A DNA stretch of 64,000 bases, taken from the NCBI GenBank assembly GCA_029565065.1, contig JAKQOW010000095.1:5616-69615 (forward strand), given 5' to 3'. This stretch comes from Acidobacteriota bacterium. GTDB lineage: Bacteria > Acidobacteriota > JAAYUB01. Each line of letters begins with the position of its first letter. Position 1 is the first letter of the stretch. The translations under genes were made by a program, and so were the position numbers. Shown here one piece after another: positions 1 to 64,000 of the stretch. The notes below the pieces were generated by a model, which was not told the DNA's origin, ran no database searches, and saw nothing but the letters and a program-made list of their open reading frames with translations.

Positions 1-706
1 TGCCCAGGATAACCGTGTGCTCCCGCCCGCCCGCAAACGCGTACGGGTGGCCCGCCGGTTCCCCGCCGAACGCGATGAGGCTGTACACCTCGTCGTAGAA
101 CAGGGGGACGTCCCGACGGACGCAGGCGGCCACCACCGCGCCGATATCATCGGCGCCGAACACCGCGCCGGTGGGGTTGTTCGGATTGACGCAGACGACG
201 CCCGCCGCGCCGGCCGCCAGCCGCGGCGCCAGCCCGTCCAGATCGAGGACGAAGCGGTCGCCCGCCACGGTCAGCGGCCACTCCACGCCGGTCATGCCGA
301 GCAGCTGCAGCGCCATGAGGTGGTTGAAATAGTAGGGAGCCCCCAGCACCACCCGCTCCCCCGGCTGCACCAGGGCCAGCAGGGCCAGGACGAAACCATG
401 GTTGGCCCCGGCGGTGATGATGATCTCCCGCTCGGGGTCCAGCCGGACGCCCAGACGGCGGTGGTAGTCGGCCGCCAGCGCCTCCCGTAGTTCGGGCAGG
501 CCCTGGTCGGGTCCATAGCGGTGGAGCGCCGGATCCGCCAGCCGGTCAGCCAGCGCCGCGAGGCACGCAGCCGGCGGCATCATGTCGGGGATGCCCTGGC
601 CCATGTTGATGAGAGGCTGCCCGGGCCGGTCATACTCCCGGGCGAGCGCATAGATGTCCACGATGGGCGGCGCGACCGTGGCCTGAATCCATTCAGCGAT
701 CCGCAT
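1..706 (-). CDS. PLP-dependent aminotransferase class I/II (partial, C-terminus runs off window start)
   Basis: Hand translation from ATG at 706: MRIAEWIQATVAPPI...LINMGQGIPD...YGPDQGLPELREALA...ITAGANHG...PYYFNH...VNPNNPTG...YDEVY; not in ORF track because it is truncated. Confidence 0.9.
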   Translation of the reverse strand, partial: MRIAEWIQATVAPPIVDIYALAREYDRPGQPLINMGQGIPDMMPPAACLAALADRLADPALHRYGPDQGLPELREALAADYHRRLGVRLDPEREIIITAGANHGFVLALLALVQPGERVVLGAPYYFNHLMALQLLGMTGVEWPLTVAGDRFVLDLDGLAPRLAAGAAGVVCVNPNNPTGAVFGADDIGAVVAACVRRDVPLFYDEVYSLIAFGGEPAGHPYAFAGGREHTVILG

Positions 707-812
707 GGAGTGCGCACCTCCGGATGATGCTCCCCTATTTCACCATATCCCCCGCCAGATTCAAGTTTCCATTTGACGCCTGGTGTGGTGAAATGAAACT
801 GCCGCCATCGGT

Positions 813-840
813 ACAACCATCCGTCCGCCTTCATTCGTCT
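813..840 (+). promoter_or_regulatory. Possible ECF-type (autoregulatory) promoter ACAACC-N17-CGTCT
   Basis: AAC...CGT architecture typical of ECF promoters, directly upstream of the ECF sigma gene. Confidence 0.35.
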
Positions 841-851
841 CAACGGATGCG

Positions 852-1451
852 ATGCACGCGATCCCGGCGCTCAGTTCTAGCGTGAGTCTGGTGATGGAAC
901 ACTTCCCGCGGCCCGTGCCCGACCGGTCCGAGGATCTGAACCTGGTGGACAGGATCGTCCGCGGCGAGGAGGACGCCTTTGGCGAGCTGCTCGAGCGCTA
1001 CGGCCCGCGGATCTTCAACCTGGCCCGACGCATGAGCGGCAATCCGGCCACCGCCGAAGATCTCACCCAGGAAGTGTTCCTGCTGCTGCTCCGCAAGATC
1101 CGGCAGTACGACGGGCGGGCCGCGCTGTCCACCTGGATCTACCGGGTGGCCGTCAACCGGATCATCTCGGAATTCCGCCGGCAGCCCCCCACCACCGAAA
1201 CGGCTGAGGGCGAAATGGCCGCGCTGCGCGTCGCCTCCGCGGCGCCGGCGCTGCACCGGCGACTGGATCTCGAGGCAGCCATCGGGCGGCTGCCGCCCGG
1301 CTACCGCGCGGTGCTGCTGATGCACGACGTCGAGGGGCTCCGCCACCAGGAGATCGCCGAGATCCTGGATATTTCGGTGGGCACCTCCAAGTCCCAGCTG
1401 CACCACGCCCGGATGCAGATGCGCGACCTGCTGCAAGGAGAAACACCATGA
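852..1451 (+). CDS. ECF RNA polymerase sigma-70 factor
   Basis: Region 2 (AEDLTQEVFL...LSTWIYRVAVN) and region 4 (LPPGYRAVLLMHDVEGLRHQEIAEILDISVGTSKSQLHHAR). Confidence 0.95.
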   Translation: MHAIPALSSSVSLVMEHFPRPVPDRSEDLNLVDRIVRGEEDAFGELLERYGPRIFNLARRMSGNPATAEDLTQEVFLLLLRKIRQYDGRAALSTWIYRVAVNRIISEFRRQPPTTETAEGEMAALRVASAAPALHRRLDLEAAIGRLPPGYRAVLLMHDVEGLRHQEIAEILDISVGTSKSQLHHARMQMRDLLQGETP

Positions 1452-2098
1452 GATCCGACGACCGCAACCCGTGCGCCGAGACGGAAGCGAGGTTGTCCCA
1501 TTGGCTGGACGGCGATTTGCCATCCGCAGAAGTCGCCGCCGTGCAGGCGCATCTGGCGTCCTGCGCCCCCTGCGCCAACCTGGCGGCCGAGCTCGGCGCC
1601 CTGCGCGATGCACTGGCCCGTCTGCCCGCCGCGGAGTTTCCCCCCGCCCTGGCCGATCGCATCCGGCAGCGGGCCGAATCCGAGCGACTGTTCCGCCGCG
1701 ACCGCCGCCGGCGGCCCGGCCGCCCGGTCTGGGCTGCCGCCGCCGCCCTGATCCTGCTGGCCGCCGGGCTGACGTGGCGCGCGCTGCCGCCGGACGCGGC
1801 CCCCGCACCGGACCGCACTCAACTGACCATCGACCACCCCCTGGCCGATGCCCAGCAGGAATACCAGTACGCCCTGGCCTTCCTCGAGGCCCAGGTCTCG
1901 GGGCTCCTGCCGCTGGCGCCCGCCGAACTCCGGCAACCCATCCAGTCGGAGATGGCCCAGCTCGACCAGCTGATCGCGGATCGGGAACGGATCATCGCCG
2001 GCGGTCGCGCCACGCCGCAGACCTGGGAAACACTCATGGATGTCTACCAGTGCAAGGTGGAATTGCTCGCGCTCTTCCTCAGCGCCGACGAGGGCTGA
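1448..2098 (+). CDS. Zinc-finger (zf-HC2) transmembrane anti-sigma factor
   Basis: HLASCAPC (HxxxCxxC) motif, one TM helix, 4-nt overlap with the sigma gene. Confidence 0.88.
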   Translation: MRSDDRNPCAETEARLSHWLDGDLPSAEVAAVQAHLASCAPCANLAAELGALRDALARLPAAEFPPALADRIRQRAESERLFRRDRRRRPGRPVWAAAAALILLAAGLTWRALPPDAAPAPDRTQLTIDHPLADAQQEYQYALAFLEAQVSGLLPLAPAELRQPIQSEMAQLDQLIADRERIIAGGRATPQTWETLMDVYQCKVELLALFLSADEG

Positions 2099-2111
2099 CG
2101 GCATTTCCGGC

Positions 2112-2141
2112 TTGACAAGACTCCGCCCGCTAACGTATAAG
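2112..2141 (+). promoter_or_regulatory. Sigma70 promoter TTGACA-N18-TATAAG for rpsA
   Basis: Near-consensus hexamers upstream of rpsA. Confidence 0.6.
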
Positions 2142-2278
2142 AGGGGCGATTTCCTGTTCTTGAGCTGTGCGGATGCCTTTATTAACCATTCAACCCCAGC
2201 CGATTCTGCACGTCTTTTTCTCCCGGTATCTCCGTTCAGGCAACCGCGGCCAGACCACGCGCGGAGGCGCCTGCTGAC

Positions 2279-3940
2279 ATGCACCGCGAGCCCATCCCAT
2301 GGGATCGGTCGGACAGTTCCAGCGACGGATTCGAAACTGAAGATTTCCAGTCGTTGCTGGACAGTTTCGAACAGGCGCAGGCCGAACTGCGGCCCGGCAA
2401 CCTCGTCAGCGGATCCGTCCTGTCCGTCAAGGACAACTTCGTCTTCGTCAACATCGATTACAAGTCCGAGGGCAAGATCCCCCTGGAACAGATCCAGCAC
2501 GAGCCGATCTTTGCCACCCTTGCCTCCGGTCAGCTCATCGAGGCGGTGGTCGAGAGCACCGAGGATACCGACGGCTATATCCTGCTCTCGTACGAGAAGG
2601 CCGGCCAGAACAAAATCTATGAGGACATCGAGAAATGCTACCTCAGCCGCCGGACGGTCCGCGGCCGGGTGGTCGAGGTGGTAAAGGGCGGCCTGATGGT
2701 GGACGTGGGTGTCCGCGCCTTCCTGCCGGGGTCGCAGATCGACCTCCACCCGGTCCGGGACCTGTACCGGCTGGTGAACCAGGAATTCGAGCTGGTGGTG
2801 CTCCAGTTCAACCGCCCGCGGCGCAACATCGTGGTGTCGCATCGGGCGCTGCTGGAGGATCGCCAGCAGCGCCTCCGCCAGGAGATCCTGGCCAAGCTGA
2901 GCCCCGGCCAGATTCTCGAGGGCACGGTCAAGAACATAACCGAATACGGCGTGTTCCTCAACCTGGGCGGGCTCGACGGGCTGCTGCACAAGACCGACAT
3001 CTCCTGGGGCCGGGTGCATCACCCGGCGGACCACTTCCAGCTGGGCCAGCGGATCCGGGTCATGGTCCTCCACCACGACCCCGAGAGCAACAAGGTGAGC
3101 CTCGGCTACAAGCAGCTCGAGCCCGATCCGTGGAAGACCGCGGCCGAGCGCATCCCGCCGGGCACCGTCGTCACCGGGCGCGTGCAGAGCTACGCCCCGT
3201 ACGGACTGTTCGTGGAAGTGGAGCACGGCATCGAGGGGCTGCTCCACCGCAGCGAGATTTCCTGGAACCCCTTCGATTGCTCGTACCGCGAACGGTACCG
3301 GCCGGGCGACCGGATCCGGCTCCAGATCCTCAGCCTCGAAGTCCAGGCCCGCCGACTCTCGCTGAGCATCAAGCGGATGTTGCCCAACCCGTGGGAGCAG
3401 CTTCAGCCGCGGTGTCAGCCCGGCGACTGCCTGGAGGTGCGCGTCTGCGCGGCGGACGGATACGGCCTCCTCGTGGAGGCGGCGCCCGAGGTCGTCGGCC
3501 GGATCCACCGGTCGGACCTCAGCTGGATCCGCCAGCCGATCGATCCGGCGCGCGTCGTCGGCACCCGGCTCCAGGCCGTGGTGCTGGAGTTCAATCCGGC
3601 CGCCCAGAAACTCATCCTGGGCCTCAAGCAGCTCGAGGAAAACGTGTGGGAGAAGTTCTTCGACCGTCATCAGCCCGGCGACCTGGTGCAGGGCGTGGTG
3701 ACGCGGATCGTGGATTTCGGCGCCTTCATCCGGCTGAACGAGGGACTCGAGGGCCTCTGCCACATCAGCGAATTTCCGGAAGGCTGCCCGCCCGAAGCCA
3801 CCGCCCTCGCCCGGGTGGGCCAACCGGTCTGCGTGCGCCTCCTCAAACTCAACTCCGCCGACCGCCGGATCAGCCTCAGCGCCCGCCAGGTTCCCGGCGA
3901 CGTTCCCGTCACGCCCACCCTGACCAGCCCCGTCTCATGA
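2279..3940 (+). CDS. rpsA: 30S ribosomal protein S1 (divergent)
   Basis: Six S1 OB repeats (YKSEGKIP, AFLPGSQID, DGLLHKTDISW, EGLCHISE); followed by ihfB. Confidence 0.88.
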   Translation: MHREPIPWDRSDSSSDGFETEDFQSLLDSFEQAQAELRPGNLVSGSVLSVKDNFVFVNIDYKSEGKIPLEQIQHEPIFATLASGQLIEAVVESTEDTDGYILLSYEKAGQNKIYEDIEKCYLSRRTVRGRVVEVVKGGLMVDVGVRAFLPGSQIDLHPVRDLYRLVNQEFELVVLQFNRPRRNIVVSHRALLEDRQQRLRQEILAKLSPGQILEGTVKNITEYGVFLNLGGLDGLLHKTDISWGRVHHPADHFQLGQRIRVMVLHHDPESNKVSLGYKQLEPDPWKTAAERIPPGTVVTGRVQSYAPYGLFVEVEHGIEGLLHRSEISWNPFDCSYRERYRPGDRIRLQILSLEVQARRLSLSIKRMLPNPWEQLQPRCQPGDCLEVRVCAADGYGLLVEAAPEVVGRIHRSDLSWIRQPIDPARVVGTRLQAVVLEFNPAAQKLILGLKQLEENVWEKFFDRHQPGDLVQGVVTRIVDFGAFIRLNEGLEGLCHISEFPEGCPPEATALARVGQPVCVRLLKLNSADRRISLSARQVPGDVPVTPTLTSPVS

Positions 3941-3970
3941 GCCCGCCGGCCCGCGCCGGCGATTTTAATG

Positions 3971-3999
3971 TGGACAAAAACACCGTTTTCTGTTAGGGT
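3971..3999 (+). promoter_or_regulatory. Possible sigma70 promoter TGGACA-N17-TAGGGT (extended -10) for ihfB
   Basis: Hexamers with 17-nt spacer and TG motif in a locally AT-richer intergenic stretch. Confidence 0.4.
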
Positions 4000-4037
4000 T
4001 ATCCCACATCCCATTCTATATCCCTCGGGAGGTCTTC

Positions 4038-4313
4038 ATGACTAAAGCGGAACTTGTCAACCGACTGGTCCAAAAATCCAGCCTCACCAAGCACGATGCC
4101 AGCGTGGTGGTCCAGACCGTGCTGGACAGCATCATCAACTCCCTCCAGGACGGCGAGAAGGTGGAGCTGCGCGGCTTCGGCAGTTTCAAGATCCGGGTCC
4201 GCGGCCCCCGCAAGGGACGCAACCCCAAGACGGGCGAGACGGTTGACGTGCCCGGCAAAAAAATCCCCTATTTCAAGCCCGGCAAGGAACTGCGGGATTT
4301 GATCAATTCGTGA
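4038..4313 (+). CDS. ihfB: Integration host factor beta / HU family DNA-binding protein
   Basis: MTKAELV...VELRGFGSF...GRNPKTGE...PYFKPGKELRDLIN. Confidence 0.93.
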   Translation: MTKAELVNRLVQKSSLTKHDASVVVQTVLDSIINSLQDGEKVELRGFGSFKIRVRGPRKGRNPKTGETVDVPGKKIPYFKPGKELRDLINS

Positions 4314-4316
4314 CGC

Positions 4317-4802
4317 ATGGATTTTCTCTGGACCCCCTGGCGCTACGCCTACATCGCCGGATTACAGCACAACACGGATGACGCCTGTGTGTTCTGCCGC
4401 CTGGCCCGGCTCCAGGCGGGCGAGGAGTACGTGCTTTGCCGGGGGGAATACTGCTACGTGGTGCTGAACCGCTTCCCCTACACCTCCGGTCACAGCATGG
4501 TCGTGCCGTATCGGCATTTCGCCGCCTTCCACGAGATGAGCCCGGCGGAGACGACGGAGCTCATCGCCACGGCCCAGCGGTTGCAGCGAGCCATCGAGTC
4601 CACCTACGGACCGGAGGGGTTCAACATCGGCTGGAACCAGGGGAAGTGCGCGGGCGCCGGGGTCGCCGGACATCTCCACCTGCACCTGATCCCGCGGTGG
4701 GTGGGGGATTCCAACCTCGTGTCCACGATGGGCGAGACTCGCGTCCTCCCCGAAGACCTGGCCACCACCTTCACCCGGCTCAAGGCCTCCCTGAACGTTT
4801 GA
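4317..4802 (+). CDS. HIT family hydrolase (Ap4A phosphorylase-like)
   Basis: LWTPWR...CVFC...LNRFPYTSGH...HLHLHLIPRW histidine triad. Confidence 0.92.
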   Translation: MDFLWTPWRYAYIAGLQHNTDDACVFCRLARLQAGEEYVLCRGEYCYVVLNRFPYTSGHSMVVPYRHFAAFHEMSPAETTELIATAQRLQRAIESTYGPEGFNIGWNQGKCAGAGVAGHLHLHLIPRWVGDSNLVSTMGETRVLPEDLATTFTRLKASLNV

Positions 4803-4809
4803 CCGCCCT

Positions 4810-4835
4810 GCCCGGCCGCCGGACGGCGGCCGGGC
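4810..4835. terminator. GC hairpin between convergent genes
   Basis: GCCCGGCCGCC-ggac-GGCGGCCGGGC perfect 11-bp stem, no U tract. Confidence 0.5.
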
Positions 4836-4877
4836 ACCCGGACATCCCCATTCAATCGAGACGGCTGCCGCCACGCG

Positions 4878-5546
4878 CTAGCGGTAGAACCGCGAGACCA
4901 GGCCCTCCTTCAGGCTGTCGGAAATGCACTTCCGGCCGAGCCAGATGCCGGTCACCCCTTTGGCCAGCACCGGATTCTTCAGCCGGCCCAGCTCGGTCTG
5001 GTTCTGGTGCGCGGTGATGGCGCCGTCGGCGCCGATGGTGATGACCAGCCGGTCGTTCTCCTTGGCCGTGTTCTTGAACCAGCCGATGAACCGGCGGGCG
5101 TCGGCCGCCACCTGCGGATTGCTCTTCATCTCCGGCAGGTTGTCCTCGATCCCTTCGCCGAAGGCGTCCTGGATCTTGTCCGCCTCCACCTCCCGGACGA
5201 ACTGCAGTTCGAACTGACGCACGTAGGCATCGCGCATCAGGCTGTCGAAGAACGCGGGCGTCTCCTGCAGCCGCTCGATGGTGGGTGCCTGCTTCTGCCA
5301 GCCGGGACGGACCTTCTGGCGATACGCCTCCTCGACATAGAAACCCAGCGCATACACTTTGATCACCAGCTTGGTGCGGACGCCGGTGCCCACGCAGGCG
5401 ACCTCGACGTCTCCGGCATCGGTGGCCACCCGGCGCAGGACCGGGAAACTCTTGCCGGTGGACGACTCGGTCACGGCGGCGTCGGCTCCCCAGACCACCG
5501 CGGCGGCCAGGATCAGCCACAGGCTGCTCAGCAGGATTCTTCTCAT
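4878..5546 (-). CDS. Exported chalcone-isomerase-like protein
   Basis: Signal peptide MRRILLSSLWL...; GTGVRTKLVIKVYALGFY and GIWLG motifs; SD AAGGAG before ATG 5546. Confidence 0.8.
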   Translation of the reverse strand: MRRILLSSLWLILAAAVVWGADAAVTESSTGKSFPVLRRVATDAGDVEVACVGTGVRTKLVIKVYALGFYVEEAYRQKVRPGWQKQAPTIERLQETPAFFDSLMRDAYVRQFELQFVREVEADKIQDAFGEGIEDNLPEMKSNPQVAADARRFIGWFKNTAKENDRLVITIGADGAITAHQNQTELGRLKNPVLAKGVTGIWLGRKCISDSLKEGLVSRFYR

Positions 5547-5704
5547 GCGACCCACTCCTTGCAGGGCGTTGCGGACGTGGCTCCATCATACGCATCCCCG
5601 CCTGGTCTGGCAACTGGGGAGTCGCACCCGCCCGCCACCCGCCGGATACGGGGTTGGTGCCGGCCGGCGCCTGTGATATAGTGCGGCCGAGGCGGCTCAC
5701 AACG

Positions 5705-6448
5705 ATGCGCTATCTCATCTTGTCGGACATCCATAGCAACCTCGAGGCGCTGGCGGCCGTCCTGGCCCACGTGCCCGAATACGACCACCTGCTGTTTCTG
5801 GGCGATCTCATCGGCTACGCCGCCACCCCGAACGAAGTGATCCAGCGCATCCGGCGGCTCAAGCCCACGGCCATCATCCGCGGCAATCACGACAAGGTGT
5901 GTTCCGGCGTGGAGAGCGGCGACAACTTCAACGCCAACGCCCTGCTGAGCGCCAAGTGGACGAAGGAGCAGCTCAACTCCCGCAACCAGGAATACGTCCG
6001 CTCCCTGCCCGCCGGCCCGCTGCGGGTGGATCCGCTGATCACCATCTGCCACGGCTCGCCCATGGATGAGGACTATTACATCCTCTACGAGAACGACGCC
6101 TACCTGAGCTTCCAGTGCTTCGACACCACCATCTGCCTGTTCGGACACACCCACGTGCCCGGCCTCTTCGTGCTGGAGGAGCGCGATTCCTCGTTCTACT
6201 ACTTCATCCCGCGCGACCGCTTCGAGGCCAAGCTCGACTTGAGCGGCCAGACCCGCTACCTGATCAATCCGGGCTCCGTCGGGCAGCCGCGGGATTACGA
6301 CCCGCGCGCCTCCTGCGTGGTCCTGGACACGGACCGGGCCGTGATCACGTTCCTCAAGATCCCGTACGACATCGGCAAGACCGTCCGGCGGATCCAGCTC
6401 TCGAATCTGCCCGGGTTTTTGGCTGACCGGCTCCTGAGCGGAGTCTGA
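5705..6448 (+). CDS. Metallophosphoesterase (YfcE/calcineurin-like)
   Basis: SDIHSN, GDLIGY, RGNHD, HGSP, GHTH, NPGSVGQPRD motifs. Confidence 0.92.
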   Translation: MRYLILSDIHSNLEALAAVLAHVPEYDHLLFLGDLIGYAATPNEVIQRIRRLKPTAIIRGNHDKVCSGVESGDNFNANALLSAKWTKEQLNSRNQEYVRSLPAGPLRVDPLITICHGSPMDEDYYILYENDAYLSFQCFDTTICLFGHTHVPGLFVLEERDSSFYYFIPRDRFEAKLDLSGQTRYLINPGSVGQPRDYDPRASCVVLDTDRAVITFLKIPYDIGKTVRRIQLSNLPGFLADRLLSGV

Positions 6449-6541
6449 TCCGGGACGAAACGGATTCGCCGCGTTCATCTTTTTCCGGGGAAGGATCATC
6501 CATAACCGTTTGCCGGAATTCTCCGCCGCAGGACATCCATC

Positions 6542-6940
6542 ATGACCGACCCATCGATCCGCATGGCCCGCATTTCCGAGCTCCTGTTCGAGGAGCTGGA
6601 GGGCGTCATCCCCTTCGAGATGGACGATCCGCGGTTGATCGGTTGCCGCGTCACCCGCATCCGGCTCGCGCCGGACATGAACACCTGCCGCGTGTACGTG
6701 CTCAACGACGGCCCACCGGCGGAGCGCCCCGACGTGCTGCACGCCCTGGAACACGCCGCGCCCTTCATCCGGTCCCGGGCCGCGGCGAGTCTGGGATTGA
6801 AGCACACGCCCAAATTCCTCTTTTTCTATGACGACGCCGAGGAGAAGGCGGAGCGCGTCGACGCGATCATCCGCGGTCTGGAGCATCGGCCGGACACGAC
6901 CGCCGCCGACCCGACCCCCGAGGACACCCCCGATGAATAA
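6542..6940 (+). CDS. rbfA: Ribosome-binding factor A-like protein
   Basis: DPRL...VTRIRLAPDMNTCRVYV...FIRSRAAASLGLKHTPKFLFFYDD pattern of RbfA. Confidence 0.75.
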   Translation: MTDPSIRMARISELLFEELEGVIPFEMDDPRLIGCRVTRIRLAPDMNTCRVYVLNDGPPAERPDVLHALEHAAPFIRSRAAASLGLKHTPKFLFFYDDAEEKAERVDAIIRGLEHRPDTTAADPTPEDTPDE

Positions 6941-7664
6941 AACCGTGAAACGCATTCTGCTGATCGTGGCCGGGCTGGCCGGCCTGGCCGTGCTCGCCGT
7001 GGGTGCGGCGCTCCTCTTCATGCCGCGGCCGGCCGACCTGTTGGGGCCGATCCTGGACGCGCCCGAGCTGACCGAGCTGAAACCCCCACCGCCCCGGCGG
7101 GTGGAGAAAGTGGAGCAGCTCGCGAAGTCCCTGCGGGGCGCCGAGGCGGCGCCCGCAGCCGCTGACGCGGCCGCGCCGGACGCCGCGGCTGTTCCATCCG
7201 CCGCGCCGGCCGCCGGCGCGACGACCTGGCGGCTGACCGAGCAGGAGATCAACGAGCAGCTCCAGTACGAGCTCCAGCGCCAGAACCTGCCGGCCCGCGG
7301 GCTGGAAAGCGCGGTGGCCCGCCTGACGCCGAGCCGGGTGGATCTGGTCTGCCGCATCAACGGCCAGGCGGTCCACGACCACCTGCCCGCGGACAAGCGC
7401 GACGCGTTCCCCGACCTCCTCAAGACCACCGGGACGCTGCAGGTCCGCCTGGCCCCCACCCGGGACATCATCAACCGGTGCTACGTCCAGGTCGAGTCCA
7501 TCCAGATGGGCCGGCTCCCCGTGCCGCCTGCCCTGGTGATCCCCTTCCTCCGGAAAAGCCTGCCCGGCGTCGAGTACGACCCCGACTACGGCTTCCGTCT
7601 CCCGGAGCGGCTGCAGCAGATCGAGATCGGCGACCGGACGGCGGTCGTCACCCTCAAGCCGTAA
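6933..7664 (+). CDS. Hypothetical N-terminally membrane-anchored protein
   Basis: TM helix after MNKTVKR; Ala/Pro linker; overlaps the rbfA stop. Confidence 0.7.
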   Translation: MNKTVKRILLIVAGLAGLAVLAVGAALLFMPRPADLLGPILDAPELTELKPPPPRRVEKVEQLAKSLRGAEAAPAAADAAAPDAAAVPSAAPAAGATTWRLTEQEINEQLQYELQRQNLPARGLESAVARLTPSRVDLVCRINGQAVHDHLPADKRDAFPDLLKTTGTLQVRLAPTRDIINRCYVQVESIQMGRLPVPPALVIPFLRKSLPGVEYDPDYGFRLPERLQQIEIGDRTAVVTLKP

Positions 7665-7752
7665 GCCGCCGCAACCGCCCACTTCGCCCGAATCCGTTTC
7701 GTGGAATCCTCCGCCCGCGGGCGGTTCGGGCGGCGTCCGTCCGGAAATTCAA

Positions 7753-7781
7753 TTGATCTTCACGGACGGTTGCATTACACT
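7753..7781 (+). promoter_or_regulatory. Sigma70 promoter TTGATC-N17-TACACT for the OPT gene
   Basis: Hexamers with 17-nt spacer about 50 nt before ATG 7830. Confidence 0.5.
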
Positions 7782-7829
7782 AGCCCAGTTTACTCATCCC
7801 GTTTCATCCACTCCACCAAGGAGAAGCGT

Positions 7830-9935
7830 ATGGCCGATCAGAAGCACGTCCCCTACGTTCCTGTGACGACGGACATGAAGGAGTTCACTCTTCGGGCCAT
7901 GGCCATCGGGCTGCCGCTGGCGGTGATCCTCGGCGCCGCCAACGCCTACCTCGGCCTCAAGGCCGGCATGACCATCGCCGCGACCTACCCGGCCGCCGTC
8001 ATCGGCATGGCCCTGCTGAAGCTGTTCAAGGGCAGCATCCTCGAGGAGAACATCACCCGGACCGTCGGCTCCATCGGCGAATCGGTCGCCGCCGGGGCCA
8101 TCTTCACGATTCCGGCGTTCATGATCGCCGGAGTCTGGACGGGGGATTTCATGACCCTGTCCCACTACCTCGAGGCCACCGCCATCATGCTGGTGGGTGG
8201 TTTCATCGGCATTCTGTTCGTGACCATCCTGCGGCGGGTCATGGTGGAGGACAAGGAGCTGCCGTTCCCCGAGTCGGTGGCCGCCTCCGAGATCCATAAG
8301 GCCGGCCGCGGCGCCAAGGGCGGCGGGGCCAAGTTCCTGTTCACCGCCATGGGCATCGGCGCCGCCATCCAGTTCTTCAAGGAGTTCAAGCTGTTCGCCT
8401 CCAAGGGCGAGGCGTTCATCGCCTTCAAGGACAAGCTGCTGGGCATCAACTCCGCCAGCAGCGCCCAGGCCGGCGGCGGCGCGCTCATCTCGACCCCCGG
8501 CGTGTCGCCGGCTTACATCGGCGTCGGCTACATCATCGGCCCACAGCTGGCGGCCCTGAACTTCAGCGGCGGCCTGCTGGCCTGGGGCCTGTTCGTGCCG
8601 CTGCTGCTCTATTTCCTCGGCCCCGCCCTCTGGACCCAAGTGACCGACACCCTGACCAAGAACCCGGAGGCGATCAAGGACCTGCTGGACAAGAAGTACT
8701 GGGACGCTTTCCTGGCCGATCCCAACCCGGCGCACTGGGCGGAACAGCTCTGGATCGCCCTGGCCAACAGCGTCTGGTCCAAGGTCGTCCGACCCATCGC
8801 CATCGGCGGCATGCTCATGAGTGCCGCCTTCACTCTGTACCGCATGCGCAACAGTCTGGCCGCCGGTCTGGGGCGCGCCATCCGCGACGTGCGCAAGGCG
8901 GCCACCGGCGGCGTCGCCGAGGAACGAACCGAAAAGGACATGTCCTTCAAGTGGGTGTTCATCGGCATCATCCTCGCCTCGATCGCCACGTTCTTCATCT
9001 ACTACTACTTCAGCGGTCACGTCGGCGCGGCCCTGGTGGCCACCGTCGTCATGGTGATCGCCGGCTTCTTCTTCGCCGCGGTCTCCGGCTACCTGGTGGG
9101 GCTCATCGGCTCCAGTAACAACCCGATCAGCGGTCTGACCCTGTCCACGCTCATCGTCGCCGCGTTGCTCATGGTGGCGTTGGGGGTGAGCGGTGAACCC
9201 GGCGTGGCCGCCGTGCTCGGCGTGGCCGCGGTGATCTGCGTCGCCGCCGCCGTGGCCGGTGAAATGCTGCAAGACTTGAAAGTCGGCCACATCCTGGGCG
9301 GCACGCCGTGGAAGATGCAGGTGGGCGATTTCTTCGGCGTGATCCTCTCCGCCGGCGTCATGTTCATCCCGCTCTGGATCCTCCACCAGGGCGACATCAC
9401 CCGGGGCGGCACCGGCCTCGGCGGCGCCGAATACCCGGCGCCCCAGGCCAGTCTGATGGCCATCCTGTCGCAGGGCATTGTCGGCGGCGACATGGCCTGG
9501 CCCCTCATCATCGTCGGCATCCTCATGGCCATCGGCTTCATCCTGCTGCGGGTCAAGAGCCCGATGCTGGTGTGCGTCGGCATGTACCTGCCGCTGGAGA
9601 CCACGTTCGCCATCTTCCTCGGCGGCCTGATCCGCGGGATCGCCGACAAGGTCGTGGCCCGCAAGAAGCTCAACGAAGCCCAGTCGGCGCGGGTGGAGAA
9701 CACCGGCGTGCTGCTCGCCTCCGGCCTCATCGCCGGCGAGGCGCTCATCGGCCTGTTCTTCGCCTTCCTGGCGGTCATGGAAATCAACGTGCCGTCGATC
9801 TTCGCGCAGTCCGGCTCCATGCTCCAGTTCCTCCCCACCCTGCTGGTGTTCGTGTTCGTGGGCTGGTACCTGGTGAAGGTTCCGGTGTCCAACGCCGGCA
9901 GCCCCGACGAACCGGCGCCGCCGCGGGCCATGTAG
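7830..9935 (+). CDS. Oligopeptide transporter, OPT family
   Basis: EFTLRA...AANAYLGLKAGMT, LPFPESVA, SSNNPISG, DLKVGHILGGTPWKMQ, APQA, ASGLIAGE motifs; many TM helices. Confidence 0.95.
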   Translation: MADQKHVPYVPVTTDMKEFTLRAMAIGLPLAVILGAANAYLGLKAGMTIAATYPAAVIGMALLKLFKGSILEENITRTVGSIGESVAAGAIFTIPAFMIAGVWTGDFMTLSHYLEATAIMLVGGFIGILFVTILRRVMVEDKELPFPESVAASEIHKAGRGAKGGGAKFLFTAMGIGAAIQFFKEFKLFASKGEAFIAFKDKLLGINSASSAQAGGGALISTPGVSPAYIGVGYIIGPQLAALNFSGGLLAWGLFVPLLLYFLGPALWTQVTDTLTKNPEAIKDLLDKKYWDAFLADPNPAHWAEQLWIALANSVWSKVVRPIAIGGMLMSAAFTLYRMRNSLAAGLGRAIRDVRKAATGGVAEERTEKDMSFKWVFIGIILASIATFFIYYYFSGHVGAALVATVVMVIAGFFFAAVSGYLVGLIGSSNNPISGLTLSTLIVAALLMVALGVSGEPGVAAVLGVAAVICVAAAVAGEMLQDLKVGHILGGTPWKMQVGDFFGVILSAGVMFIPLWILHQGDITRGGTGLGGAEYPAPQASLMAILSQGIVGGDMAWPLIIVGILMAIGFILLRVKSPMLVCVGMYLPLETTFAIFLGGLIRGIADKVVARKKLNEAQSARVENTGVLLASGLIAGEALIGLFFAFLAVMEINVPSIFAQSGSMLQFLPTLLVFVFVGWYLVKVPVSNAGSPDEPAPPRAM

Positions 9936-9961
9936 CCGCGGGTCTCCCTGTTGATCCGATC

Positions 9962-9993
9962 CGGGCGGGACACGTGTCCCGCCCGTTTTTTTT
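9962..9993 (+). terminator. Intrinsic terminator after OPT
   Basis: Perfect 24-bp palindrome CGGGCGGGACACGTGTCCCGCCCG followed by a T tract. Confidence 0.8.
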
Positions 9994-10084
9994 CACCGGC
10001 CGGCCGCCCATTCCCTTTGAGTTCCCGGCGGCTTTGTGGTGAAATGGGGCGTTGGTGAAATCCGCGGGAGACGGGCAGGACACG

Positions 10085-10453
10085 ATGGCCAGGAAACGCG
10101 CGCAATCCGAAATGAATCTCATGGAGCTGGTGCCGCTGCGACGGCTGGGGCACATCAATCTGGAGGGGGAGCTGGTGGCCCTCGAGGTGCCGCGATTCAA
10201 GTCGGCGTGGGCCCAACGACTGTTTCTGCCGCGACGCCGCAAGCCCAACGTCCAGGTCAAGCTGGACGCCATCGGCTCCTTTGTCTGGGGCCGTTGCGAC
10301 GGCAACCGGTCCGTGGGCCAGATCGCCGAGGACCTGATGGAGCGGTTCGGCGACGAAGTCCGGCCCGCCGCGGAGCGCCTCTCCGCGTTCATTCTTCACC
10401 TGAAGCGCCAGGGCTTCATCGACCTGCGCGCCCCCGACGGCCGTCTCGTCTGA
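10085..10453 (+). CDS. PqqD-family (RiPP recognition element-like) protein
   Basis: LDAIGSFVWGRCDGNRSVGQIAEDLMERF...LSAFILHLKRQGFI fits the PqqD winged-helix pattern. Confidence 0.8.
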   Translation: MARKRAQSEMNLMELVPLRRLGHINLEGELVALEVPRFKSAWAQRLFLPRRRKPNVQVKLDAIGSFVWGRCDGNRSVGQIAEDLMERFGDEVRPAAERLSAFILHLKRQGFIDLRAPDGRLV

Positions 10454-10553
10454 AGCCGCTCCCGGCCGGGATTCGGCTGCCGTCCATCACACCAGCCATT
10501 CAGCGGGAAATGTTCCAGTGGCCGCAGGCGAATGCGCCGCGCGTCCGGCGCGG

Positions 10554-11420
10554 CTACGCGTCCGGGTTCGCGAACGGGCGCAGGGTTACCCCGTACCGCG
10601 CCAGGAGCGGCGGCAGCGCGTCGCACAGCAGATCCAGTTCCGCCTGCCGGGACTCCTTGAGCCGGGTCCGACTGGCGCGCAGTGACGCGTCCAGCACTCC
10701 GGGATGCGTCATCAGTTCGGCGCACCCGCTCGGCAGTCCGGCGATGATCCGTTCCAGATAGCCGGCCGTCCAGAGACCGGTCGCGGCCACGCCGTAGAAC
10801 CGGTCGGGCGTCCACAGGCCGGCCGCCGCCCGCCGCCAGCCCGGCCGCGCCAGCCGCACGGATCGTCCGAACAGCCATTGCAGCAACCGGCGCCGCCGCG
10901 CGCCCGGCGGCGCCAGTCCGAGCGCCAGCGGATCGGCGTCGAACGGATTGCGCACGGCTCGGATGCCGCGACGGCGGCAGACGGCCGCCACCCGGCGCAT
11001 CACGCCGGGGATCACGAACACGTGCTTGTGGGCGTCCAGGTGGGTGGGCGTGATGCCGGCGTCGCGCACGCGGTCGAGCTGAGCGCCGATCTCGGTCTCC
11101 ACGTCCGCCGGATCGATACGGCCGGCGGCCCAGCGGCGGGCGAACGTCCCGAGATCCCGCCAGAGCCGCCCGTCCGCGTCCACCAGGGTCGGCACATCGG
11201 CCGGCGCGGCCACCGGCGGCAGCCCGCCGGCCAGCACGAGGTGAACGCCGACGCCGAGCGCCGGCGCGGTGCGGGCCACGGCCGCCGCCTCGGCGAACGC
11301 CTCCCCCGCCGCCATCAGCGTGGCGCTGGACACCCCGCCGGCTTGATGCGCCGCCAGGATGCCCCGGTTGACACCCGTGTTGGCGCCGAAATCGTCGGCG
11401 TTCACGATGAGCTGTTTCAT
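10554..11420 (-). CDS. ChbG/HpnK (YdjC) family carbohydrate deacetylase
   Basis: LIVNADDFG, GVGVHLVL, PTHLDAHKH, ELMTHPG motifs. Confidence 0.92.
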   Translation of the reverse strand: MKQLIVNADDFGANTGVNRGILAAHQAGGVSSATLMAAGEAFAEAAAVARTAPALGVGVHLVLAGGLPPVAAPADVPTLVDADGRLWRDLGTFARRWAAGRIDPADVETEIGAQLDRVRDAGITPTHLDAHKHVFVIPGVMRRVAAVCRRRGIRAVRNPFDADPLALGLAPPGARRRRLLQWLFGRSVRLARPGWRRAAAGLWTPDRFYGVAATGLWTAGYLERIIAGLPSGCAELMTHPGVLDASLRASRTRLKESRQAELDLLCDALPPLLARYGVTLRPFANPDA

Positions 11421-11715
11421 CTCTCACCCTCGCAGCGGCGATGAGCAGCGACGCCCGATCGGAGACGGCGCGGTTGCGGATCTCCGGTTGCACCATCCCC
11501 ACCTGATCGACAGCGGAGAATGGCCGGCGCCGCCTCACTCGGGTAGCCGCCGCCCCGTCGGCTCCGACAAATAAATGTGAATTATAGTACAAATTCGGTG
11601 CTCAATCTGCATCAAAGCCCCTCCAGCCGGGGGCTCCCGCGGATCGGTCCACCCCGCAAGGCTTTGGCCGGATCGTGAAGTGCGTGTTCAGGCTAAAGTA
11701 CACGTAGTCCACAAG

Positions 11716-11762
11716 ATACAATATATAGTGTTAGGAACGTTTATATCTACAAAATATAGTAC
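11716..11762. promoter_or_regulatory. Tandem NrdR boxes
   Basis: ATACAATATATAGTGT (11716-11731) and CTACAAAATATAGTAC (11747-11762), 31 bp apart, matching the acaCwAtATaTwGtgt consensus, upstream of an RNR gene. Confidence 0.85.
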
Positions 11763-11769
11763 TTTTCGT

Positions 11770-11798
11770 TTGACATGCTCGGATACATGCGCCATAAT
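11770..11798 (+). promoter_or_regulatory. Sigma70 promoter TTGACA-N17-CATAAT for nrdJ
   Basis: Near-perfect consensus immediately downstream of the NrdR boxes. Confidence 0.8.
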
Positions 11799-11853
11799 TT
11801 GGACAATTGCGCTAAACCTACGGGCTACGCACGATTCTGGAGGAGATTCAGGG

Positions 11854-14595
11854 ATGGAACTCGATAAACAAGTGGCTGTGGAACCTTCGTCTTCAAACAC
11901 CCGGCGGCAGTCTAAACCAAAGAAAGGATTGACGTTCCATCGGTTTTTCACCCAGGAGAACCGCCATCCATTCGATGAGTTGGAATGGGAGACCCGCGAT
12001 GCCCGCATTACCAACAGCAAGGGCGAGGTGATCTTCGAGCAGTCGGGCGTCGAAGTGCCCGGCGACTGGTCCATGACCGCGACCAATATCGTCGCCTCGA
12101 AGTATTTTCACGGCCAGTTGGGCACGCCCAGCCGCGAGTACAGCGTCAAGCAGCTCATCAGCCGCGTGGTGGAAACCATCACCGGCTGGGGCACCGAGCT
12201 GGGTTACTTCCAGGAAGCGAGCGATGCCCGGGTGTTCGCCGACGAATTGACCTGCCTGCTCGTCAACCAGAAGGTCGCCTTCAATTCGCCCGTCTGGTTC
12301 AACGTGGGCTGCGAGCCGAAACCCCAGTGCTCGGCCTGCTTCATCAACTCGGTTGAAGACACCATGGACTCGATCCTGGAGCTGGCCAAGACCGAGGGCC
12401 GGCTCTTCAAGTTCGGCTCGGGCACCGGCAGCAACCTATCATCGCTCCGTTCTTCGCGGGAAAAGCTCGCCAGCGGCGGTTCCGCCTCGGGGCCGGTCTC
12501 GTTCATGAAGGGCTACGACGCCTTCGCCGGCGTGATCAAGTCCGGCGGCAAGACCCGCCGCGCAGCCAAGATGGTCATCCTGAACATCGATCACCCGGAC
12601 ATCGTCGACTTCATCCAGTGCAAGGTCAAGGAGGAGCGCAAGGCCCAGGCCCTGGTGCACGCCGGCTACGAGGCGTCGCTCGACGGCGAGGCATACAGCT
12701 CCATCTTCTTCCAGAACGCCAACAACTCCGTCCGTGTGACCGACGATTTCATGCGCGCCGTGGAGAACAACGAACCCTGGCGGACGAAGGCGATCACCAA
12801 CGGCGAGGTGGTGCACGAATTCCAGGCCCGCGACCTGATGCGCCTGATCGCCGATTCGGCGCACGTCTGCGGCGATCCGGGCATCCAGTTCGACACCACC
12901 ATCAATCGCTGGAATCCGTGCAAGAGCAGCGGCCGCATCAACGCCTCGAACCCATGCAGCGAATACATGTTCCTCGACGACTCCGCCTGCAACCTGGCCA
13001 GCCTGAACCTGCTCCGCTTCGCCACCGAGGACGGGCAGTACGACGCCGTCAGCTTCCGCAAGGCCATCGAGGTGGTGTTCACCGCCCAGGAGATCATCGT
13101 CGACGCGGCCAGCTACCCGACGCCGAGGATCGACCGGAACTCCCACGAGTTCCGCCCCATCGGCCTCGGCTACGCCAACCTCGGCGCGCTGCTCATGTTC
13201 ATGGGCCTCCCCTACGACAGCTACCAGGGCCGGGACTACGCGGCCACCATCACCGCGATCATGACCGGCCAGGCCTACCTCACCTCGGCGAAGATCGCCG
13301 AGCAGCTCGGCCCCTTCGCCCATTATCCGAAGAACAAGACCTCGTTCCTCGAGGTCATGCATTACCACCGCGACGCCCTCAAGTACATCGATCCGCAAAA
13401 CGTCTCGCCCGACCTGTACAAGCAGGCACGCGAGGTCTGGAACCAGGTCATTCAGGAAGGCGAGCAGCACGGCTTCCGCAACGCGCAGGCCACGGTGCTC
13501 GCCCCCACCGGCACCATCGGCTTCATGATGGACTGCGACACCACCGGCATCGAGCCCGACCTGGCGCTCGTCAAGTACAAGCAGCTCGTCGGCGGCGGCG
13601 GCATCAAGATCGTCAACAGCACCGTCTCGGCCGCCCTCACGCGCCTCGGCTACCCCGACGAGAAGGTCCGCAAGATCCTCAACTACATCGAAGGGCACGG
13701 CACCATCGAGGGGTGCCCGCTCCTGAAGGAAGAGCACCTGGCCATCTTCGACTGCGCGCTGAAACCGGCGCAGGGCAGCCGCACCATCCACCACATGGGC
13801 CACGTGCGGATGATGGCCGCCGTCCAGCCGTTCCTGTCGGGCGCCATCTCCAAGACGGTCAACATGCCCAACGAGTCCACGCCGGAGGACATTTCCCAGA
13901 CCTACATGGAAGCCTGGAAGATGGGGCTCAAATCCATCGCCATCTACCGCGACGGCTCGAAGCAGATCCAGCCGCTGTCCACCACCGCCGAAACCAAGCC
14001 GGCGGGCGAGGAGAAAGTGGTCTACCGGCCGGTCCGGAAGAAGCTCCCCGACGAACGCCGGGCCATCACCCACAAGTTCGCCATCGGCGGCCACGAGGGC
14101 TACATCACGGTGGGCATGTATGAGGACGGCTCGCCGGGCGAGATCTTCGTGGTCATGGCCAAGGAGGGAAGCGTCATCTCCGGCGTCATGGACGGCTTCG
14201 CCACGGCTGTGTCCATGGCCCTGCAATACGGCGTACCGCTCAAGGTCCTCGTCGAGAAGTTTACCCACACGCGGTTCGAGCCGTCCGGCTTCACCGGCAA
14301 CCCGCACATCCCGTACGCCAAATCGCTGTTCGACTACATCTTCAAATGGCTGGCGCTGAAGTTCCTCCCGGAGGAGGAGCACCAGAAGCTGGGCATCATC
14401 CCCGTCGAGGAGCCCGCCGCCGCGCCGGCCGCCGAGACGAAGAAGGCGGCCCGAACCGAGCCCGCCACCCAGAAGCCGCTGCTGCTGGAGCTGCAGCCCG
14501 ACGCGCCCCCCTGCTTCCAGTGCGGGTCCATCATGGTCCGCAACGGCGCCTGCTACAAGTGCCCCAACTGCGGCGAGACCAGCGGCTGCTCCTAG
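11854..14595 (+). CDS. nrdJ: Class II (adenosylcobalamin-dependent) ribonucleotide reductase
   Basis: FNSPVWFN, QCSACFI, KSGGKTRRAAKM, NASNPCSE, APTGTI, C-terminal TSCPD-like domain and CxxC...CxxCGETSGCS; SD GGAGGAG before ATG 11854. Confidence 0.96.
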   Translation: MELDKQVAVEPSSSNTRRQSKPKKGLTFHRFFTQENRHPFDELEWETRDARITNSKGEVIFEQSGVEVPGDWSMTATNIVASKYFHGQLGTPSREYSVKQLISRVVETITGWGTELGYFQEASDARVFADELTCLLVNQKVAFNSPVWFNVGCEPKPQCSACFINSVEDTMDSILELAKTEGRLFKFGSGTGSNLSSLRSSREKLASGGSASGPVSFMKGYDAFAGVIKSGGKTRRAAKMVILNIDHPDIVDFIQCKVKEERKAQALVHAGYEASLDGEAYSSIFFQNANNSVRVTDDFMRAVENNEPWRTKAITNGEVVHEFQARDLMRLIADSAHVCGDPGIQFDTTINRWNPCKSSGRINASNPCSEYMFLDDSACNLASLNLLRFATEDGQYDAVSFRKAIEVVFTAQEIIVDAASYPTPRIDRNSHEFRPIGLGYANLGALLMFMGLPYDSYQGRDYAATITAIMTGQAYLTSAKIAEQLGPFAHYPKNKTSFLEVMHYHRDALKYIDPQNVSPDLYKQAREVWNQVIQEGEQHGFRNAQATVLAPTGTIGFMMDCDTTGIEPDLALVKYKQLVGGGGIKIVNSTVSAALTRLGYPDEKVRKILNYIEGHGTIEGCPLLKEEHLAIFDCALKPAQGSRTIHHMGHVRMMAAVQPFLSGAISKTVNMPNESTPEDISQTYMEAWKMGLKSIAIYRDGSKQIQPLSTTAETKPAGEEKVVYRPVRKKLPDERRAITHKFAIGGHEGYITVGMYEDGSPGEIFVVMAKEGSVISGVMDGFATAVSMALQYGVPLKVLVEKFTHTRFEPSGFTGNPHIPYAKSLFDYIFKWLALKFLPEEEHQKLGIIPVEEPAAAPAAETKKAARTEPATQKPLLLELQPDAPPCFQCGSIMVRNGACYKCPNCGETSGCS

Positions 14596-14628
14596 ACCCG
14601 GCCGCCGATCCCAACCGTTGACGCCACC

Positions 14629-14663
14629 GCAGGCTCCCCGCATGGGGAGCCTGCCGTTCTTTC
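14629..14663 (+). terminator. Intrinsic terminator after nrdJ
   Basis: GCAGGCTCCCC-gcat-GGGGAGCCTGC 11-bp stem plus a T-rich tail. Confidence 0.75.
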
Positions 14664-14684
14664 GACCTGATTCGGAGATCGACG

Positions 14685-15620
14685 CTATTTACCGGCGGGC
14701 GGCGGCGCTGCCGGCGTGATTTCCAGGGGCAGTTCGGTGCGGTCGCTCCACTCTTCAAACGAGCCGTCGTACAATCGGGCCGTGTACCCGAGATGGCGCG
14801 CCGCCAGGTACAGCAGGCTGGCGGCCATGCCCACATTGCAGGTCGCGATCACCTGATCGCCCGGTGCGGCCCCGGCCGCCTGGAAGAGCTGCTCGAGGAC
14901 CGGCCGCGGTTTGAACCGGCCGCTTTTGTCCATCAACTCGGGGGACGGCAGGTTGCCCGCGCCCGGAATGTGGCCGGGCCGGGGCGCGCCGCCGCTTTCA
15001 CCCCGGAATGCCGGGGCCGAGCGGGCGTCCACCACGGCCACGCCGGGCTGCGTCCGCGCGGTGTTCAGCCAGTCGGCGCCGGCCAGCAGCTCCGGCCGGA
15101 GTCGCAGGTCGGGGAGCGCGGCGGTGACCGCCGGTGCGACCACCGACAGCGGCTGATCCGCCTCCCGCCAAGCCGGCAAGCCGCCGTCCAGCACGGCCAC
15201 CCGGCCGGCCAGGCCCAGGTATTCGAGCGTGACGAAAATCCGCGCCACGGCCGTCTCACGGCCGGAGTCGCCGTACAGCACGATCCGGGAGCCGGGCCCC
15301 ACACCGAATCCGGCCAGGATGGCCCGGGCGGTCTCCAGCTCCGGCATCACCGCGGAGGCCTCCGGCGTGGACGGGATCAGCCATGACGACCACAGAAAGC
15401 GGGCGCCGGGGATGTGCCCCCGCCGGTATTCGCGATGGGTGGCGCACACCTGGATCACCACCAGCTCGGGGTCCGGCAGCCGGGCCCCCAGCCAGTCGGC
15501 GGTCACCAGGACAGGCAGCGTCGTGTCGCCGTCCGCTGAAGTCCCCGCGGGCGGCGTCGCGGCGGTGGCCACCCACGTCAATCCCATCAGCAGCATGGCA
15601 ACGGGCCAGAATGGTTTCAT
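14685..15620 (-). CDS. Exported two-domain sulfurtransferase (rhodanese)
   Basis: Signal peptide; GHIPGA twice, LDGGLPAW, catalytic loop TCNVGMAAS, YDGSFEEW. Confidence 0.88.
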   Translation of the reverse strand: MKPFWPVAMLLMGLTWVATAATPPAGTSADGDTTLPVLVTADWLGARLPDPELVVIQVCATHREYRRGHIPGARFLWSSWLIPSTPEASAVMPELETARAILAGFGVGPGSRIVLYGDSGRETAVARIFVTLEYLGLAGRVAVLDGGLPAWREADQPLSVVAPAVTAALPDLRLRPELLAGADWLNTARTQPGVAVVDARSAPAFRGESGGAPRPGHIPGAGNLPSPELMDKSGRFKPRPVLEQLFQAAGAAPGDQVIATCNVGMAASLLYLAARHLGYTARLYDGSFEEWSDRTELPLEITPAAPPPAGK

Positions 15621-15815
15621 ATGCCCTCCCGATTGGAATATGCGTTGCAGCTTACCCCATCTATGATGCTGGGCGACCGCTCCTGGACGACACGTCCGGC
15701 TGGATTCGGGCGCGGCGTCCCGAAACGCCCCAGCTTGATGACGCGGCGGCAGCGGGGCGGCCGTTTGGAAGATGCGGCAATGCTGAGAGAGGTGATTGGA
15801 AACGAGTGTGTCCGC

Positions 15816-16310
15816 TCAGCTGGCGGAGGCTTCATCCATGAAGCGGTCAAAGTTCTCGTCGAGGACTTCGCCGCACTTCTGGCTGATGAAGTCGGAGCTG
15901 GTGAACACCCGCACCATGGTGATCATGGCGGCGCGTTGAGCGGCGGAGATGCCCGGAGCCGACTTGGGGAAGTCCACCAGGGTGCTGAAGGCCTTCATGA
16001 GCTCGCCGTAGCTGTACAGGTAATCCATGGTGAACTGGTTGAGCACGGCGGTCAGGATCCGGATGAACGAAGGGTAGCGGTCGAACTCGACGATGGCGTT
16101 GAGGATCTCTTCCTTCGTGGGCAGATTGCGTGTCTTTTCCAGAAACTGGGTCTCGATGAGCTGCTGGATGCCCGGTTCGTGGCGCCGGCGGAAGAAGGTC
16201 AGGTAGACGATCACGATGAACAGCGCGAGGACGACGATGCCGATGACGATGAGTTCGTTCATGTGTTGCGACAGGTAGCCGGAAAACGTTTGCGTCAGCC
16301 AGTAGTTCAT
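15816..16310 (-). CDS. Hypothetical single-TM protein
   Basis: Hydrophobic helix LIVIGIVVLALFIVIVYLTFF followed by RRR; strong upstream promoter. Confidence 0.75.
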   Translation of the reverse strand: MNYWLTQTFSGYLSQHMNELIVIGIVVLALFIVIVYLTFFRRRHEPGIQQLIETQFLEKTRNLPTKEEILNAIVEFDRYPSFIRILTAVLNQFTMDYLYSYGELMKAFSTLVDFPKSAPGISAAQRAAMITMVRVFTSSDFISQKCGEVLDENFDRFMDEASAS

Positions 16311-16363
16311 GATCCCAGTTCTGATTGCGGCGGTGTGGGTCGGGGCTTCGCAAAAACCCGATT

Positions 16364-16392
16364 AATATACATGCTCCGCCGGGCGTTGTCAA
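16364..16392 (-). promoter_or_regulatory. Sigma70 promoter TTGACA-N17-TATATT
   Basis: Near-consensus on the minus strand about 55 nt upstream of ATG 16310. Confidence 0.75.
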
Positions 16393-16423
16393 AAAAAATG
16401 CTTGACGGAGGAGCAGGTCCGAT

Positions 16424-16669
16424 TCAGTCGCCGCCGCGGCCGGGCGGGGGTGGATCCGTCCAGCGGATGATCCCGTAGTCGCCCATGGTGCCGCGGCGCG
16501 CGTCCGCGTCCAGCCTGGCGGCGGAATCCGCCGCCTGGTGACGGTCCCGGTGACGCGGCCAGCAGCCGGCGTGGATCTTCTCCCCGCACGCGGGGCACAG
16601 GAGGAGCCGGACGCCCGCCGGAAATTTCTCCCCGCCGCATTCGCCGCAGCGGAAGCCGGCGATCCCCAT
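16424..16669 (-). CDS. Small Cys/His zinc-finger protein (prokaryotic RING-like, truncated)
   Basis: MGIAGFRCGECGG...CPACGEKIHAGCWPRH; TGATG overlap with ccmD stop. Confidence 0.6.
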   Translation of the reverse strand: MGIAGFRCGECGGEKFPAGVRLLLCPACGEKIHAGCWPRHRDRHQAADSAARLDADARRGTMGDYGIIRWTDPPPPGRGGD

Positions 16670-16812
16670 CAGGCATCCTCCCCGTCGCGCAGGGCCAGCC
16701 GGAGCTCTTCGAGCTCGCGCGCCAGCCGCCGCAGCCGGCCGTGCAGACCGACGATGTAACCGAAGAGCAGCAGCAGGATGAAGCTGTAGGCCGCAAAGAG
16801 GTAGCCGTTCAT
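16669..16812 (-). CDS. ccmD: Heme exporter protein D (CcmD-like)
   Basis: Hand translation MNGYLFAAYSFILLLLFGYIVGLHGRLRRLARELEELR...; 47 aa directly after ccmC. Confidence 0.8.
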   Translation of the reverse strand: MNGYLFAAYSFILLLLFGYIVGLHGRLRRLARELEELRLALRDGEDA

Positions 16813-16815
16813 CTG

Positions 16816-17544
16816 TCATTCCCTCTCGAGCAGTATCCGGCGCAGGCGCTGGGCCTCCAGCCGCGCCCACTCGATCCCGAGGCGCATCCGGAACAGCAGC
16901 GCGAACAGCAGGGTGAACGCCACGCACGAGGCGATCAGGGTGTGGACCATCTCCGGCTCTAGGTTCATCCCCTGGCCGGAGACCACCACCGGGTGCATGC
17001 TGCGCCACCAACGGATGGAGAAGAAGACGATGGGGATGTCCGCGAAGGCGACGACGGCGTAGACGGCGCTGAATTGGCGCATCCGGGGGCTCTCGGGCAG
17101 GCTGCCGCGCAGCACGAGATACACCAGGTACATGAGCCAGAGGATCAGCGACGACGTCAGGCGCGGATCCCACGTCCACCAGGTGTTCCAGACGGGCCGG
17201 GCCCACAGCGGACCGGTCACCAGCACGATGGTGGTGAACAGGACGCCGATCTCGGCCGCGGCCGCCGCCCAGCGGTCAAAGCGCAGCCGGCCGCGCCACA
17301 GGTACAGGATGCTGCCCGCGAACACCACCGCGAACGCCACCATGGCCAGCCAGGCCGAGGCCACGTGAAAATAGAAGATGCGCTGCACCTCTCCCATCTC
17401 GCGCTCCCGCGGCGCGTAGAGGAACACCATGTAGAGCGCCCCCACCAGGGCGGCCGCCGTCAGGGCGGCCAGAGCCGCAAAACCGGCGCGTCCGCCGGCG
17501 GGAGCGGCGGCCCAGGTGTCAGTGTGTCGGGTGTCCGTTGTCAT
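16816..17544 (-). CDS. ccmC: Cytochrome c biogenesis protein CcmC
   Basis: QRIFYFHV, WWD domain WARPVWNTWWTWDPRLT, WWRSMHP. Confidence 0.95.
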   Translation of the reverse strand: MTTDTRHTDTWAAAPAGGRAGFAALAALTAAALVGALYMVFLYAPREREMGEVQRIFYFHVASAWLAMVAFAVVFAGSILYLWRGRLRFDRWAAAAAEIGVLFTTIVLVTGPLWARPVWNTWWTWDPRLTSSLILWLMYLVYLVLRGSLPESPRMRQFSAVYAVVAFADIPIVFFSIRWWRSMHPVVVSGQGMNLEPEMVHTLIASCVAFTLLFALLFRMRLGIEWARLEAQRLRRILLERE

Positions 17545-17589
17545 GCTGTCGGTTCGGATGTCGGGATGCCGGTCCGCGCCGGCGGTTCG

Positions 17590-18273
17590 TCAGGCGGCTT
17601 CCTCGACGACGTAACGGAAGACCGCGTAACATACTACCACGAAGATCAAGTCGAAACCGGCCAGCAGCCGCACCCAGGGGATCCAGCCGGACGCCGCCGG
17701 CGCCTGGAGCAACAGCGCGGTGGCCTTGACGCCGGCGATGACCACCGGCACGATCACCGGGAACAGCAGGATGGGCAGCAGCACCTCGCGCAGGCGCAGG
17801 CCCATGGTCATGGCCGAAAACAGCGTGCCCACGGCGATGAAGCCCACGTTCACCAGCAACACCACCAGCAGGAACGGCAGGAAGCCGCCGGCGAACCGGA
17901 CATCGAAGAAGACGACGAAGATGGGCAGGATCAGCGCCTCCATGGCGGTCTGGAACGCCAGGTTGGCGAGGAATTTCCCCAGGAAGATCACCCCGCGCGG
18001 CACCGGGGCCAGCAGCAGGCCGAGCATGCACCCCTCCTCGCGTTCCGTGGCGAAAGCGTTCGCCAGGCTGAGGATTCCAGCGAACAGGAACGCCACCCAT
18101 AGGATGGCCGGGGCGCTCTCGCGCGCCGCCCGGGAGCCGGGATCGAAGGCGAAGTTGAACACCACGATGACGATGAAGGCGAACAGCAGGGTCGTCAGGA
18201 AATTCTGGCGGGTGCGCAGCTCCAGGCGGAGATCTTTCCAGGCCACCCAGGCGGCGAGGCGCAGGATGCTCAC
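17590..18273 (-). CDS. ccmB: Heme exporter permease CcmB
   Basis: WKDLRLELR, FATEREEG, REVLLPILLFP. Confidence 0.93.
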   Translation of the reverse strand: MSILRLAAWVAWKDLRLELRTRQNFLTTLLFAFIVIVVFNFAFDPGSRAARESAPAILWVAFLFAGILSLANAFATEREEGCMLGLLLAPVPRGVIFLGKFLANLAFQTAMEALILPIFVVFFDVRFAGGFLPFLLVVLLVNVGFIAVGTLFSAMTMGLRLREVLLPILLFPVIVPVVIAGVKATALLLQAPAASGWIPWVRLLAGFDLIFVVVCYAVFRYVVEEAA

Positions 18274-19004
18274 GACGCCCCCCCGTGCCGGCTCACGGCA
18301 TCGAGGTAGAGCGCCGCCAAACGGTCCGGCCCTGTTTCGGCCGCGGCCACATCGGCGCGGATCCGGCCGCTGACCAGCACGAGGATCCGGTCGCCCAGCT
18401 CGGCGGCGTGCTCCAGCTGATGGCTGATCATCAGGATCGTCCGGCCCTCCCCCTTGAGCTTGCGGAGCAGGTCCCGGAGGATCGCCGCGGCGTGCTGGTC
18501 CAGGCCGGTGAAGGGCTCGTCCAGCAGCACCAGCTCCGGCTGGTGCTGCAGGGCGCGGGCGATGGCCAGCCGCTGCTTCATGCCGCGGGAGTAGGTCCGG
18601 ACCGGCCGGTCCGCGGCCGCCGCCAGTCCCATCCCGGCCAGAATCTCATCCAGGGCGGCCGGATCGCCGGGCCGGTCATAGAGCCGCGCGAAGAAGCGGA
18701 GGTTCTCCCGCCCGGTCAGCTCGGGGTAGAGAAAGAGCTGGTGGGAGATGTAGCCCAGCGCCCGGCGGAACTCGAGGTCGCGCCCGCTCATGTCCTCGCC
18801 CCGAAACCGGATCGTCCCGGAGCTGGGCCGCATGACGCGGGAGATGCAGTTGAACAGGGTGGTCTTGCCGGCGCCGTTGGGCCCCACCACGGCGAGGAAC
18901 GTCCCCGGGGCGACATCCAGGCTGATGCCGCGCAGCACCGGCACGTCGCCGAAGTGCTTGCGCACTTCCCGCAGGGACAGGACTGGCACGCCGTTGTCGG
19001 GCAT
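18270..19004 (-). CDS. ccmA: Heme exporter ABC ATPase CcmA
   Basis: GPNGAGKTT, YSRGMKQRL, LLDEPFTGLD; in the ccm operon. Confidence 0.92.
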   Translation of the reverse strand: MPDNGVPVLSLREVRKHFGDVPVLRGISLDVAPGTFLAVVGPNGAGKTTLFNCISRVMRPSSGTIRFRGEDMSGRDLEFRRALGYISHQLFLYPELTGRENLRFFARLYDRPGDPAALDEILAGMGLAAAADRPVRTYSRGMKQRLAIARALQHQPELVLLDEPFTGLDQHAAAILRDLLRKLKGEGRTILMISHQLEHAAELGDRILVLVSGRIRADVAAAETGPDRLAALYLDAVSRHGGAS

Positions 19005-19023
19005 TCCGGAACGCTCGCTCGGG

Positions 19024-19269
19024 CTATCGGATCTCGCGCCGCCGGCCCTCCAGCTGCGCCTTGAGTTCGGCGTAGGGCTCGTCCGGCAGCTTGCCGGCGC
19101 GCCGGTCGTACTCCAGGTCGGCCAGCGCCGCGTCCAGCGCCTCGCGGTCGGCCGCCGGGGGGATGTCGTCCGCGGCGACCGTTGCCGCCGGCGCCCCGCC
19201 GAGCAACGGCCACAGCACGTAAAGCACCACAGCGACGAGAATGGCCAGCACCAGCAGCGACACGATCAT
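19024..19269 (-). CDS. Small CcmI/CycH N-terminal-like membrane protein
   Basis: MIVSLLVLAILVAVVLYVLWPLL...ALADLEYDRRAGKLPDEPYAELK pattern; ATGA overlap with ccmF. Confidence 0.7.
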   Translation of the reverse strand: MIVSLLVLAILVAVVLYVLWPLLGGAPAATVAADDIPPAADREALDAALADLEYDRRAGKLPDEPYAELKAQLEGRRREIR

Positions 19270-21239
19270 GATGCCTCCTCGGCCGGCAGCTCCCGGAGCA
19301 GGGCGCGACGGGACCGCGGCAGGAGCGCCAGCAGTCCGCCCAGGGTGATCACGATGCCACCCACCCAGATCCAGAGCACCAGCGGGTTGATGAGCACCTT
19401 GAAGTTGGCCCGGCCGGACAGGCTGAGCGGCGAAAAGATCACGTACAGGTCGCGGACCGGCGTGCAATGGATGGCCACCTCGGTCATCGGCTGCTCGAAC
19501 AGGCGGTGAAAGTGCTTTTCGGGCCGAAGTGTCGCCACGGTCCGGCCGCCCTCCAGCGCGCGGAGCTCGGCGTGGAGGATCTCCTTCTCCGGATCGGCAT
19601 CCCGGTCGAAACGTTCGTAGCGGACGGTGTACGGCCCGGCCTCAAACGATTGCCCCGGCTCCACTGTGGCGTCAAACGACTGGCTGAAGTACGCCGATCC
19701 CACGATCCCCATGCAGAACACCACCACGCCCAGATGGACCAGGTAGGCCCCGTAGCGGCGGGTGTTCTTCCGGAGCAGGTTCGCCAGCGCCGCGCCGGGT
19801 CCCTCGCCGGTGGTCCGCCGGCGGACCCACGCCGAGCGCGCCACGTCGATGACGATGGCCGCTGCGGCGCCCAGTCCGAAGCCGGCCAGGACCGCCGCGG
19901 GGAGGTGTCCCCGCAGCCAGACCGCCGTCGCCGCAAAACCCGCCAGGCTCACCGCCAGGAACACCAGCACGGGCTTCAGGAACGCCGCCGCCGTGGCCCG
20001 GTACCAGCCCACCACCGGGCAGACGCCCAGCAAAACGAGGCAAGCGATGGCGAACGGCACGACGGCCGCGTTGAAGAACGGCGCCTGGATGGCGATTTTC
20101 CGGCCGCCCGCCAGTTCGGACAGCGTGGGCAGGATGGTCCCCGCCAGCACCACGACCAGGAAGCCCATCAACAGCAGGTTGGTGAGCACGACCAGTCCGT
20201 CCTTGGAGCGGAAACTGTCAAGGGGCCGGTCGGGCGCCAGCAGCTGCCGGCGCCAGGCGATGACGCCGCCGGTCAGGGCCAGCATCACCGCCATGAAGAT
20301 CAGGAAGTAATACCCGATGGTGGAGCGCTCGAAGGCGTGCACCGATTCGATGAAGCCGCTCCGAGTGATGAACGTGCCGAAGATGCACAGCAGGAATGTG
20401 AGCGCCACCAGGAACGCATTCCATTTTTTCAACACCCCGTGGCGTTCCTGCAGGATGGATGTGTGCAGGAAGGCCGTCGCCGCGAGCCACGGGATGAACG
20501 AGGCGTTCTCCACCGGATCCCAGGCCCAATAGCCGCCCCAGCCCAGCTCCACGTAGGCCCACTGCGCGCCGAGGATGATCCCAACCGTGAGGAACAGCCA
20601 GGAAAACACCGTCCAGCGGCGAATGATCTTCAGCCCGTCGGGCGGCATGGCGCCGGCGGCCAGCGCGGCCAGGACAAAGGCGAACGGCACCGTGAAGCCC
20701 ACGTAGCTGACGAACAGCATCGGCGGGTGGAAGATCATGCCCACGTTCTGGAGCAGCGGGTTCAGGCCCCGCCCCTCGGCGATCGCCACGTCCAACCGCT
20801 GGAACGGATTCGTGAACAGGAGCAGGAGCAGGTTGAAGAACAGACCCGAGGCGGCCGTGATGAGAATGAAGGGCGGGACCACCGCGGCGTGGCGCCGGCG
20901 GAATCCGGCCAGCGCCCCTGCGGCGAACAGCAACAGCAGGAGCAGCCAGAGGAGGAGTGAACCCGCCTGGCCGGCCCAGAAGGTGGTGATCCGGTAGACC
21001 AGAGGCAGAGTCGTGGAGGTGTAGCTTGCCACGTATTCCAGCCGGAAGTCGTTCCGGACCAGCGCCCAGAGGAGAAGCCCGGCGGCGCCGGTGGCCAGGG
21101 CGGCCGCGGCGTAGATGGCCCGGCAGGCGGTGTCGGTCCACGCGGGCCGGCCGGTCCGGAGCCTCACCACCGCAGCGGCGACGGCGTAGAGCAGCAGGAC
21201 GAACGTCGCGACGATCAGGAAATTGCCCACCAGCACCAT
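19266..21239 (-). CDS. ccmF: Heme lyase CcmF
   Basis: WAGQAGSLLLW, GLNPLLQ, HPP, WAYVELGWGGYWAWDPVENAS, SVHAF, NPLVLWIW. Confidence 0.96.
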   Translation of the reverse strand: MVLVGNFLIVATFVLLLYAVAAAVVRLRTGRPAWTDTACRAIYAAAALATGAAGLLLWALVRNDFRLEYVASYTSTTLPLVYRITTFWAGQAGSLLLWLLLLLLFAAGALAGFRRRHAAVVPPFILITAASGLFFNLLLLLFTNPFQRLDVAIAEGRGLNPLLQNVGMIFHPPMLFVSYVGFTVPFAFVLAALAAGAMPPDGLKIIRRWTVFSWLFLTVGIILGAQWAYVELGWGGYWAWDPVENASFIPWLAATAFLHTSILQERHGVLKKWNAFLVALTFLLCIFGTFITRSGFIESVHAFERSTIGYYFLIFMAVMLALTGGVIAWRRQLLAPDRPLDSFRSKDGLVVLTNLLLMGFLVVVLAGTILPTLSELAGGRKIAIQAPFFNAAVVPFAIACLVLLGVCPVVGWYRATAAAFLKPVLVFLAVSLAGFAATAVWLRGHLPAAVLAGFGLGAAAAIVIDVARSAWVRRRTTGEGPGAALANLLRKNTRRYGAYLVHLGVVVFCMGIVGSAYFSQSFDATVEPGQSFEAGPYTVRYERFDRDADPEKEILHAELRALEGGRTVATLRPEKHFHRLFEQPMTEVAIHCTPVRDLYVIFSPLSLSGRANFKVLINPLVLWIWVGGIVITLGGLLALLPRSRRALLRELPAEEAS

Positions 21240-21264
21240 ATATTCTGCCTTTCGATGACGGGTG

Positions 21265-21669
21265 TCAGGACTGTTCCGGCGCCTTCTCGTACTTCGAGGG
21301 GCATTTCAGCAGGATGGTGGCGGCGTCGAACTCGCGACGTCCGGGCTTGAGGTCGCCTTCCACGACAACGGCCATCCCCTCCTTGAAATTGTCAGGGATC
21401 ACCCCCTGGTAATGGACCGTCAGGGCGGGCCGGTCGGCCTGATCGGCGATCTGGAAATCCATGGCCAGCTCGTCCGCGGCCCGCCGGACCGAGCCGGGCA
21501 CGACGGTACCGGTGACCCGCACGCCCCGTCCGCCGTCATGCGCCTGGCCGGCCAGCACCTCGTCCACGGTGTGATAGTAGACGGTGGTTTCCTGCAGGCC
21601 CGAGTAGATCAGGTAGCCCACCACTCCGACGAACAGCACGGCGATCAGGATCAGTTTCAGCTTGGCCAT
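21265..21669 (-). CDS. ccmE: Heme chaperone CcmE, CxxxY variant
   Basis: N-terminal TM, PDNFKEGMAVVVEG, ILLKCPSKY. Confidence 0.93.
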   Translation of the reverse strand: MAKLKLILIAVLFVGVVGYLIYSGLQETTVYYHTVDEVLAGQAHDGGRGVRVTGTVVPGSVRRAADELAMDFQIADQADRPALTVHYQGVIPDNFKEGMAVVVEGDLKPGRREFDAATILLKCPSKYEKAPEQS

Positions 21670-21683
21670 CGGCGCTCCGCGAA

Positions 21684-22523
21684 CTAGATTGGGGACCGGG
21701 CGATGAGCTCCCAGTCGATCCGTCCGGCCTCGAAGACGGGGCCATCGGCGCATACCCGCAGCATGGCGGCGCCGCGGTCATCGCGCACCGGAATCGTGCA
21801 GCCCAGGCACACGCCCATGCCGCAACCCATCCGATTCTCCATGGACACCCACACCGGCCGGCCGGCCGCGGCACCGATGCGGTGGATGGCGGCCATCATC
21901 GCGTTGGGGCCGCAGCAATAGATGCGGTCCGCGGCATTCTGTTTCAGATAGCGCGCGAGAGGCTCCGTGACCAGGCCCCGTTCCCCGAGGCTGCCGTCCT
22001 CGGTCACCAGCCGGACGTCCGGGGCCGTCGTGGGCGCCAGAAGATCGCGCAGCGGCAGGTCGGCCGCGGTGCGTCCGCCGTAAAACAACACCAGCCGGGC
22101 CTTTCCCTGATAGCGGCGCAGGCAGAAATAGAGCGGCGCGATGCCCACCCCGCCGCCCACCAAGATCGTCGTTCCGCCGGCAGGCGGCTCCGGGAACGTC
22201 CTGCCCAACGGGCCGTGGACAAACAGCTTGTCGCCCGGCCGCAATTCGGCCAGCAGCCGCGTGCCCCGCCCCACCTGCTTGATCAGAAAGAGGATCTCTC
22301 CGTCCGCTCCGGCACCGGGCGCGTCCAGCACGCTCAAGGGACGGTTCAGCAACGGATCGGCGGACAGGGTATACCGGGGCAGGCCGAGCATGAAAATCTG
22401 CCCCGGCTCGGCCGCGGCGGCGGCCTCCGGCGCGGTGATGCCGAGGAGAAAATAGCCGCCGGCGAGCGTCTCGCACCGGGAGATCTGGACGTCGCGCGCG
22501 CGGGCCATGGTGGATTCTTGCAT
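21684..22523 (-). CDS. pyrK: Dihydroorotate dehydrogenase electron-transfer subunit-like FAD/[2Fe-2S] protein
   Basis: RPLS, GPLG, GGGVGIAP, CGPNAMM, ENRMGCGMGVCLGC...VCADGPVF. Confidence 0.88.
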   Translation of the reverse strand: MQESTMARARDVQISRCETLAGGYFLLGITAPEAAAAAEPGQIFMLGLPRYTLSADPLLNRPLSVLDAPGAGADGEILFLIKQVGRGTRLLAELRPGDKLFVHGPLGRTFPEPPAGGTTILVGGGVGIAPLYFCLRRYQGKARLVLFYGGRTAADLPLRDLLAPTTAPDVRLVTEDGSLGERGLVTEPLARYLKQNAADRIYCCGPNAMMAAIHRIGAAAGRPVWVSMENRMGCGMGVCLGCTIPVRDDRGAAMLRVCADGPVFEAGRIDWELIARSPI

Positions 22524-22633
22524 TCGCTCCATCTTGGTGGTATATCTGACACCACGGTGCAAAATTCAGCCGCCGATTATATCGCATATTCGCGAGGGGC
22601 GGTAGCGGCATTCCGTATGGCGAGGAGGCGACC

Positions 22634-23416
22634 ATGCAAGACGATTCGGCCCAGTTCGAGAAACTCCGCTTCGAGCTTAAAGGCCGCCTGGCCCACATCA
22701 CCCTGAACAATCCGCCGGACAACCTCCTGTCGCTGCAGTTGCTGGGCGAATGGAGCGAGTTGATGGAGTCGGTCGCCGGCCAGGCGGAAACGGCCGCCCT
22801 GCTTGTGTCCGCCTCGGGTCCCAGCTTCATCGGCGGCCTGGACTTTTCGGAGCACACCCGGGAGATGGTATTCTCCGCTCTGGAGCGCTTCCGCAACATC
22901 TGCGAGTTCCTCCTCAACGTGGATTACCTCACGCTCGCCCTCGTCGACGGCAAAGTCCGCAACTGGGGCTGCGACCTGCTCCCCTTCTTTGACCTGGTGC
23001 TGGCCAGCTCGGCGGCCACCTTCCAGTACGACAACCTGGCCGTCGGCACCTTCCCCGCGGTGGGCGCGATCATGCTGGGGCAGTCGGCTGGATTCGCCGC
23101 GTCGCTCCAGACCTTCCTGACGGGTCACGAGATGACAGCCGCCCAGGCCCTCGAGCTAGGACTGGTATCCCGGGTGCACCCGCGCGAAGAGCTCGTGGTC
23201 GAACTCAAGAAGACCCTGGCGCATTTGTCCACCATCAGCACGCCGGTGACCGGACTGATGCTGCGCAACCTGCGCCGGGCCAAGCACGAGACCTTCCAGC
23301 GCTTCATCGACGAGTCGTACACCGACTACCTGAACATCCTGACCGACCTGGAGGATTTCAGCGAAGGGGTGGCCGCCTGGGTGGAGCGGCGGCCGCCGGC
23401 CTGGAAAAACCGTTGA
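22634..23416 (+). CDS. Enoyl-CoA hydratase/isomerase (crotonase) family protein with altered catalytic residues
   Basis: ITLNNPPDNLL, FIGGLD, ALELGLVSRV, DFSEGVAAWVERRPPAW. Confidence 0.85.
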   Translation: MQDDSAQFEKLRFELKGRLAHITLNNPPDNLLSLQLLGEWSELMESVAGQAETAALLVSASGPSFIGGLDFSEHTREMVFSALERFRNICEFLLNVDYLTLALVDGKVRNWGCDLLPFFDLVLASSAATFQYDNLAVGTFPAVGAIMLGQSAGFAASLQTFLTGHEMTAAQALELGLVSRVHPREELVVELKKTLAHLSTISTPVTGLMLRNLRRAKHETFQRFIDESYTDYLNILTDLEDFSEGVAAWVERRPPAWKNR

Positions 23417-23454
23417 AGTCTTTGTTTTCCGCGCGTTTCGGGCTGTAATGGTCC

Positions 23455-23482
23455 TTGACATGAATTGACAGGCCGTGATACT
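23455..23482 (+). promoter_or_regulatory. Possible promoter for the DUF4388 operon (tandem TTGACA 10 bp apart)
   Basis: TTGACA at 23455 and 23465; GATACT 16 nt after the first; AT-richer intergenic stretch. Confidence 0.35.
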
Positions 23483-23536
23483 TTGAATTATGCCGTCAAC
23501 GGCCGGGCAACTTATTCTAAAAACTGGATAAACCAA

Positions 23537-24202
23537 ATGGCACTGATTGGGAATCTCAAGGAAGTCAATCTGGTCAATCTGATTCAGTTGAACTGCCTGG
23601 AGAAGAAAACCGCCAAGTTGACCTTCAACTACCGGGGGAAAATCGGCGTGATCTATTTCGAGAACGGCGACATCCCCCACGCCCAGTTCGACAACCTGGT
23701 GGGCCCGGAAGCCGTTTACAAGGCGATCCACCTCACGGAAGGCGAATTCAAGATCGAGGACGGCATCCGCACCAACATCAAGACCAACGAGATCAAGTGG
23801 TCCGAGCTGATCCTCGAAGGCATGCGGATCTTCGATGAAAGCCAGGCCGGCCAGGATCAGGTCCACATCAAGCTCATCAAGAACCTGATGCAGATCGACG
23901 GCGTCCTCGCTGCGGTCACCCTGCTCAAGGACGGGACGCCCCTGTCCAACAGCAGCTTTGAGGAAGTGGAACTCTACGCCCAGATTCTGTCGTTTTGCGC
24001 GGCCAAGCTGCAGAACGTCGGCAAGAACTCCGGGATCAGCTATTTCGACAGCATCACCGTCAACTTCAACGACAAAACCCTGATGTTGGTGGACCGGGAT
24101 CCCCACCTCATCGGCGTCTTTTTCAATCCGCAGGCCAACCTGAAACTGGCTGAGCCCCAGGTGATGAAGGAACTCCAAACCTATATCAATGAGCGGCAAT
24201 GA
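23537..24202 (+). CDS. DUF4388 (PATAN-like) domain fused to C-terminal roadblock-like domain
   Basis: MALIGNLKEVNLVNLIQL...KTAKLTF...GVIYFENGDIPHA...GPEAVY...GEF...LILEGMRIFDE; C-terminal IDGVLAAVTLLKDGTPL. Confidence 0.82.
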   Translation: MALIGNLKEVNLVNLIQLNCLEKKTAKLTFNYRGKIGVIYFENGDIPHAQFDNLVGPEAVYKAIHLTEGEFKIEDGIRTNIKTNEIKWSELILEGMRIFDESQAGQDQVHIKLIKNLMQIDGVLAAVTLLKDGTPLSNSSFEEVELYAQILSFCAAKLQNVGKNSGISYFDSITVNFNDKTLMLVDRDPHLIGVFFNPQANLKLAEPQVMKELQTYINERQ

Positions 24203-25209
24203 TGATCATTCCGAAGGGGAAGCCGGTTCATAAGGAACTCAGCTCCTATTTCGTGGACCTTGGCAAACTGCTCGAGGAACTCAAAGGCAATTCTTTCTCC
24301 GGTCTCATCGAACTGGTGGGGGTCAAGCACGAAGGCGAAATCCTGCTCGAAGGCGGCGCCGTGGCCAACGTCCGGATCCGCGGGGATGCCAACCTGCTGG
24401 GTCGCCAGCACCTGGGCGCCATCCTTCAGATCGGCCGGAAGGAGAACCTCCTCATCTCCACCTACCAGCTGCCCCCGGAAGCCGTTTTTTTCATCTCGCG
24501 TTACCTGGGCAGTGAGAAAATCCACGAAAACATCTCCAGCGAGTTCACCGACCCCAAAAAGCTGCTGAGCCGCCTGGAAAGCGATCCCAACGACCACTTC
24601 GTGGAAGTGATTTTCCAGAAGAATATCGGCTACGGCCTCCTGTTCGTCCAGGACGGGCAGCCGGTGGACGCGCTGATTTCCCTGCTGGGCAAGGACCTGA
24701 TCGCCGGCACGACCGCCATCAACGAGATCATCGAGGGATCCCGCGACCTGGGCGCGGTGTTCAACGTCTACCGCGCCACCGGGCAGGAAGTCGCACCCAC
24801 ACCGGCGGAGGTGGAGATCACCCAGGACGAAGTCCGGGTGGTCATGGAAACGCTGCTGAACGAATTCCGGAAGGATTTCCCGGCGGACAACAAGCGTGGA
24901 CTTGATTTCAACCACCTCTTCCGGGAATCCTGCCTGGAGCTGGCGGACAAGTTCCCCTTCCTGGATCCGTTCGCGGCGGAGTATTCCTACCAGGACGGCC
25001 GGCTGGAACTGCACGCGGAGGACAAGCCCAGGGTCATCGCGGAAGCCACGTTCCGGCTCATCCGGCACGTTCTGGAGAAAATGATCGCAGCCCGGGTCGC
25101 CTTCCCCCTTGAGCCGTTCCGCGAGCGGACTCGGGCCCTGCTGGCGGCTGATTACGCCTACGCCGCGTCCAGCCTGGACTTGGACAAGTTTTACGAAATT
25201 CTCAAATAA
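24199..25209 (+). CDS. Hypothetical protein with two tandem DUF4388/DUF2226-like repeats and a helical C-terminal domain
   Basis: DLGKLLEELKGNSFSGLIEL...GEILLEGG repeated as DPKKLLSRLE...GLLFVQDG; ATGA overlap. Confidence 0.65.
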   Translation: MMIIPKGKPVHKELSSYFVDLGKLLEELKGNSFSGLIELVGVKHEGEILLEGGAVANVRIRGDANLLGRQHLGAILQIGRKENLLISTYQLPPEAVFFISRYLGSEKIHENISSEFTDPKKLLSRLESDPNDHFVEVIFQKNIGYGLLFVQDGQPVDALISLLGKDLIAGTTAINEIIEGSRDLGAVFNVYRATGQEVAPTPAEVEITQDEVRVVMETLLNEFRKDFPADNKRGLDFNHLFRESCLELADKFPFLDPFAAEYSYQDGRLELHAEDKPRVIAEATFRLIRHVLEKMIAARVAFPLEPFRERTRALLAADYAYAASSLDLDKFYEILK

Positions 25210-25218
25210 TGGACAGCC

Positions 25219-25713
25219 ATGGAAGATCTACTCGGCAAATTTGTGGATGAAGTCAGCACCGTCATGGGCGTCCGCTCCGCCTACCTAGTGAACAACCGCG
25301 GTGAGCTCCTCTTTCCCCAGACCGAACGGCTGGGCCGTGCCAACCTCACCGCCACCGGGGCCCTGGAGATGGTCCAGTGTCTGGGTGTCCTCGAGCTGCC
25401 CGGCGACGAGATCTCCGAAGCCGAAGTGAGTTTTGTCGAAGGCAAGCTGATCGTGTACAACAACGTGCGCCTGCTGGTCCCCACCAAGCTGGGCGTGCAG
25501 GAGACCATTCTGGTCCTGCTGGGCGACAAGAACCTCAACAAGGCCCACCTGCGGCTGACCATGAATGTGGCGCTGTCGAAGGTGGTCTCCGACAAGCGTT
25601 ACAAGAAGCTGGCCCAGCCGGTGCGGATACGCAAAACCTCGGTGCTCTCGCGCGAGAAGCTGAACGAGAAGGAGTATGCCCAGGCGGAGCGAATCCGCCA
25701 GATCGTCGGTTAA
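25219..25713 (+). CDS. Roadblock/LC7 (MglB-like) fold protein
   Basis: EVSTVMGVRSAYLVNNRGELL...AEVSFVEGKLIVY...ILVLLGDKNLNKAHLRLTMNVA pattern. Confidence 0.6.
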   Translation: MEDLLGKFVDEVSTVMGVRSAYLVNNRGELLFPQTERLGRANLTATGALEMVQCLGVLELPGDEISEAEVSFVEGKLIVYNNVRLLVPTKLGVQETILVLLGDKNLNKAHLRLTMNVALSKVVSDKRYKKLAQPVRIRKTSVLSREKLNEKEYAQAERIRQIVG

Positions 25714-25736
25714 TTCTTCCGGAAGGGTTGTGAACT

Positions 25737-26531
25737 ATGAGCGAAACCCTAAAAGGGAACCTGAGCCAGCTGAAGTTGGTGGAGATCATGAAGATCCTCT
25801 GCAACAGCCAGCGGACCGGCAAGCTGTCGCTGCAGCGCGGCGAGGATACCGGCGACGTGTATTTCCTCTCCGGTGAGGTCATTCATGCCAAGTACAACAC
25901 GGTCATGGGCGAGAATGCGGTGTACGCGCTGCTGTCATGGACCGACGGCATCTTTACCTTCCTGCCCAACATCTCCGTCAAGAACAAGACCATCCTGACC
26001 GGCGCCCAGGACATCATCCGCCGCGGCGAGCAGATCGACGCTGACTGGCAGGAGATCCGCAAGGTGATCCCTCACACCAACCTGGTCTTCAAGATGAGTT
26101 ACGGGACCCCCAGCGAGATCTCGCTCAACGCCACCGAGTGGAACATCCTCCGCCACATCAACGGCATCGACAGCGTGAGCGAGATCGCCGGCAAGGTAGA
26201 GCTCCCCATCCTCGACGTGAGCAAGGCGTTTTGCAAGCTGTTCAACGCCGGTCTGATCGAGATGATGGGCGAGGCGGTGACCCGGGAGGAGCGCAAGGTG
26301 GGGATCGACCCCGGCATCTTTCAGCTCGTCGAGCGGGAAATGGCCAAGGTCATCGGCCCCCTGGCTCCCATCGTGATGGACGATCATATCGGCAACCTCG
26401 GCGAATCGCGCGAAGCGTTCCCCAAAGACAAGCTGCCCGAGCTCATCGAGCTGCTCAGCGGTGAGATCAACGACCCGAAGAAGATGATTGAATTCCAGCG
26501 CAACATGCTGGAAATCATCAAGAATATCTGA
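25737..26531 (+). CDS. DUF4388 domain protein with central HTH-like segment and C-terminal helical domain
   Basis: LKGNLSQLKLVEIMKILCNSQRTGKLSL...GDVYFLSGEVIHA...GENAVYALLSWTDGIFTF; INGIDSVSEIAGKV...AFCKLFNAGLIE. Confidence 0.85.
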   Translation: MSETLKGNLSQLKLVEIMKILCNSQRTGKLSLQRGEDTGDVYFLSGEVIHAKYNTVMGENAVYALLSWTDGIFTFLPNISVKNKTILTGAQDIIRRGEQIDADWQEIRKVIPHTNLVFKMSYGTPSEISLNATEWNILRHINGIDSVSEIAGKVELPILDVSKAFCKLFNAGLIEMMGEAVTREERKVGIDPGIFQLVEREMAKVIGPLAPIVMDDHIGNLGESREAFPKDKLPELIELLSGEINDPKKMIEFQRNMLEIIKNI

Positions 26532-26555
26532 CCGATTCCCCTGGCGAGGTGAACT

Positions 26556-27776
26556 TTGAAACTCACAATCCGGACTAAACTGCTGGGTTTATCTCTCTTT
26601 GCCATCGTGATCCCGCTGATCATCTCCGCCGCGGTCATCGTGGTGATCGTCACCCAGAAGACGCTGGACGAATCCCTGGGCAAGATTCGCGCCAACTCGG
26701 ACATCGCCACCACCCAGTACGCGCAGCGGATGAACGAGATCAAGGAAAACACCAAACTGCTGGCCATCAACGCGCTGCAGTACGATTTCATCACCGCGAT
26801 CAATCCGGCGGCGGCTCCGCCGGCCGCGGTCGGCCAGTCCGACCTGGAACGCCGCAAGGCGATCAACGTGCTGGAAATCGTCAAACAGCAGCTCCGCATC
26901 GATTACCTGACCCTGACCGACGGCCGGGGGCGCGTGCTGTACCGCGTCAACAACCCGAGCCAGCGCAACGATGACCTCGCCGCCATGGATCCGATGCTCC
27001 GCGAGGCGCTGAGCAACCGGAAGGTGGTGTACGGCTCGGTCAAGCTGCCTATCGACTACATGTCGCAGGAAAAGCTGGAGGACGCCCTGGCGGTCGGCAC
27101 CCAGAAGAAGCAGATCGAAGCCGCACTGGGGATGGAAGTGGTGGTGCCGCTGATCATGGGCGAGGAGGTCCGCGGGGCGCTGGTGGCCGGCGACGTCCTC
27201 AACAACGACAACCAGCTTGTCGACCAGCTCAAGCAGATGGTCTACAAGGAAAACATCGAGGCGGGATCGGCCACCCTGTACCTCGGGGAGACGGCGGTCG
27301 CGTCATCGCGCAGCGGCGCGGCCGGACGCGGCGTGGGCGAGACGATCACCCAGGAGATCTTCAACTACGTTCTCAACCAGGGCAAGGAGTTCATCGGGAC
27401 CGAAACCATCGGGGAGATCAGTTACGTCAGCGCCTACGTTCCCATCAAGGACATCTCGAACCAGATCATCGGCATCTACTCGGTGAGCGTCCGGGAGACC
27501 TGGTTCCGCCAGTTCCAGAACTACATCCGGAACTTCATCATCATCGTCATCGGCGCGGCCATCCTGTTCTCGGTGCTGCTCACGTACATCGTCGCCACCC
27601 GCATGACCAAGCCCATCGAGATGATCACCGAGGCCGCCAACAAGATTTCGCTGGGTGACCTGGACGTCCCGATCCAGGTCAAGACCGGCGGCGACGAGAT
27701 CGGCCGCCTGGCCGACTCGCTGGACCGCATGCGCATCAGCTTGAAGTCCGCCATCGAGCGTCTGCGCAAACGCTGA
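26556..27776 (+). CDS. Membrane sensor with extracytoplasmic Cache domain and terminal HAMP, no output domain
   Basis: Two TMs flank the Cache region (TLYLG...YVSAYVPIKDISNQIIG); HAMP TKPIEMITEAANKISLGDLDVPI...DEIGRLADSLDRM then stop; TTG start with SD GAGGTG. Confidence 0.88.
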   Translation: MKLTIRTKLLGLSLFAIVIPLIISAAVIVVIVTQKTLDESLGKIRANSDIATTQYAQRMNEIKENTKLLAINALQYDFITAINPAAAPPAAVGQSDLERRKAINVLEIVKQQLRIDYLTLTDGRGRVLYRVNNPSQRNDDLAAMDPMLREALSNRKVVYGSVKLPIDYMSQEKLEDALAVGTQKKQIEAALGMEVVVPLIMGEEVRGALVAGDVLNNDNQLVDQLKQMVYKENIEAGSATLYLGETAVASSRSGAAGRGVGETITQEIFNYVLNQGKEFIGTETIGEISYVSAYVPIKDISNQIIGIYSVSVRETWFRQFQNYIRNFIIIVIGAAILFSVLLTYIVATRMTKPIEMITEAANKISLGDLDVPIQVKTGGDEIGRLADSLDRMRISLKSAIERLRKR

Positions 27777-27805
27777 CGCTCGCACGCGGAACGCCGGCAA
27801 ACCAC

Positions 27806-27836
27806 ACACCGGACCTCCGCGTCCGGTGTTTTTTTT
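27806..27836 (+). terminator. Intrinsic terminator closing the DUF4388 operon
   Basis: ACACCGGAC-ctccgc-GTCCGGTGT plus a T run. Confidence 0.8.
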
Positions 27837-27857
27837 AACGCGCCGAGGAGGAAGAGT

Positions 27858-28772
27858 ATGAGTCAGACACTGTTCATTCTGGAAAACAACCAGCAGGTGG
27901 GGCCGCTGTCGACGCAGGACATCGGGGCCATGGTCCAGGCCGGCCGGGTCAACGGCGAGACCTTCTGCTGGGGCGACGGGATGCCCAACTGGCAGCCGCT
28001 GCGCACGGTGCTGCCCCAGCTGTTCCAGGCCGCGCCCGCCGCACCCGCGCCCGCCGCGCCGGTGCAGGCCGCGCCGGCCGCCGCCTACCAGGGGGCGACC
28101 CAGTTTGAAGTGCTGAAGACCGAGTACTACAAGATGCCCAAGATCACCCTCCAGCAGGCGGAAGTGGTGCTGGAGGCGGGCGCGCTCCACTACATGGTCG
28201 GCAACATCGAGATCGAGGTCCAGGCGCCCTCGGCCGGCGGCTTCATCAAGTCGAAGCTCACCGGCGAGCGCGCCGTCAAGCCGGTGTACCGCGGCAGCGG
28301 CACCATCTTCCTCGAGCCCACCTTCGGCGAGGTGAACATCCTGGAGCTGCGCGGCGAAACCTGGATCCTGGACCGCGGCGCCTTCCTGGCCTGCGACCGC
28401 TCCATCACGGTGGACATGTACACCAACAAAGCGATTTCCGGCCTGTTCGGCGGCGAAGGCTTCTTCCAAACCAGCGTGGCCGGCCACGGCAAGGTGATGT
28501 ACAACGCGCCGGGGCCGGTGGAGACGCTGCAGCTCAACAACGAGGTGCTCACTGTGGACGGCAACTTCGCCGTGGCCCGCACCGGCAACCTGGACTTCCG
28601 CGTCGAAAAGGCCACGAAGAAGCTGTTCAGCTCCTGGGCTTCGGGCGAGGGGTTCGTGAACGTGTTCCGCGGCACGGGCACGGTGCTCATCGCGCCGGTG
28701 CCCAACCGCTTCGTCACCCTGATCAACGAGTTCGGCGGCCTGCACGCCGCCATCAGCCGCATCTCGAAATGA
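27858..28772 (+). CDS. GYF_2-domain / AIM24-family protein
   Basis: N-terminal QQVGPLS...TFCWGDGMPNWQPL (GYF_2); C-terminal LEAGALHYMVG...GLFGGEGFFQT...VDGNFAVA (AIM24). Confidence 0.85.
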   Translation: MSQTLFILENNQQVGPLSTQDIGAMVQAGRVNGETFCWGDGMPNWQPLRTVLPQLFQAAPAAPAPAAPVQAAPAAAYQGATQFEVLKTEYYKMPKITLQQAEVVLEAGALHYMVGNIEIEVQAPSAGGFIKSKLTGERAVKPVYRGSGTIFLEPTFGEVNILELRGETWILDRGAFLACDRSITVDMYTNKAISGLFGGEGFFQTSVAGHGKVMYNAPGPVETLQLNNEVLTVDGNFAVARTGNLDFRVEKATKKLFSSWASGEGFVNVFRGTGTVLIAPVPNRFVTLINEFGGLHAAISRISK

Positions 28773-28808
28773 CCGGCCGGCGGCCGCTGCGGGATCCCGT
28801 GGCGGCCG

Positions 28809-29423
28809 TCAGGCGCCCGCCTCCCCCACCACCAGATACAGATCGTCCGCCTCGCGCCAGATGACCGGGCCGAGGCGGGCGTTCGCCAGCATGCGGTTCA
28901 CAACCTCCCGTGGCGGGATCATGTCGTGGGCCACCGCCGACCCCACGCCGGCGTGGAAGGCGTTGAGCTTCTCCCGGCCGGTGAGATGGCAGATGACCAG
29001 CCGCCCCGCCGGCCGCAGCAAACGGGCCAGGGCAGCCAACGCCTCGGCCTTGCGGCTCAGGTGGGGGAAACAATTGTAGAGCAGCACGGCGTCGAAGGCG
29101 CCCGGACTGAAGCTCGGCCGGTGGGCATCGGCAAGCACCCAGCCGGCGCCGGCCGTTGCCTCCCGGCCGCGGGCCTGGCGCAGCATGGGCAGCGAGAAGT
29201 CCATGCCCACCACGCGGCCGCCCGGTCCCACGAGGTCCATGATCACCGACGTGATCCGCCCGGTGCCGCAGCCGGGCTCCAGGATGCGCTGCCCGGGGCG
29301 CAGGCCGGCTTCCGCCAGCACCGTCCGCAGGCGGGGCAACTCGCGGGAATCCTGGTAGTCGGCGTCCCAGCCGTCGGCATGACGGTCGAAGAAGGCCCGT
29401 TTGTCGGTGTGCGGATCAGTCAT
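28809..29423 (-). CDS. Class I SAM-dependent methyltransferase
   Basis: ILEPGCGTG, GMDFSLPML, ADAH, FDAVLLYNCFPH, LLRPAGRLVI. Confidence 0.9.
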   Translation of the reverse strand: MTDPHTDKRAFFDRHADGWDADYQDSRELPRLRTVLAEAGLRPGQRILEPGCGTGRITSVIMDLVGPGGRVVGMDFSLPMLRQARGREATAGAGWVLADAHRPSFSPGAFDAVLLYNCFPHLSRKAEALAALARLLRPAGRLVICHLTGREKLNAFHAGVGSAVAHDMIPPREVVNRMLANARLGPVIWREADDLYLVVGEAGA

Positions 29424-30237
29424 AGCGGGTCGCCTCCCGGCGCCGGAAAATCAGGACGACAAAGAACGCGGCGCAGAGCACGACGATCACCATGGCGCCC
29501 GTGCCCACGTTCCACCAGGCCGACAGCAGCACGCCCGCGAGGCAGCCGCCCGCGCCCAGCGCGGCGCTGGCGACGAAGAGCGCCGGCAGGCTGCGGGCGA
29601 ACAGCCGTGCGGTGGCTGCCGGCGCGATGAGCACCGCGAAGATCAGCAGGCCGCCCAGCGCCTCCAGGTAGACCGCTACCGACAGGCCCACCACCGTCAG
29701 CACCAGGCCCATCAGAAACGCGTCCCGGAGCCCCGCCGCCGCGGCCAGCTTCCGGCTCACCAGCAGCGCCCGCAGGCCGGGGTAGAACCCGACGATGAGC
29801 GCCGCGACGAGGGCCGTGGCCCCCGCCATCCAGACCAGCCGGTCCGGCGGCAGGAGCAGGATGCTGCCCCACAGGAGGGCCAGCAGGCGGTTGATCTCAC
29901 CGCCCGCCAGGGACATCCCCATGAAGGTCAGGCCGAGCATGGTGGAGAAGACGATGCCCACCGCCAGCTCGTGCTCCTGACGGGACTTCTCGATGATGGG
30001 ACCGATGAGCCACACGGCCAGACAGGCACCGGCGAAGGCGCCGCTCATCGGCGACACCCCCAGCAGGTGCCCGGCCACCGCCCCCGCCATGGCGCCGTGG
30101 GCCGCCGCCACGCCGATGAACGGGATGCGCAGGCCCACGATGAGCACGCCCAGCAGGCCGCAGCCGACACCGCCGGCCAGGGCCGCCCACAGGGCCCGCT
30201 GCATCAGCGGGAGGTGCAGCCAGTCGAGCAGGTTCAT
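29416..30237 (-). CDS. Metal ABC transporter permease (ZnuB/MntB family)
   Basis: LMQRALWAALAGG, HGAMAG, LLWGSILL, GGLLIFAVLIAPAATARL. Confidence 0.9.
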   Translation of the reverse strand: MNLLDWLHLPLMQRALWAALAGGVGCGLLGVLIVGLRIPFIGVAAAHGAMAGAVAGHLLGVSPMSGAFAGACLAVWLIGPIIEKSRQEHELAVGIVFSTMLGLTFMGMSLAGGEINRLLALLWGSILLLPPDRLVWMAGATALVAALIVGFYPGLRALLVSRKLAAAAGLRDAFLMGLVLTVVGLSVAVYLEALGGLLIFAVLIAPAATARLFARSLPALFVASAALGAGGCLAGVLLSAWWNVGTGAMVIVVLCAAFFVVLIFRRREATRYD

Positions 30238-30956
30238 GACGCCCCCTCCGGCGGCACGCCGGCGGCCGCCAGCGGTCGATCGGCCGACAGCCGACCGTCC
30301 TCCAGGTGCAGCAGGCGGGTGGCCGCTTCCGGCGGTTCGTCGGCCTGGTGGCTGACGAGGATCACCGCCAGGCCCTGCTCCCGGTTCACCCGCGCCAGCA
30401 GCCGGGCGATCTGCTCCCGGGCGGCGCGGTCCAGGTGGTTCATCGGCTCATCCATGAGGATGAGCTGCGGTTCCTGGAGCAGGATCCGGGCGATGGCCAC
30501 CTTCTGCAGCTCGCCGCCCGACAGCGCCGCCAGGGGCCGGTCCAGGAGCGGGATGATACCGGTGTAGCCGGCGATTTCCGCCAGGCGGGCGGCGCGTTCG
30601 TGCCGGCTGCCGCGCCGCGTCCCCCAGCCGCCGAACTGGGCCAGCGCGGCGAAATCGCCCGCCCGGATTGGGATGCGCGTGTCGAACCAGGCCTGCTGCG
30701 GCAGGTAGCCGATCCGGCGCCGCAGCGCCGGGCGGTTCGACCAGAGCATGCGCTGCCCAGCGACGCAGACCTGCCCGGCGGTGGGCGTCGCGAAGCCGGT
30801 GATTGTCTCGAACAGCGTGGTCTTGCCGGCGCCGTTGGGCCCACGCAGCAGGATGAATTCGCGGGGCGCCACCCGCAGGTTGACGTCCTGGAGGAGCCGG
30901 CGGCCGCCTCGCTCCACGCTCACACCGGTCAGTTCAACGAGCGGCGTGGCGGACAT
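30234..30956 (-). CDS. Metal ABC transporter ATPase
   Basis: GPNGAGKTT, IGYLPQQ, LSGGELQKV, LMDEP, VSH. Confidence 0.92.
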   Translation of the reverse strand: MSATPLVELTGVSVERGGRRLLQDVNLRVAPREFILLRGPNGAGKTTLFETITGFATPTAGQVCVAGQRMLWSNRPALRRRIGYLPQQAWFDTRIPIRAGDFAALAQFGGWGTRRGSRHERAARLAEIAGYTGIIPLLDRPLAALSGGELQKVAIARILLQEPQLILMDEPMNHLDRAAREQIARLLARVNREQGLAVILVSHQADEPPEAATRLLHLEDGRLSADRPLAAAGVPPEGAS

Positions 30957-31770
30957 GGCTGAGGGCTTCCCGAAGCGTGCGGGTTTGCGACTGGAAATAC
31001 GCCAGGTAATCGTAATGTCCCGCCGGGTCCGTGGGGAAATTGCTGAGCACGACGTGCGGCCGGCCCCACTGTTCCGCCAGCCGCCCGGTGATGCCCGCCT
31101 GGTCCGACTGCAGGTTGCCCACCAGCAGAGCCACGTCTCCCGGCGGCCGCCGGATCAGCTCCGGCGAGGGGTCGGCGCCGGCGAGCCAGGTGCCGCGCAC
31201 CTCGATCCCCAGGAACCGCAGGAATTCCGCTTGGCGGCTGTCGCAGACGACCCCCACCCCGCGACCCAGCCGTCGCAATTCGGCCATCGCCGTCTCGGTG
31301 TGCCGGCGCACGGTGTCATCGGCCGCCGCGTGGCGAGAGCGGATCACCGGCGCCTGTCGGGGAAACCGGCGGCTCAGGACATCGGCCGCATCGGCCAGCC
31401 CCGCCCGGTAGTTGTCGGGGATGAGCGCGGAGCCCCGGTCGGGCAGCACATCCAGCGCTCCCGGCAGGGCCAGCCCGGACCAGCGGGTTCGGAGGTCCTT
31501 TTGGAAGGCGTGGGTGAGAGCCAGGTCACAACGCTGGATGGCCAGGGCGTCGGCGGGGGCCAGGTCGTAATGGCCCGGACAGGAACCGGGCGGGACGAGC
31601 AGGTACAGCTCCGTCTCCGGTCCGGCCAGGCTGTGCACCATCGCGTACAACAGGGAGGACGAGACCACCACCCCCGGCCGCGGCGGCTCCGGCGCCGGCG
31701 TGGCGAGCGACCCGCCGCAGCCGGCCGCCGCCAGCGTCAGCAGGAGGACGGCCGGCATCCCCCAGCCCAT
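30934..31770 (-). CDS. Atypical ZnuA/TroA-like substrate-binding lipoprotein
   Basis: Lipobox AAAGC; VVVSSSLLYAMVHSLAG...LVPPGSCPGHYDLAPAD; start uncertain (31770 or 31758). Confidence 0.8.
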   Translation of the reverse strand: MGWGMPAVLLLTLAAAGCGGSLATPAPEPPRPGVVVSSSLLYAMVHSLAGPETELYLLVPPGSCPGHYDLAPADALAIQRCDLALTHAFQKDLRTRWSGLALPGALDVLPDRGSALIPDNYRAGLADAADVLSRRFPRQAPVIRSRHAAADDTVRRHTETAMAELRRLGRGVGVVCDSRQAEFLRFLGIEVRGTWLAGADPSPELIRRPPGDVALLVGNLQSDQAGITGRLAEQWGRPHVVLSNFPTDPAGHYDYLAYFQSQTRTLREALSHVRHAAR

Positions 31771-31835
31771 CGCCCGGACGATCCTTGATCCAACCTTACG
31801 GGCGTCAGTTGCTCGATTCGGATGGCACAAACCGC

Positions 31836-31864
31836 TTGACCTCACCGTCGCCAACTCCTATAGT
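31836..31864 (+). promoter_or_regulatory. Sigma70 promoter TTGACC-N17-TATAGT for the TonB receptor
   Basis: Near-consensus hexamers; the -10 overlaps the palindrome. Confidence 0.75.
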
Positions 31865-31889
31865 GTTACCGATTTATTATACGTAACAC
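31863..31889. promoter_or_regulatory. Perfect palindromic operator GTGTTAC-N13-GTAACAC (NikR-type)
   Basis: 7-bp perfect inverted half-sites with AT-rich spacer; equals GTGTTA-N15-TAACAC, the form I recall for deltaproteobacterial NikR. Confidence 0.75.
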
Positions 31890-31904
31890 GGAGTGTAATG
31901 TCCA
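31876..31904 (-). promoter_or_regulatory. Sigma70 promoter TGGACA-N17-TATAAT for the ABC operon
   Basis: Minus-strand hexamers at 31899-31904 and 31876-31881. Confidence 0.75.
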
Positions 31905-33838
31905 CGTCTCCGCGAATCGCCCTGATTTTTTGCTGGGCTGCTCTGGCCGCCATCACCGGTTGGGCCGTCGAATCACCGGCGGGCCGCGAACCGGATGCGC
32001 CCGTGCCGCCGCTGCGCACCGAGATCGAGGTCCGCGCCGACGCCCCGATCGTGGAGGGCAACCACATCGCCGCCGACGGGATCACGTTTTCCCGCGTCAC
32101 GCGGACGCAGCTGGACGACCTGATGGCTCACGACATCCTCACCGGCGTGCGCCGCGTGCCCGGCATCCTCATTTCCCGCTACAACCTGGTGGGAAGCTAC
32201 GGCGGCGGCGAGGGCGGCACCCTGTTCATCCGCGGCATGGGTTCGGGCCGCCCCGGCGCGGAGATCCAGTTTCTCGTCGACGGCGTCCCCCGCGTATCCG
32301 GAGTCTGGGCCCACCCCCTCATGGACGTGCTCGCTGTGGACACCATGGCGCAGATCGACGTGGTCAAGGGCGCTTCCCCCGTTCTGTACGGCAACATGAG
32401 CTTCGGCGCGGTGGACATCCGCACCCGGCGCATGCTCCAGGACGGGCACGAGCTGGAGCTCTCCGCGGCCGGCGGCTCCTACGGCACTCTGCTCACCGCC
32501 CTGAACGGCGGCTTCCGGCAGGGCCGGTTCGACACCTACGTCTCGCTGGGATACAAGCACTCCGACGGACACCGGCCCCAGGCCGACGGCGAGCTGCAAC
32601 ACTACTTCGGCCGCCTGGGCTACGCCGTCGCCCCGGGCTGGCGGCTGGACTTGGCAGTGACCCACACGAACAACTACGCTCGCGACCCGGGCGTCGCCGG
32701 CCTGCCGCCGCCGCCCCGCGCCCAGTTCAACACCGACGACTGGCTCACGGTGGTCACGCTGGAGAACACGCTGGCCCAATGGGACGGGTACTTCCGCTTC
32801 TACAGCGACAACGGCATGATCAACTGGCAGCAGTGGAACACCGGCCGGCAGCAGAGCGAGGACAACGACACCGACTATCACAACTGGGGCTTCCGCGCCC
32901 GCCAGACGTGGCGCGGCAGCGACCGGGTGGCGCTGACGGCCGGCTTCGACTGGGACGACTACGGCGGCGACTTCACCAGCGTCATCGGCGGTGTGGCGGG
33001 CCCCACCCGGGGCGAGCGGTTTCGCAACGCTGCCCCCTATGCGCTGGCGAGCGCCGAGTTCGGCGACAGCACGAAGATCGCGCCGGTCGCCGGACTGCGC
33101 GTCAACGTCAGCGACCCGTTCGGCACATTCCTGGCCCCCCAGGCCGGTGTCAGCCTGATCCGCGGCGGCACCACGGCGCACGTCTCCCTCTCGCGGGGCT
33201 TCAACCTGCCCGGCGTGTACGCGGCCGTGTCGTACGACCAGTGGGGCCGGGGCGACGCCTGGCGCGAGCTGGAGCCGGAACGGGTGGTCCACCTGGAGGC
33301 GGGTGTATCCCGGGTGGTCAACACCTGGCTGCGCCTTGACGCCACCTGTTTCCACGACCGCGGCCGCGACGCCCTCCGCTTCGCCGCCCCGCCGCCGAGC
33401 TACGAGAACATCGCCGAGTACGAGCTCAACGGCCTGGAGACCTCGGTCACGGTCTGGCCGGCCGACGCGCATCACCTGTTCGCCGCCTACACATTCCTGG
33501 ACGCCCAGCCCCACGACACGCCCTACGCGCCGCGCCACACGATCGTCGCCGGCTGGAACTGGAAACCGCTCCGCCGGCTCGACGTCGCGGTGGACGCCCA
33601 GTACATCGGCCGCCGCTTCGCCGCCAATCCGCGCTATCCCGGCGCCCGCGTCGCCATGGACGGCTTCACCCTCTTCAACGCCCGGCTCGACCTCCACGTC
33701 ACCCCCGAGAGCTGGCGGGAGCGGGTGACACTGTTCGGGGCCGTGGAAAACCTGACGGACACCGACTACGAATATCGCCCCGGCTACCCCATGCCCGGCA
33801 TCACCCTCCTGGGCGGGCTCCGGGTGACGATCCACTGA
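31898..33838 (+). CDS. TonB-dependent outer-membrane receptor
   Basis: Signal peptide; plug IRGMGSG...LVDGVP...IDVVKGASPVLYG...GAVDI; C-terminal VENLTDTDYEYRPGYPMPG...GLRVTI; SD GGAG. Confidence 0.93.
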   Translation: MSTSPRIALIFCWAALAAITGWAVESPAGREPDAPVPPLRTEIEVRADAPIVEGNHIAADGITFSRVTRTQLDDLMAHDILTGVRRVPGILISRYNLVGSYGGGEGGTLFIRGMGSGRPGAEIQFLVDGVPRVSGVWAHPLMDVLAVDTMAQIDVVKGASPVLYGNMSFGAVDIRTRRMLQDGHELELSAAGGSYGTLLTALNGGFRQGRFDTYVSLGYKHSDGHRPQADGELQHYFGRLGYAVAPGWRLDLAVTHTNNYARDPGVAGLPPPPRAQFNTDDWLTVVTLENTLAQWDGYFRFYSDNGMINWQQWNTGRQQSEDNDTDYHNWGFRARQTWRGSDRVALTAGFDWDDYGGDFTSVIGGVAGPTRGERFRNAAPYALASAEFGDSTKIAPVAGLRVNVSDPFGTFLAPQAGVSLIRGGTTAHVSLSRGFNLPGVYAAVSYDQWGRGDAWRELEPERVVHLEAGVSRVVNTWLRLDATCFHDRGRDALRFAAPPPSYENIAEYELNGLETSVTVWPADAHHLFAAYTFLDAQPHDTPYAPRHTIVAGWNWKPLRRLDVAVDAQYIGRRFAANPRYPGARVAMDGFTLFNARLDLHVTPESWRERVTLFGAVENLTDTDYEYRPGYPMPGITLLGGLRVTIH

Positions 33839-33891
33839 CCCCTCACCTTCGCCGCTGCCGGCGGATCGGCCTGCGGCCGCCCGGACCGTTT

Positions 33892-33920
33892 TTGATTTTT
33901 CCCCACCCCGGTGCTATAGT
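33892..33920 (+). promoter_or_regulatory. Sigma70 promoter TTGATT-N17-TATAGT with extended -10, 8 nt before the rlmN ATG
   Basis: TGc-TATAGT; no SD between -10 and start, so probably a leaderless mRNA. Confidence 0.6.
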
Positions 33921-33928
33921 ACCGGACC

Positions 33929-35011
33929 ATGGATCTGGAGAACCTCTTGGGCATGTCCCTGGCGGAGTTGACGGCGGTGCTGGCGCGCTGGGATCAGCCG
34001 GCATTCCGGGCGCGGCAGCTCTACCACCAGCTCTACCGACGCCAATGCACGGAGCTGGACGCCATGACCAACCTGGCCAAGACGCTCCGCCAGGAGCTGG
34101 CCGCGTGCTGCCGGATCAGCCTGCCTGAGACGGCCGCTCGGGTCGTGTCCGCCGACGGCTGCCACAAGTACCTGTTCCGGCTGGCCGACGGTTGCGAGGT
34201 TGAGTCGGTCCACATCCCCGAGCCGGACCGCGTGACGCTGTGCCTGTCCACCCAGGTGGGCTGCCCCATGGGGTGCACCTTCTGCGCCACCGCCGGCATG
34301 GCCGCCCGTCGCGATCTCGCCGCCGGCGAGATCCTGGGCCAGTACTTCCGGATCGCCGCCGACCTCGGCCTCCAGGGCCGACCGGCCAACATCGTGTTCA
34401 TGGGCATGGGCGAGCCGCTGCTCAACTACGACGCGGTGATGGCCGCCTTCCGGCTGTTTGTCGATCCGGCCGGCATCGCTCTGTCGCGGCGCGGCGTCAC
34501 CCTGTCCACGTCCGGCCTGGTGGACGGCATCCGTCGCCTGGGCGCCGAGCCGGTCCGCCCGAAGCTGGCGATTTCCCTCAACGCCGCCACCGACGAGGTC
34601 CGCGACCGGCTGATGCCGGTGAACCGCCGCCATCCGCTGGCGGAGCTCCTCGGCGCCTGCCGCGACTTCCCCCTGGCGCCGGGCGAGCGCATCACCTGCG
34701 AATACGTCCTGATCCGCGGCGTGAACGATACGCCGGCGGACGCCCGACGGCTGGCGCGCCTGCTCAAGCCCCTCCGCTGCAAGATCAACCTGATCCCGTA
34801 CAACGAAGTTTCCGGCCTTCCCTTCGCCGCGCCGGCTGAAGCGGCGGTCCTCGCCTTCAAGCAGGTGCTCATCGATGCCCGGTTCGCCGCCATGATCCGC
34901 AAGTCGCGGGGCCGCGACATCCAGGCGGCGTGCGGCCAGTTGGCCGCCGCCGGCCGGCCGGCGGCGGCCCGCCCGACTGCCCCACTCGAACCCGGAGGAT
35001 GCCATGCCTGA
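33929..35011 (+). CDS. rlmN: 23S rRNA m2A2503 radical SAM methyltransferase
   Basis: CLSTQVGCPMGCTFCAT, NIVFMGMGEPL, LAISLNA, INLIPYN, DIQAACGQL. Confidence 0.96.
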   Translation: MDLENLLGMSLAELTAVLARWDQPAFRARQLYHQLYRRQCTELDAMTNLAKTLRQELAACCRISLPETAARVVSADGCHKYLFRLADGCEVESVHIPEPDRVTLCLSTQVGCPMGCTFCATAGMAARRDLAAGEILGQYFRIAADLGLQGRPANIVFMGMGEPLLNYDAVMAAFRLFVDPAGIALSRRGVTLSTSGLVDGIRRLGAEPVRPKLAISLNAATDEVRDRLMPVNRRHPLAELLGACRDFPLAPGERITCEYVLIRGVNDTPADARRLARLLKPLRCKINLIPYNEVSGLPFAAPAEAAVLAFKQVLIDARFAAMIRKSRGRDIQAACGQLAAAGRPAAARPTAPLEPGGCHA

Positions 35012-35282
35012 CGACGACGAACGGGTGAACGGCGCGATCGACGCGGTGGGTTTCCACAAGACGAAGGATCCCGAAGCCATCGCCGAGCTGCAGGACATGC
35101 AGCGGATGTACGAGCGGATCGCCGACGCCATCCGCGAGCGGAAGAACGTGCCGTTCACGCGCGTCCTGCAGAACGCCCGGGCCAAGGCCGAGGAAGCCGA
35201 GGCGGCCGCCGCCACCGGGCCGGACGCGGAATCGACCGAAGCGGCGGACGCGGACCATGCCCCCACCGATACCACCGGCTGA
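35004..35282 (+). CDS. Small hypothetical protein with acidic Ala-rich tail
   Basis: SD GGAGG before ATG, overlaps the rlmN end. Confidence 0.65.
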   Translation: MPDDDERVNGAIDAVGFHKTKDPEAIAELQDMQRMYERIADAIRERKNVPFTRVLQNARAKAEEAEAAAATGPDAESTEAADADHAPTDTTG

Positions 35283-35697
35283 GCAGGTGGCCGAGCTGGA
35301 ACTGCGCGCCGGCCGCCCGGTGCGCTGCCGCGCCGCCGGCTCCAGCATGAAGCCGCTCATCGTCCCCGGCGCCGACCTGGAGGTCCAGCCGGTCCCGGCG
35401 CAGGAGCTGCGGCCCGGCGATGTGCTGCTCTTCCAGGACGGCACGCGCCTCGTGGCGCACCGGCTGGTGCGCCGCGTCGATGATCCCGAGCGGGGGCGGC
35501 TCTTCTACGTCCAGGGGGACAACCGGCACGACGTGGAGGGACCCGTTCCGGCCGACGCCATCCTGGGCCGCATCGAACGGGTGCGCTCCGGCTGGCTTCG
35601 CTTCCGCCCCCGGGCTTGGTGGATCCGCGCCGCCTACCCGCCCCTGCGTTGGGGGTATCGGTGCGCCGCCCGCATCAAACGGGCGCTGACCGGCTGA
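35257..35697 (+). CDS. S24/S26 family peptidase (soluble, Ser/His type)
   Basis: AAGSSMKP, LRPGDVLLF, LVAHRL, QGDN...ILGRI. Confidence 0.85.
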   Translation: MPPPIPPAEQVAELELRAGRPVRCRAAGSSMKPLIVPGADLEVQPVPAQELRPGDVLLFQDGTRLVAHRLVRRVDDPERGRLFYVQGDNRHDVEGPVPADAILGRIERVRSGWLRFRPRAWWIRAAYPPLRWGYRCAARIKRALTG

Positions 35698-35743
35698 GCG
35701 TCGCGGTGGAAATGGGGGGATCGGATCCGGCGTCGGGCGCCGT

Positions 35744-36148
35744 TCACGGTCCAGAATACTCGAAGCCGTTGGTGTCGGTCTCCTGAAGGGTGATCGTCGC
35801 GAGCCGTCCCGGCACCGCCGGCTGCAGGGCCGACCAGATCCACCGGCACAGGTTCTCGGACGTGGGCACCCGGTCGCGGAAGTCGGGGATCTCGTCGTTG
35901 ATGAAGCGGTGATCCAGCCGGTCCACGACCTGGCGGCGCACCACCCGGTCCAGCTCGGCCAGGTCCGCGATCATCCCGCTGGCCGGGTCCATCTCGCCGG
36001 AGACCGCCACCCAGAGCGTGTAGTTGTGGCCATGGCCGTGCGGATTGGCGCAGCGGCCGTAGACGCGGCGATTCCGCTCCGGATCCCACTGGGCCCGGCT
36101 CAGGCGGTGGCCCGCCGAGAAGGTGTAGCGCCGGATCAGGCGGAGCAT
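35744..36148 (-). CDS. queD: 6-carboxytetrahydropterin / 6-pyruvoyltetrahydropterin synthase, paralogue 2
   Basis: FSAGHRL...CANPHGHGHNY...DHRFIN...PTSENL...LQET. Confidence 0.9.
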   Translation of the reverse strand: MLRLIRRYTFSAGHRLSRAQWDPERNRRVYGRCANPHGHGHNYTLWVAVSGEMDPASGMIADLAELDRVVRRQVVDRLDHRFINDEIPDFRDRVPTSENLCRWIWSALQPAVPGRLATITLQETDTNGFEYSGP

Positions 36149-36558
36149 GGCGCCTCCGCGGTCCATTCCACGCACAGGTCGTCGCTCTCCCACAGCCGGA
36201 TGCGGTGGACCCGCGCGCCCCGGAAGGCCGGCTGCAGGAGGTCGCGGATGTACAGCACCAGATTCTCGGTGGTGGGGATGGCGGTCTGAAAATGGGGGAT
36301 GTCCTGGTTGAGAAACCGGTGGTCCAGCCGGTCCAGCACCGTCTGTTCCAGAACGGCCTTGACGTCCTTCAGGTCGATGATCATGCCGGTCTCGGGGTCC
36401 GGCTCCCCCGCCAGCGACAGCTCCAGGCGGTAGTTGTGCCCGTGGCCGTGCGGATTGGCGCACGGCCCGAACACGGCCCGGTTTTTCGCCTCGTCCCACG
36501 CCGGTTGCCAGTAGCGGTGGGCGGCGCAGAAGGTCACAGTCTTGGTGATGACGATCAT
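36136..36558 (-). CDS. queD: 6-carboxytetrahydropterin / 6-pyruvoyltetrahydropterin synthase, paralogue 1
   Basis: FCAAHRY...CANPHGHGHNY...DHRFLN...PTTENL...LWES. Confidence 0.9.
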   Translation of the reverse strand: MIVITKTVTFCAAHRYWQPAWDEAKNRAVFGPCANPHGHGHNYRLELSLAGEPDPETGMIIDLKDVKAVLEQTVLDRLDHRFLNQDIPHFQTAIPTTENLVLYIRDLLQPAFRGARVHRIRLWESDDLCVEWTAEAPCSA

Positions 36559-36598
36559 CTCGTTCTCCTTGCCCGGCGCGGCGGTCCCGCGGCCGCGG

Positions 36599-37360
36599 TC
36601 ATGTGAGCGATATCCCGCCGTCCACCGGCAGGTTCACGCCCGTGATCCAGGCCGCCTCGTCGGAAGCCAGGAACACGGCGGCGCGGGCGATGTCCGCCGG
36701 CTCGCCCACGCGTCCCAGGGGATGGGCGGGCGCCATCCGCGCCAGGTGCGCGCGGATCTCGTCGGGCGACATGGTCGCCTCGAAGATGGGCGTGCGCACC
36801 ACCCCCGGCGAGATGGCGTTGCAGCGGATGCCGCGCCCGGCGTGTTCCAGCGCCACGCTCCGGGTGAACATCAGCACCCCCGCCTTCGCCGCCGAGTACG
36901 CGCTGCAGCCCGGCACGGGCATGTAGCCGAGGGTCGAGGCGATGTTGACAATCGACCCGCCGCCGGCGGCCGCCAGCAGCGGGATCAGCCCCTGGGTGAT
37001 GACGAAGACCGCCTCGAGGTTCACCCGCATGACCCGCGTGTAATCCCCCCGGGGATCGTCGTCCGAGCGAACGTCCCGGTAAAAGCCGGCGCTGTTCACC
37101 AGGACATGGACCGCGTCGCCGGCGTCGGTCCGCCCGCGCACCCACGCCTGCACCGCGTCGAGGTCCTCCAGGTCCACGCAGTGGATCCGCACCCGGCCCG
37201 GGTCCTCGCAGCCGGCCCGGGTCTCCTCGAGGCGGGCGCGGTCGCGCCCGATGATCTCAACGGCCGCTCCCTCCGCGACGAACTGCCGGCAGATCTCCCG
37301 GCCGATCCCGCTGCTGCCCCCGGTGACGATGGCCCGCTTGCCCGCCAGCCGTTGCGCCAT
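36599..37360 (-). CDS. SDR family oxidoreductase
   Basis: TGGSSGIG, LVNSAG, NIAS, YSAAK, PLGRVGEPADIA, VDGG. Confidence 0.95.
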   Translation of the reverse strand: MAQRLAGKRAIVTGGSSGIGREICRQFVAEGAAVEIIGRDRARLEETRAGCEDPGRVRIHCVDLEDLDAVQAWVRGRTDAGDAVHVLVNSAGFYRDVRSDDDPRGDYTRVMRVNLEAVFVITQGLIPLLAAAGGGSIVNIASTLGYMPVPGCSAYSAAKAGVLMFTRSVALEHAGRGIRCNAISPGVVRTPIFEATMSPDEIRAHLARMAPAHPLGRVGEPADIARAAVFLASDEAAWITGVNLPVDGGISLT

Positions 37361-37430
37361 GCCGACCCTCCTGTATCGGGTTCGATGATGCGGCCCGCGC
37401 CCGGATGCGCCGCCCTGCCCGCGGCTCCGG

Positions 37431-38450
37431 TCAGCCGATGCGCCCGGGCCGCCGGAGCAGCTCGTCCAGCCGGACCCGGACTGCGGCGATCACTGCGTCC
37501 AAGGAGCCCGTCAGCATGCAGCCGGAGGCACGGGGATGCCCGCCCCCGAGCGGCGTCAGACTGCGGGCGAACTCGCCCACGTTCACGGCGCCCCGCGAAC
37601 GGAACGAGATGCGGACGTTGCCGCCCGGCTGCTCCACGAAGAGCAGGCTCACCTCGACGCCGTTGATGAAGCAGATCTCGTCGATGATGTCGCCGGTGTC
37701 CTCGGTGGTGGCGCCCGAGCGGCGGATCATCTCCTGATCCATCACCGACCAGATGTAGCGCCCGTGCGGATCGCGCTCCATCCGGTTCAACACCAGGCCC
37801 AGCAGCTTCTTCATCGCGAAGCTGCGCACCAGGTGCACCCGCTCGGCGGTATCGGGGAAATCGAAGCCGGTCTCCAGCAGCCGGGCCGCCACCCGGTGGG
37901 ACGACGGCCGGGTCAGGTCGTATTGGAAGGCGCCGGTGTCGCACAGGATGCCCACATAGATGAGGTTGGCCAGCCGGGCGTCCAGGGGGATCCGCCACGT
38001 GGGATCGTCGACGATGGCGAACAGCACCTCCGTGGTGGAGGCGACCTGGCTGCTGCAAATCTCGATGTCGTAAGCGCCGGCGTTGCCGAAGGAGTGGTGG
38101 TCGATCTTCACCCGCACCGGGCACGCCATGAACAGCGGCCGGACCCGCCCCGCGCGGTCGGCGCCGCAGTCGACCACGATCCCCAGGTCGTAGCGCGCCC
38201 CGGCCGCCTCGGCTTGGTCCACCGGAACGATCTCCGGCGCGCCGTGCAGGAACAGGAAGCGGGCCGGGCAGGGGCGTTCGTTGACGACGTGGATGACCTT
38301 GCCACTGCCGGGGAACGCCTGCTCCAGCATGTACTTGACGGCCAGCTCGGCGGCGACGGAGTCGCCGTCCTCCCGTTCGGTGGCCGTGATCAGGATCCGG
38401 CCGGCCTGCCGCGCGGCGTCATGGAGGCGCTTCAATTCCGGTTCGAACAT
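37431..38450 (-). CDS. nrnA: DHH/DHHA1 phosphoesterase (NrnA-like)
   Basis: EDGDS, VDCG, IDHH, GILCDTG, RISFRSRG, GGGHPRASG. Confidence 0.88.
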   Translation of the reverse strand: MFEPELKRLHDAARQAGRILITATEREDGDSVAAELAVKYMLEQAFPGSGKVIHVVNERPCPARFLFLHGAPEIVPVDQAEAAGARYDLGIVVDCGADRAGRVRPLFMACPVRVKIDHHSFGNAGAYDIEICSSQVASTTEVLFAIVDDPTWRIPLDARLANLIYVGILCDTGAFQYDLTRPSSHRVAARLLETGFDFPDTAERVHLVRSFAMKKLLGLVLNRMERDPHGRYIWSVMDQEMIRRSGATTEDTGDIIDEICFINGVEVSLLFVEQPGGNVRISFRSRGAVNVGEFARSLTPLGGGHPRASGCMLTGSLDAVIAAVRVRLDELLRRPGRIG

Positions 38451-38514
38451 GGGGCGTCCCACCTGACGGAGAAATAAATGGTCATGTTACCAAAGGGCGC
38501 GGATGAATGAAAAC

Positions 38515-38545
38515 AAAAAAAGGGACCGGCCCCATGGGCCGGCCC
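38515..38545 (-). terminator. Intrinsic terminator after the 38588-39010 gene
   Basis: Palindrome CCGGCCCATGGGCCGG followed on the minus strand by a T run. Confidence 0.7.
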
Positions 38546-38587
38546 CAATGCTGTTGCAGGCGCAGTACTCGGCAGTTGCCGGTCTCG

Positions 38588-39010
38588 TTAGAGCAGGGCC
38601 AGCAGCCTGTTCTTCTTCTCTTCGAATTCGTCCGCGGTGATAAGCCCCTCCACCATCAGGGCCTGCAGATCCTTGATGATCCCCGGAATGTCGGCGACAT
38701 CCAGCGACATCATGATCTCGAGCAGGTCGCCCACCTCCACGGCCTCCTTGGCCTTCTTCCGCGGCTTCGGTTTGTCCTCACCGCGACGGAAGGACACCGA
38801 CTCGCCCAGTTTGACGGCATCCACCAGCCAGTTCACGCGCAGCCAGAACTTGGAGCCGCCTTTCTTGCCGTTGGACCACCAGGCCCGGTGCTTGTAGGCG
38901 GAATCCGGCAGCTTGAACGTGGCCAGTTCCTCCATCTGGTCGTAGGTCAGGCTGACGGCGCTCTCTTTCAGCGTGGCCAAATACTTTTCGATCGGTTCGT
39001 ACTTGCTCAC
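38588..39010 (-). CDS. DUF7662-like domain plus C-terminal SHOCT domain protein
   Basis: MSKYEPIEKYL...LPDSAYKHRAWWSN; C-terminal IKDLQALMVEGLITADEFEEKKNRLL. Confidence 0.75.
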   Translation of the reverse strand: MSKYEPIEKYLATLKESAVSLTYDQMEELATFKLPDSAYKHRAWWSNGKKGGSKFWLRVNWLVDAVKLGESVSFRRGEDKPKPRKKAKEAVEVGDLLEIMMSLDVADIPGIIKDLQALMVEGLITADEFEEKKNRLLALL

Positions 39011-39019
39011 GTTCGGAAC

Positions 39020-39240
39020 CTCCTGTTAAATTCAATTGCTGATATAAATACAAAACTGATTTTATTTCGAATAATTATATTTATCAACAATTTTTTACAT
39101 AATTAATTAGTTTTTTACATGAATAATTTTAAAAGAAATCGCAAATAATTCAAAAATAAGTATTTACAGAAAACCATAAACATCAGACACACATATAATC
39201 ACAACAATCACCGGAGCTCGCCAAGCGTATAGAATCCTAT
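39020..39240. other. Strongly AT-rich intergenic tract
   Basis: Almost all A/T against a GC-rich background; direct repeat TTTTTTACAT at 39091 and 39111. Confidence 0.9.
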
Positions 39241-39316
39241 GGCGGATATCTGCATGTTTTTGTATCATATTCATCGCCCGGTGCATCTCACCAGGCGAGA
39301 GATTTGGAGCGCGCCC

Positions 39317-39850
39317 ATGATACTGCCCATCAAGGTGTACGGAGATCCGGTGCTTCGGCGCAAGGCCGCTCCCGTCACCGTGTTCGATGACGCGCTGGCC
39401 CGCCTGGCGGCGGACATGGCCGAAACCATGTACCATGCGCCCGGCATCGGCCTGGCGGCCCCGCAGGTGGGGGTGAGCCTGCGGTTCATCGTCGTGGATG
39501 TCTCCCACGGCGAGTTCAAGGACCGCCTCTACGTGATGGCCAATCCGGAAGTGGTCGAGACGGCCACCGAAACCGAGCGCTGCGACGAGGGGTGCCTGAG
39601 CGTGCCCGAATTCACGGAAGCGGTGGTCCGCCCGCGCTGGGCCCGCATCCGCGGCCAGGACCTGCAGGGCAACACCTACGAGGTGGACGCCCACGACCTG
39701 CTGGCCCGCTGTTTTCTCCACGAGATCGACCACCTCGACGGCGTGCTGTTCGTCGACCGGATCATGTCATTCCGCCGCCGGCTGGCCCGGCAGCGCCTCA
39801 AGAAACACTTCGGGACCGTTTCCCTCCCCGACGCCACGCTGGCCCTCTGA
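39317..39850 (+). CDS. def: Peptide deformylase
   Basis: GIGLAAPQVG, EGCLSVP, HEIDHLDG. Confidence 0.97.
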   Translation: MILPIKVYGDPVLRRKAAPVTVFDDALARLAADMAETMYHAPGIGLAAPQVGVSLRFIVVDVSHGEFKDRLYVMANPEVVETATETERCDEGCLSVPEFTEAVVRPRWARIRGQDLQGNTYEVDAHDLLARCFLHEIDHLDGVLFVDRIMSFRRRLARQRLKKHFGTVSLPDATLAL

Positions 39851-39913
39851 ATCCCTTACGCGCGACGGCGGAAATCTGGGATAATAGCGCAGCCCCACCG
39901 GGGCGGAGGCCGC

Positions 39914-40855
39914 ATGCGCATCGTGTTCATGGGTTCCAGTGAATTTTCAGTCGCCTCGCTGGCCGCGCTTGTCGACGCCGGCGAGGCGGTGGCCGCGGTA
40001 ATCACCCAGCCCGACCGGCCGGCGGGTCGCGGCCTCAAGGTGACACCGTCGCCGGTGAAGCAGTTCGCGGCGGCGCGCGGCCTACCGGTGTTCCAGTTCG
40101 CGTCCATGAAGAGCGTGGAGGCGCACGCGGAGTTGGCCGCCCTGCGGCCCGATCTGCTGGTGGTGGCCGCCTACGGCCAGATTCTCCCCCAGCGGATCCT
40201 CGACGTGCCGCGGATCGCGCCTCTGAACGTCCACGCCTCGCTGCTGCCCCGCTACCGTGGCGCCGCGCCGATCGCCTGGGCGATCCTGCAGGGGGAGATC
40301 CGCACGGGCATCTCCATCATGCGGATCGTCCGTCGGCTCGACGCCGGCGACGTCCTGGTGCAGCGGCCGGAGCCCATCCGGCCCGCTGACACGGCCGCCA
40401 CCCTCCACGACCGGCTCAAGGAACTGGGTGCCCGCTGCCTGCTGGAGGCGCTGGATCTGATCCGGGCCGGCCGGGCCACCTACACGCCGCAGGACGAGCG
40501 TGAGGCGTCGTACGCCCCCACCCTGGACCGGGCCATGGCCCCGCTGGAATGGGCCCGGCCCGCCGGCGAGGTGCTCAACCGGATCCGCGGCCTGAACCCG
40601 TGGCCGGTGGCCCAGACCACCTTCCGCGGCCGGACCTGCAAGATCTGGCTCGCCGAACCGGCGGAGGCCCCCGCCCACGATTCGCAATCGGTTCAGCCGG
40701 GCCGGCTCCAGCTCGCCGGCCGGCGTCTGGCGGTCCAGGCCGGCGACGGCGGCTGGCTGCATGTGCTTGAGTTGCAGCTGCCGGGCCGCGCCGCCGTGGA
40801 CGGCGAAGCGTTCGCCCGGGGCGCCCGGATCGCCGAGGGGGATGCGTTTGCCTAG
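39914..40855 (+). CDS. fmt: Methionyl-tRNA formyltransferase
   Basis: RIVFMG, TQPDRPAGRG, VAAYGQIL, NVHASLLPRYRGAAPI, LDAGD. Confidence 0.97.
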   Translation: MRIVFMGSSEFSVASLAALVDAGEAVAAVITQPDRPAGRGLKVTPSPVKQFAAARGLPVFQFASMKSVEAHAELAALRPDLLVVAAYGQILPQRILDVPRIAPLNVHASLLPRYRGAAPIAWAILQGEIRTGISIMRIVRRLDAGDVLVQRPEPIRPADTAATLHDRLKELGARCLLEALDLIRAGRATYTPQDEREASYAPTLDRAMAPLEWARPAGEVLNRIRGLNPWPVAQTTFRGRTCKIWLAEPAEAPAHDSQSVQPGRLQLAGRRLAVQAGDGGWLHVLELQLPGRAAVDGEAFARGARIAEGDAFA

Positions 40856-42227
40856 CCGCGCGCCCCACCCGTCGCCGCGGCGGCTGGCCGCCGAGCACCT
40901 GGGCCGGGTGCTGGCCCGCCGCAGCTGCACGCCCGAGGGGCTGGCCGACGAGCCCGCCTACCAGAGCCTAGACGACGCCGACCGCCGGCTCTGCTTCGAG
41001 CTGCTGCTCGGCACCCTGCGCCACCTCGCCCTCGTGGACGCCGTCCTGGAGCGGCTTTGCCGCCGGCCGCCGCGCTTTCAGCCGCCGCTGGTGCGCAACC
41101 TCCTCCGCACCGCCCTGTACCAGCTGTTCTTCCTCGAGCGGGTGCCCGACTACGCCGCGGTCGATGAGGCCGTCGGCGAGATCCGCCGCTCGCCGTACCG
41201 GGGCATGGGCGGATTCGCCAACGGGGTGCTGCGCGCCGCGGCCCGCCAGGGCCGGCCGGAAGCGGTCCTGGACGTCGATCCCGCCACGCCGACCGGACTG
41301 GCCCTGCTCACATCGCACCCGCCATTCCTGGTGGAGCGCTGGCTGGAACGGCATCCTCGCGAAGCGATCGAGGCCTGGCTGCGGCGGGCCAACCGCCCGC
41401 CGGCGCACTACCTGGTGACCAACACGCGGCGCACCGACGCCGCGGCGCTAGCCGCCGCCTGGGCGGTCCGAGGCGTCGCCGTCCGGCCGACCCGGCCGGA
41501 TTGGCCGGTGCTCGCCGTGGACGGCTCCCTGCGTGACATCGATGGCGAGCTGGACGCGGGGTTGTGCTATCCGCAGGACCTGTGGTCGTTCGCCATCAGC
41601 CGGCTCGTGCCGGAGCGGCCCTACCGGGCCGTGGCCGACCTCTGCGCGGCGCCGGGCGGCAAGAGCTTCGCCCTCTCCTTACGCTTTCCGGACGCGCACG
41701 TGGCGGCCATGGACAGCCACCCCGCCCGGCTGGCGGTGCTGGCCCGCCGCGCCGCCGCGCTGGGCCTGGACCGGATCGCCGTCGTTGTCGGCGACGCCGC
41801 CGCCCCACCGCTGCCGGCCGCCGGCTTCGACCTGGTGCTCGTGGACGCTCCCTGCTCCGGCACTGGCACGCTCCAGCGCAACCCCGACCTGCGCTGGAAA
41901 CTCAAAGAGGAAGACATCCTCCGCCTCAGTCGCCTGCAGCGCCCCATCCTGGCGGCGGCGGCCGGCCTGGTGGCCCCCGGCGGCATCCTGGTCTACGCCA
42001 CCTGCTCCGCCGAGCCGGAGGAGAACGAGGCGGTGGTGGACGAGTTCCTGGAGCACGCAGCCGGCGCCTTCCGCCCGCTGCCTCCCGACGCCGCCGAAAC
42101 GCAGTTCATCACCCGGGACGGGTATTTCCGAACCTTCCCCATCGCCACCGAAGGCGAGGGCTTCTTCGCCGCGGTCATGGAGCGGCAGGACACCGATTGC
42201 GGCCCGCTCACCCGGCGGCACGGTTGA
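40842..42227 (+). CDS. rsmB: 16S rRNA m5C967 methyltransferase (NusB-like N-terminus)
   Basis: DLCAAPGGK, VDAPCSGTGTLQRNPD, YATCSAEPEEN; def-fmt-rsmB synteny. Confidence 0.92.
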   Translation: MRLPSRAPHPSPRRLAAEHLGRVLARRSCTPEGLADEPAYQSLDDADRRLCFELLLGTLRHLALVDAVLERLCRRPPRFQPPLVRNLLRTALYQLFFLERVPDYAAVDEAVGEIRRSPYRGMGGFANGVLRAAARQGRPEAVLDVDPATPTGLALLTSHPPFLVERWLERHPREAIEAWLRRANRPPAHYLVTNTRRTDAAALAAAWAVRGVAVRPTRPDWPVLAVDGSLRDIDGELDAGLCYPQDLWSFAISRLVPERPYRAVADLCAAPGGKSFALSLRFPDAHVAAMDSHPARLAVLARRAAALGLDRIAVVVGDAAAPPLPAAGFDLVLVDAPCSGTGTLQRNPDLRWKLKEEDILRLSRLQRPILAAAAGLVAPGGILVYATCSAEPEENEAVVDEFLEHAAGAFRPLPPDAAETQFITRDGYFRTFPIATEGEGFFAAVMERQDTDCGPLTRRHG

Positions 42228-42461
42228 GCCATTCACCCTCTGGTTCGAGTCGCGGCGAGAACGGATCGGCATCCCCCGTACCGTGCCGATTGTCACCGTG
42301 CCCGTCCGGCGGACGGGCGCTACTCAGCGGCAAACAGTAGGCCGCGCCCGCCGGGCGCGGCCCGATCTCTCGGCACAATTGATCGATTCGCCCACTGCGC
42401 CGAGTTTCGTCGCGGCGAGGACCGATCGAAATCCCGCCACTTCTTGCCGACTTTCACGGTT

Positions 42462-42809
42462 TCATTGATCATCTGACATTTGTCATTGGGCATTTCATAC
42501 GGTGAATCGGGAGACGGGAGGCGGGACCTTGGACCTGGGTGATGGGACCTGGGGAGAGGGACCAGGGGAGAGGGGCACGCCAAGGCGCGAAGGCGCGAAG
42601 AAGACTGTTTTTGTCAATGGAAAGACGGGGAGAAGGACCTGGGTGCTGGGTGCTGGCACCTGGGAGATGGACCCCAAGACCCAGAACCTAGGTCCCAGGT
42701 CCGATCACGATTACGATCACGATTACGACTTACGATTACGAATTACGAGCACGAAAAGAAGCTCTTAACTCTAAACTCCTATCTCCTATCTCCTCACTGT
42801 TCACTGTTC
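42462..42809. repeat. Mosaic of short tandem repeats (6-8-nt and 14-nt periods)
   Basis: NCATYKN x5, NCGGGAS x3, GGACCWGGGKRRWG x3, AAGGCGCG x2, CTGGGTG-type with inverted copies, GATYAC x4 or more, and seven heptamers GCTCTTA...ACTGTTC. Confidence 0.85.
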
Positions 42810-42815
42810 GCCAAC

Positions 42816-42843
42816 AAAAAAAACCGGGCGCGGGCCCGGTTTT
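42816..42843 (-). terminator. Intrinsic terminator after the FGE lipoprotein gene
   Basis: AAAACCGGGC-gcgg-GCCCGGTTTT with an A8 run on the plus strand (U tract on minus). Confidence 0.8.
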
Positions 42844-42869
42844 ACAGTTTCCGACGAGTCCGATTCGGT

Positions 42870-43709
42870 TTACTTGTACAGGTCCTTGTACTTGGCCTCG
42901 TCCTCGGGGGTGGCGTCCTTGGCGCAGCGGAAGCCCACGCCCAGCTGGTAGTTGTTGGGGAAGGCGGCGCGGGCCGCCAGCGGGTACTTCGTCCCGTCGA
43001 TGTACAGTGACGCGCCCTTGACCACCATCAGCTTGATGCCGTAGTTCCGATCCTTGGCCTTGGTGCCGGGATACGGATCGTAGTAGCTGGAGGTCCACTC
43101 GAAGATGTTGCCCAGCATGTCGTGGGCGCCGTAAAAGCTCACGTCGCCCTTGCTCTCGCCGATGTTCATCAGCACGCGGCTGCCGCTGTTGGCGGCGCTG
43201 TCAATCCATTCGTCGCCCCAGGGGAATTTGCGCGGCTTCTGGGTCTTCTCGTCCCACAGCGCGGCCTTCTCCCACTCCTCCTGCGAGGGTAGGCGCTTCT
43301 TGGCCCACTTGGCGTACGCCTCGGCGTCGGAGTAGATGACGTTGTAGATGGGGTGCAGCGGCTTGTTCGGGTCGCAGACGCGCCAGTTGCCCTTGGTGGC
43401 GTAGCCGGAGTCGGCCACAAACTGCAGGAACTGCTCGTAGGTCACCTCGTACTTGTCGAGCCAGAACGCCTTGAGATTCACCTCGTGCGCCGGCGAGCTG
43501 GTCTTGGTGACTGCGTCCTCGAACGGGCCGCCGATGATGCACTTGCCGGCCGGCACGAACACCATCTCGTTGTAGTCGATCACCGGCTCGGCGGGTTCCG
43601 CCGGCGTCGGTTCCGGCGTCGGCTCCGGCTGCGTGCCGCAGCCCGCGGACAGGAGTAGAAAAACAACGGTCAATAGGAGCATGAAAAACCAAACAAACTG
43701 TTTGCTCAT
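42870..43709 (-). CDS. Formylglycine-generating enzyme (SUMF1/EgtB/PvdO) domain lipoprotein
   Basis: Lipobox SAGC, Pro/Glu linker, MVFVPAG, FWLDKYEVT, KRLPSQEEWEKAA, FPWG, DMLGNIFEW, GFRCA. Confidence 0.92.
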   Translation of the reverse strand: MSKQFVWFFMLLLTVVFLLLSAGCGTQPEPTPEPTPAEPAEPVIDYNEMVFVPAGKCIIGGPFEDAVTKTSSPAHEVNLKAFWLDKYEVTYEQFLQFVADSGYATKGNWRVCDPNKPLHPIYNVIYSDAEAYAKWAKKRLPSQEEWEKAALWDEKTQKPRKFPWGDEWIDSAANSGSRVLMNIGESKGDVSFYGAHDMLGNIFEWTSSYYDPYPGTKAKDRNYGIKLMVVKGASLYIDGTKYPLAARAAFPNNYQLGVGFRCAKDATPEDEAKYKDLYK

Positions 43710-43794
43710 TATGCCTCCCTAAGCTGACTGATGATCACGATTGATTGCGGCCCGGACTGGTTCCACGATGCAGCATCCTTGACTACGGGCTTTT

Positions 43795-43823
43795 ATTATA
43801 GATGGTTCGGCCGGCGTCCACAA
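43795..43823 (-). promoter_or_regulatory. Sigma70 promoter TTGTGG-N17-TATAAT for the FGE lipoprotein gene
   Basis: Perfect -10 with 17-nt spacer on the minus strand. Confidence 0.5.
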
Positions 43824-43871
43824 CAAAATTCATCGGCCGCCGCGCCCGCCCGACGGTCGGCCGGCGGCAAA

Positions 43872-44960
43872 TCAGTCCCGCCGATACTTGTACCAGGCGG
43901 CGCAGGTGCCTTCCGACGACACCATGCACGCCCCGACGGGCGACTCCGGCACACAGGCGGTTCCGAACAACGCGCAATCCGGCGGCTGGCAGATGCCCTT
44001 GAGGATGTCGCCGCACCGGCAGCCGGCCGGCTCCGCGGCCGGCTCCAGGGGGACCGGAAAGCGCGCGGCGGCGTCGAACTCCCGGAACTCGTCCCGCAGC
44101 GCCAAACCGCTCCCCGGCAGAAGGCCGATCCCCCGCCAGCGGTCGTCGCACGGCTGGAAGGTCTCCGCCAGCAGGCGCTGGGCGGCCCGGTTCCCCTCGG
44201 GCCGGACCACGCGGGCGTACTCGTTGTCCACCGTCGGCGCGCCGCGGATGATCTGCTCCGCCAGCAGCCGGACGCCCTGCAGGATGTCCAGCGGCTCGAA
44301 GCCCACCACCGCGCAGGCGACGCCGTAGCGCTGCGGCAGGAACTCGTAGGCCCGCGCACCGATGACGGCGCTCACGTGGGCGGGGCACAGGTAGCCGTGG
44401 ACTCCGACGGCCGGGTCGCGGGCCAGCACGTCCATCGCCGGCGGGATGAGCTTGTGGGCCACGAGCACGGAGAAGTTGTCCAGCCGCTCCCGCCGGGCCT
44501 GCTGCACCGCCGCCGCGACGGTGGGGGCGGTGGTCTCGAAGCCCACGCCCAGGAAGACCACCTGGCGGTCGGACCGGCGGCGGGCCACCTCGAGCGCGTC
44601 GAGGGTCGAGTAGACGACCCGGATGTCCCGCCCGGCCGCCCGCTCGTGACTGAGGGTGGTGTGCGCGCCGGGCACCTTCATCATGTCGCCGAAGGTGGTC
44701 AGCACCACCTCCGGGAGCCGCCCGATGGCGACGGCCCGGTCGATGTAAGCCATCTCGGTCACGCAGACCGGGCACCCCGGGCCGGAGATCAGGTTCACCG
44801 TCTCGGGCAGCAGGTCGCGGATCCCAAAGCGGTGGATCGCCATGGTGTGCGAGCCGCACACCTCCATGAGGGTGATCCGGCGCCCCAGCGGCAGGCCGCA
44901 AATCGCCTCCGCGAGCCGGCGGGCGTCGTCCCGGCCGCGGAATTCCTGGATGTACTTCAT
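43872..44960 (-). CDS. hypD: Hydrogenase maturation protein HypD
   Basis: MEVCGSHT, SGPGCPVCV, GVGFETT, PAHVS, C-terminal CRCGDILKG...CALFG...GACMVSSEGTCAA. Confidence 0.97.
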   Translation of the reverse strand: MKYIQEFRGRDDARRLAEAICGLPLGRRITLMEVCGSHTMAIHRFGIRDLLPETVNLISGPGCPVCVTEMAYIDRAVAIGRLPEVVLTTFGDMMKVPGAHTTLSHERAAGRDIRVVYSTLDALEVARRRSDRQVVFLGVGFETTAPTVAAAVQQARRERLDNFSVLVAHKLIPPAMDVLARDPAVGVHGYLCPAHVSAVIGARAYEFLPQRYGVACAVVGFEPLDILQGVRLLAEQIIRGAPTVDNEYARVVRPEGNRAAQRLLAETFQPCDDRWRGIGLLPGSGLALRDEFREFDAAARFPVPLEPAAEPAGCRCGDILKGICQPPDCALFGTACVPESPVGACMVSSEGTCAAWYKYRRD

Positions 44961-44982
44961 GGGGAGCCCGGCCGGCGGCGCG

Positions 44983-45747
44983 TCACTGGGCGGGGGCGGC
45001 CGGCAGCGCCTGCTTCATGTCGTAGGCGAGGTCGCGGACGAGGGTGAGCTCCTGCCGCGTGATGGTCATCTCCATTAGCTGATTGCGCTCGTTGACGCCG
45101 ACGGCCACGCCCTGGAATCCGCCCACGTCGATGAAAAACCGGCGCAGGGTCATCTCGCCGAGCGGGGTGGTCACCTTCTGCTCGCCCGAAAAGCTGATCT
45201 TGCCGCTGAGTTCCTGGGCGATTTTGGGGATGTACAGGCGGATGGGCACGTCCGGCTCCCGGGAATGGCCGTACTTGCGGAGGATGAGCGCGTACTGGCT
45301 GAAAACCGCCTCCTCGAGGATCCTGAAGTCGGCGCTCACCTTGGCCGTCCGGCTCAGCGCCTGCCCGCCCATGAGGGCGCTGTCGTTGGCCTTGCCTCCG
45401 GAGAAGGTGACGTAGACGTTGCTCGGCCGGTCGTTGACCGTGAAATTGTCGGTGTACTCGATGGGGTTGAACTTGTCGTCCATGATCTCCTTCGTCTGGT
45501 AGGCGAAGAAGGTGTTGCCGGCGCCCCGCGGGAGCACGAGCTCGCTCTCGGTCTCCATCACCATCCGGCCGTCCGGCTGGCGGGCCAGGACGTACTTTTC
45601 AAATCCGACCTCGGCGTTCCGGAAGTAGATGATCAGACGGCCCTCCTCCAGCACCGTCCGGCCGGCCGGGCCGGCGGAGCCGGTCTGGCCGACGGCCAGA
45701 CCCGCCAGGAGGATGGCCCATGCCGCGATCCACATTCTGTGACCCAT
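44983..45747 (-). CDS. Exported hypothetical beta-rich protein
   Basis: Signal peptide MWIAAWAILLAGLAVG; beta-strand-rich body. Confidence 0.75.
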   Translation of the reverse strand: MGHRMWIAAWAILLAGLAVGQTGSAGPAGRTVLEEGRLIIYFRNAEVGFEKYVLARQPDGRMVMETESELVLPRGAGNTFFAYQTKEIMDDKFNPIEYTDNFTVNDRPSNVYVTFSGGKANDSALMGGQALSRTAKVSADFRILEEAVFSQYALILRKYGHSREPDVPIRLYIPKIAQELSGKISFSGEQKVTTPLGEMTLRRFFIDVGGFQGVAVGVNERNQLMEMTITRQELTLVRDLAYDMKQALPAAPAQ

Positions 45748-45776
45748 GACCGCTCCCTCTTATCGCCGGAATGGTA

Positions 45777-46205
45777 TCAGGCGCCTTCCACCGGGACAGC
45801 TTTCCGTGTCTGCTGCTTGCCCACCTCGATGGTGAGCACGCCGTCGCGGATGCTGGCGGTGACGCTGTCGGGCCGGATAGGGGTTTCGAACCGGAACACC
45901 CGGTAGCACTCGCCGAACTCCCGGCCCAACTGGTGAAAATGCTCCTGGGCGGCGTCCGGATACGGCTTCTTGAATCCCTTGACCTTGATGGCGTCCGCTT
46001 CCACGACCAGATCGATCTCATCCCGTCGGACACCGGGGATTTCGAGCAGGATGATGAACCGGTTCTCGGTCTCGAAGATGTCGCTCAAGGGCGTCCAGAC
46101 CATCGCGTCGGCCGGGAAGCAGTTGTGCTTCTCCCGGATCAGCCGCTGCATCCGGTTCTGGAGGTGGAACAGATCCTCGAAGTCGTCGAACGGTTTGATT
46201 TTCAT
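45777..46205 (-). CDS. Hsp20 / alpha-crystallin small heat-shock protein
   Basis: [29 protein letters not shown]...DGVLTIEV. Confidence 0.9.
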
Positions 46206-46250
46206 CGCGTCACCTCGCTCCCACCGCCGCTCTCTATCTTACATTCTCCA

Positions 46251-46280
46251 AATAAAAAAGCCAAGGCTCACCTTGGCTTT
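46251..46280 (-). terminator. Intrinsic terminator of the ribosomal protein superoperon
   Basis: AAAGCCAAGG-ctca-CCTTGGCTTT with upstream A run (U tract on minus). Confidence 0.8.
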
Positions 46281-46310
46281 GAGATGGCGATCGTCGGACG
46301 GGCGGGAGGA

Positions 46311-46847
46311 TCAGGATTCGGGCGTTTCCTCCGCCTTCGGCTTGCGGGCGCGGGGCGCCTTGGGCTTGGCTTCCTTCGGCTCCTTGGCCTTGGCGGCCTT
46401 GGCGGCCTTGGTGTCCTTCGCCTCGGCGGGCTCGGCGGCCTTCTTGGCCCGGCCCTTCCCCTTGGCGGGTTTCTTCTCGGTAGCGGCGAACTCGCTGCCC
46501 AGCAGCTCGATCAGGGCGATCTCGGCCTTGTCGCCGGTGCGGTACCCCAGCTTGATGATGCGGGTGTAGCCGCCGTTGCGGTCCGCAAACCGCGGGGCGA
46601 TCTCCTCGAAGAGCTTGTGGGCGACATCCTTCGTCTGGATGTAGGCCAGGATCTTCCGCCGGTCATGCAACGTGCCCCGCTTCCCGTCGGTGATCAGCTT
46701 CTCCACCACCGGGCGCAGCTCCTTGGCCTTGGGCAGGGTGGTGATGATCCGCTCCCGCTGGAAAAAGTCCGTGGCCAGGTTGCGCAGGAGGGCCCGGCGG
46801 TGCGATGTGGTTCGTCCCAGTTTGCGGCCTTCTTTACGGTGACGCAT
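46311..46847 (-). CDS. rplQ: 50S ribosomal protein L17 with Lys/Ala/Glu-rich C-terminal extension
   Basis: [23 protein letters not shown]...GGYTRIIK. Confidence 0.97.
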
Positions 46848-46867
46848 GGTGCAGCTCCTTCACTCCG

Positions 46868-47860
46868 TCATTTATCCATGGGTTTCCGGACGATCCGTCC
46901 GTTCTTGTCCAGGGCCATCCCGAGGGCGAGACCCATCTCGGTGAGCACTTCCTTGATCTCGTTGAGCGACTTCCGGCCGAAGTTCTTCGTCTTGAGCATC
47001 TCGGCTTCCGTCTTCTGGACCAGGTCGGAGATCGACTTGATCTCGGCGTTGCGCAGGCAGTTCTGCGCCCGCACGGACAGCTCCAGCTCCTCGACGGACT
47101 TCTGCAGGTACTCGTTGAGGACGTTCTCCTCCTCGGTGACCTCGACTTCGGTCTCCTCCGGCTCCTCCTCGAAGTTGATGAAGAGCATCAACTGGTCCTT
47201 CAGAATCTTGGCGGCCTGGCCGACGGCGTCGGCCGGCGTGACGGCCCCGTTGGTCCACACTTCCAGGACCAGCTTGTCGTAGTCGGTCGCCTGCCCGAGG
47301 CGGGCGGCCTCCACCTGGTAGTTCACCTTCTTGATCGGGGAGTGGACCGAGTCGAGGGGGATGTAGCCGATTTCCAGTTCCTCCTCGAAGTTGGCCTCCG
47401 CCGGCAGGTAGCCGCGGCTCATCTTGACGCGCAGTTCCATCTTGAGATGGCCGCCCTCGCCCAGCGTGGCGATGTGGACGCCCGGGTCCAGGATGACCAC
47501 CTCAGGGTCGGTCTTGATGTCGGCGGACGTGACCGTGGCCGGTCCCTCCACGTCGATGTAGACCGTCTTCACATTCTGGGTGTGCATCTGGAGGGGAATC
47601 TGCTTCAGGTTCAGGATAATGTCGGTGACGTCCTCCAGGACCCCCCGCATCGAGGAAAACTCGTGCAGCACGCCGTCGATCTTGACGGCGGTGATGGCCG
47701 CGCCCGGGATTGAGGACATCAGGATCCGCCGCAGGGAGTGGCCGATGGTGGTGCCGAAGCCCCGCTCAAACGGCTGGGCATGGAACTTGGTGTACGTCGC
47801 CGTGGCGGACTCGGCTTCGTGCATCAGCCGTTTCGGCTTTTGCAGTTTCGGTATCGTCAT
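46868..47860 (-). CDS. rpoA: RNA polymerase alpha subunit
   Basis: [46 protein letters not shown]. Confidence 0.98.
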
Positions 47861-47877
47861 GAATCAGGCCCTCCCGC

Positions 47878-48507
47878 TTATTTGGAGTACAGCTCGACGA
47901 TGAGCTGCTCGTTGATCTCCAGGTCGACGTTTTCCCGCTTGGGCAGTTCCAGCACCCGGACCTGGACGTTGTCCTTGTCCACGGACAGCCAGGACGGCAC
48001 GCCCCGGCTCAAGGCCATTTCGAGGTTGTTGAGCAAGAAGGCGTTTTTCCGGAAGCCCTCCGCCACGCCGATGACATCGTCCTTCTTGACCTGGAAAGAG
48101 GGGATGCTCATGCGCTTGCCGTTGACCTGGACGAGGCCATGGCGCACGAACTGCCGCCCCTGGGCCCGCGACGCGGCGTAGCCGCACCGGTAGACCACGT
48201 TGTCGAGCCGTCGCTCCAGCAGGGTGAGCAGCACCTCGCCGGTGACTCCCTTCTGCCGTTCGGCTTCCTGGAAATAGCGGCGGAACTGGGCCTCCAGCAC
48301 GCCGTAGATCCGTTTCACCTTCTGCTTCTCGCGAAGCTGCAGGCCGTAGCCCACGATCTTCTGCTTGCGGGTCCGGCCATGCTCGCCGGGCGGATAGGGC
48401 CGGCGCGCGACGGCGCAGGTGTCCTTGAAGCAGCGGTCTCCCTTCAGGAAAAGCTTGGTGCCCTCACGGCGGCACAGCCTACATACGGATTCTGTATATC
48501 TGGCCAC
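47878..48507 (-). CDS. rpsD: 30S ribosomal protein S4
   Basis: [37 protein letters not shown]. Confidence 0.98.
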
Positions 48508-48531
48508 GGCTGATCTCCTTCACAAAGTAGG

Positions 48532-48939
48532 TTAGACTCTCCGGCGCTTCTTGGGCCGGCATCCGTTATGGGGGATGGGCGTCACGTCGCGGATGGTGCG
48601 GATCCGCAGGCCGGCGAGGCTCAAGGCCCGGATGGCCGACTCACGGCCGGGGCCGGGGCCCTTCACTTCCACGTCGACTTCCCGCATGCCGTTGTCGTAC
48701 GCCAGCTTGGCCGCGGCCTCCGCCGCCTGCTGGGCCGCGAACGGCGTGCCCTTGCGCGAGCCCTTGAACCCGATGGATCCGCCGCTCGCGCACGCGACGG
48801 TATTGCCCACGGGGTCCGTCAGCGTCACGATGGTGTTATTGAACGTGGAATTGACGTGCGCCACGCCCTGGGCGACGACTTTCTTCACCTTCTTCCGGAG
48901 CGTCTTCTTGCCGGTGGGGGCTTTCGTTTCCTTCGCCAT
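48532..48939 (-). CDS. rpsK: 30S ribosomal protein S11
   Basis: [39 protein letters not shown]. Confidence 0.98.
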
Positions 48940-48963
48940 GTCTCACTCCTGTCGTCCCTGCGA

Positions 48964-49320
48964 TTACTTCTTCTTCCGCCGCGGGCCCTTGCGGGTCCGG
49001 GCGTTGGTGTGGGTGCGCTGGCCGCGGACCGGCAGGCCCTTGCGGTGGCGCAGTCCCCGGTAGCAGCCGATGTCCATCAGGCGCTTGATGTTCATCGACG
49101 TTTCCTTGCGCAGGTCGCCCTCGTAGCCGCCCTCCTCGAGGAGGATGGCCCGAATCCGGGCGATCTCGTCTGCGCTCAGGTCCTTGACCTTTTTGGTATG
49201 ATCGATGCCCGCGCGTTCCAGGATCTCCATGGAACGGGACCTTCCGATCCCGAAAATGTGGGTCAGACCGATGAAGACATTCTTCTGGTCCGGCAGGTTG
49301 ACACCTTCGATTCTAGCCAA
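48964..49320 (-). CDS. rpsM: 30S ribosomal protein S13
   Basis: [35 protein letters not shown]; TTG start with GGAGG SD. Confidence 0.97.
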
Positions 49321-49345
49321 GATCGTCCTCCATCACTCCGGAATG

Positions 49346-49459
49346 CTAACCTTGTCTCTGCTTGTGCCGCTTGTTTTCACAAATGACACGCAGGACACCT
49401 TTCCGCTTGATTATTTTGCACTTCGGGCAAATCTTTTTTACCGACGCTCGCACCTTCAT
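49346..49459 (-). CDS. rpmJ: 50S ribosomal protein L36 (Zn-binding type)
   Basis: Hand translation [37 protein letters not shown]. Confidence 0.97.
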
Positions 49460-49476
49460 GGATATTTCTCCCAAGA

Positions 49477-49695
49477 TTACTTGAAACGGTAAATGATCCG
49501 GCCGCGGCTCAGGTCGTACGGCGACAACTCCACCAGCACCTTGTCGCCGGGCAGGATCCGGATGAAGTTCTTCCGCATCTTCCCGGACACGTGGGCCAGC
49601 ACCACGTGCTTGTTTTCCAACTCCACCCGAAACATGGCGTTGGGCAACGTCTCAATGATCGATCCATTCAGTTCAAACGCGTCTTCTTTGGGCAT
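49477..49695 (-). CDS. infA: Translation initiation factor IF-1
   Basis: [10 protein letters not shown]...[17 protein letters not shown]...[10 protein letters not shown]. Confidence 0.98.
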
Positions 49696-49707
49696 GGACT
49701 CCTCGAA

Positions 49708-50457
49708 TTACTCACCCAGCCGAGTCAAGATCTCCGGCCCGTCGTCGGTGACCAGGATCGTGTGCTCGAAGTGGGCCGAGTAGCCGCCGTCCACCGTCAC
49801 CGCCGTCCATCGGTCGGACAGTATGCGCACGTGGGGCGTGTACTCGTTCACCATCGGCTCCAGCGCCAGCAGCATGCCGGCCTTGAGCAGCGGCCCCTGG
49901 CCCGGCGGCCCGAAGTTGGGCAGCTGCGGCTCCTCGTGGAGCTGGGCGCCGATGCCGTGCCCGACGAAATCCCGCACTACGGCGAAACCGAACCGCTCCA
50001 CGTGACTCTGGACCGCGTGGGAGATGTCGCTCAGCCGGTTGCCGGCGCGGGCCTGGGCGATGCCCTTGTAGAGCGATCCCTCGGTCACCTCGGCCAGCAG
50101 GCGGTGCTTCTCGGACACCTCGCCCATGAGCAGCGTGACTGCCCCGTCGCCGTAGAAGCCGTCGTACACGGCCCCCACGTCCACGCTCAGCAGGTCGCCG
50201 TTCTTGAGCACGTACCCGGACGGGATGCCGTGGACGATCTGGTCGTTGACCGACGTGCAAAGCGTCTTGGGGTACCCCTGGTAGCCCTTGAACGCGGGCA
50301 GGCAACCCTGGGCCCGGATGTACGCCTCGGCCAGAACGTCCAGCTCGGCGGTAGTCGCGCCGGGCCGGGCGTGCTCGCGGAGTTGCTGCAGGACCTCGGC
50401 GACCACCCGGCAGGCCCGTCGAACCTTTTCGATCTGGGCGGCCGACTTGATCATCAT
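49708..50457 (-). CDS. map: Methionine aminopeptidase type I
   Basis: CTSVNDQIVHGIP, FVGHGIG, LHEEP, SAHFEHT. Confidence 0.97.
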   Translation of the reverse strand: MMIKSAAQIEKVRRACRVVAEVLQQLREHARPGATTAELDVLAEAYIRAQGCLPAFKGYQGYPKTLCTSVNDQIVHGIPSGYVLKNGDLLSVDVGAVYDGFYGDGAVTLLMGEVSEKHRLLAEVTEGSLYKGIAQARAGNRLSDISHAVQSHVERFGFAVVRDFVGHGIGAQLHEEPQLPNFGPPGQGPLLKAGMLLALEPMVNEYTPHVRILSDRWTAVTVDGGYSAHFEHTILVTDDGPEILTRLGE

Positions 50458-51095
50458 CCCGCCAGCACCCGCCGGATTTGCTCAAAGAGCGGCTCAATGT
50501 CCAGGCTGCCGTCCAGGCGGACCAGCGTCCCCTGCGCGGCGTAGTGCGCCGTCAGCGGTTCCGTGTGCTGCCGGTACACCGCCAGCCGGTTCCGCACCAC
50601 GTCCTCGCGGTCGTCGTCCCGCTGGACCAGGGCGCCGCCGCACCGGTCGCACCGGTCTTCCTCGGCGGGCGGCGTGAAGAACACGTTGTAGATCGCCCCG
50701 CACCCCGCGCAATTCCGCCGGCCGGTCAGCCGCCGGATCAGCAGCTCGTCGGACACATCAAAGAACAGAACCGTTTCCCGAAAGGCGCCGGCCAGTCCGG
50801 CCAGCGCCCGGGCCTGCTCCACCGTCCGGGGGAATCCGTCCAGAGTGCACCCCCCGGCGCAATCGGACTCCTGGAGCCGCTCCCGGATGATGCCGATGAC
50901 CACGTCATCGGGCACCAACGCCCCCCGGTCCATGGCTGCCTTGGCCGCCAGGCCCAGCGGGGTGCCGCGGCGCACCGCGTCCCGGAGGATGTCTCCGGTG
51001 GAGATCTGCGGATAGCCATACGCCTCGGCGATCCGTTTCGCCTGGGTGCCCTTCCCGGAACCGGGGGCACCGAGCAGTATGACCATCCGCGCCAT
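50454..51095 (-). CDS. adk: Adenylate kinase
   Basis: GAPGSGKGTQA, ISTGDILR, LDGFPRT, Zn-type LID CxxC...CxxC. Confidence 0.97.
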   Translation of the reverse strand: MARMVILLGAPGSGKGTQAKRIAEAYGYPQISTGDILRDAVRRGTPLGLAAKAAMDRGALVPDDVVIGIIRERLQESDCAGGCTLDGFPRTVEQARALAGLAGAFRETVLFFDVSDELLIRRLTGRRNCAGCGAIYNVFFTPPAEEDRCDRCGGALVQRDDDREDVVRNRLAVYRQHTEPLTAHYAAQGTLVRLDGSLDIEPLFEQIRRVLAG

Positions 51096-51096
51096 C

Positions 51097-52497
51097 TTAT
51101 CCTCGCCGGCCGCGAATCCGGCCGCGCTTCAAAAACCCGTCGTAGTGGCGCATGATGAGCTGGGACTCGATCTGGTTGACCGTGTCCATCGCCACGCCGA
51201 CCACGATCAGCAGCGATGTGCCGCCGAAGTAGAACGTCACGCCCAGACCCTGGGTGATGAACTCGGGCAGCGAATCATGCAGCCAATCGCCCACCCAGGG
51301 GAACGCCGCCACCCGGATGCCGCTGATGAGGAAGTCGGGGAGCAGCGATACCACCACCAGGTAGATGCCGGCGGCGAAGGTCATCCGGGTCATGATCTTG
51401 TCAATGAGTTCGGCGGTGGGCTTGCCCGGCCGGATGCCGGGAATGGAGCCGCCGAATTTGCGGATGTTGTCCGCCACCTCGTTCGGATTGTAGATGATGC
51501 CCACGTAGAAGAAGGTGAAGAAGATGATCCCCAGCGCGTAGAACAGGATGTAGAGCGGGTAGCCGTGGGAGAGCTGCTCGGAGATCTTCTCCATCCACGA
51601 CGCCTTGACCATGAACTTCAGTGTCTGGGGGAGCGCCAGGAGCGACGCGGCGAAGATGATCGGGATGACCCCGCCCGCGTTGACCCGCAGCGGCAGGAAG
51701 GTGCTCTGGCCGCCGTACACCTTGCGGCCCACCATCCGCTTGGCGTACTGGATGGGGATCTTGCGCTGGCCGCGCTCCACAAAGACCACGAAGGCGATCA
51801 CCACGACCATCAGGGCGACGAGCACCAGCACCTGGATCAGGGCGCCGTCGGTGACCTTCTTGATCATCCAGGCCACGCCGTCGGGCAGGCCGGTCACGAT
51901 GCCGGCGAAGATGATCAGCGAGATGCCGTTGCCGATGCCGCGCTCGGAGATCTGCTCACCCAGCCACATGATGAAGGCTGTGCCGGTGGTCAGAGTCAGG
52001 ATGGTGAGCAGCTTGAACCCGAGCCCGGGATTCAGGACGATGGGCTGGTTGGCCGAGATGCTGGTCTGCTCCAGGAAGAAGGCGGTGGCCAGCGACTGGA
52101 AGACGCTGAGCACGATGGTGAGGTACCGCGTGTACTGGGTGATCTTCTTGCGACCCAGTTCGCCTTCCTTCGACAGGCGCTCCAGGTACGGCCAGACGAT
52201 GGTCAGCAACTGGAGGATAATGGAGGCCGTGATGTAGGGCATGATGCCCTGGGCGAAAATCGAGAAGCGCCGCAGATTGCCGCCCGTGAACAGGTCGAGA
52301 AAGCCCACCAGCGAACCGCCGGCCTGAGAGGTGAAAAACTCCTCCAGGGCGGTGGCATCGACGCCGGGAGTCGGGATCCAGGATCCGACGCGGTAGACGG
52401 CCAGCATGGCCAGCATGAACAGGATCCGGTTCCGCAACTCCGGGATGGCGAAGATGTTCTTGAAAGACTCGAGGATGCGAGTCTCGCCGTTAGCCAT
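51097..52497 (-). CDS. secY: Preprotein translocase SecY
   Basis: [47 protein letters not shown]. Confidence 0.98.
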
Positions 52498-52942
52498 TGA
52501 TGACCTCGACTTTGCCACCGGCCGCCGCGATGCTCTCGGCAGCGGTGCGGCTGAATTTGTGCGCCCGGACGGTGAGCTTCTTCTGGATCTTTCCGTTGCC
52601 CAGCACCTTGACGTCGTGCTTCAGGTTCCGGATCACCCCCGCCTCGGCGAGCAGCTCGGGAGTCACCACCGTGCCGGCATCGAACCGGTTCAGCGCCGCC
52701 AGGTTGATGATGGCGTATTCCTTCTTGAAGATGTTGGTGAAACCCACCTTCGGCAGGCGGCGGTACAGGGGCATCTGGCCGCCCTCAAAGCCGATCTTGT
52801 GCGAATAGCCGGAACGCGACCGCTGGCCCTTGTAGCCGCGGCCGGCGGTCTTGCCGTTGCCGGACCCGGGCCCCTGGCCCCGCCGCTTGCTCGGCCGGTT
52901 GGCGCCGGCGTTCCGCTTCAGGTTATGCAAGCCGATTCCCAT
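52490..52942 (-). CDS. rplO: 50S ribosomal protein L15
   Basis: [12 protein letters not shown]...[18 protein letters not shown]. Confidence 0.97.
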
Positions 52943-52952
52943 GATCTCACCT

Positions 52953-53162
52953 TCAACCGATGATTTTGACCAGGTGGGGGATCTTGGCCACCATCCCCCG
53001 GATCGCGGGCGTGTCGTCCCGCTCGACCACCTGGTTGAGTTTGCGCAGACCCAGACTCTTGAGCACGAGCCGCTGGCTCTCGGGGGTCCCGATCATGCTG
53101 CGCACGTACTGGACGCGGATGGTCTTCTTGGCTTCGGCCTTCTTGGCGGTTCGGGCGCTCAT
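52953..53162 (-). CDS. rpmD: 50S ribosomal protein L30
   Basis: RSMIG...[10 protein letters not shown]...[12 protein letters not shown]. Confidence 0.96.
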
Positions 53163-53671
53163 GACGTGAACTCCTCGACGGACTTGCCGCGCTTGCGGGC
53201 CACGTGCTCCACCTTCTTCAGGCTGTTCAGACCCTGGATCGCGGCCCGGATGACGTTATGCGGATTCTTGGTGCCCAGCGACTTGGTCAGAATGTTGTGG
53301 ATGCCCGCGGCCTCCATGACCGCCCGCACCCCGCCGCCGGCGATGACGCCGGTGCCCGGACCCGCCGGCTTCAGGACCACCAGCGCCGAACCGAACCGTC
53401 CCATGATGGCGTGGGGGATGGAGGTGCCCTTCATCGGAACCTGGACCATGTGACGCTTGGCCTGTTCGATCCCCTTCCGGATGGCCTGGGGGACTTCCTT
53501 GGCCTTGCCCTTGCCGAAGCCCACACTGCCGTGGCCGTCGCCGACCACAACCAGGGCGCTGAAGCTCAGGTTCTTGCCGCCCTTCACGACTTTCGTCACG
53601 CGGTTGATGGAAACCACCCGCTCGATGAATTCGGCTTCTTCGGTGTTAAATTGGTTGTCCTTGATAGTCAC
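53159..53671 (-). CDS. rpsE: 30S ribosomal protein S5
   Basis: [27 protein letters not shown]; start codon approximate. Confidence 0.96.
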
Positions 53672-53687
53672 GACATTCCACCCCACG

Positions 53688-54056
53688 TTAGAATTTCAGC
53701 CCCGCCTCGCGGGCGGCTTCGGCCAGGTTCTTTACCCGACCGTGGTAGATGTACCCACCCCGGTCGAACACGACCTGGGCCACACCCTTGGCCAGGGCCC
53801 GCTGGGCGACCAGCTGCCCCACTTTCTTGGCGGCATCGATGTTACTGCCCTTGGCCACCGCTTCGCGGAGTTCCTTGTCAACGGTCGAGGCCGACACGAT
53901 GGTCTGGCCGTTCGAGTCGTCGATGACCTGGGCGTAGATATGCTTCAGGCTCCGGAAGACACACAGGCGAGGCCGGTCGGTGGTGCCACTGACCTTGGTC
54001 CGCACCCGGACGTGCTTCTTGAGATGGCGTTCCATTCGCGATTTGACTTTAAACAT
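53688..54056 (-). CDS. rplR: 50S ribosomal protein L18
   Basis: [16 protein letters not shown]...[12 protein letters not shown]...REAGLKF. Confidence 0.97.
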
Positions 54057-54080
54057 GCTGTCACCCGCTCGTTAGTAGTC

Positions 54081-54641
54081 TTAAGCCGTCTTCTTGCTTT
54101 CCTTGAGCTTGATGGTCTCGTCGGAATACCGGATCCCCTTCCCCTTGTAGGAATCGGGTTTGCGGAAACCGCGGATCTCCGAGGCCACCTGGCCGACCTG
54201 CTGCTTGTCGATCCCCTCGACGGTGATGGTCGCGACGTAATTGTTCAGTTTCTTCGGACCCTTCTCCGCCTTGATCTGGATCCCGGCGGGGATGGGGTAC
54301 TCGATCAGGTGGGAGTAACCGAGGGTCAGCACCAGTTTCTTTCCCTGGACCTCGGCCTTGTACCCGATCCCGATCACGTCCAGCTCGCGGCGGAAGCCGG
54401 CGGACGTGCCGGTGACCATGTTGTTGACGAGGCTGCGGACCAGCCCGTGAACGGTGCGTTGCTGCTTGGAGTCATCCCGGCGGGCGACGTGGATCGCGCC
54501 GTCCTTGACTTCGCAGGTGATCCCGTCCGGGCAGGCCTGCTGCAGGGCGCCCTTGGGTCCCTTGACTTCGATCACGCCGCCCTTGATCTGGAAGGATACG
54601 CCGGACGGCAGCTTGATGGGTTTTTTTCCGATTCTCGACAT
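54081..54641 (-). CDS. rplF: 50S ribosomal protein L6
   Basis: [22 protein letters not shown]. Confidence 0.97.
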
Positions 54642-54664
54642 GGTATGAACCACTCCATCCGTAA

Positions 54665-55063
54665 TCAGAATACGGTGCAGATCACTTCGCCACCCACGCC
54701 CTGCTTGCGGGCGTCCGCGGCGGTCATGATCCCTTTGGACGTCGACACGATGGCCACGCCCAGTCCGCCGAGCACCTCGGGCAGTTCGTCCGAGGCCTTG
54801 TAGACGCGGCGGCCGGGGGTGCTCACCCGCTTGATCTCTTCGATGACGGGCGTGCCATCCGTTTCATATTTCAAGGCGATGTGGATGTCTTCCATCTTGC
54901 CGCGCCGCTTGGTGATGAAATCCTCGACATACCCTTCCTGTTTGAGGATCTCCACCAGGCGGTGAACCAGCTTCGACTTCGGCAGCACCACGACAAAATG
55001 CTTCGCCTGGAGCGCATTCCGGATCTTGGTCAGGGCATTGGCAATGGGGTCCGACACACTCAT
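54665..55063 (-). CDS. rpsH: 30S ribosomal protein S8
   Basis: [32 protein letters not shown]. Confidence 0.97.
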
Positions 55064-55085
55064 GGCATTACTCCCGGATCAGTGA

Positions 55086-55271
55086 TCACCAGCTGGCCTT
55101 GATGACGCCGGGGATTTCGCCACCCAGCGCCAGGTCGCGAAGGCACAACCGGCAGAGTTCAAATTTGCGAAAGTACGCCCGCGGACGGCCGCAGCGTTTG
55201 CAGCGGTTCCGGGTGCGCACCTGAAATTTCGGCTTGCGTTGCGATTTGACAATCAGACATTTCCGTGCCAC
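55086..55271 (-). CDS. rpsN: 30S ribosomal protein S14 (type Z, Zn-binding)
   Basis: [21 protein letters not shown]...IPGVIKASW. Confidence 0.97.
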
Positions 55272-55286
55272 GGCAAAGCTCCTCGT

Positions 55287-55838
55287 CTAGTTTTTGCTGA
55301 ACGGCATGCCCATGAGCCGCAACAGCTCGCGGGCCTCTTCATCCGAACGGGCGGTGGTGACGATGGTGATGTTCATCCCGCGGGCCTTGTCCACCTTGCC
55401 ATAATCGATCTCGGGGAAGATCAGCTGGTCCTTCAGGCCCAGGGTGTAGTTGCCCCGGCCGTCGAAGGAACGGGGGCTGACCCCCTTGAAGTCGCGCACC
55501 CGCGGCAGGGCCACGTTGACCAGGCGGTCGAGGAACTCGAACATCCGGTCGCGCCGGAGCGTGACGCAGCAGCCGATGGGCATCCCCTTGCGCAGCTTGA
55601 AGCTGGAGATGGGCTTCTTGGCCTTGGTGATGACGGGCTTCTGGCCGGCGATGTCGGTGAGCTCATCCACCGCCACGTCCATGACCTTGGGGTTCTTGAT
55701 GGTTTCACCCATCCCCATGTTGATGACGATTTTCTCGAGACGGGGGACGGCCATCACGTTCGAGTACTCGAAGCGCTTGCGGAGGGCGTCCACCACCTCG
55801 GTGCGGTACTTCTCTTTCAAACGGCTAGTGTATTTCAT
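55287..55838 (-). CDS. rplE: 50S ribosomal protein L5
   Basis: [31 protein letters not shown]. Confidence 0.97.
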
Positions 55839-55846
55839 ATCCATCC

Positions 55847-56173
55847 TCACGATTCGATCGTGGTGTTGCACTTCTTGCACACCCGGGCGGACTTGCCGTC
55901 GCTGAGCCGGGTCCGGCCGACGCGGGTGGGCTTGTTGCAGGCGGGGCACACCAGCTGGACCTTCGACACGGGCATGGCCCCTTCCTTCTGCACGATCCCG
56001 CCCTTGATCTGCTTCTGCGGATTGGGCCGGACGTGCTCATACAGCTGGTTGAGCTTTTCCACAATGATCTGTCCCTTGTCGGGATCCACATGGATCACCC
56101 GGCCGGTCTTGCCTTTGTCCTTGCCGGTGCGGACGTACACGGTGTCATTGCGGCGAATGTTGAGCTTGGGCAT
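55847..56173 (-). CDS. rplX: 50S ribosomal protein L24
   Basis: [16 protein letters not shown]. Confidence 0.96.
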
Positions 56174-56186
56174 GACGCTATCCTCG

Positions 56187-56555
56187 TTACAGAACTTCGG
56201 GCGCGAGCGACACGATCTTCATGAACTTGCGGTCGCGCAACTCGCGGGCGATGGGGCCGAACACGCGGGTGCCCACCGGCTCGCCCTGGTTGTTGATGAT
56301 CACAGCCGCGTTCTCGTCGAACCGGATGTAGGTCCCGTCGCGGCGCCGGAATTCCTTCCGCACCCGGACGATCACCGCCTTGACCACCTGGCCCTTCTTC
56401 ACCGTGCCGTCCGGGCTGGCCAGCTTGACGGTCGCCGAGATCACATCGCCGAGGGTCGCCCGGGTCTGGGCGGCGCCGTGCTGGGGCGTGATGGCCATGA
56501 TCTCCTTGGCCCCTGAGTTATCGGCCACTTTCAGCATGGTCCGCATCTGAATCAT
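56187..56555 (-). CDS. rplN: 50S ribosomal protein L14
   Basis: [32 protein letters not shown]. Confidence 0.98.
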
Positions 56556-56567
56556 GATGGCTTCTCC

Positions 56568-56831
56568 TTACTTGGCCTTCTCGATGATCTCGATGACTCT
56601 CCAGCGTTTCCGCCGGCTGAGCGGCCGGCATTCCATGATCCGGACCTTGTCGCCCACGTTGCAGGCGCCCGCTTCGTCATGAGCCATGAATTTGCTGGTT
56701 CGGCGGACGATCTTCTTGACCGCCGGGTGCTGGTAGAACCGGTCCACCGAAACCACCACGGTTTTCTGCATGGCGTTGCTGGTGACGGTGCCGATCTTCT
56801 CGTTCTTCCGGGTTACACTCTGGTTTTCCAT
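56568..56831 (-). CDS. rpsQ: 30S ribosomal protein S17
   Basis: [22 protein letters not shown]. Confidence 0.97.
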
Positions 56832-56846
56832 TGCCGCACTTCCGCT

Positions 56847-57044
56847 CTACTGTTGATTGGATTTCTCACGGATGAGGGTCTTCACCCGGGCCAACTCGCG
56901 CTTGACCGCGGACAGGACTCTCACATTGGTCAGCTGGCCGGCGGCCAGCTCCATCCGGTTTTTAAACACCTGCTGGGCGAGGCGCCGCTCTTCTTCGCGC
57001 AGCTCAACCAGCGACTTGTCTCTGAGTTCAGACGTTTTCGCCAT
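56847..57044 (-). CDS. rpmC: 50S ribosomal protein L29
   Basis: MAKTSELRDKS...GQLTNV...KRELARVKT; position between rplP and rpsQ. Confidence 0.93.
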   Translation of the reverse strand: MAKTSELRDKSLVELREEERRLAQQVFKNRMELAAGQLTNVRVLSAVKRELARVKTLIREKSNQQ

Positions 57045-57046
57045 GG

Positions 57047-57460
<414 letters not shown>

Positions 57461-57463
57461 GAC

Positions 57464-58117
57464 TTACTTCTCCACCGCGGGGAGGTGATCCTTCTTCAGC
57501 CGTTCCCCTTTGTAGATCCAGACCTTGATGCCGATGGTGCCATAGGTGGTGAACGCCTGGGCGAAGCCGTAGTCGATGTCCGCCTTGAGGGTGTGCAGCG
57601 GCAGCTGGCCGGTGAGGTACCACTCGGAGCGGGCGATCTCCACGCCGTTCAACCGTCCGGAGCAGCGGATCTTGACGCCCAGGGCCCCGTTCTTGGTGGC
57701 GGAGTCGACGGCCCGCTTCATGGCGCGGCGGAAGGCGATGCGCTTCTCGAGCTGGAGCCCGATGGCCTCGGCCACGAGTTGGGAATCGAGTTCGGGATTC
57801 TTGACCTCGACGGCCTTGATGTCCACGTCATGGCCGGTGGACTTGCTGAGCTCGCCCCGCAGCTTGTCGATTTCCTTGCCCTTCTTGCCGATCAGGATGC
57901 CCGGCCGGGCGGCGTAGATGAACACGTTGAGCTTGTCCGCCGCGCGCTCGATCTCGATCCGGCTGATTCCGGCGTGGTAGAACTTCGACTTCAGGGCCTT
58001 CTTGATCTTGAGATCCTCGTTGAGCAGCTTGCCGAAGCTCTTCTTCTCGTACCACCGGGACTTCCAAGTCTTGTTGTAGCCCAGCCGGAAACCATATGGG
58101 TGTACTTTCTGGCCCAA
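57464..58117 (-). CDS. rpsC: 30S ribosomal protein S3
   Basis: [33 protein letters not shown]; TTG start. Confidence 0.98.
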
Positions 58118-58120
58118 GGT

Positions 58121-58468
58121 CTACCTCCTGCTGTCCGAAACGTAAATGGTGACGTGGCAGCCGTGCCGGCGCTCGCGGTACGCGCGGCCCATGGGGGCGG
58201 GGCGGACCCGCCGGCGCCACTTGGTCGGGCCCATGTCGACAAACGCCTGGGAGACCACCAGATGGTCCAGGCTGATGGATTCGTCCGCGTACTCGACGTT
58301 GGCGATGGCCGACTTGAGTACCTTCTCGATGTGCTTGGCCGACCGCTTCGGGGAGAAGCGCAGCCGGTTGAGAGCGTCCTCCACCGGCAGGCCGCGGATC
58401 TGGTCGATGACCAGCCGGGCCTTTTGGGCCGAACCGCGCACGTATTTTCCTACGGCTCGTTTTTCCAT
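58121..58468 (-). CDS. rplV: 50S ribosomal protein L22
   Basis: SAQKARLVIDQIRG, SAIAN, PAPMGRA. Confidence 0.97.
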   Translation of the reverse strand: MEKRAVGKYVRGSAQKARLVIDQIRGLPVEDALNRLRFSPKRSAKHIEKVLKSAIANVEYADESISLDHLVVSQAFVDMGPTKWRRRVRPAPMGRAYRERRHGCHVTIYVSDSRR

Positions 58469-58487
58469 GGCAGCATCCTCTCGCTCG

Positions 58488-58772
58488 CTACTTGGCCGCC
58501 AGCTTCTTGGCGGACTTGGAGGTGTGGCCTTTGAAATAGCGGGTCGGCGCGAACTCGCCCAGCTTGTGCCCCACCATGTTTTCCATGACGTACACGGGAA
58601 TGAACTTCTTCCCGTTGTGGACCGCGATGGTCAGTCCCACCATGTCGGGGATGACGACGGACCGGCGGGACCACGTCTTGATGACCTGTTTCTTGTCGGT
58701 GTCCCGGTTGGCGTCCACCTTCTTCGCCAGGTGCACATCCACGAACGGGCCTTTCTTGATTGAGCGGGTCAT
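58488..58772 (-). CDS. rpsS: 30S ribosomal protein S19
   Basis: [32 protein letters not shown]. Confidence 0.97.
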
Positions 58773-58789
58773 GACGAACTTCCTCCTGC

Positions 58790-59611
58790 TTACTTCCGCC
58801 GTCTGATAATGACGTTGTCGGTCCGTTTGCTGTTGCGGGTCTTGTAACCCTTGGTGGGCTTGCCCCAGGGCGTGACCGGATGGCGGCCGCCCTTGGTGCG
58901 GCCCTCGCCGCCGCCGTGCGGATGGTCGATCGGGTTCATGGCCGTGCCGCGGACGGTGGGCCGCACGCCCAGCCAGCGGGTCCGGCCGGCCTTGCCCGTG
59001 GTGATGTTGCTGTGGTCCAGATTGCCCACCTGGCCCAGGGTGGCCCGGCATTCGATCAGGATCCGGCGCAGCTCGCCGCTGGGCAGCCGGATGACGGCGT
59101 ACTTCCCTTCCTTGGCCTGAAGCTGCGCGGCGCAACCGGCGCTGCGGACCAGCTGGCCGCCTTTGCCGGGGCGCATCTCCAGGTTGTGGATGAAGGTGCC
59201 CACCGGGATGGAGCGCAGCGGCAGGCAGTTCCCCACCTGCACGTCGGCCTTCTCGCCGCTCATGACGGTGTCGCCCACCTTCAGCGTATCCGGGGCCAGG
59301 ATGTAGCTCTTGGCGCCATTGCTGTAGTGGAGCCGCGCGATATTGGCCGACCGGTTCGGGTCGTACTCGATGGCGACCACCTTGGCCGGGATGTCGTCCA
59401 TGTTGCGCTTGAAATCCACCACACGGTAGCGCTGCTTGTGGCCGCCGCCCTTGTGGCGAACGGTGACCCGGCCGATGTTGTTCCGGCCGTTGGTCCGCTG
59501 CTGGGGCTCCAGGAGCGATTTCAAGGGCTTGATCGGAGTCAGCTCCTCGAAATCCAGCGTGGTGACGTACCGGCGGCTGGGTGTGACTGGTTTATGCGTC
59601 TTGATGCCCAT
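58790..59611 (-). CDS. rplB: 50S ribosomal protein L2
   Basis: [30 protein letters not shown]. Confidence 0.98.
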
Positions 59612-59635
59612 CGCTATCTTTCCTGTTTCCCGAGA

Positions 59636-59929
59636 TTAAATGTTGTCGAAATACTCGATCATCTTTTCGCCCGGCTTCAGCTTGACCAGGGCTTTCTTGT
59701 ACGCCGGCTTGTGGCCCTCGTAACGGCCCATGCGCCGCTTCTTCTGGGGCATGTTCAGGATCCGGATCGATTCGACCTTGACGTTGAACAGGCGCTCGAT
59801 GGCCGCGGCGATCTCCGGCTTGTTGGCGTCGGGATGCACCCGGAAGGCCACGAAACCGGCGTCGTTCTTGAGCGTGACCGATTTTTCGGTCAGATGGGGC
59901 TTCCTCAGGATCTGGTAGATGTCTTTCAT
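59636..59929 (-). CDS. rplW: 50S ribosomal protein L23
   Basis: [32 protein letters not shown]. Confidence 0.96.
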   Translation of the reverse strand: MKDIYQILRKPHLTEKSVTLKNDAGFVAFRVHPDANKPEIAAAIERLFNVKVESIRILNMPQKKRRMGRYEGHKPAYKKALVKLKPGEKMIEYFDNI

Positions 59930-60552
59930 TTTCCAAGGACCTCCTGGACCTGGAGGATGGCGTCCTTCGAGAAGAGCACCTTCTCGTGGTTGAGCAGGTC
60001 GACGATGTTGAGTCCCGAGCCCGTCACGTACTTGACCTTGGGAAGGTTGCGCGCGGACAGGATCGCGTTGGTGTTCTCCAGCGAGTCCACCACCAGCAGG
60101 TTGCGCGCCAGCTCCAGCGCGCCCATCACACCGAGGAACTCCTTCGTCTTGGGAGCCGGAATCTCCAGCCGGTCCACGATCACCAACTGGTTTTGGCGCA
60201 GCTTCTCGGACAGGACGGAGCAGAGCGCGCCCTGGCGTTTGCGCTTCGGGAAGGCGTAGCCGTAGTCGCGCGGCTGCGGACCGAACACGGTGCCGCCTTT
60301 CCGCCAGATCGGGTTGCGGGTCTGGCCGGCGCGGGCGCGGCCCGTGCCCTTTTGCCGCCACGGCTTGCGGTTGCTGCCGCTGACGTCGCCCCGGGTCTTG
60401 GTGGCGTGTGTGCCCCGGCGGCCGCTGGCCTGGTAGTGCCGGACCGCTTCCCAGATGAGCGTCTCCTTCAGGGGCACCCCGAAGACGTTTTCATTGAGCT
60501 CCAATTGCTCAACGGTTTCGTTCTGCAGATTTTTAACTTCCACGACTGGCAT
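59926..60552 (-). CDS. rplD: 50S ribosomal protein L4
   Basis: [24 protein letters not shown]. Confidence 0.97.
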
Positions 60553-60565
60553 GGCTGCACTCCGC

Positions 60566-61195
60566 TTAGTTCTTCTTGATCGTGACGTAGCTGCCGGAAT
60601 AGCCCGGCACCGCACCCTTGATCAGGATGATGTTCTTCTCCGACAGAATCCGGACCACTTCCAGATTCTTCACCGTCACCCGGCTGTCACCGAGGTGGCC
60701 GGCCATCCGCATGCCCTTGATGACGCGGGACGGATAGGCCGAGGCGCCGATGGAGCCGGGCGCCCGGTGGAACATGGAGCCGTGGCTCGCGCCGCCGCCG
60801 GCGAAGTTGTGGCGCTTGATGACGCCCTGAAAACCGCGGCCCTTGCTCTGGCCGATGACGACCACCTTCTCGTTGATCTGGAAGACATCGTCGGCCTTGA
60901 TCTCCTGGCCCAGCTCGATCTCCGCCATCGCCTTGGTGGGCCGGAATTCCCGCAACACCCGGGTCGGCGCGGTGTTGGCCTTCAGGAAATGGCCGCGGCG
61001 CGGCTTGGTCACGTTCTTCACCGGCCGCTCCTCCATCAGACCCAGCTGGACGGCCTCGTAGCCGTCTTTCTCCAGCGATTTCTTCTGGACGACCACGCAG
61101 GGGCCCAGCTGTATCACCGTCACGGGAATGACCCGTCCGTCTTCGTGAAAGATCTGAGTCATGCCAAGCTTTTTGCCAATCAGTCCTTCAACCAT
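60566..61195 (-). CDS. rplC: 50S ribosomal protein L3
   Basis: [29 protein letters not shown]. Confidence 0.98.
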
Positions 61196-61215
61196 CGGTC
61201 ACTCCAGCTGTTGAT

Positions 61216-61542
61216 TTATTTATGATCGGAGCCGAACGCCTTGATCTCGACGTCGATAGCCGCCGGGAGATCCATCTTCATCAACTGTTCCAGCGTTTCG
61301 GGAGTGGGTTCCAGGATGTCGATCAGCCGTTTGTGGGTCCGGATTTCGAACTGCTCGCGCGATTTCTTGTCGACGTGGGGCGAGCGGTTGACGGTGAACC
61401 GGTTGACGGTCGTGGGGAGGGGGATGGGGCCCGACACCCTGGCCCCGGTCCGGAGCGTGATGTCCACGATCTCGGCAATGGACTGGTCCAAGACCCGGTA
61501 GTCGTACGCCTTCAGACGAATCCTGATGATTTCGTTGATCAT
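61216..61542 (-). CDS. rpsJ: 30S ribosomal protein S10
   Basis: [29 protein letters not shown]. Confidence 0.98.
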
Positions 61543-61791
61543 ATCCTCACCAGCTCAACAAAGTTGTCGTTGTCCGTCCGACAGCCACTGCAGCCGCCGC
61601 CTCGAGCGAGCCGCGATCGGTCTCATGCTGGCACGGGGATGCCCGCCGGACCGTGCGTCAAAGTGCCCAAGGTGTGCCGCGCTGCGGTCTAACTGCCGCT
61701 TGTCAGGCCTGAAATTGGAACCGGGGGCGGTTCGTAACAGGCCTATAGTTCAAAAGGAGGTCCGAAACCTCACCTCAAAGAAAGAACCGCG

Positions 61792-61819
61792 ATTATACCC
61801 ATTGCGGAACGGAATGCAA
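61792..61819 (-). promoter_or_regulatory. Sigma70 promoter TTGCAT-N16-TATAAT for the S10 operon
   Basis: Minus-strand hexamers preceded by an A-tract (UP-like); leaves a leader of about 240 nt. Confidence 0.7.
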
Positions 61820-61859
61820 GTGTTTTTTTAACTTTTTTGTGCCGGCCGGCGGCGGGCGC

Positions 61860-63209
61860 CTACAGAAAGAATTGCGCCAGGCTGAGAAAAACCACAAAAC
61901 CGGCGATGTTCGCAGCCGTGGTGGTCACGATGCTGGATCCCTGCGCCGGGTCCAGCTTCAGCCAGTTGAGCACCAGCGGGACCAGGGCGCCGAACAGGTT
62001 CGCCGTCAGAGTGCTGAGCAGCAGGCTCACTCCCGCCAGCAGCGCCAGCGGGAGCTGGCCCGACCAGGCCAGAACCACACCGGCCAGGACCAGGCCGCAA
62101 ACCAGGCCGAGCAGCAGCCCCACGGCCAGCTCCTTGGCCAAGACCGGCAGCTCTTTCCGGTATTCCAGCTCGCCGAGAACCAGCCCGCGGACCACCACGG
62201 TGAGCGTCTGGGTGGAGGTGGTGGCGGTCATCGTCGTCAGCACGGGGATGAGCACGGCCAGCCAGACCCAGCGGTCCAGCGCATCCCAGAACAGGGCCAC
62301 CACCACGGCCCCCAGGATCGCCGTGACCAGCGTCGCGGCCACCCAGTTGAAGCGCAGCCGGACAGTCCGCAGCAGCGGGGTGAGCACGTTCTCCTCGGAA
62401 TGAATCTTGGCCAGGTGGTACATGTCCTCGGTGGCCTCCTCCTCGATGACGTCGATGACGTCGTCCACCGTGACCACTCCGAGCAGCTTGTTGTTTTCGT
62501 CCACCACCGGCACGGCCAACAGGTCGTAGTTGGCCACGAGCTTGGCCACTTCCTCCTGCGCCGTGTCGGTGGACACCCGCACCGGATCGGGAAGCATGAT
62601 GTCCTTGAGCTGGACGGCCGGCTCGGCGAACACCAGCCGGCGGAAGGAGAGCACGCCGATCAGGTTGTTGTGCTCGTCGGTGACATATACATAGAGGTAG
62701 TACTCCGACCGGAACCGGGTCCGAATGATGCGCAGCGCCTCCTCCACCGACAGGTCCTGGCCCAACGCCAGATAGTCGGTGTTCATCAGGCCGCCGGCGG
62801 TGTCCTCCTCGTAGAGCAGCATCTTCTCGAAGAACAGCCGCTTGCCCGGCGGCAGGCTGGCCAGCACCGCCGCCTTCTTCTCGTCGGTCAGGTAGCCGAG
62901 AAAGTCGGTGGCGTCATCGGCCGACAGTCGCTGGACCATCGTGGCGATCCGCTCCTCGGCGATGTCGGCCAGCAGGTCGCGGGCCATCTCGTCAGGCAGG
63001 CAGGTGATGACGCTGGCGGCGAGCCCCTCCTCGAACAGCACGCCGAGAAACTCCTCCTGCTCCTGGAAGTTGAGCCGGTGAAACACCCCGGCCAGGTCGG
63101 AGGGGTGGAGCTTGCGGACCACGTTCTTCATGTTGTCCCACGCTTTCATCATGAAGAAGCGCAGGAGGATCTTCTGGGGATGGCTCAGTTCCTCTTCGAG
63201 CTTTTTCAT
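61860..63209 (-). CDS. mgtE: Magnesium transporter MgtE
   Basis: TAGGLMN, CBS pair, LLAVPVVD, GVVTVDDVIDVIEEEATED, DPAQGS. Confidence 0.95.
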   Translation of the reverse strand: MKKLEEELSHPQKILLRFFMMKAWDNMKNVVRKLHPSDLAGVFHRLNFQEQEEFLGVLFEEGLAASVITCLPDEMARDLLADIAEERIATMVQRLSADDATDFLGYLTDEKKAAVLASLPPGKRLFFEKMLLYEEDTAGGLMNTDYLALGQDLSVEEALRIIRTRFRSEYYLYVYVTDEHNNLIGVLSFRRLVFAEPAVQLKDIMLPDPVRVSTDTAQEEVAKLVANYDLLAVPVVDENNKLLGVVTVDDVIDVIEEEATEDMYHLAKIHSEENVLTPLLRTVRLRFNWVAATLVTAILGAVVVALFWDALDRWVWLAVLIPVLTTMTATTSTQTLTVVVRGLVLGELEYRKELPVLAKELAVGLLLGLVCGLVLAGVVLAWSGQLPLALLAGVSLLLSTLTANLFGALVPLVLNWLKLDPAQGSSIVTTTAANIAGFVVFLSLAQFFL

Positions 63210-63221
63210 CGCCGCCTCCCC

Positions 63222-64000
63222 TCACGGTTTGTTCGCCGGCCGCGGGAACGACCGCATCCCGCCGTCGGCCCCGCGCACAGCCCAGTCCACCACATCCGCC
63301 TCCGCGCAGCGGATCCGGTCGCCCGCCGCGAGCGACCGGGCGAGCACCGGCTGGCTGACCACCTGGAGGTCCAGGCCGCCGTCGGGCCAGCCCACCACCT
63401 GGGCCCACAGCAGCTCGACGCCGGCGCCGGGCGCCTCCCGCCGGAACTGGACGAAACAGGCCGAACCGGCCGGCAGGCCGGCCCGGAATTCGTCCCGGAG
63501 GGCGGGTAGCGACGCCTGGACGGCCCGGAGGACGTCCGGCTGGAGCGGCTGGCCCTGCTGGATGTCGATCTGCTGGCCGAAGCCGATCAGTTGGCGCGAC
63601 AGCTCCGCCGTCCAGCGGCCCAGGTCGCCGCCCGGCTCCACCGGACCGAGCCGGACCACGGCCTCCTGCGGATCGCCCTTATCCGCTTCGCCGGCGGCCA
63701 CCGCCACGCGCACCCGATCGCCGCCGCCGGCGGCCGCCTCACTCAGCTGCACGCTCCGCGACCCCGCCGCCTGGAGGAACGCGGCAGGCAGGTCCATCGT
63801 CCGGGGGAACTCAGCCGGTCCGGCGGCGGTCAGGCTGCGCGCGATCAACGCCCCGGCCGCGCCAGCCAAGAGGTTGCGCACGGCAATGGCGTTCTCGGGT
63901 GGGTAGTCCCGCACCTCGAGCTCCGGACAGGCGAACTTGCTCATCCCCAGCGTGACCATCCGCAGGCGCCCCGGCTGGTAGGGATACTGCTGGATGAGCA
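63222..64000 (-). CDS. Hypothetical protein with DUF2314-like C-terminus (partial, N-terminus outside window)
   Basis: Frame open to the window end; TLGMSKFACPELEV and LWAQVVGW...GDRI...VVDW patterns. Confidence 0.6.
   Translation of the reverse strand, partial: LIQQYPYQPGRLRMVTLGMSKFACPELEVRDYPPENAIAVRNLLAGAAGALIARSLTAAGPAEFPRTMDLPAAFLQAAGSRSVQLSEAAAGGGDRVRVAVAAGEADKGDPQEAVVRLGPVEPGGDLGRWTAELSRQLIGFGQQIDIQQGQPLQPDVLRAVQASLPALRDEFRAGLPAGSACFVQFRREAPGAGVELLWAQVVGWPDGGLDLQVVSQPVLARSLAAGDRIRCAEADVVDWAVRGADGGMRSFPRPANKP

Follow-up and report, generated by a model that had tools for sequence, protein, structure and literature searches.

Among the described nickel-uptake systems, NikA, NikZ and CntA are cluster C binding proteins, NiuB/CeuE are of the chelate-binding A-II type with FecCD-type permeases, and Nik(MN)QO/NikKMLQO, NiCoT and HupE/UreJ are not ABC binding-protein systems. 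The protein examined here, P0001, differs in class from both NikA/NikZ/CntA and NiuB/CeuE. It shares with cluster A-I proteins (ZnuA of E. coli and Synechocystis, PsaA, TroA, AztC, YfeA and MntC) a two-lobed build with a long rigid linker helix, lipoprotein anchoring, and an ABC-3 permease and a ZnuC-type ATPase as operon partners. The systems given in nickel-uptake catalogues are NikABCDE, Nik/CbiMNQO, NiCoT, HupE/UreJ and UreH. No ZnuABC-type nickel importer is found in the nickel-uptake surveys (PMC2667541, PMC11247825), in one of which 62 nickel-using organisms were without a recognised importer (PMC2667541).

P0001 is a substrate-binding lipoprotein of 278 amino acids with a CPGH motif, encoded on the minus strand at positions 30934-31770 (ATG at 31770, stop at 30934) of the window, that is, the whole stretch of 64,000 nucleotides analysed. 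Its signal peptide (MGWGMPAVLLLTLAAAGC; 31717-31770, minus strand) ends with a lipobox-like AAGC, the G17 and C18 of which are conserved in 121 and 115, respectively, of 150 family sequences. Public records (NCBI, JGI) name the protein 'zinc ABC transporter substrate-binding protein'. The Pfam ZnuA model (PF01297) matches residues 34-86 only, scoring 38 bits where the cut-off is 29, and the NCBIfam matches (AztC/MntC) are weak at 20-44 bits against cut-offs of 350-500; AztC, at 22.6 bits, falls short of its equivalog cut-off of 350, and ZnuA is not among the NCBIfam matches listed for P0001. The family profile nevertheless aligned with 20 canonical ZnuA-family proteins over 240 columns at a probability of 99.2% (hhalign).

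The AF2 model of P0001 (pLDDT 91.4, pTM 0.85) has helices 118-135 and 137-169 sitting between two beta/alpha lobes. Its best Foldseek matches were cluster A-I proteins throughout (TM 0.65-0.75), and VIA-align gave Z scores of 20-23, at an rmsd of 2.5-2.9 Å over about 235-242 residues, against AztC, TroA, ZnuA, CLas ZnuA2 and FpvC. Over 13 A-I entries Z was 17-23, compared with 13.5 or less for the next class (heme, B12 and siderophore binders); the fold class is distantly common with that of H. pylori CeuE (4ino), for which Z was 10.0 against 23 for A-I. As modelled, P0001 is confidently of the ZnuA/PsaA/TroA (cluster A-I) fold, and a ZnuA-type fold claimed in the original prediction from the sequence is thus upheld by structure prediction and by alignment to ZnuA/TroA-type structures.

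The metal site of this fold has been rebuilt. The first metal motif reads PGSCPGHYD (residues 61-69, 31564-31590, codons verified by hand) in place of the canonical DPH, as had been noticed originally, and its core is a C64-P-G-H67-Y-D69 signature (31564-31581, minus strand). HMMER against PsaA, MntC and SitA and hhalign against the 20 canonical proteins agree on the register, in which C64 takes the place of the DPH Asp, G66 that of the ligand His, and H67 comes one residue further on. According to hhalign, Gly113 (31432-31434, minus strand) and Arg179 (31234-31236, minus strand) stand at the second and third ligand His, while hhalign and HMMER against PsaA both place Ser243 at the Asp ligand, followed by the invariant Asn244 of an N-F-P motif (31039-31044, minus strand). 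The four positions of the canonical site are therefore Gly66, Gly113, Arg179 and Ser243, all four of its usual ligands being lost. The stretches SALIPDNY (114-121) and VCDSRQ (175-180), originally cited for their lack of His, do lack it, but the second ligand aligns with G113, just before SALIPDNY, whose P118 pairs with the later Pro in the canonical HxWLSP and not with the Pro of DPH; for the third ligand the precise residue within VCDSRQ is R179. The fourth loss (Asp to S243) and His87, considered below, had not been mentioned.

The CPGH motif is not a chance feature, since it is nearly invariant among 150 family sequences that are only 20-35% identical to P0001: C64 was found in 149, P65 in all 150, G66 and H67 in 147 each and D69 in 148. 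The N-F-P motif is about as well conserved (N244 in 146, F245 and P246 in 148 each), and Q90, Y121, Q180, N219, N244 and N262 are new invariant residues of the family. Residue 179 is His in 104 of the 150 sequences and Arg in 19. An Arg where a ligand once stood is odd in a cation site.

A candidate third ligand is His87 (31510-31512, minus strand), which lies within ALTHAFQ at the C-terminal end of strand beta3 (residues 83-87 by AF2 DSSP assignment) and covaries with the loss of His179. It occurs in 29 of 35 loci without His179 and Cys116 compared with 2 of 49 loci with both, but these counts represent few independent events because the covariation largely follows clades. Linkage to TonB receptors goes with the subtype lacking the C-lobe His179 and Cys116, to which P0001 belongs. 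His87 may compensate for His179 in this subtype, with Cys64, His67 and His87 probably close to one another as argued from topology. No alternative His or Glu residues forming a standard Zn/Mn site were found, the extra His87 being non-canonical and placed beside the putative thiolate. For a bare ion to be bound tightly, the two or three protein ligands proposed are a small number.

Proteins with the CPGH[F/Y]D motif make up a large family of 246 clusters at E<=1e-30, and a motif scan found it in 401 of 185,579 species genomes; a full HMM scan gave 1187 family matches, compared with 8 relatives from a word-index homology search. The carriers include Planctomycetota (among them anammox bacteria), Verrucomicrobiota, Acidobacteriota, Gemmatimonadota, Omnitrophota and others. 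In several members, positions 116 and 179 are Met. An in-match TGA in four genomes raised the question of selenocysteine in place of the Cys, which was rejected: of the four flagged loci, the two translated (L088 and L091, as distinct from L089 and L090) read CPGHYD and CPGHFE, with the stop outside the motif, and no Sec codon was found at the Cys position in the loci checked.

P0001 is followed by three genes on the same strand. The gene of an AztA-like ABC ATPase (30234-30956, minus strand; ABC_tran 106 bits) overlaps the end of the P0001 gene by 23 nt, next comes an ABC-3 (ZnuB/PsaC-type) permease (29416-30237, minus strand; PF00950, 154.5 bits), and the operon ends with the gene of a SAM-dependent methyltransferase (28809-29423, minus strand; Methyltransf_11 and related models), which overlaps that of the permease by 8 nt. 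The order binding protein-ATPase-permease is kept in 76 of 80 orthologous loci. The permease scored 23.2 bits against FecCD, below the cut-off of 26.5, and is not assigned to the FecCD type; its H47, W123 and R162 do not vary among 59 orthologues. Divergent from the operon lies P0169, a TonB-dependent receptor of 646 amino acids (31898-33838, plus strand; plug domain 56 bits, ATG in frame after GGAG) with weak full-length similarity to TonB-B12 and siderophore receptor models, being weakly BtuB-like. The methyltransferase is present at the equivalent position in 28 of the 80 loci. It is weakly similar to ArsM-type and corrinoid-associated methyltransferases, but ArsM-type enzymes need conserved cysteines, and an ArsM-like metalloid enzyme was rejected as no Cys is conserved among the 28 orthologues; H121 and H157 are invariant in them and H146 occurs in 25. 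Riboswitch control of the operon was likewise rejected, no Rfam riboswitch, the cobalamin type included, having been matched either at this operon or at its counterparts in nine orthologous loci. A cobalamin riboswitch in locus L061 is 6 kb from the operon and on the other strand. A domain search recognised no metallophore biosynthesis genes beside the operon.

Between the two divergent promoters there is a perfect NikR-type operator, GTGTTAC-N13-GTAACAC (31863-31889), which occurs in exact form nowhere else in the 4.4-Mb genome and overlaps the two face-to-face sigma-70-like promoters predicted here. It is identical to the delta-proteobacterial NikR consensus (PMC545781), the host in this case being a member of the Acidobacteriota. 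The genome has one nikR, whose product carries the H-x10-H-x-H-x5-C nickel-site signature. Boxes of the form GTRTTAC-N13/14-GTAAYAC (one mismatch or fewer) were found in 10 of the 80 orthologous loci against 0-1 in controls, nine of the ten lying 9-152 nt upstream of the cluster's first gene, and in planctomycetes an element GTAGCACGA-N11-TTATGCGC is a candidate NikR target. A nikR gene is located within 8 kb in 17 of the 80 loci; it is inside the cluster in L011, L013 and L092 and adjoins it in L093. In a sample of 400 genomes of the phylum, nikR was present in all nine family-bearing genomes (4/4 genera) compared with 88 genomes (22%; 52/227 genera) overall. The linkage to NikR is consistent across phyla, and a restriction of NikR control to the TonB-linked subtype was rejected given that nikR also adjoins Planctomycetota-type operons. 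The possibility that the linked NikRs are NikR-like zinc sensors was also rejected, since the nickel-site signature is kept in 24 of 25 of them. The genome has matches to HypA and to the [NiFe]-hydrogenase large subunit; searches for NiCoT, CbiM/NikM, HupE/UreJ and urease gave no match in this genome, which is 93.5% complete and may yet carry a NikA-type importer. The link between the CPGH operon and nickel is thus strong, with control by NikR predicted from the sequence.

P0001 is most likely a nickel-capturing protein, because the canonical ligands are lost, CPGH is conserved and control of a NikR type is predicted. We put the probability at roughly 60% that it is the nickel-capturing subunit of a NikR-repressed system made up of a TonB receptor and a ZnuABC-type importer. 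P0001 would be a periplasmic, lipid-anchored protein that keeps the two-lobe A-I fold, with nickel held by the Cys64 thiolate and the His67 imidazole in the invariant C-P-G-H loop that follows strand beta2. A third ligand from the N-terminal lobe may be His87, where strand beta3 ends, and Asp177, Asn244 and Arg179 of the C-terminal lobe may close over the site or touch a co-ligand. When nickel is scarce, NikR would dissociate from its site at 31863-31889 and transcription would start from both divergent promoters; nickel, the presumed substrate, would then move inwards across the outer membrane through the TonB receptor, to the binding protein and on to the permease. The methyltransferase, presumably cytoplasmic, is an operon member without an assigned role in this scheme. 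The original prediction of a Cys/His site for nickel-type chemistry with an adjacent TonB receptor, rather than a site for free Zn or Mn, accords with the conservation of C64 and H67, the loss of the canonical ligands and the NikR linkage.

P0001 may instead bind a nickel-chelate (a nickelophore or, for example, Ni-(His)2) delivered by the TonB receptor, with Cys64, His67 and His87 bound to the metal, Arg179 forming a salt bridge to a carboxylate of the chelator, and the methyltransferase acting on the chelator in the cytoplasm. In NikA and NiuB, an Arg reportedly assists in the binding of Ni-(L-His)2. It is the TonB-receptor-linked subtype that has lost His179 and Cys116, its position 179 is Arg, Met, Phe, Tyr or Gln, its candidate ligands are all in one lobe, and the methyltransferase, with its invariant His cluster and no Cys, goes with this subtype (28 loci). 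This reading is nonetheless the less likely one: the partner permease is ABC-3 and not FecCD, and ABC-3 permeases are the type that moves bare ions; the compact A-I fold gives Z of 23 as opposed to 10-13 for chelate, heme and B12 binders; metallophore genes were not recognised beside the operon, as noted above; and members of the subtype do not consistently have Arg at 179. Arg179 and the TonB receptor thus favour a chelate, while the ABC-3 permease favours bare Ni(II).

Another thiophilic metal (Co, Cu(I) or Cd), or a metalloid later methylated by the methyltransferase, would be in keeping with the free Cys ligand of P0001, the Met residues at 116 and 179 in several members, the weak likeness of the methyltransferase to ArsM-type and corrinoid-associated enzymes and the weakly BtuB-like receptor. 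This is improbable in view of the absence of a cobalamin riboswitch at the operon in the window and nine orthologous loci, a methyltransferase without conserved Cys and a NikR linkage that holds across phyla. Cobalt, which the original prediction had also offered as a substrate, gained no specific support, no B12 riboswitch having been found at these loci. About as improbable is a conventional importer of zinc, as publicly annotated, or of manganese, to which the Pfam ZnuA match, the weak AztC/MntC matches, the zinc names of NCBI and JGI and a genus with no other canonical ZnuA at E<=1e-30 would point, but against which stand the loss of all four canonical ligands, NCBIfam scores far under their cut-offs, an operator fitting the NikR consensus and not a Zur box, and the full nickel-site signature of the linked NikRs.

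Beyond the reading of P0001 as a nickel-capturing subunit, a wider and only tentative proposal is that the CPGH proteins form an undescribed class of nickel ABC importers on a ZnuABC chassis, with the periplasmic thiolate of Cys64 as a primary ligand and in two forms. One, equally tentative, would be a Cys2His2 form (C64, H67, C116 and H179) of Planctomycetota and relatives, accompanied by a pilin-like and a secreted protein and no TonB receptor. In the TonB-linked form, proposed with the same reserve, His179 would have moved to His87, a nickel-chelate would be held from one lobe, and the His-rich SAM methyltransferase would process the imported chelator. No description of a nickel importer class with a CPGH binding protein, or of the CPGH motif, was found in the literature. 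If the nickel reading is true, a ZnuABC-type Cys/His nickel importer would fill part of the importer gap in the carrier groups, and the zinc names in public records for the CPGH family (about 400 species) would need correcting. Thiolate ligands are unusual in periplasmic binding proteins, but one would suit the carriers, whose habitats, judging from the MAG sources, are mainly anoxic.

Another A-I protein for comparison is FpvC of P. aeruginosa, which reportedly serves the pyoverdine-iron pathway with canonical-type His ligands and is not known to have a Cys-Pro-Gly-His motif or NikR control. It was crystallised with Ni2+ according to its entry title (PDB 6r3z) and compares with P0001 at a VIA Z of 20.9 and 16% identity. 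The nikABCDE and predicted nikMNQO regulons are NikR-controlled (PMC545781), as is predicted here, and the role proposed for the P0001 system, high-affinity nickel uptake, is that of the known nickel importers. A TonB receptor under NikR has a precedent in H. pylori FrpB4/FecA3 (cited in PMC11247825). SaoB/SaoX (Haft and Gwadz, bioRxiv 10.1101/2022.07.06.499078) resemble P0001 in a conserved Cys (or Sec) and proposed soft-metal binding, but unlike it they are of the nitrate/sulfonate/taurine-type binding class with a MetI-like permease. A relationship of P0001 to SaoB/SaoX, raised by the match of the methyltransferase to a DVU_1556-type model, was rejected on account of this other binding-protein class. 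Compared with the cluster A-I proteins, to which it is 13-18% identical, P0001 has CPGH for DPH, Gly113 and Arg179 for His and Ser243 for Asp, and a predicted NikR-type control in place of Zur, MntR or Fur; if nickel is indeed its metal, it would be a natural case of the rigid A-I scaffold shifting its metal selectivity by moving ligands.

The gene for P0001, a lipoprotein of the ZnuA fold, runs on the minus strand from an ATG at 31770 to a stop at 30934 and encodes 278 residues. Its assignment as a lipoprotein follows from the AAGC that ends the signal peptide, the cysteine of which (Cys18) is kept in 115 of 150 relatives. The gene opens an operon of four closely overlapping genes and is followed on the same strand by those for an ABC ATPase (30956-30234), an ABC-3 permease (30237-29416) and a class I SAM methyltransferase (29423-28809), and a TonB-dependent receptor of 646 aa is encoded divergently on the plus strand (31898-33838). 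Among 59 permeases from operons of this type, His47, Trp123 and Arg162 are invariant and Asn190 is usual, position 190 being Tyr in the permease of the window.

The Pfam ZnuA model, which has a cut-off of 29 bits, scores 38 bits on P0001 but covers only residues 34-86. AlphaFold2, run with 150 family sequences, gave a confident model (pLDDT 91.4, pTM 0.85), and its top Foldseek matches were all cluster A-I metal binding proteins (YfeA, AztC, Liberibacter ZnuA2, PsaA, TroA, MntC and ZnuA; TM 0.65-0.75, identity 13-18%). When 48,161 chains were searched exhaustively with VIA-align, the A-I proteins scored Z 17-23, the ten best superposing over 233-242 residues at an rmsd of 2.5-2.9 A, with a clear gap before the heme, B12 and siderophore binders (Z at most 13.5). 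The ZnuA fold named in the original prediction was assigned correctly.

Consistent registers of the metal site were obtained by aligning the family profile to PsaA and MntC with HMMER, and by hhalign of the family against 20 canonical ZnuA-family proteins of related genomes (probability 99.2%, 240 columns). In this register P0001 lacks all four canonical ligands. The D-P-H motif of ligand 1 corresponds to C64-P65-G66-H67, where Cys takes the place of the Asp and Gly that of the ligand His, and the His lies one residue further on; ligands 2 (His), 3 (His) and 4 (Asp) correspond to Gly113, Arg179 and Ser243, the last being followed by an invariant Asn244-Phe-Pro. The observation behind the original prediction, a rebuilt site without the usual histidines, therefore stands with small corrections: all of the motif strings it cited are present, and residues 105-125 and 170-186 contain no His, but the conserved Pro118 aligns with the Pro that comes later in the canonical HxWLSP and not with the Pro of DPH.

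Only eight relatives of P0001 were returned by a word-index search; an HMM scan covering all 1.84 billion representatives gave 1187 matches at E<=1e-3 and 246 at E<=1e-30. By a motif-guided scan, relatives occur in 401 of 185,579 species genomes, mostly Planctomycetota, Verrucomicrobiota, Kiritimatiellia, Acidobacteriota, Gemmatimonadota, Omnitrophota and Nitrospirota, with a few archaea. Across 150 family sequences that are 20-35% identical to P0001, the motif is nearly invariant (C64 in 149, P65 in 150, G66 in 147, H67 in 147), as are D69 (148), Q90 (150), P118, Y121, Q180, N219, N244, F245, P246 and N262. A structural disulfide role for Cys64 was rejected because the family alignment holds no conserved Cys partner. 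In public records the family members are annotated as binding proteins of zinc ABC transporters. No NCBIfam model represents the family, the best scores being 20-44 bits against cut-offs of 350-500, and a full-text literature search for the CPGH motif found nothing.

Two forms of the site were distinguished. Form A, predominant in Planctomycetota, has Phe87, Cys116 in the beta4 loop and His179, the canonical third ligand retained, giving a candidate Cys2His2 set of C64, H67, C116 and H179. Form B, which includes P0001, has no Cys116, its position 179 is occupied by Arg, Met, Phe, Tyr or Gln, and it is marked instead by His87. This histidine occurs in 29 of the 35 sequences of the locus set without His179 and Cys116, against 2 of 49 with both, a covariation that represents few independent events since in a rooted FastTree the forms largely follow clades, form A being nested inside a form-B grade. 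In the AlphaFold2 model residue 87 ends strand beta3 (83-87), and in the Rossmann-like N-lobe the C-terminal ends of beta2, beta3 and beta4 face the interdomain cleft that holds the CPGH loop. Given the covariation of His87 and its position at the cleft, Cys64, His67 and His87, all from the N-terminal lobe, are proposed as the ligands of P0001.

The likely metal is suggested by the genomic context. By a NikR profile search, 17 of the 80 orthologous loci, form-A loci among them, have nikR within 8 kb; in genome G218 it abuts the methyltransferase gene. In a sample of 400 genomes spread evenly over the phylum Acidobacteriota, all nine family-bearing genomes (four genera) have nikR, against a background of 88 of 400 genomes and 52 of 227 genera, and the same holds for five of five planctomycete carriers. 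The pattern H-x10-H-x-H-x5-C, in which the residues are spaced like His76, His87, His89 and Cys95 of the E. coli NikR high-affinity nickel site, is kept in 24 of the 25 NikRs examined, that of the source genome included, which counters the concern that such regulators beside Znu-type operons could be zinc sensors. The source genome (93.5% complete) encodes HypA and two matches to [NiFe]-hydrogenase large subunits; a search covering NiCoT, CbiM/NikM, HupE/UreJ and urease found none of them. At E<=1e-30, canonical ZnuA-family proteins were found in 12 of 30 related genomes but in none of the three genomes of the source genus.

The 127-nt region between operon and receptor contains GTGTTAC-N13-GTAACAC at 31863-31889, the sole exact match in the 4.4-Mb genome, overlapping two face-to-face sigma-70-like promoters. 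The same sequence has been published as the NikR consensus of delta-proteobacterial nikMNQO operons (PMC545781). With at most one mismatch, GTRTTAC-N13/14-GTAAYAC was found in 10 of the 80 orthologous loci, compared with 0-1 in reversed or shuffled controls, and in nine of these ten it lies 9-152 nt upstream of the cluster's first gene. That gene is nikR in L011 and L013, followed by receptor, binding protein, ATPase, permease and methyltransferase, and in genome G043 nikR is likewise the first of these six genes. Together with the conserved CPGH motif and the ligand loss, this NikR linkage supports, at the level of comparative genomics, the metal-site interpretation of the original prediction and the reading of P0001 as a nickel-type cluster A-I binding protein with a Cys/His site.

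Several loci vary this arrangement. In L019, from a Brocadiaceae genome, the first gene after the box is tonB (L019:3436-4323), ahead of receptor and binding protein, so nickel regulation seems to extend there to the energy-transducing TonB protein. In L095 (7176-7263), from the same genus as the source genome, the perfect box is kept and a second, weaker one (two mismatches) lies 61 nt away, which suggests two operator sites in this intergenic region. A conserved, asymmetric element of 28 nt, GTAGCACGA-N11-TTATGCGC, is present on the operon strand of Planctomycetota-type operons (L009:6152-6208, L025:6312-6368 and about 35 further loci from L007 to L082), often as a tandem pair with a spacing of 29 nt, and overlaps a TTGACA/-10 promoter immediately before the first gene. 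All 53 matches were on the operon strand, against one in the control; nikR adjoins the element divergently in L023, L065, L074, L077 and L082, and a second copy in L020. The element may be a NikR operator unlike the published palindrome. In PVC-group loci, two conserved genes with no Pfam match replace the TonB receptor in 38 of the 65 loci with enough upstream DNA; in L009 they encode P0159, a secreted protein of about 340 aa with a dockerin-like C-terminus (6235-7272), and P0160, of about 214 aa with a prepilin-type N-terminal methylation motif (7313-7957). A NikR-type box lies directly upstream of such a pair in L061 and L063.

The methyltransferase, which follows the permease in 28 of the 80 loci, bears on whether nickel would be bound bare or as a chelate. 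Its orthologues keep GxGxG, D75, D111, P120-H121, N154 and H157, with H121 and H157 invariant and H146 in 25 of 28; the three histidines could be ligands for a metal or chelator. An ArsM-like identity was rejected, as no Cys is conserved among the 28. Such a conserved cytoplasmic enzyme would suit a nickel chelate, as would the coupling of form B to TonB receptors, the confinement of its candidate ligands to one lobe and the Arg at the former ligand position 179 of P0001. However, the partner permease is ABC-3 (154 bits), not FecCD, the fold is of the compact A-I type, and no metallophore synthesis genes were recognised near the operon. A chelate is judged slightly less likely than bare or lightly complexed Ni(II).

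No ZnuABC-type nickel importer is listed in two surveys of nickel transport (PMC2667541, PMC11247825), the first of which counted 62 nickel-using bacteria without any known importer. P0001 resembles NikA, NikZ and NiuB in its predicted function, nickel capture under NikR, but these belong to different protein classes. Structurally it is a member of cluster A-I, but it lacks the ligand set that defines the class. FpvC, an A-I protein whose crystal structure (6r3z) was solved with Ni2+, has ligands of the canonical type and serves iron.

What the first reader, a model, noticed from the sequence alone, without database searches (positions are those of the whole stretch)
31836..31904. One NikR-type palindrome covers two face-to-face promoters, suggesting a nickel uptake regulon
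Seen: a perfect GTGTTAC-N13-GTAACAC (31863-31889). A plus-strand promoter TTGACC-17-TATAGT (31836-31864) drives the TonB receptor and a minus-strand promoter TGGACA-17-TATAAT (31904-31876) drives the ABC operon. Predicted start sites almost coincide inside the operator, and the minus -35 overlaps the receptor ATG. Known: ribbon-helix-helix NikR binds widely spaced short half-sites; GTGTTA-N15-TAACAC is the deltaproteobacterial form as I recall it and needs confirming. Inference: a single repressor co-regulates outer- and inner-membrane Ni uptake; hypD in the window indicates a need for Ni.
Basis: partly seen in the sequence, partly recalled or inferred. Interest (0 to 1): 0.72.

Follow-up and report, generated by a model that had tools for sequence, protein, structure and literature searches.

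The report
NikR operator gating divergent nickel-uptake promoters
A perfect binding site for the nickel-sensing repressor NikR sits on top of two opposing promoters in an Acidobacteriota genome. It appears to switch off an outer-membrane receptor and a "zinc-type" ABC importer that comparative evidence says is really a widespread, so far unrecognised nickel importer.

Summary
All evidence is computational; there is no start-site, binding or transport data.**

- **The site.** GTGTTAC-N13-GTAACAC (31863-31889) exactly matches the published delta-proteobacterial NikR consensus. It is unique in the 4.4-Mb genome (0.004 copies expected).
- **The regulator.** A full NikR gene lies elsewhere in the genome.
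- **Conservation.** Box, -35, -10, Shine-Dalgarno and ATG are invariant across three genera while the flanks drift.
- **Link to nikR in the phylum (Acidobacteriota).** All 16 of 300 genomes with the exact box carry nikR (25 % background; P = 6e-11). The boxes lie beside TonB receptors and/or nikR.
- **The regulated genes.** They are a TonB receptor and, divergently, an ABC-3 (ZnuABC-type) importer. Its binding protein has a rebuilt Cys-Pro-Gly-His site, and a SAM methyltransferase is coupled to the operon.
- **The cassette elsewhere.** In 80 loci from a dozen or more phyla the order is [nikR]-box-receptor-SBP-ATPase-permease-methyltransferase. nikR is adjacent in 16 of them, and NikR boxes are about 40-fold enriched.
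- **Other importers.** No known dedicated nickel importer is detectable in this genome, although it has [NiFe] hydrogenases and hypD.
- **Annotation.** Databases label the binding protein zinc or manganese.

The operator is a new member of a known kind. The transporter class under it is a new variant.

The parts
31863..31889 (.). NikR operator: GTGTTAC-N13-GTAACAC, half-site centres 20 bp apart, with an A+T-rich spacer
   Evidence: unique perfect copy, 0.0037 expected. Consensus in PMC545781. Invariant in 5 genomes of 3 genera.
31836..31864 (+). Sigma-70-like promoter of the TonB-dependent receptor: TTGACC-17-TATAGT. The last two bases of the -10 are the first two of the left half-site.
   Evidence: 10/12 matches. 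TTGAC and TA..GT are invariant across three genera. The start site of about 31871 is inferred.
31876..31904 (-). Sigma-70-like promoter of the ABC operon: TGGACA (31904..31899)-17-TATAAT (31881..31876). The -10 lies in the operator spacer and the -35 overlaps receptor codons 1-2.
   Evidence: 11/12 matches. It is present in all three congeners that have the divergent ABC operon and absent in sister genera that lack the operon. The start site of about 31869 is inferred.
31802..31828 (.). Decayed remnant of a second, upstream NikR box (GCGTCAG-N13-ATGGCAC), 61 bp from the main box
   Evidence: The homologous position carries GTGTTAT-N13-GTGACAC in G002, GTGACAC-N13-GTGTTAC in G003 and GTAATAC-N14-GTAACAC in G005. 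It has 6 mismatches here, so it is probably non-functional.
31898..33838 (+). TonB-dependent outer-membrane receptor (646 aa): signal peptide, TEIEVRA TonB-box-like motif, plug domain
   Evidence: Pfam Plug 56.6 bits. Weak full-length BtuB-type match. Orthologues at 56-57 % identity sit behind the same box in sister genera. Homologues at 38-43 % identity are fused to the cassette in other phyla.
30934..31770 (-). Lipoprotein substrate-binding protein (278 aa) with a cluster A-I fold and a rebuilt site (C64-P-G-H67-x-D69, H87, Q180, N219, Q221, S243, N244)
   Evidence: Pfam ZnuA matches the N-lobe only. AlphaFold pLDDT 90.8. Foldseek hits to YfeA/PsaA/AztC/TroA at TM 0.70-0.75 and 14-19 % identity. 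Residue conservation. The canonical ligand-1 His is Tyr here and variable in the family.
30234..30956 (-). ABC ATPase (240 aa); overlaps the SBP stop
   Evidence: Pfam ABC_tran 106 bits; nearest named family AztA.
29416..30237 (-). ABC-3 family permease (273 aa)
   Evidence: Pfam ABC-3 154 bits; nearest AztB/ZnuB families, below their cut-offs.
28809..29423 (-). Class I SAM methyltransferase (204 aa); its start overlaps the permease stop by 8 nt
   Evidence: Pfam Methyltransf_11. No curated NCBIfam family is reached. Conserved downstream of the permease in 39 of 80 cassettes. Also found inside a NikR-boxed ECF-type operon (L110).

Best explanation
The 27-bp palindrome is the operator of the genome's single NikR, a ribbon-helix-helix, nickel-binding tetramer.

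When nickel is sufficient, Ni-NikR places its two DNA-binding dimers on the two half-sites, which lie two helical turns apart. The bound protein covers the -10 element and start site of both opposing promoters, so RNA polymerase is excluded from both. The outer-membrane receptor and the inner-membrane ABC importer (SBP-ATPase-permease-methyltransferase) are therefore shut off together. When nickel is scarce, NikR leaves and both units are transcribed.

Because the two promoters occupy the same roughly 70 bp, only one polymerase can sit there at a time. The two units probably fire alternately.

The cargo is most likely nickel, probably as a small chelate complex. Two features point that way: a TonB receptor is used, and the binding protein has a polar Cys/His pocket instead of the canonical His/His/His(Glu)/Asp ion site.

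Shown: the sequence features, their conservation, the nikR linkage, and the protein folds and families.

Inferred: repression, the start sites, nickel as both effector and cargo, the chelate form, and the role of the methyltransferase.
For: - **Exact match to the published consensus.** The site matches GTGTTAC-[N13/14]-GTAACAC (PMC545781) and is a unique perfect copy.
- **NikR is present.** It has the RHH strand, a NikR_C domain and HIHLTHTDC nickel ligands.
- **Phylogenetic footprint.** Half-sites, -35, -10, Shine-Dalgarno and ATG are invariant in 5 genomes of 3 genera. The minus-strand promoter hexamers are present only where the divergent operon exists.
- **Phylum-wide correlation.** The exact box occurs in 16 of 300 genomes, against 3 for the reversed control. 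All 16 have nikR against a 25 % background, P = 6e-11; by genus 10 of 10, P = 4e-7. None of the 3 control-hit genomes has nikR.
- **Neighbours of the box.** Ten of 13 boxes outside the genus lie in 3-kb loci holding a TonB receptor and/or nikR. Two more have nikR within 3 kb (coordinates).
- **Cross-phylum cassette.** In 80 loci the order is [nikR]-receptor-SBP-ATPase-permease-methyltransferase, with nikR adjacent in 16.
- **Box enrichment at the cassette.** Boxes with 1 or fewer mismatches occur in 10 of 79 loci, against a mean of 0.23 (maximum 2) for 30 permuted half-sites. They lie at the 5' end of the operons.
- **Nickel demand without a known importer.** The genome has two [NiFe]-hydrogenase large-subunit genes and hypD. 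It has no NikM/CbiM, NiCoT, HupE/UreJ or NikA equivalent.
Against: - No experimental data of any kind exist: no start sites, no binding, no metal response.
- No second NikR site lies at hydrogenase or hyp genes of this genome. The candidate upstream of nikR has 4 mismatches and is within chance expectation.
- The transporter family is otherwise known only for Zn, Mn and Fe, and this is the only ZnuA-family protein in the assembly. The organism's zinc importer is therefore unaccounted for.
- The assembly is 93.5 % complete, so the absence of other nickel importers is not proven.
- The delta-type consensus is itself a computational prediction, not a footprinted site.
Confidence: 0.82

Rival explanations
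1. The system is an ordinary zinc or manganese importer (ZnuD-like receptor plus ZnuABC/MntABC) under a Fur-family regulator, and the palindrome's resemblance to a NikR box is incidental.
For: - The permease and ATPase are nearest to the AztB/AztA/ZnuB families.
- The SBP has the ZnuA/PsaA fold.
- It is the only ZnuA-family SBP in the assembly.
- One Fur-family gene exists.
- Public records call the SBP zinc or manganese.
Against: - The operator is a widely spaced 7-N13-7 repeat, not a Fur/Zur-type 7-1-7 or 9-1-9 box.
- nikR, not a Fur-family gene, is adjacent to the cassette in 16 of 80 loci.
- The box occurs only in nikR-positive genomes.
- The canonical ligand-1 His is not conserved, there is no His-rich loop, and an invariant CPGH motif replaces DPH.
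Confidence: 0.03
2. NikR does control the locus, but the cargo is not nickel itself. It could be cobalt or a corrinoid-like or other metal complex, or the local NikR responds to another metal.
For: - The receptor's best full-length family match is BtuB-type, though far below cut-off.
- The methyltransferase weakly resembles a corrinoid-protein-associated methyltransferase.
- Nickel and cobalt transporters are often interchangeable between subfamilies (PMC2667541).
- The rebuilt pocket suggests a complex rather than a bare ion.
Against: - There is no cobalamin or other riboswitch in the region.
- NikR keeps the full high-affinity Ni(II) ligand set.
- The same methyltransferase family sits in a NikR-boxed ECF (CbiQ/O-type) operon next to nikR.
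- The genome has nickel enzymes and lacks every known nickel importer.
Confidence: 0.08
3. The operator controls only the receptor. The ABC operon is driven from another, NikR-independent promoter, and the minus-strand TGGACA-17-TATAAT is a chance match in A+T-rich operator DNA.
For: - In sister genera the box precedes the receptor alone.
- The minus -10 lies in a spacer that is A+T-rich in all NikR sites.
- The ABC leader would be long, at about 99 nt.
Against: - It is the only promoter-like site upstream of the SBP gene in 31500-32200, at 11/12 matches with 0.1 expected.
- Both hexamers are kept in all three congeners, including G002 where the overlapping start codon changed. Both are missing in genera without the divergent operon.
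- In other phyla the receptor and the ABC genes form one co-directional operon behind the box, so co-regulation is the ancestral state.
Confidence: 0.06
4. The palindrome is a chance inverted repeat with no function.
For: Only one copy exists in the genome, and sites with 3 or fewer mismatches are not enriched.
Against: - 0.0037 copies are expected.
- It is invariant across three genera while the flanks diverge.
- It co-occurs with nikR in 16 of 16 genomes.
Confidence: 0.01

Closest known systems
Predicted delta-proteobacterial NikR boxes upstream of nikMNQO/nikKMLQO (Geobacter, Desulfovibrio, Desulfuromonas; Rodionov et al. 2004, PMC545781)
   Same: The consensus is identical, GTGTTAC-[N13/14]-GTAACAC; the G. 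metallireducens site has the same N13 form. The boxes lie upstream of nickel uptake genes. Both inverted and everted half-site orientations occur there, and both are seen here in relatives.
   Different: The phylum differs (Acidobacteriota). The target is not an ECF NikMNQO system but a TonB receptor plus an ABC-3 importer. One box serves two opposing promoters.
E. coli NikR-nikABCDE operator (GTATGA-N16-TCATAC overlapping the -10)
   Same: The logic is the same: a Ni-loaded RHH tetramer binds two half-sites about two helical turns apart and occludes the -10 element. The NikR domain architecture and Ni ligands are the same (established knowledge of E. coli NikR).
   Different: The half-site sequence differs, the transporter class differs (Opp/Dpp-type NikABCDE), and E. 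coli has a single promoter.
Helicobacter pylori NikR repression of the TonB-dependent receptors FrpB4 and FecA3 and of exbB-exbD-tonB
   Same: NikR controls outer-membrane, TonB-energised nickel uptake together with inner-membrane uptake (cited in PMC11247825).
   Different: H. pylori operators are degenerate and A+T-rich. The receptors and the inner-membrane importers (NixA, NiuBDE) are at separate loci with separate operators.
E. coli Zur at the divergent znuA / znuCB promoters
   Same: One metalloregulator site in a short intergenic region represses two divergent transcription units of a cluster A-I ABC importer (recalled from established knowledge, not tested here).
   Different: The regulator family (Fur-type against RHH NikR), the metal, and the operator architecture all differ. 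In znu the SBP is split from the permease and ATPase, whereas here the receptor is split from the whole ABC operon.
Cluster A-I metal-binding proteins (ZnuA, PsaA, MntC, TroA, YfeA, AztC)
   Same: The two-lobe fold with a long rigid linker helix is shared, at TM 0.70-0.75. The partners are an ABC-3 permease and an AztA-like ATPase.
   Different: Identity is 14-19 %. The canonical first His is lost and the other ligand motifs cannot be aligned. An invariant C-P-G-H-x-D motif and Asn/Gln/Ser residues line the cleft. The family is linked to nikR rather than zur or mntR.

Membership tests
NikR operator (delta-proteobacterial type) | Inverted half-sites GTGTTAC / GTAACAC | tested here: met
   0 mismatches in 14 positions, against the consensus in PMC545781.
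NikR operator (delta-proteobacterial type) | Spacer of 13 or 14 nt, placing the half-sites about two helical turns apart | tested here: met
   N13; centre-to-centre distance 20 bp.
NikR operator (delta-proteobacterial type) | Cognate nikR gene in the same genome | tested here: met
   C153:7348-7755, NikR_C 103 bits. Across the phylum, 16 of 16 box-bearing genomes are nikR-positive.
NikR operator (delta-proteobacterial type) | Position overlapping the core promoter of nickel-related genes | tested here: inconclusive
   It overlaps two predicted -10 elements, but the start sites are unmapped. The nickel role of the targets is inferred from context.
NikR operator (delta-proteobacterial type) | Nickel-dependent binding by NikR | not testable with these tools
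   Needs EMSA or footprinting with and without Ni(II).
NikR protein | N-terminal ribbon-helix-helix domain plus C-terminal NikR_C tetramerisation and nickel-binding domain | tested here: met
   NikR_C covers residues 54-127 at 103 bits. The N-terminus ARFGVSCDAELLTAFD...NRSDALAHLMR aligns with 16 other NikRs. RHH was not separately reported by Pfam at E <= 0.001.
NikR protein | High-affinity Ni(II) ligands (H-x-H-x5-C plus a His from the neighbouring subunit) | tested here: met
   HIHLTHTDC and the upstream VYDHH / QHDHH were read from the sequence.
Cluster A-I (ZnuA/PsaA/TroA) substrate-binding proteins | Two alpha/beta lobes joined by one long rigid helix | tested here: met
   Model pLDDT 90.8 with helix 137-169. 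Foldseek TM 0.70-0.75 to YfeA, PsaA, AztC, TroA and ZnuA.
Cluster A-I (ZnuA/PsaA/TroA) substrate-binding proteins | Canonical four-residue ion site (His, His, His/Glu, Asp) | tested here: not met
   The ligand-1 His aligns to Tyr56, and this position is variable in 68 relatives. The remaining ligand motifs are not detectable by sequence: PDB and Pfam matches stop after the N-lobe. Ligands 2-4 were not checked by structural superposition.
ABC-3 (MZT, TC 3.A.1.15-type) importer | ABC-3 family permease with a cognate ATPase in one operon with the SBP | tested here: met
   Pfam ABC-3 154 bits and ABC_tran 106 bits; the genes overlap.
TonB-dependent transporter | Signal peptide, TonB box, plug domain and a C-terminal beta-barrel | tested here: met
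   Plug 56.6 bits. The TonB-B12 model aligns over residues 67-635 at E = 1e-20. The signal peptide and TEIEVRA motif were read by eye. Substrate was not tested.
Established nickel importers (NikABCDE, NikMNQO/NikKMLQO, NiCoT, HupE/UreJ, UreH, NiuBDE) | Homology of the components to one of these families | tested here: not met
   The components belong to the ABC-3/ZnuA families. Reviews of nickel importers list no such type (PMC2667541; PMC11247825). The system therefore works like a nickel importer but is not a member of any recognised nickel-importer family.

The most novel reading that the evidence does not exclude
The operator marks an unrecognised, widely distributed nickel (probably nickel-chelate) uptake pathway. 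It consists of a NikR-controlled cluster A-I/ABC-3 importer whose binding protein has swapped the canonical ion site for an invariant Cys-Pro-Gly-His pocket. It is usually teamed with a dedicated TonB receptor and a SAM methyltransferase.

This pathway would be the main nickel supply route in many anaerobes, including Acidobacteriota, anammox Brocadiaceae/Kuenenia, Moorella acetogens, Desulforudis and Syntrophaceae. It is currently mis-annotated as a zinc or manganese transporter.

The methyltransferase also appears in a NikR-boxed ECF-type operon. It would therefore be a general accessory of nickel acquisition, acting for example on a chelator or on the imported complex.
Probability: 0.55. 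Interest if true: 0.72.

Novelty: new variant of a known kind. Interest (0 to 1): 0.6.

Why it matters
Nickel supply limits hydrogenases, CO dehydrogenase/acetyl-CoA synthase and related enzymes in anaerobes that drive digesters, anammox reactors and acetogenesis. For many of these organisms no nickel importer is known.

If this reading is right, a transporter family currently labelled zinc or manganese in public databases is the missing nickel route. That would correct metal-budget predictions made from genomes and metagenomes.

It would also extend the chemistry of cluster A-I binding proteins to a Cys/His site.

It would give a simple, compact example of one NikR tetramer switching two overlapping opposing promoters.

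It is directly testable in cultured Moorella and with recombinant proteins.

Tried and rejected
- **Single-protein locus search.** The search for related loci with the SBP alone found no confirmed relatives. It succeeded only with the alignment A1.
- **C5 near-match.** A 3-mismatch box on contig C5 shares a 17-mer with the window's intergenic region. It proved to be an isolated 17-nt match (E = 0.075) with no paralogous locus, so it was dropped as coincidence.
- **Riboswitch or structured leader.** There were no Rfam hits in 31000-32600 at E <= 1. The 105-nt ABC leader folds no better than shuffles (z = +0.63).
- **Secondary NikR sites.** Nothing with 3 or fewer mismatches lies near the hydrogenase, hypD or nikR loci. 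The nikR-upstream candidate GTGCTAC-N14-GTGGCAT has 4 mismatches, which is within chance.
- **Literature.** Rodionov et al. 2006 (PMC1317602) is not held. Searches for DVU_1556 and for ZnuABC-like or cluster A-I nickel transporters found nothing relevant.
- **Naming the methyltransferase.** Seven members scanned against NCBIfam (this window's plus six from other cassettes) all fall well below every curated cut-off. The best scores are 53-80 bits, depending on the member, against cut-offs of 155 bits or more (for example the DVU_1556 family).
- **Receptor against solved structures.** Only one marginal hit was found.

Full report
**1. The observation**

- Operator: GTGTTAC (31863-31869), spacer CGATTTATTATAC, GTAACAC (31883-31889).
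- Plus-strand promoter: TTGACC-17-TATAGT (31836-31864).
- Minus-strand promoter: TGGACA-17-TATAAT (31904..31876).
- Receptor start: GGAG at 31890-31893 and ATG at 31898.

A consensus scan of 31500-32200 returned exactly these two promoter-like sites, at 11/12 and 10/12 matches, where 0.1 was expected from shuffles.

The perfect palindrome is unique in the 4.40-Mb, 66 % G+C assembly. Base composition predicts 0.0037 copies per spacer length. Sites with up to 3 mismatches are not in excess, so only the perfect site stands out.

The inferred start sites are about 31871 (+) and about 31869 (-), both inside the operator. The leaders would be about 27 nt (receptor) and about 99 nt (ABC operon).

**2. 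What the palindrome matches**

Rodionov et al. 2004 (PMC545781) derived GTGTTAC-[N13/14]-GTAACAC as the NikR signal of delta-proteobacteria. The Geobacter metallireducens site has the same N13 form. That consensus is computational, not footprinted.

**3. The regulator**

The genome encodes one NikR, at C153:7348-7755. It has a NikR_C domain at 103 bits, an N-terminal strand ARFGVS, and the ligand motif HIHLTHTDC. There is one Fur-family gene elsewhere.

**4. The genes on either side**

On the plus strand is a 646-aa TonB-dependent receptor with a plug domain and a weak BtuB-type full-length match.

On the minus strand are four overlapping genes:
- a 278-aa lipoprotein that matches Pfam ZnuA only over its first 53 profile positions;
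- an ABC ATPase;
- an ABC-3 permease;
- a class I SAM methyltransferase whose start overlaps the permease stop by 8 nt.

No riboswitch or structured leader is present.

**5. Conservation of the regulatory region**

Two congeners keep the box and both promoters.

An alignment with two sister genera shows that TTGAC (-35), TA..GT (-10), both half-sites, GGAG and ATG are invariant while the rest drifts. In those sister genera a 56-57 % identical receptor orthologue sits behind the same box, but there is no divergent ABC operon.

The minus-strand TATAAT and TGGACA are present only in the genus that has the divergent operon. They persist in G002 even though the overlapping receptor start codon changed from ATG to TTG. 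This is the pattern expected if both promoters are real.

A second box 61 bp upstream is present in G002, G003 and G005. It has decayed to 6 mismatches in this genome, at 31802-31828.

**6. Is the box tied to NikR in this phylum?**

A congener is labelled Acidobacteriota.
- The exact box occurs in 16 of 300 genomes sampled from the phylum. The reversed-pattern control hits 3.
- All 16 carry nikR, which only 75 of 300 genomes have. None of the 3 control-hit genomes does.
- The hypergeometric P is 6e-11 by genome, 4e-7 by genus, and 5e-8 outside the window's own family.
- Of the 13 boxes outside the genus, 10 lie in 3-kb loci that hold a TonB receptor and/or nikR. Two more have nikR within 3 kb (coordinates).
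- One locus (L110) reads nikR, box, 207-aa protein, methyltransferase of the same family, CbiQ, ABC ATPase.

**7. Is the ABC system tied to NikR?**

The binding protein has few close relatives. An exhaustive HMMER search finds about 330 cluster representatives at E < 1e-10 with full-length matches at 30-40 % identity.

An alignment of 68 of these shows invariant C64, P65, D69, P118, F245 and P246, and near-invariant G66, H67, Q180, N219, Q221, S243 and N244.

With this alignment, 80 genomic loci were retrieved. They come from Planctomycetota (Brocadiaceae, Kuenenia, Pirellulales, Phycisphaerae), Armatimonadota, Gemmatimonadales, Thermoanaerobaculia, Holophagae, Verrucomicrobiota, Sumerlaeota, Spirochaetes, Syntrophaceae, Desulforudis, Moorella thermoacetica and M. 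mulderi, among others.

A tblastn map gives the conserved order [nikR]-receptor-SBP-ATPase-permease-methyltransferase. Counts out of 80 are ATPase 74, permease 69, methyltransferase 39, receptor 25 and nikR 16. By rough estimate, chance adjacency of a single-copy gene within 6 kb would be about 0.3 %.

NikR-type boxes with 1 or fewer mismatches occur in 10 of 79 loci. Thirty permuted half-sites give a mean of 0.23 and a maximum of 2. The boxes sit at the 5' end of the operons. The adjacent NikRs all keep the RHH strand and the nickel ligands.

The receptor and the ABC genes that are divergent here therefore form one co-directional NikR-boxed operon elsewhere. This argues that their co-regulation through the shared operator is functional.

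**8. Nickel demand and supply in this genome**

Two [NiFe]-hydrogenase large-subunit genes and hypD (43872-44960, 485 bits) are present.

No known dedicated nickel importer is detectable in this 93.5 %-complete assembly:
- no NikM/CbiM;
- no NiCoT;
- no HupE/UreJ above cut-off;
- no NikA equivalent: ten Opp-type binding proteins score 107 bits or less against a 393-bit cut-off.

The window's SBP is the only ZnuA-family protein found.

**9. The binding protein**

The AlphaFold model is confident (pLDDT 90.8, pTM 0.85). It has the cluster A-I fold, with TM 0.70-0.75 to YfeA, PsaA, AztC, TroA and ZnuA at 14-19 % identity.

The His that is metal ligand 1 in MntC/PsaA aligns to Tyr56, and this position is variable in the family. 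The DPHEY motif is replaced by the invariant CPGH(F/Y)D.

I infer a Cys/His-containing pocket lined by Asn, Gln and Ser, suited to nickel or a nickel chelate. This was not verified by superposition.

**10. Mechanism**

Ni-NikR bound to half-sites 20 bp apart would cover both -10 elements and both start sites, and so would repress both units by occlusion. Apo-NikR would release them.

The two promoters share about 70 bp, so they are likely to be mutually exclusive for RNA polymerase.

All of this is inference from the anatomy and from the established behaviour of E. coli NikR.

**11. Comparison with what is known**

NikR operators, NikR control of TonB receptors (H. pylori) and single-operator control of divergent metal-uptake promoters (Zur at znuA/znuCB) are all known. 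The operator itself is therefore a new member of a known kind, in a phylum where I found no prior description.

The regulated importer is not among the recognised nickel-importer families. These are NikABCDE, NikMNQO/NikKMLQO, NiCoT, UreH and HupE/UreJ, with NiuBDE in H. pylori (PMC2667541; PMC11247825; PMC7840056 abstract). Targeted literature searches found no ZnuABC-type nickel system.

Public records name the protein 'zinc ABC transporter substrate-binding protein' in Acidobacteriota and 'manganese ABC transporter substrate-binding lipoprotein' in Moorella.

The methyltransferase reaches no curated family.

**12. Verdict**

Confidence that this is a NikR operator co-repressing both units in response to nickel is about 0.8. 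Confidence that the cargo is nickel is somewhat lower. The wider implication, an unrecognised and mis-annotated nickel importer family, is the part worth following up.

**Limits**

All evidence is computational. The start sites, metal specificity and methyltransferase function are untested. The library searched lacks most subscription-journal papers, so a prior description cannot be excluded.

Noticed in passing
window 31802-31828; L004 (G002) about 1439-1465 read on the minus strand; L108 (G003) about 2553-2579; L107 (G005) about 9864-9891: A second NikR-type box lies 61 bp upstream of the main one in relatives. It reads GTGTTAT-N13-GTGACAC in G002, everted GTGACAC-N13-GTGTTAC in G003, and GTAATAC-N14-GTAACAC in G005. 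In this genome and in G001 it has decayed. A two-site architecture seems ancestral for the family.
   Followed up: partly
window 28809-29423 (-); L110 2502-3095 (G099:C64): The SAM methyltransferase at the end of the ABC operon is conserved in 39 of 80 cassettes. A member of the same family also sits between an unassigned 207-aa protein and CbiQ/ABC-ATPase genes, directly behind nikR and a perfect box. It is therefore linked to NikR-controlled uptake through two different transporter classes. No curated family is reached and its function is unknown.
   Followed up: partly
window 30934-31770 (-): The binding protein family is annotated 'zinc' or 'manganese' ABC transporter SBP in NCBI and UniRef records (for example HOT00924.1, OIQ60586.1, WP_071521381.1). 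This is despite the lost canonical ligand, the invariant CPGH motif and the nikR linkage, so the names are probably annotation errors.
   Followed up: yes
L003 (G001:C20:14851-15681): The congener G001's copy of the binding-protein gene has an in-frame TAG. NCBI lists it as two fragments, NLI47885.1 (66 aa) and NLI47886.1 (223 aa). This is either a pseudogene or an assembly error.
   Followed up: no
G034:C16 (SBP homologue 24737-25372, nikR 27401-27625); G049:C11 (60054-60689, 62819-63043): Even the distant (25-27 % identical) SBP relatives in another family of the phylum have nikR about 2 kb away (coordinates).
   Followed up: no
L020 1432-1458 and L024 3438-3464, with the adjacent nikR genes: Two Thermoanaerobaculia/Holophagae loci carry the perfectly symmetric variant GTATTAC-N13-GTAATAC. 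Their NikRs have the strand RLSFS instead of RFGVS. This may be protein-DNA covariation but rests on only two cases.
   Followed up: no
genome contig C159:13479-13502: A different perfect palindrome, GTGATAC-N10-GTATCAC with an A-rich spacer, turned up in the relaxed motif scan. It may be the site of another regulator.
   Followed up: no
L109 6075-6794 (G051:C8): In one Acidobacteriota genome the nikR-receptor pair behind the box is followed by an FmdE-domain protein. The meaning is unknown.
   Followed up: no
L073 4490-5617 (Moorella thermoacetica): Immediately upstream of the Moorella cassette lies a second, unrelated lipoprotein with the look of a FecB/BtuF-type binding protein. This was read from its sequence only and was not scanned.
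   Followed up: no
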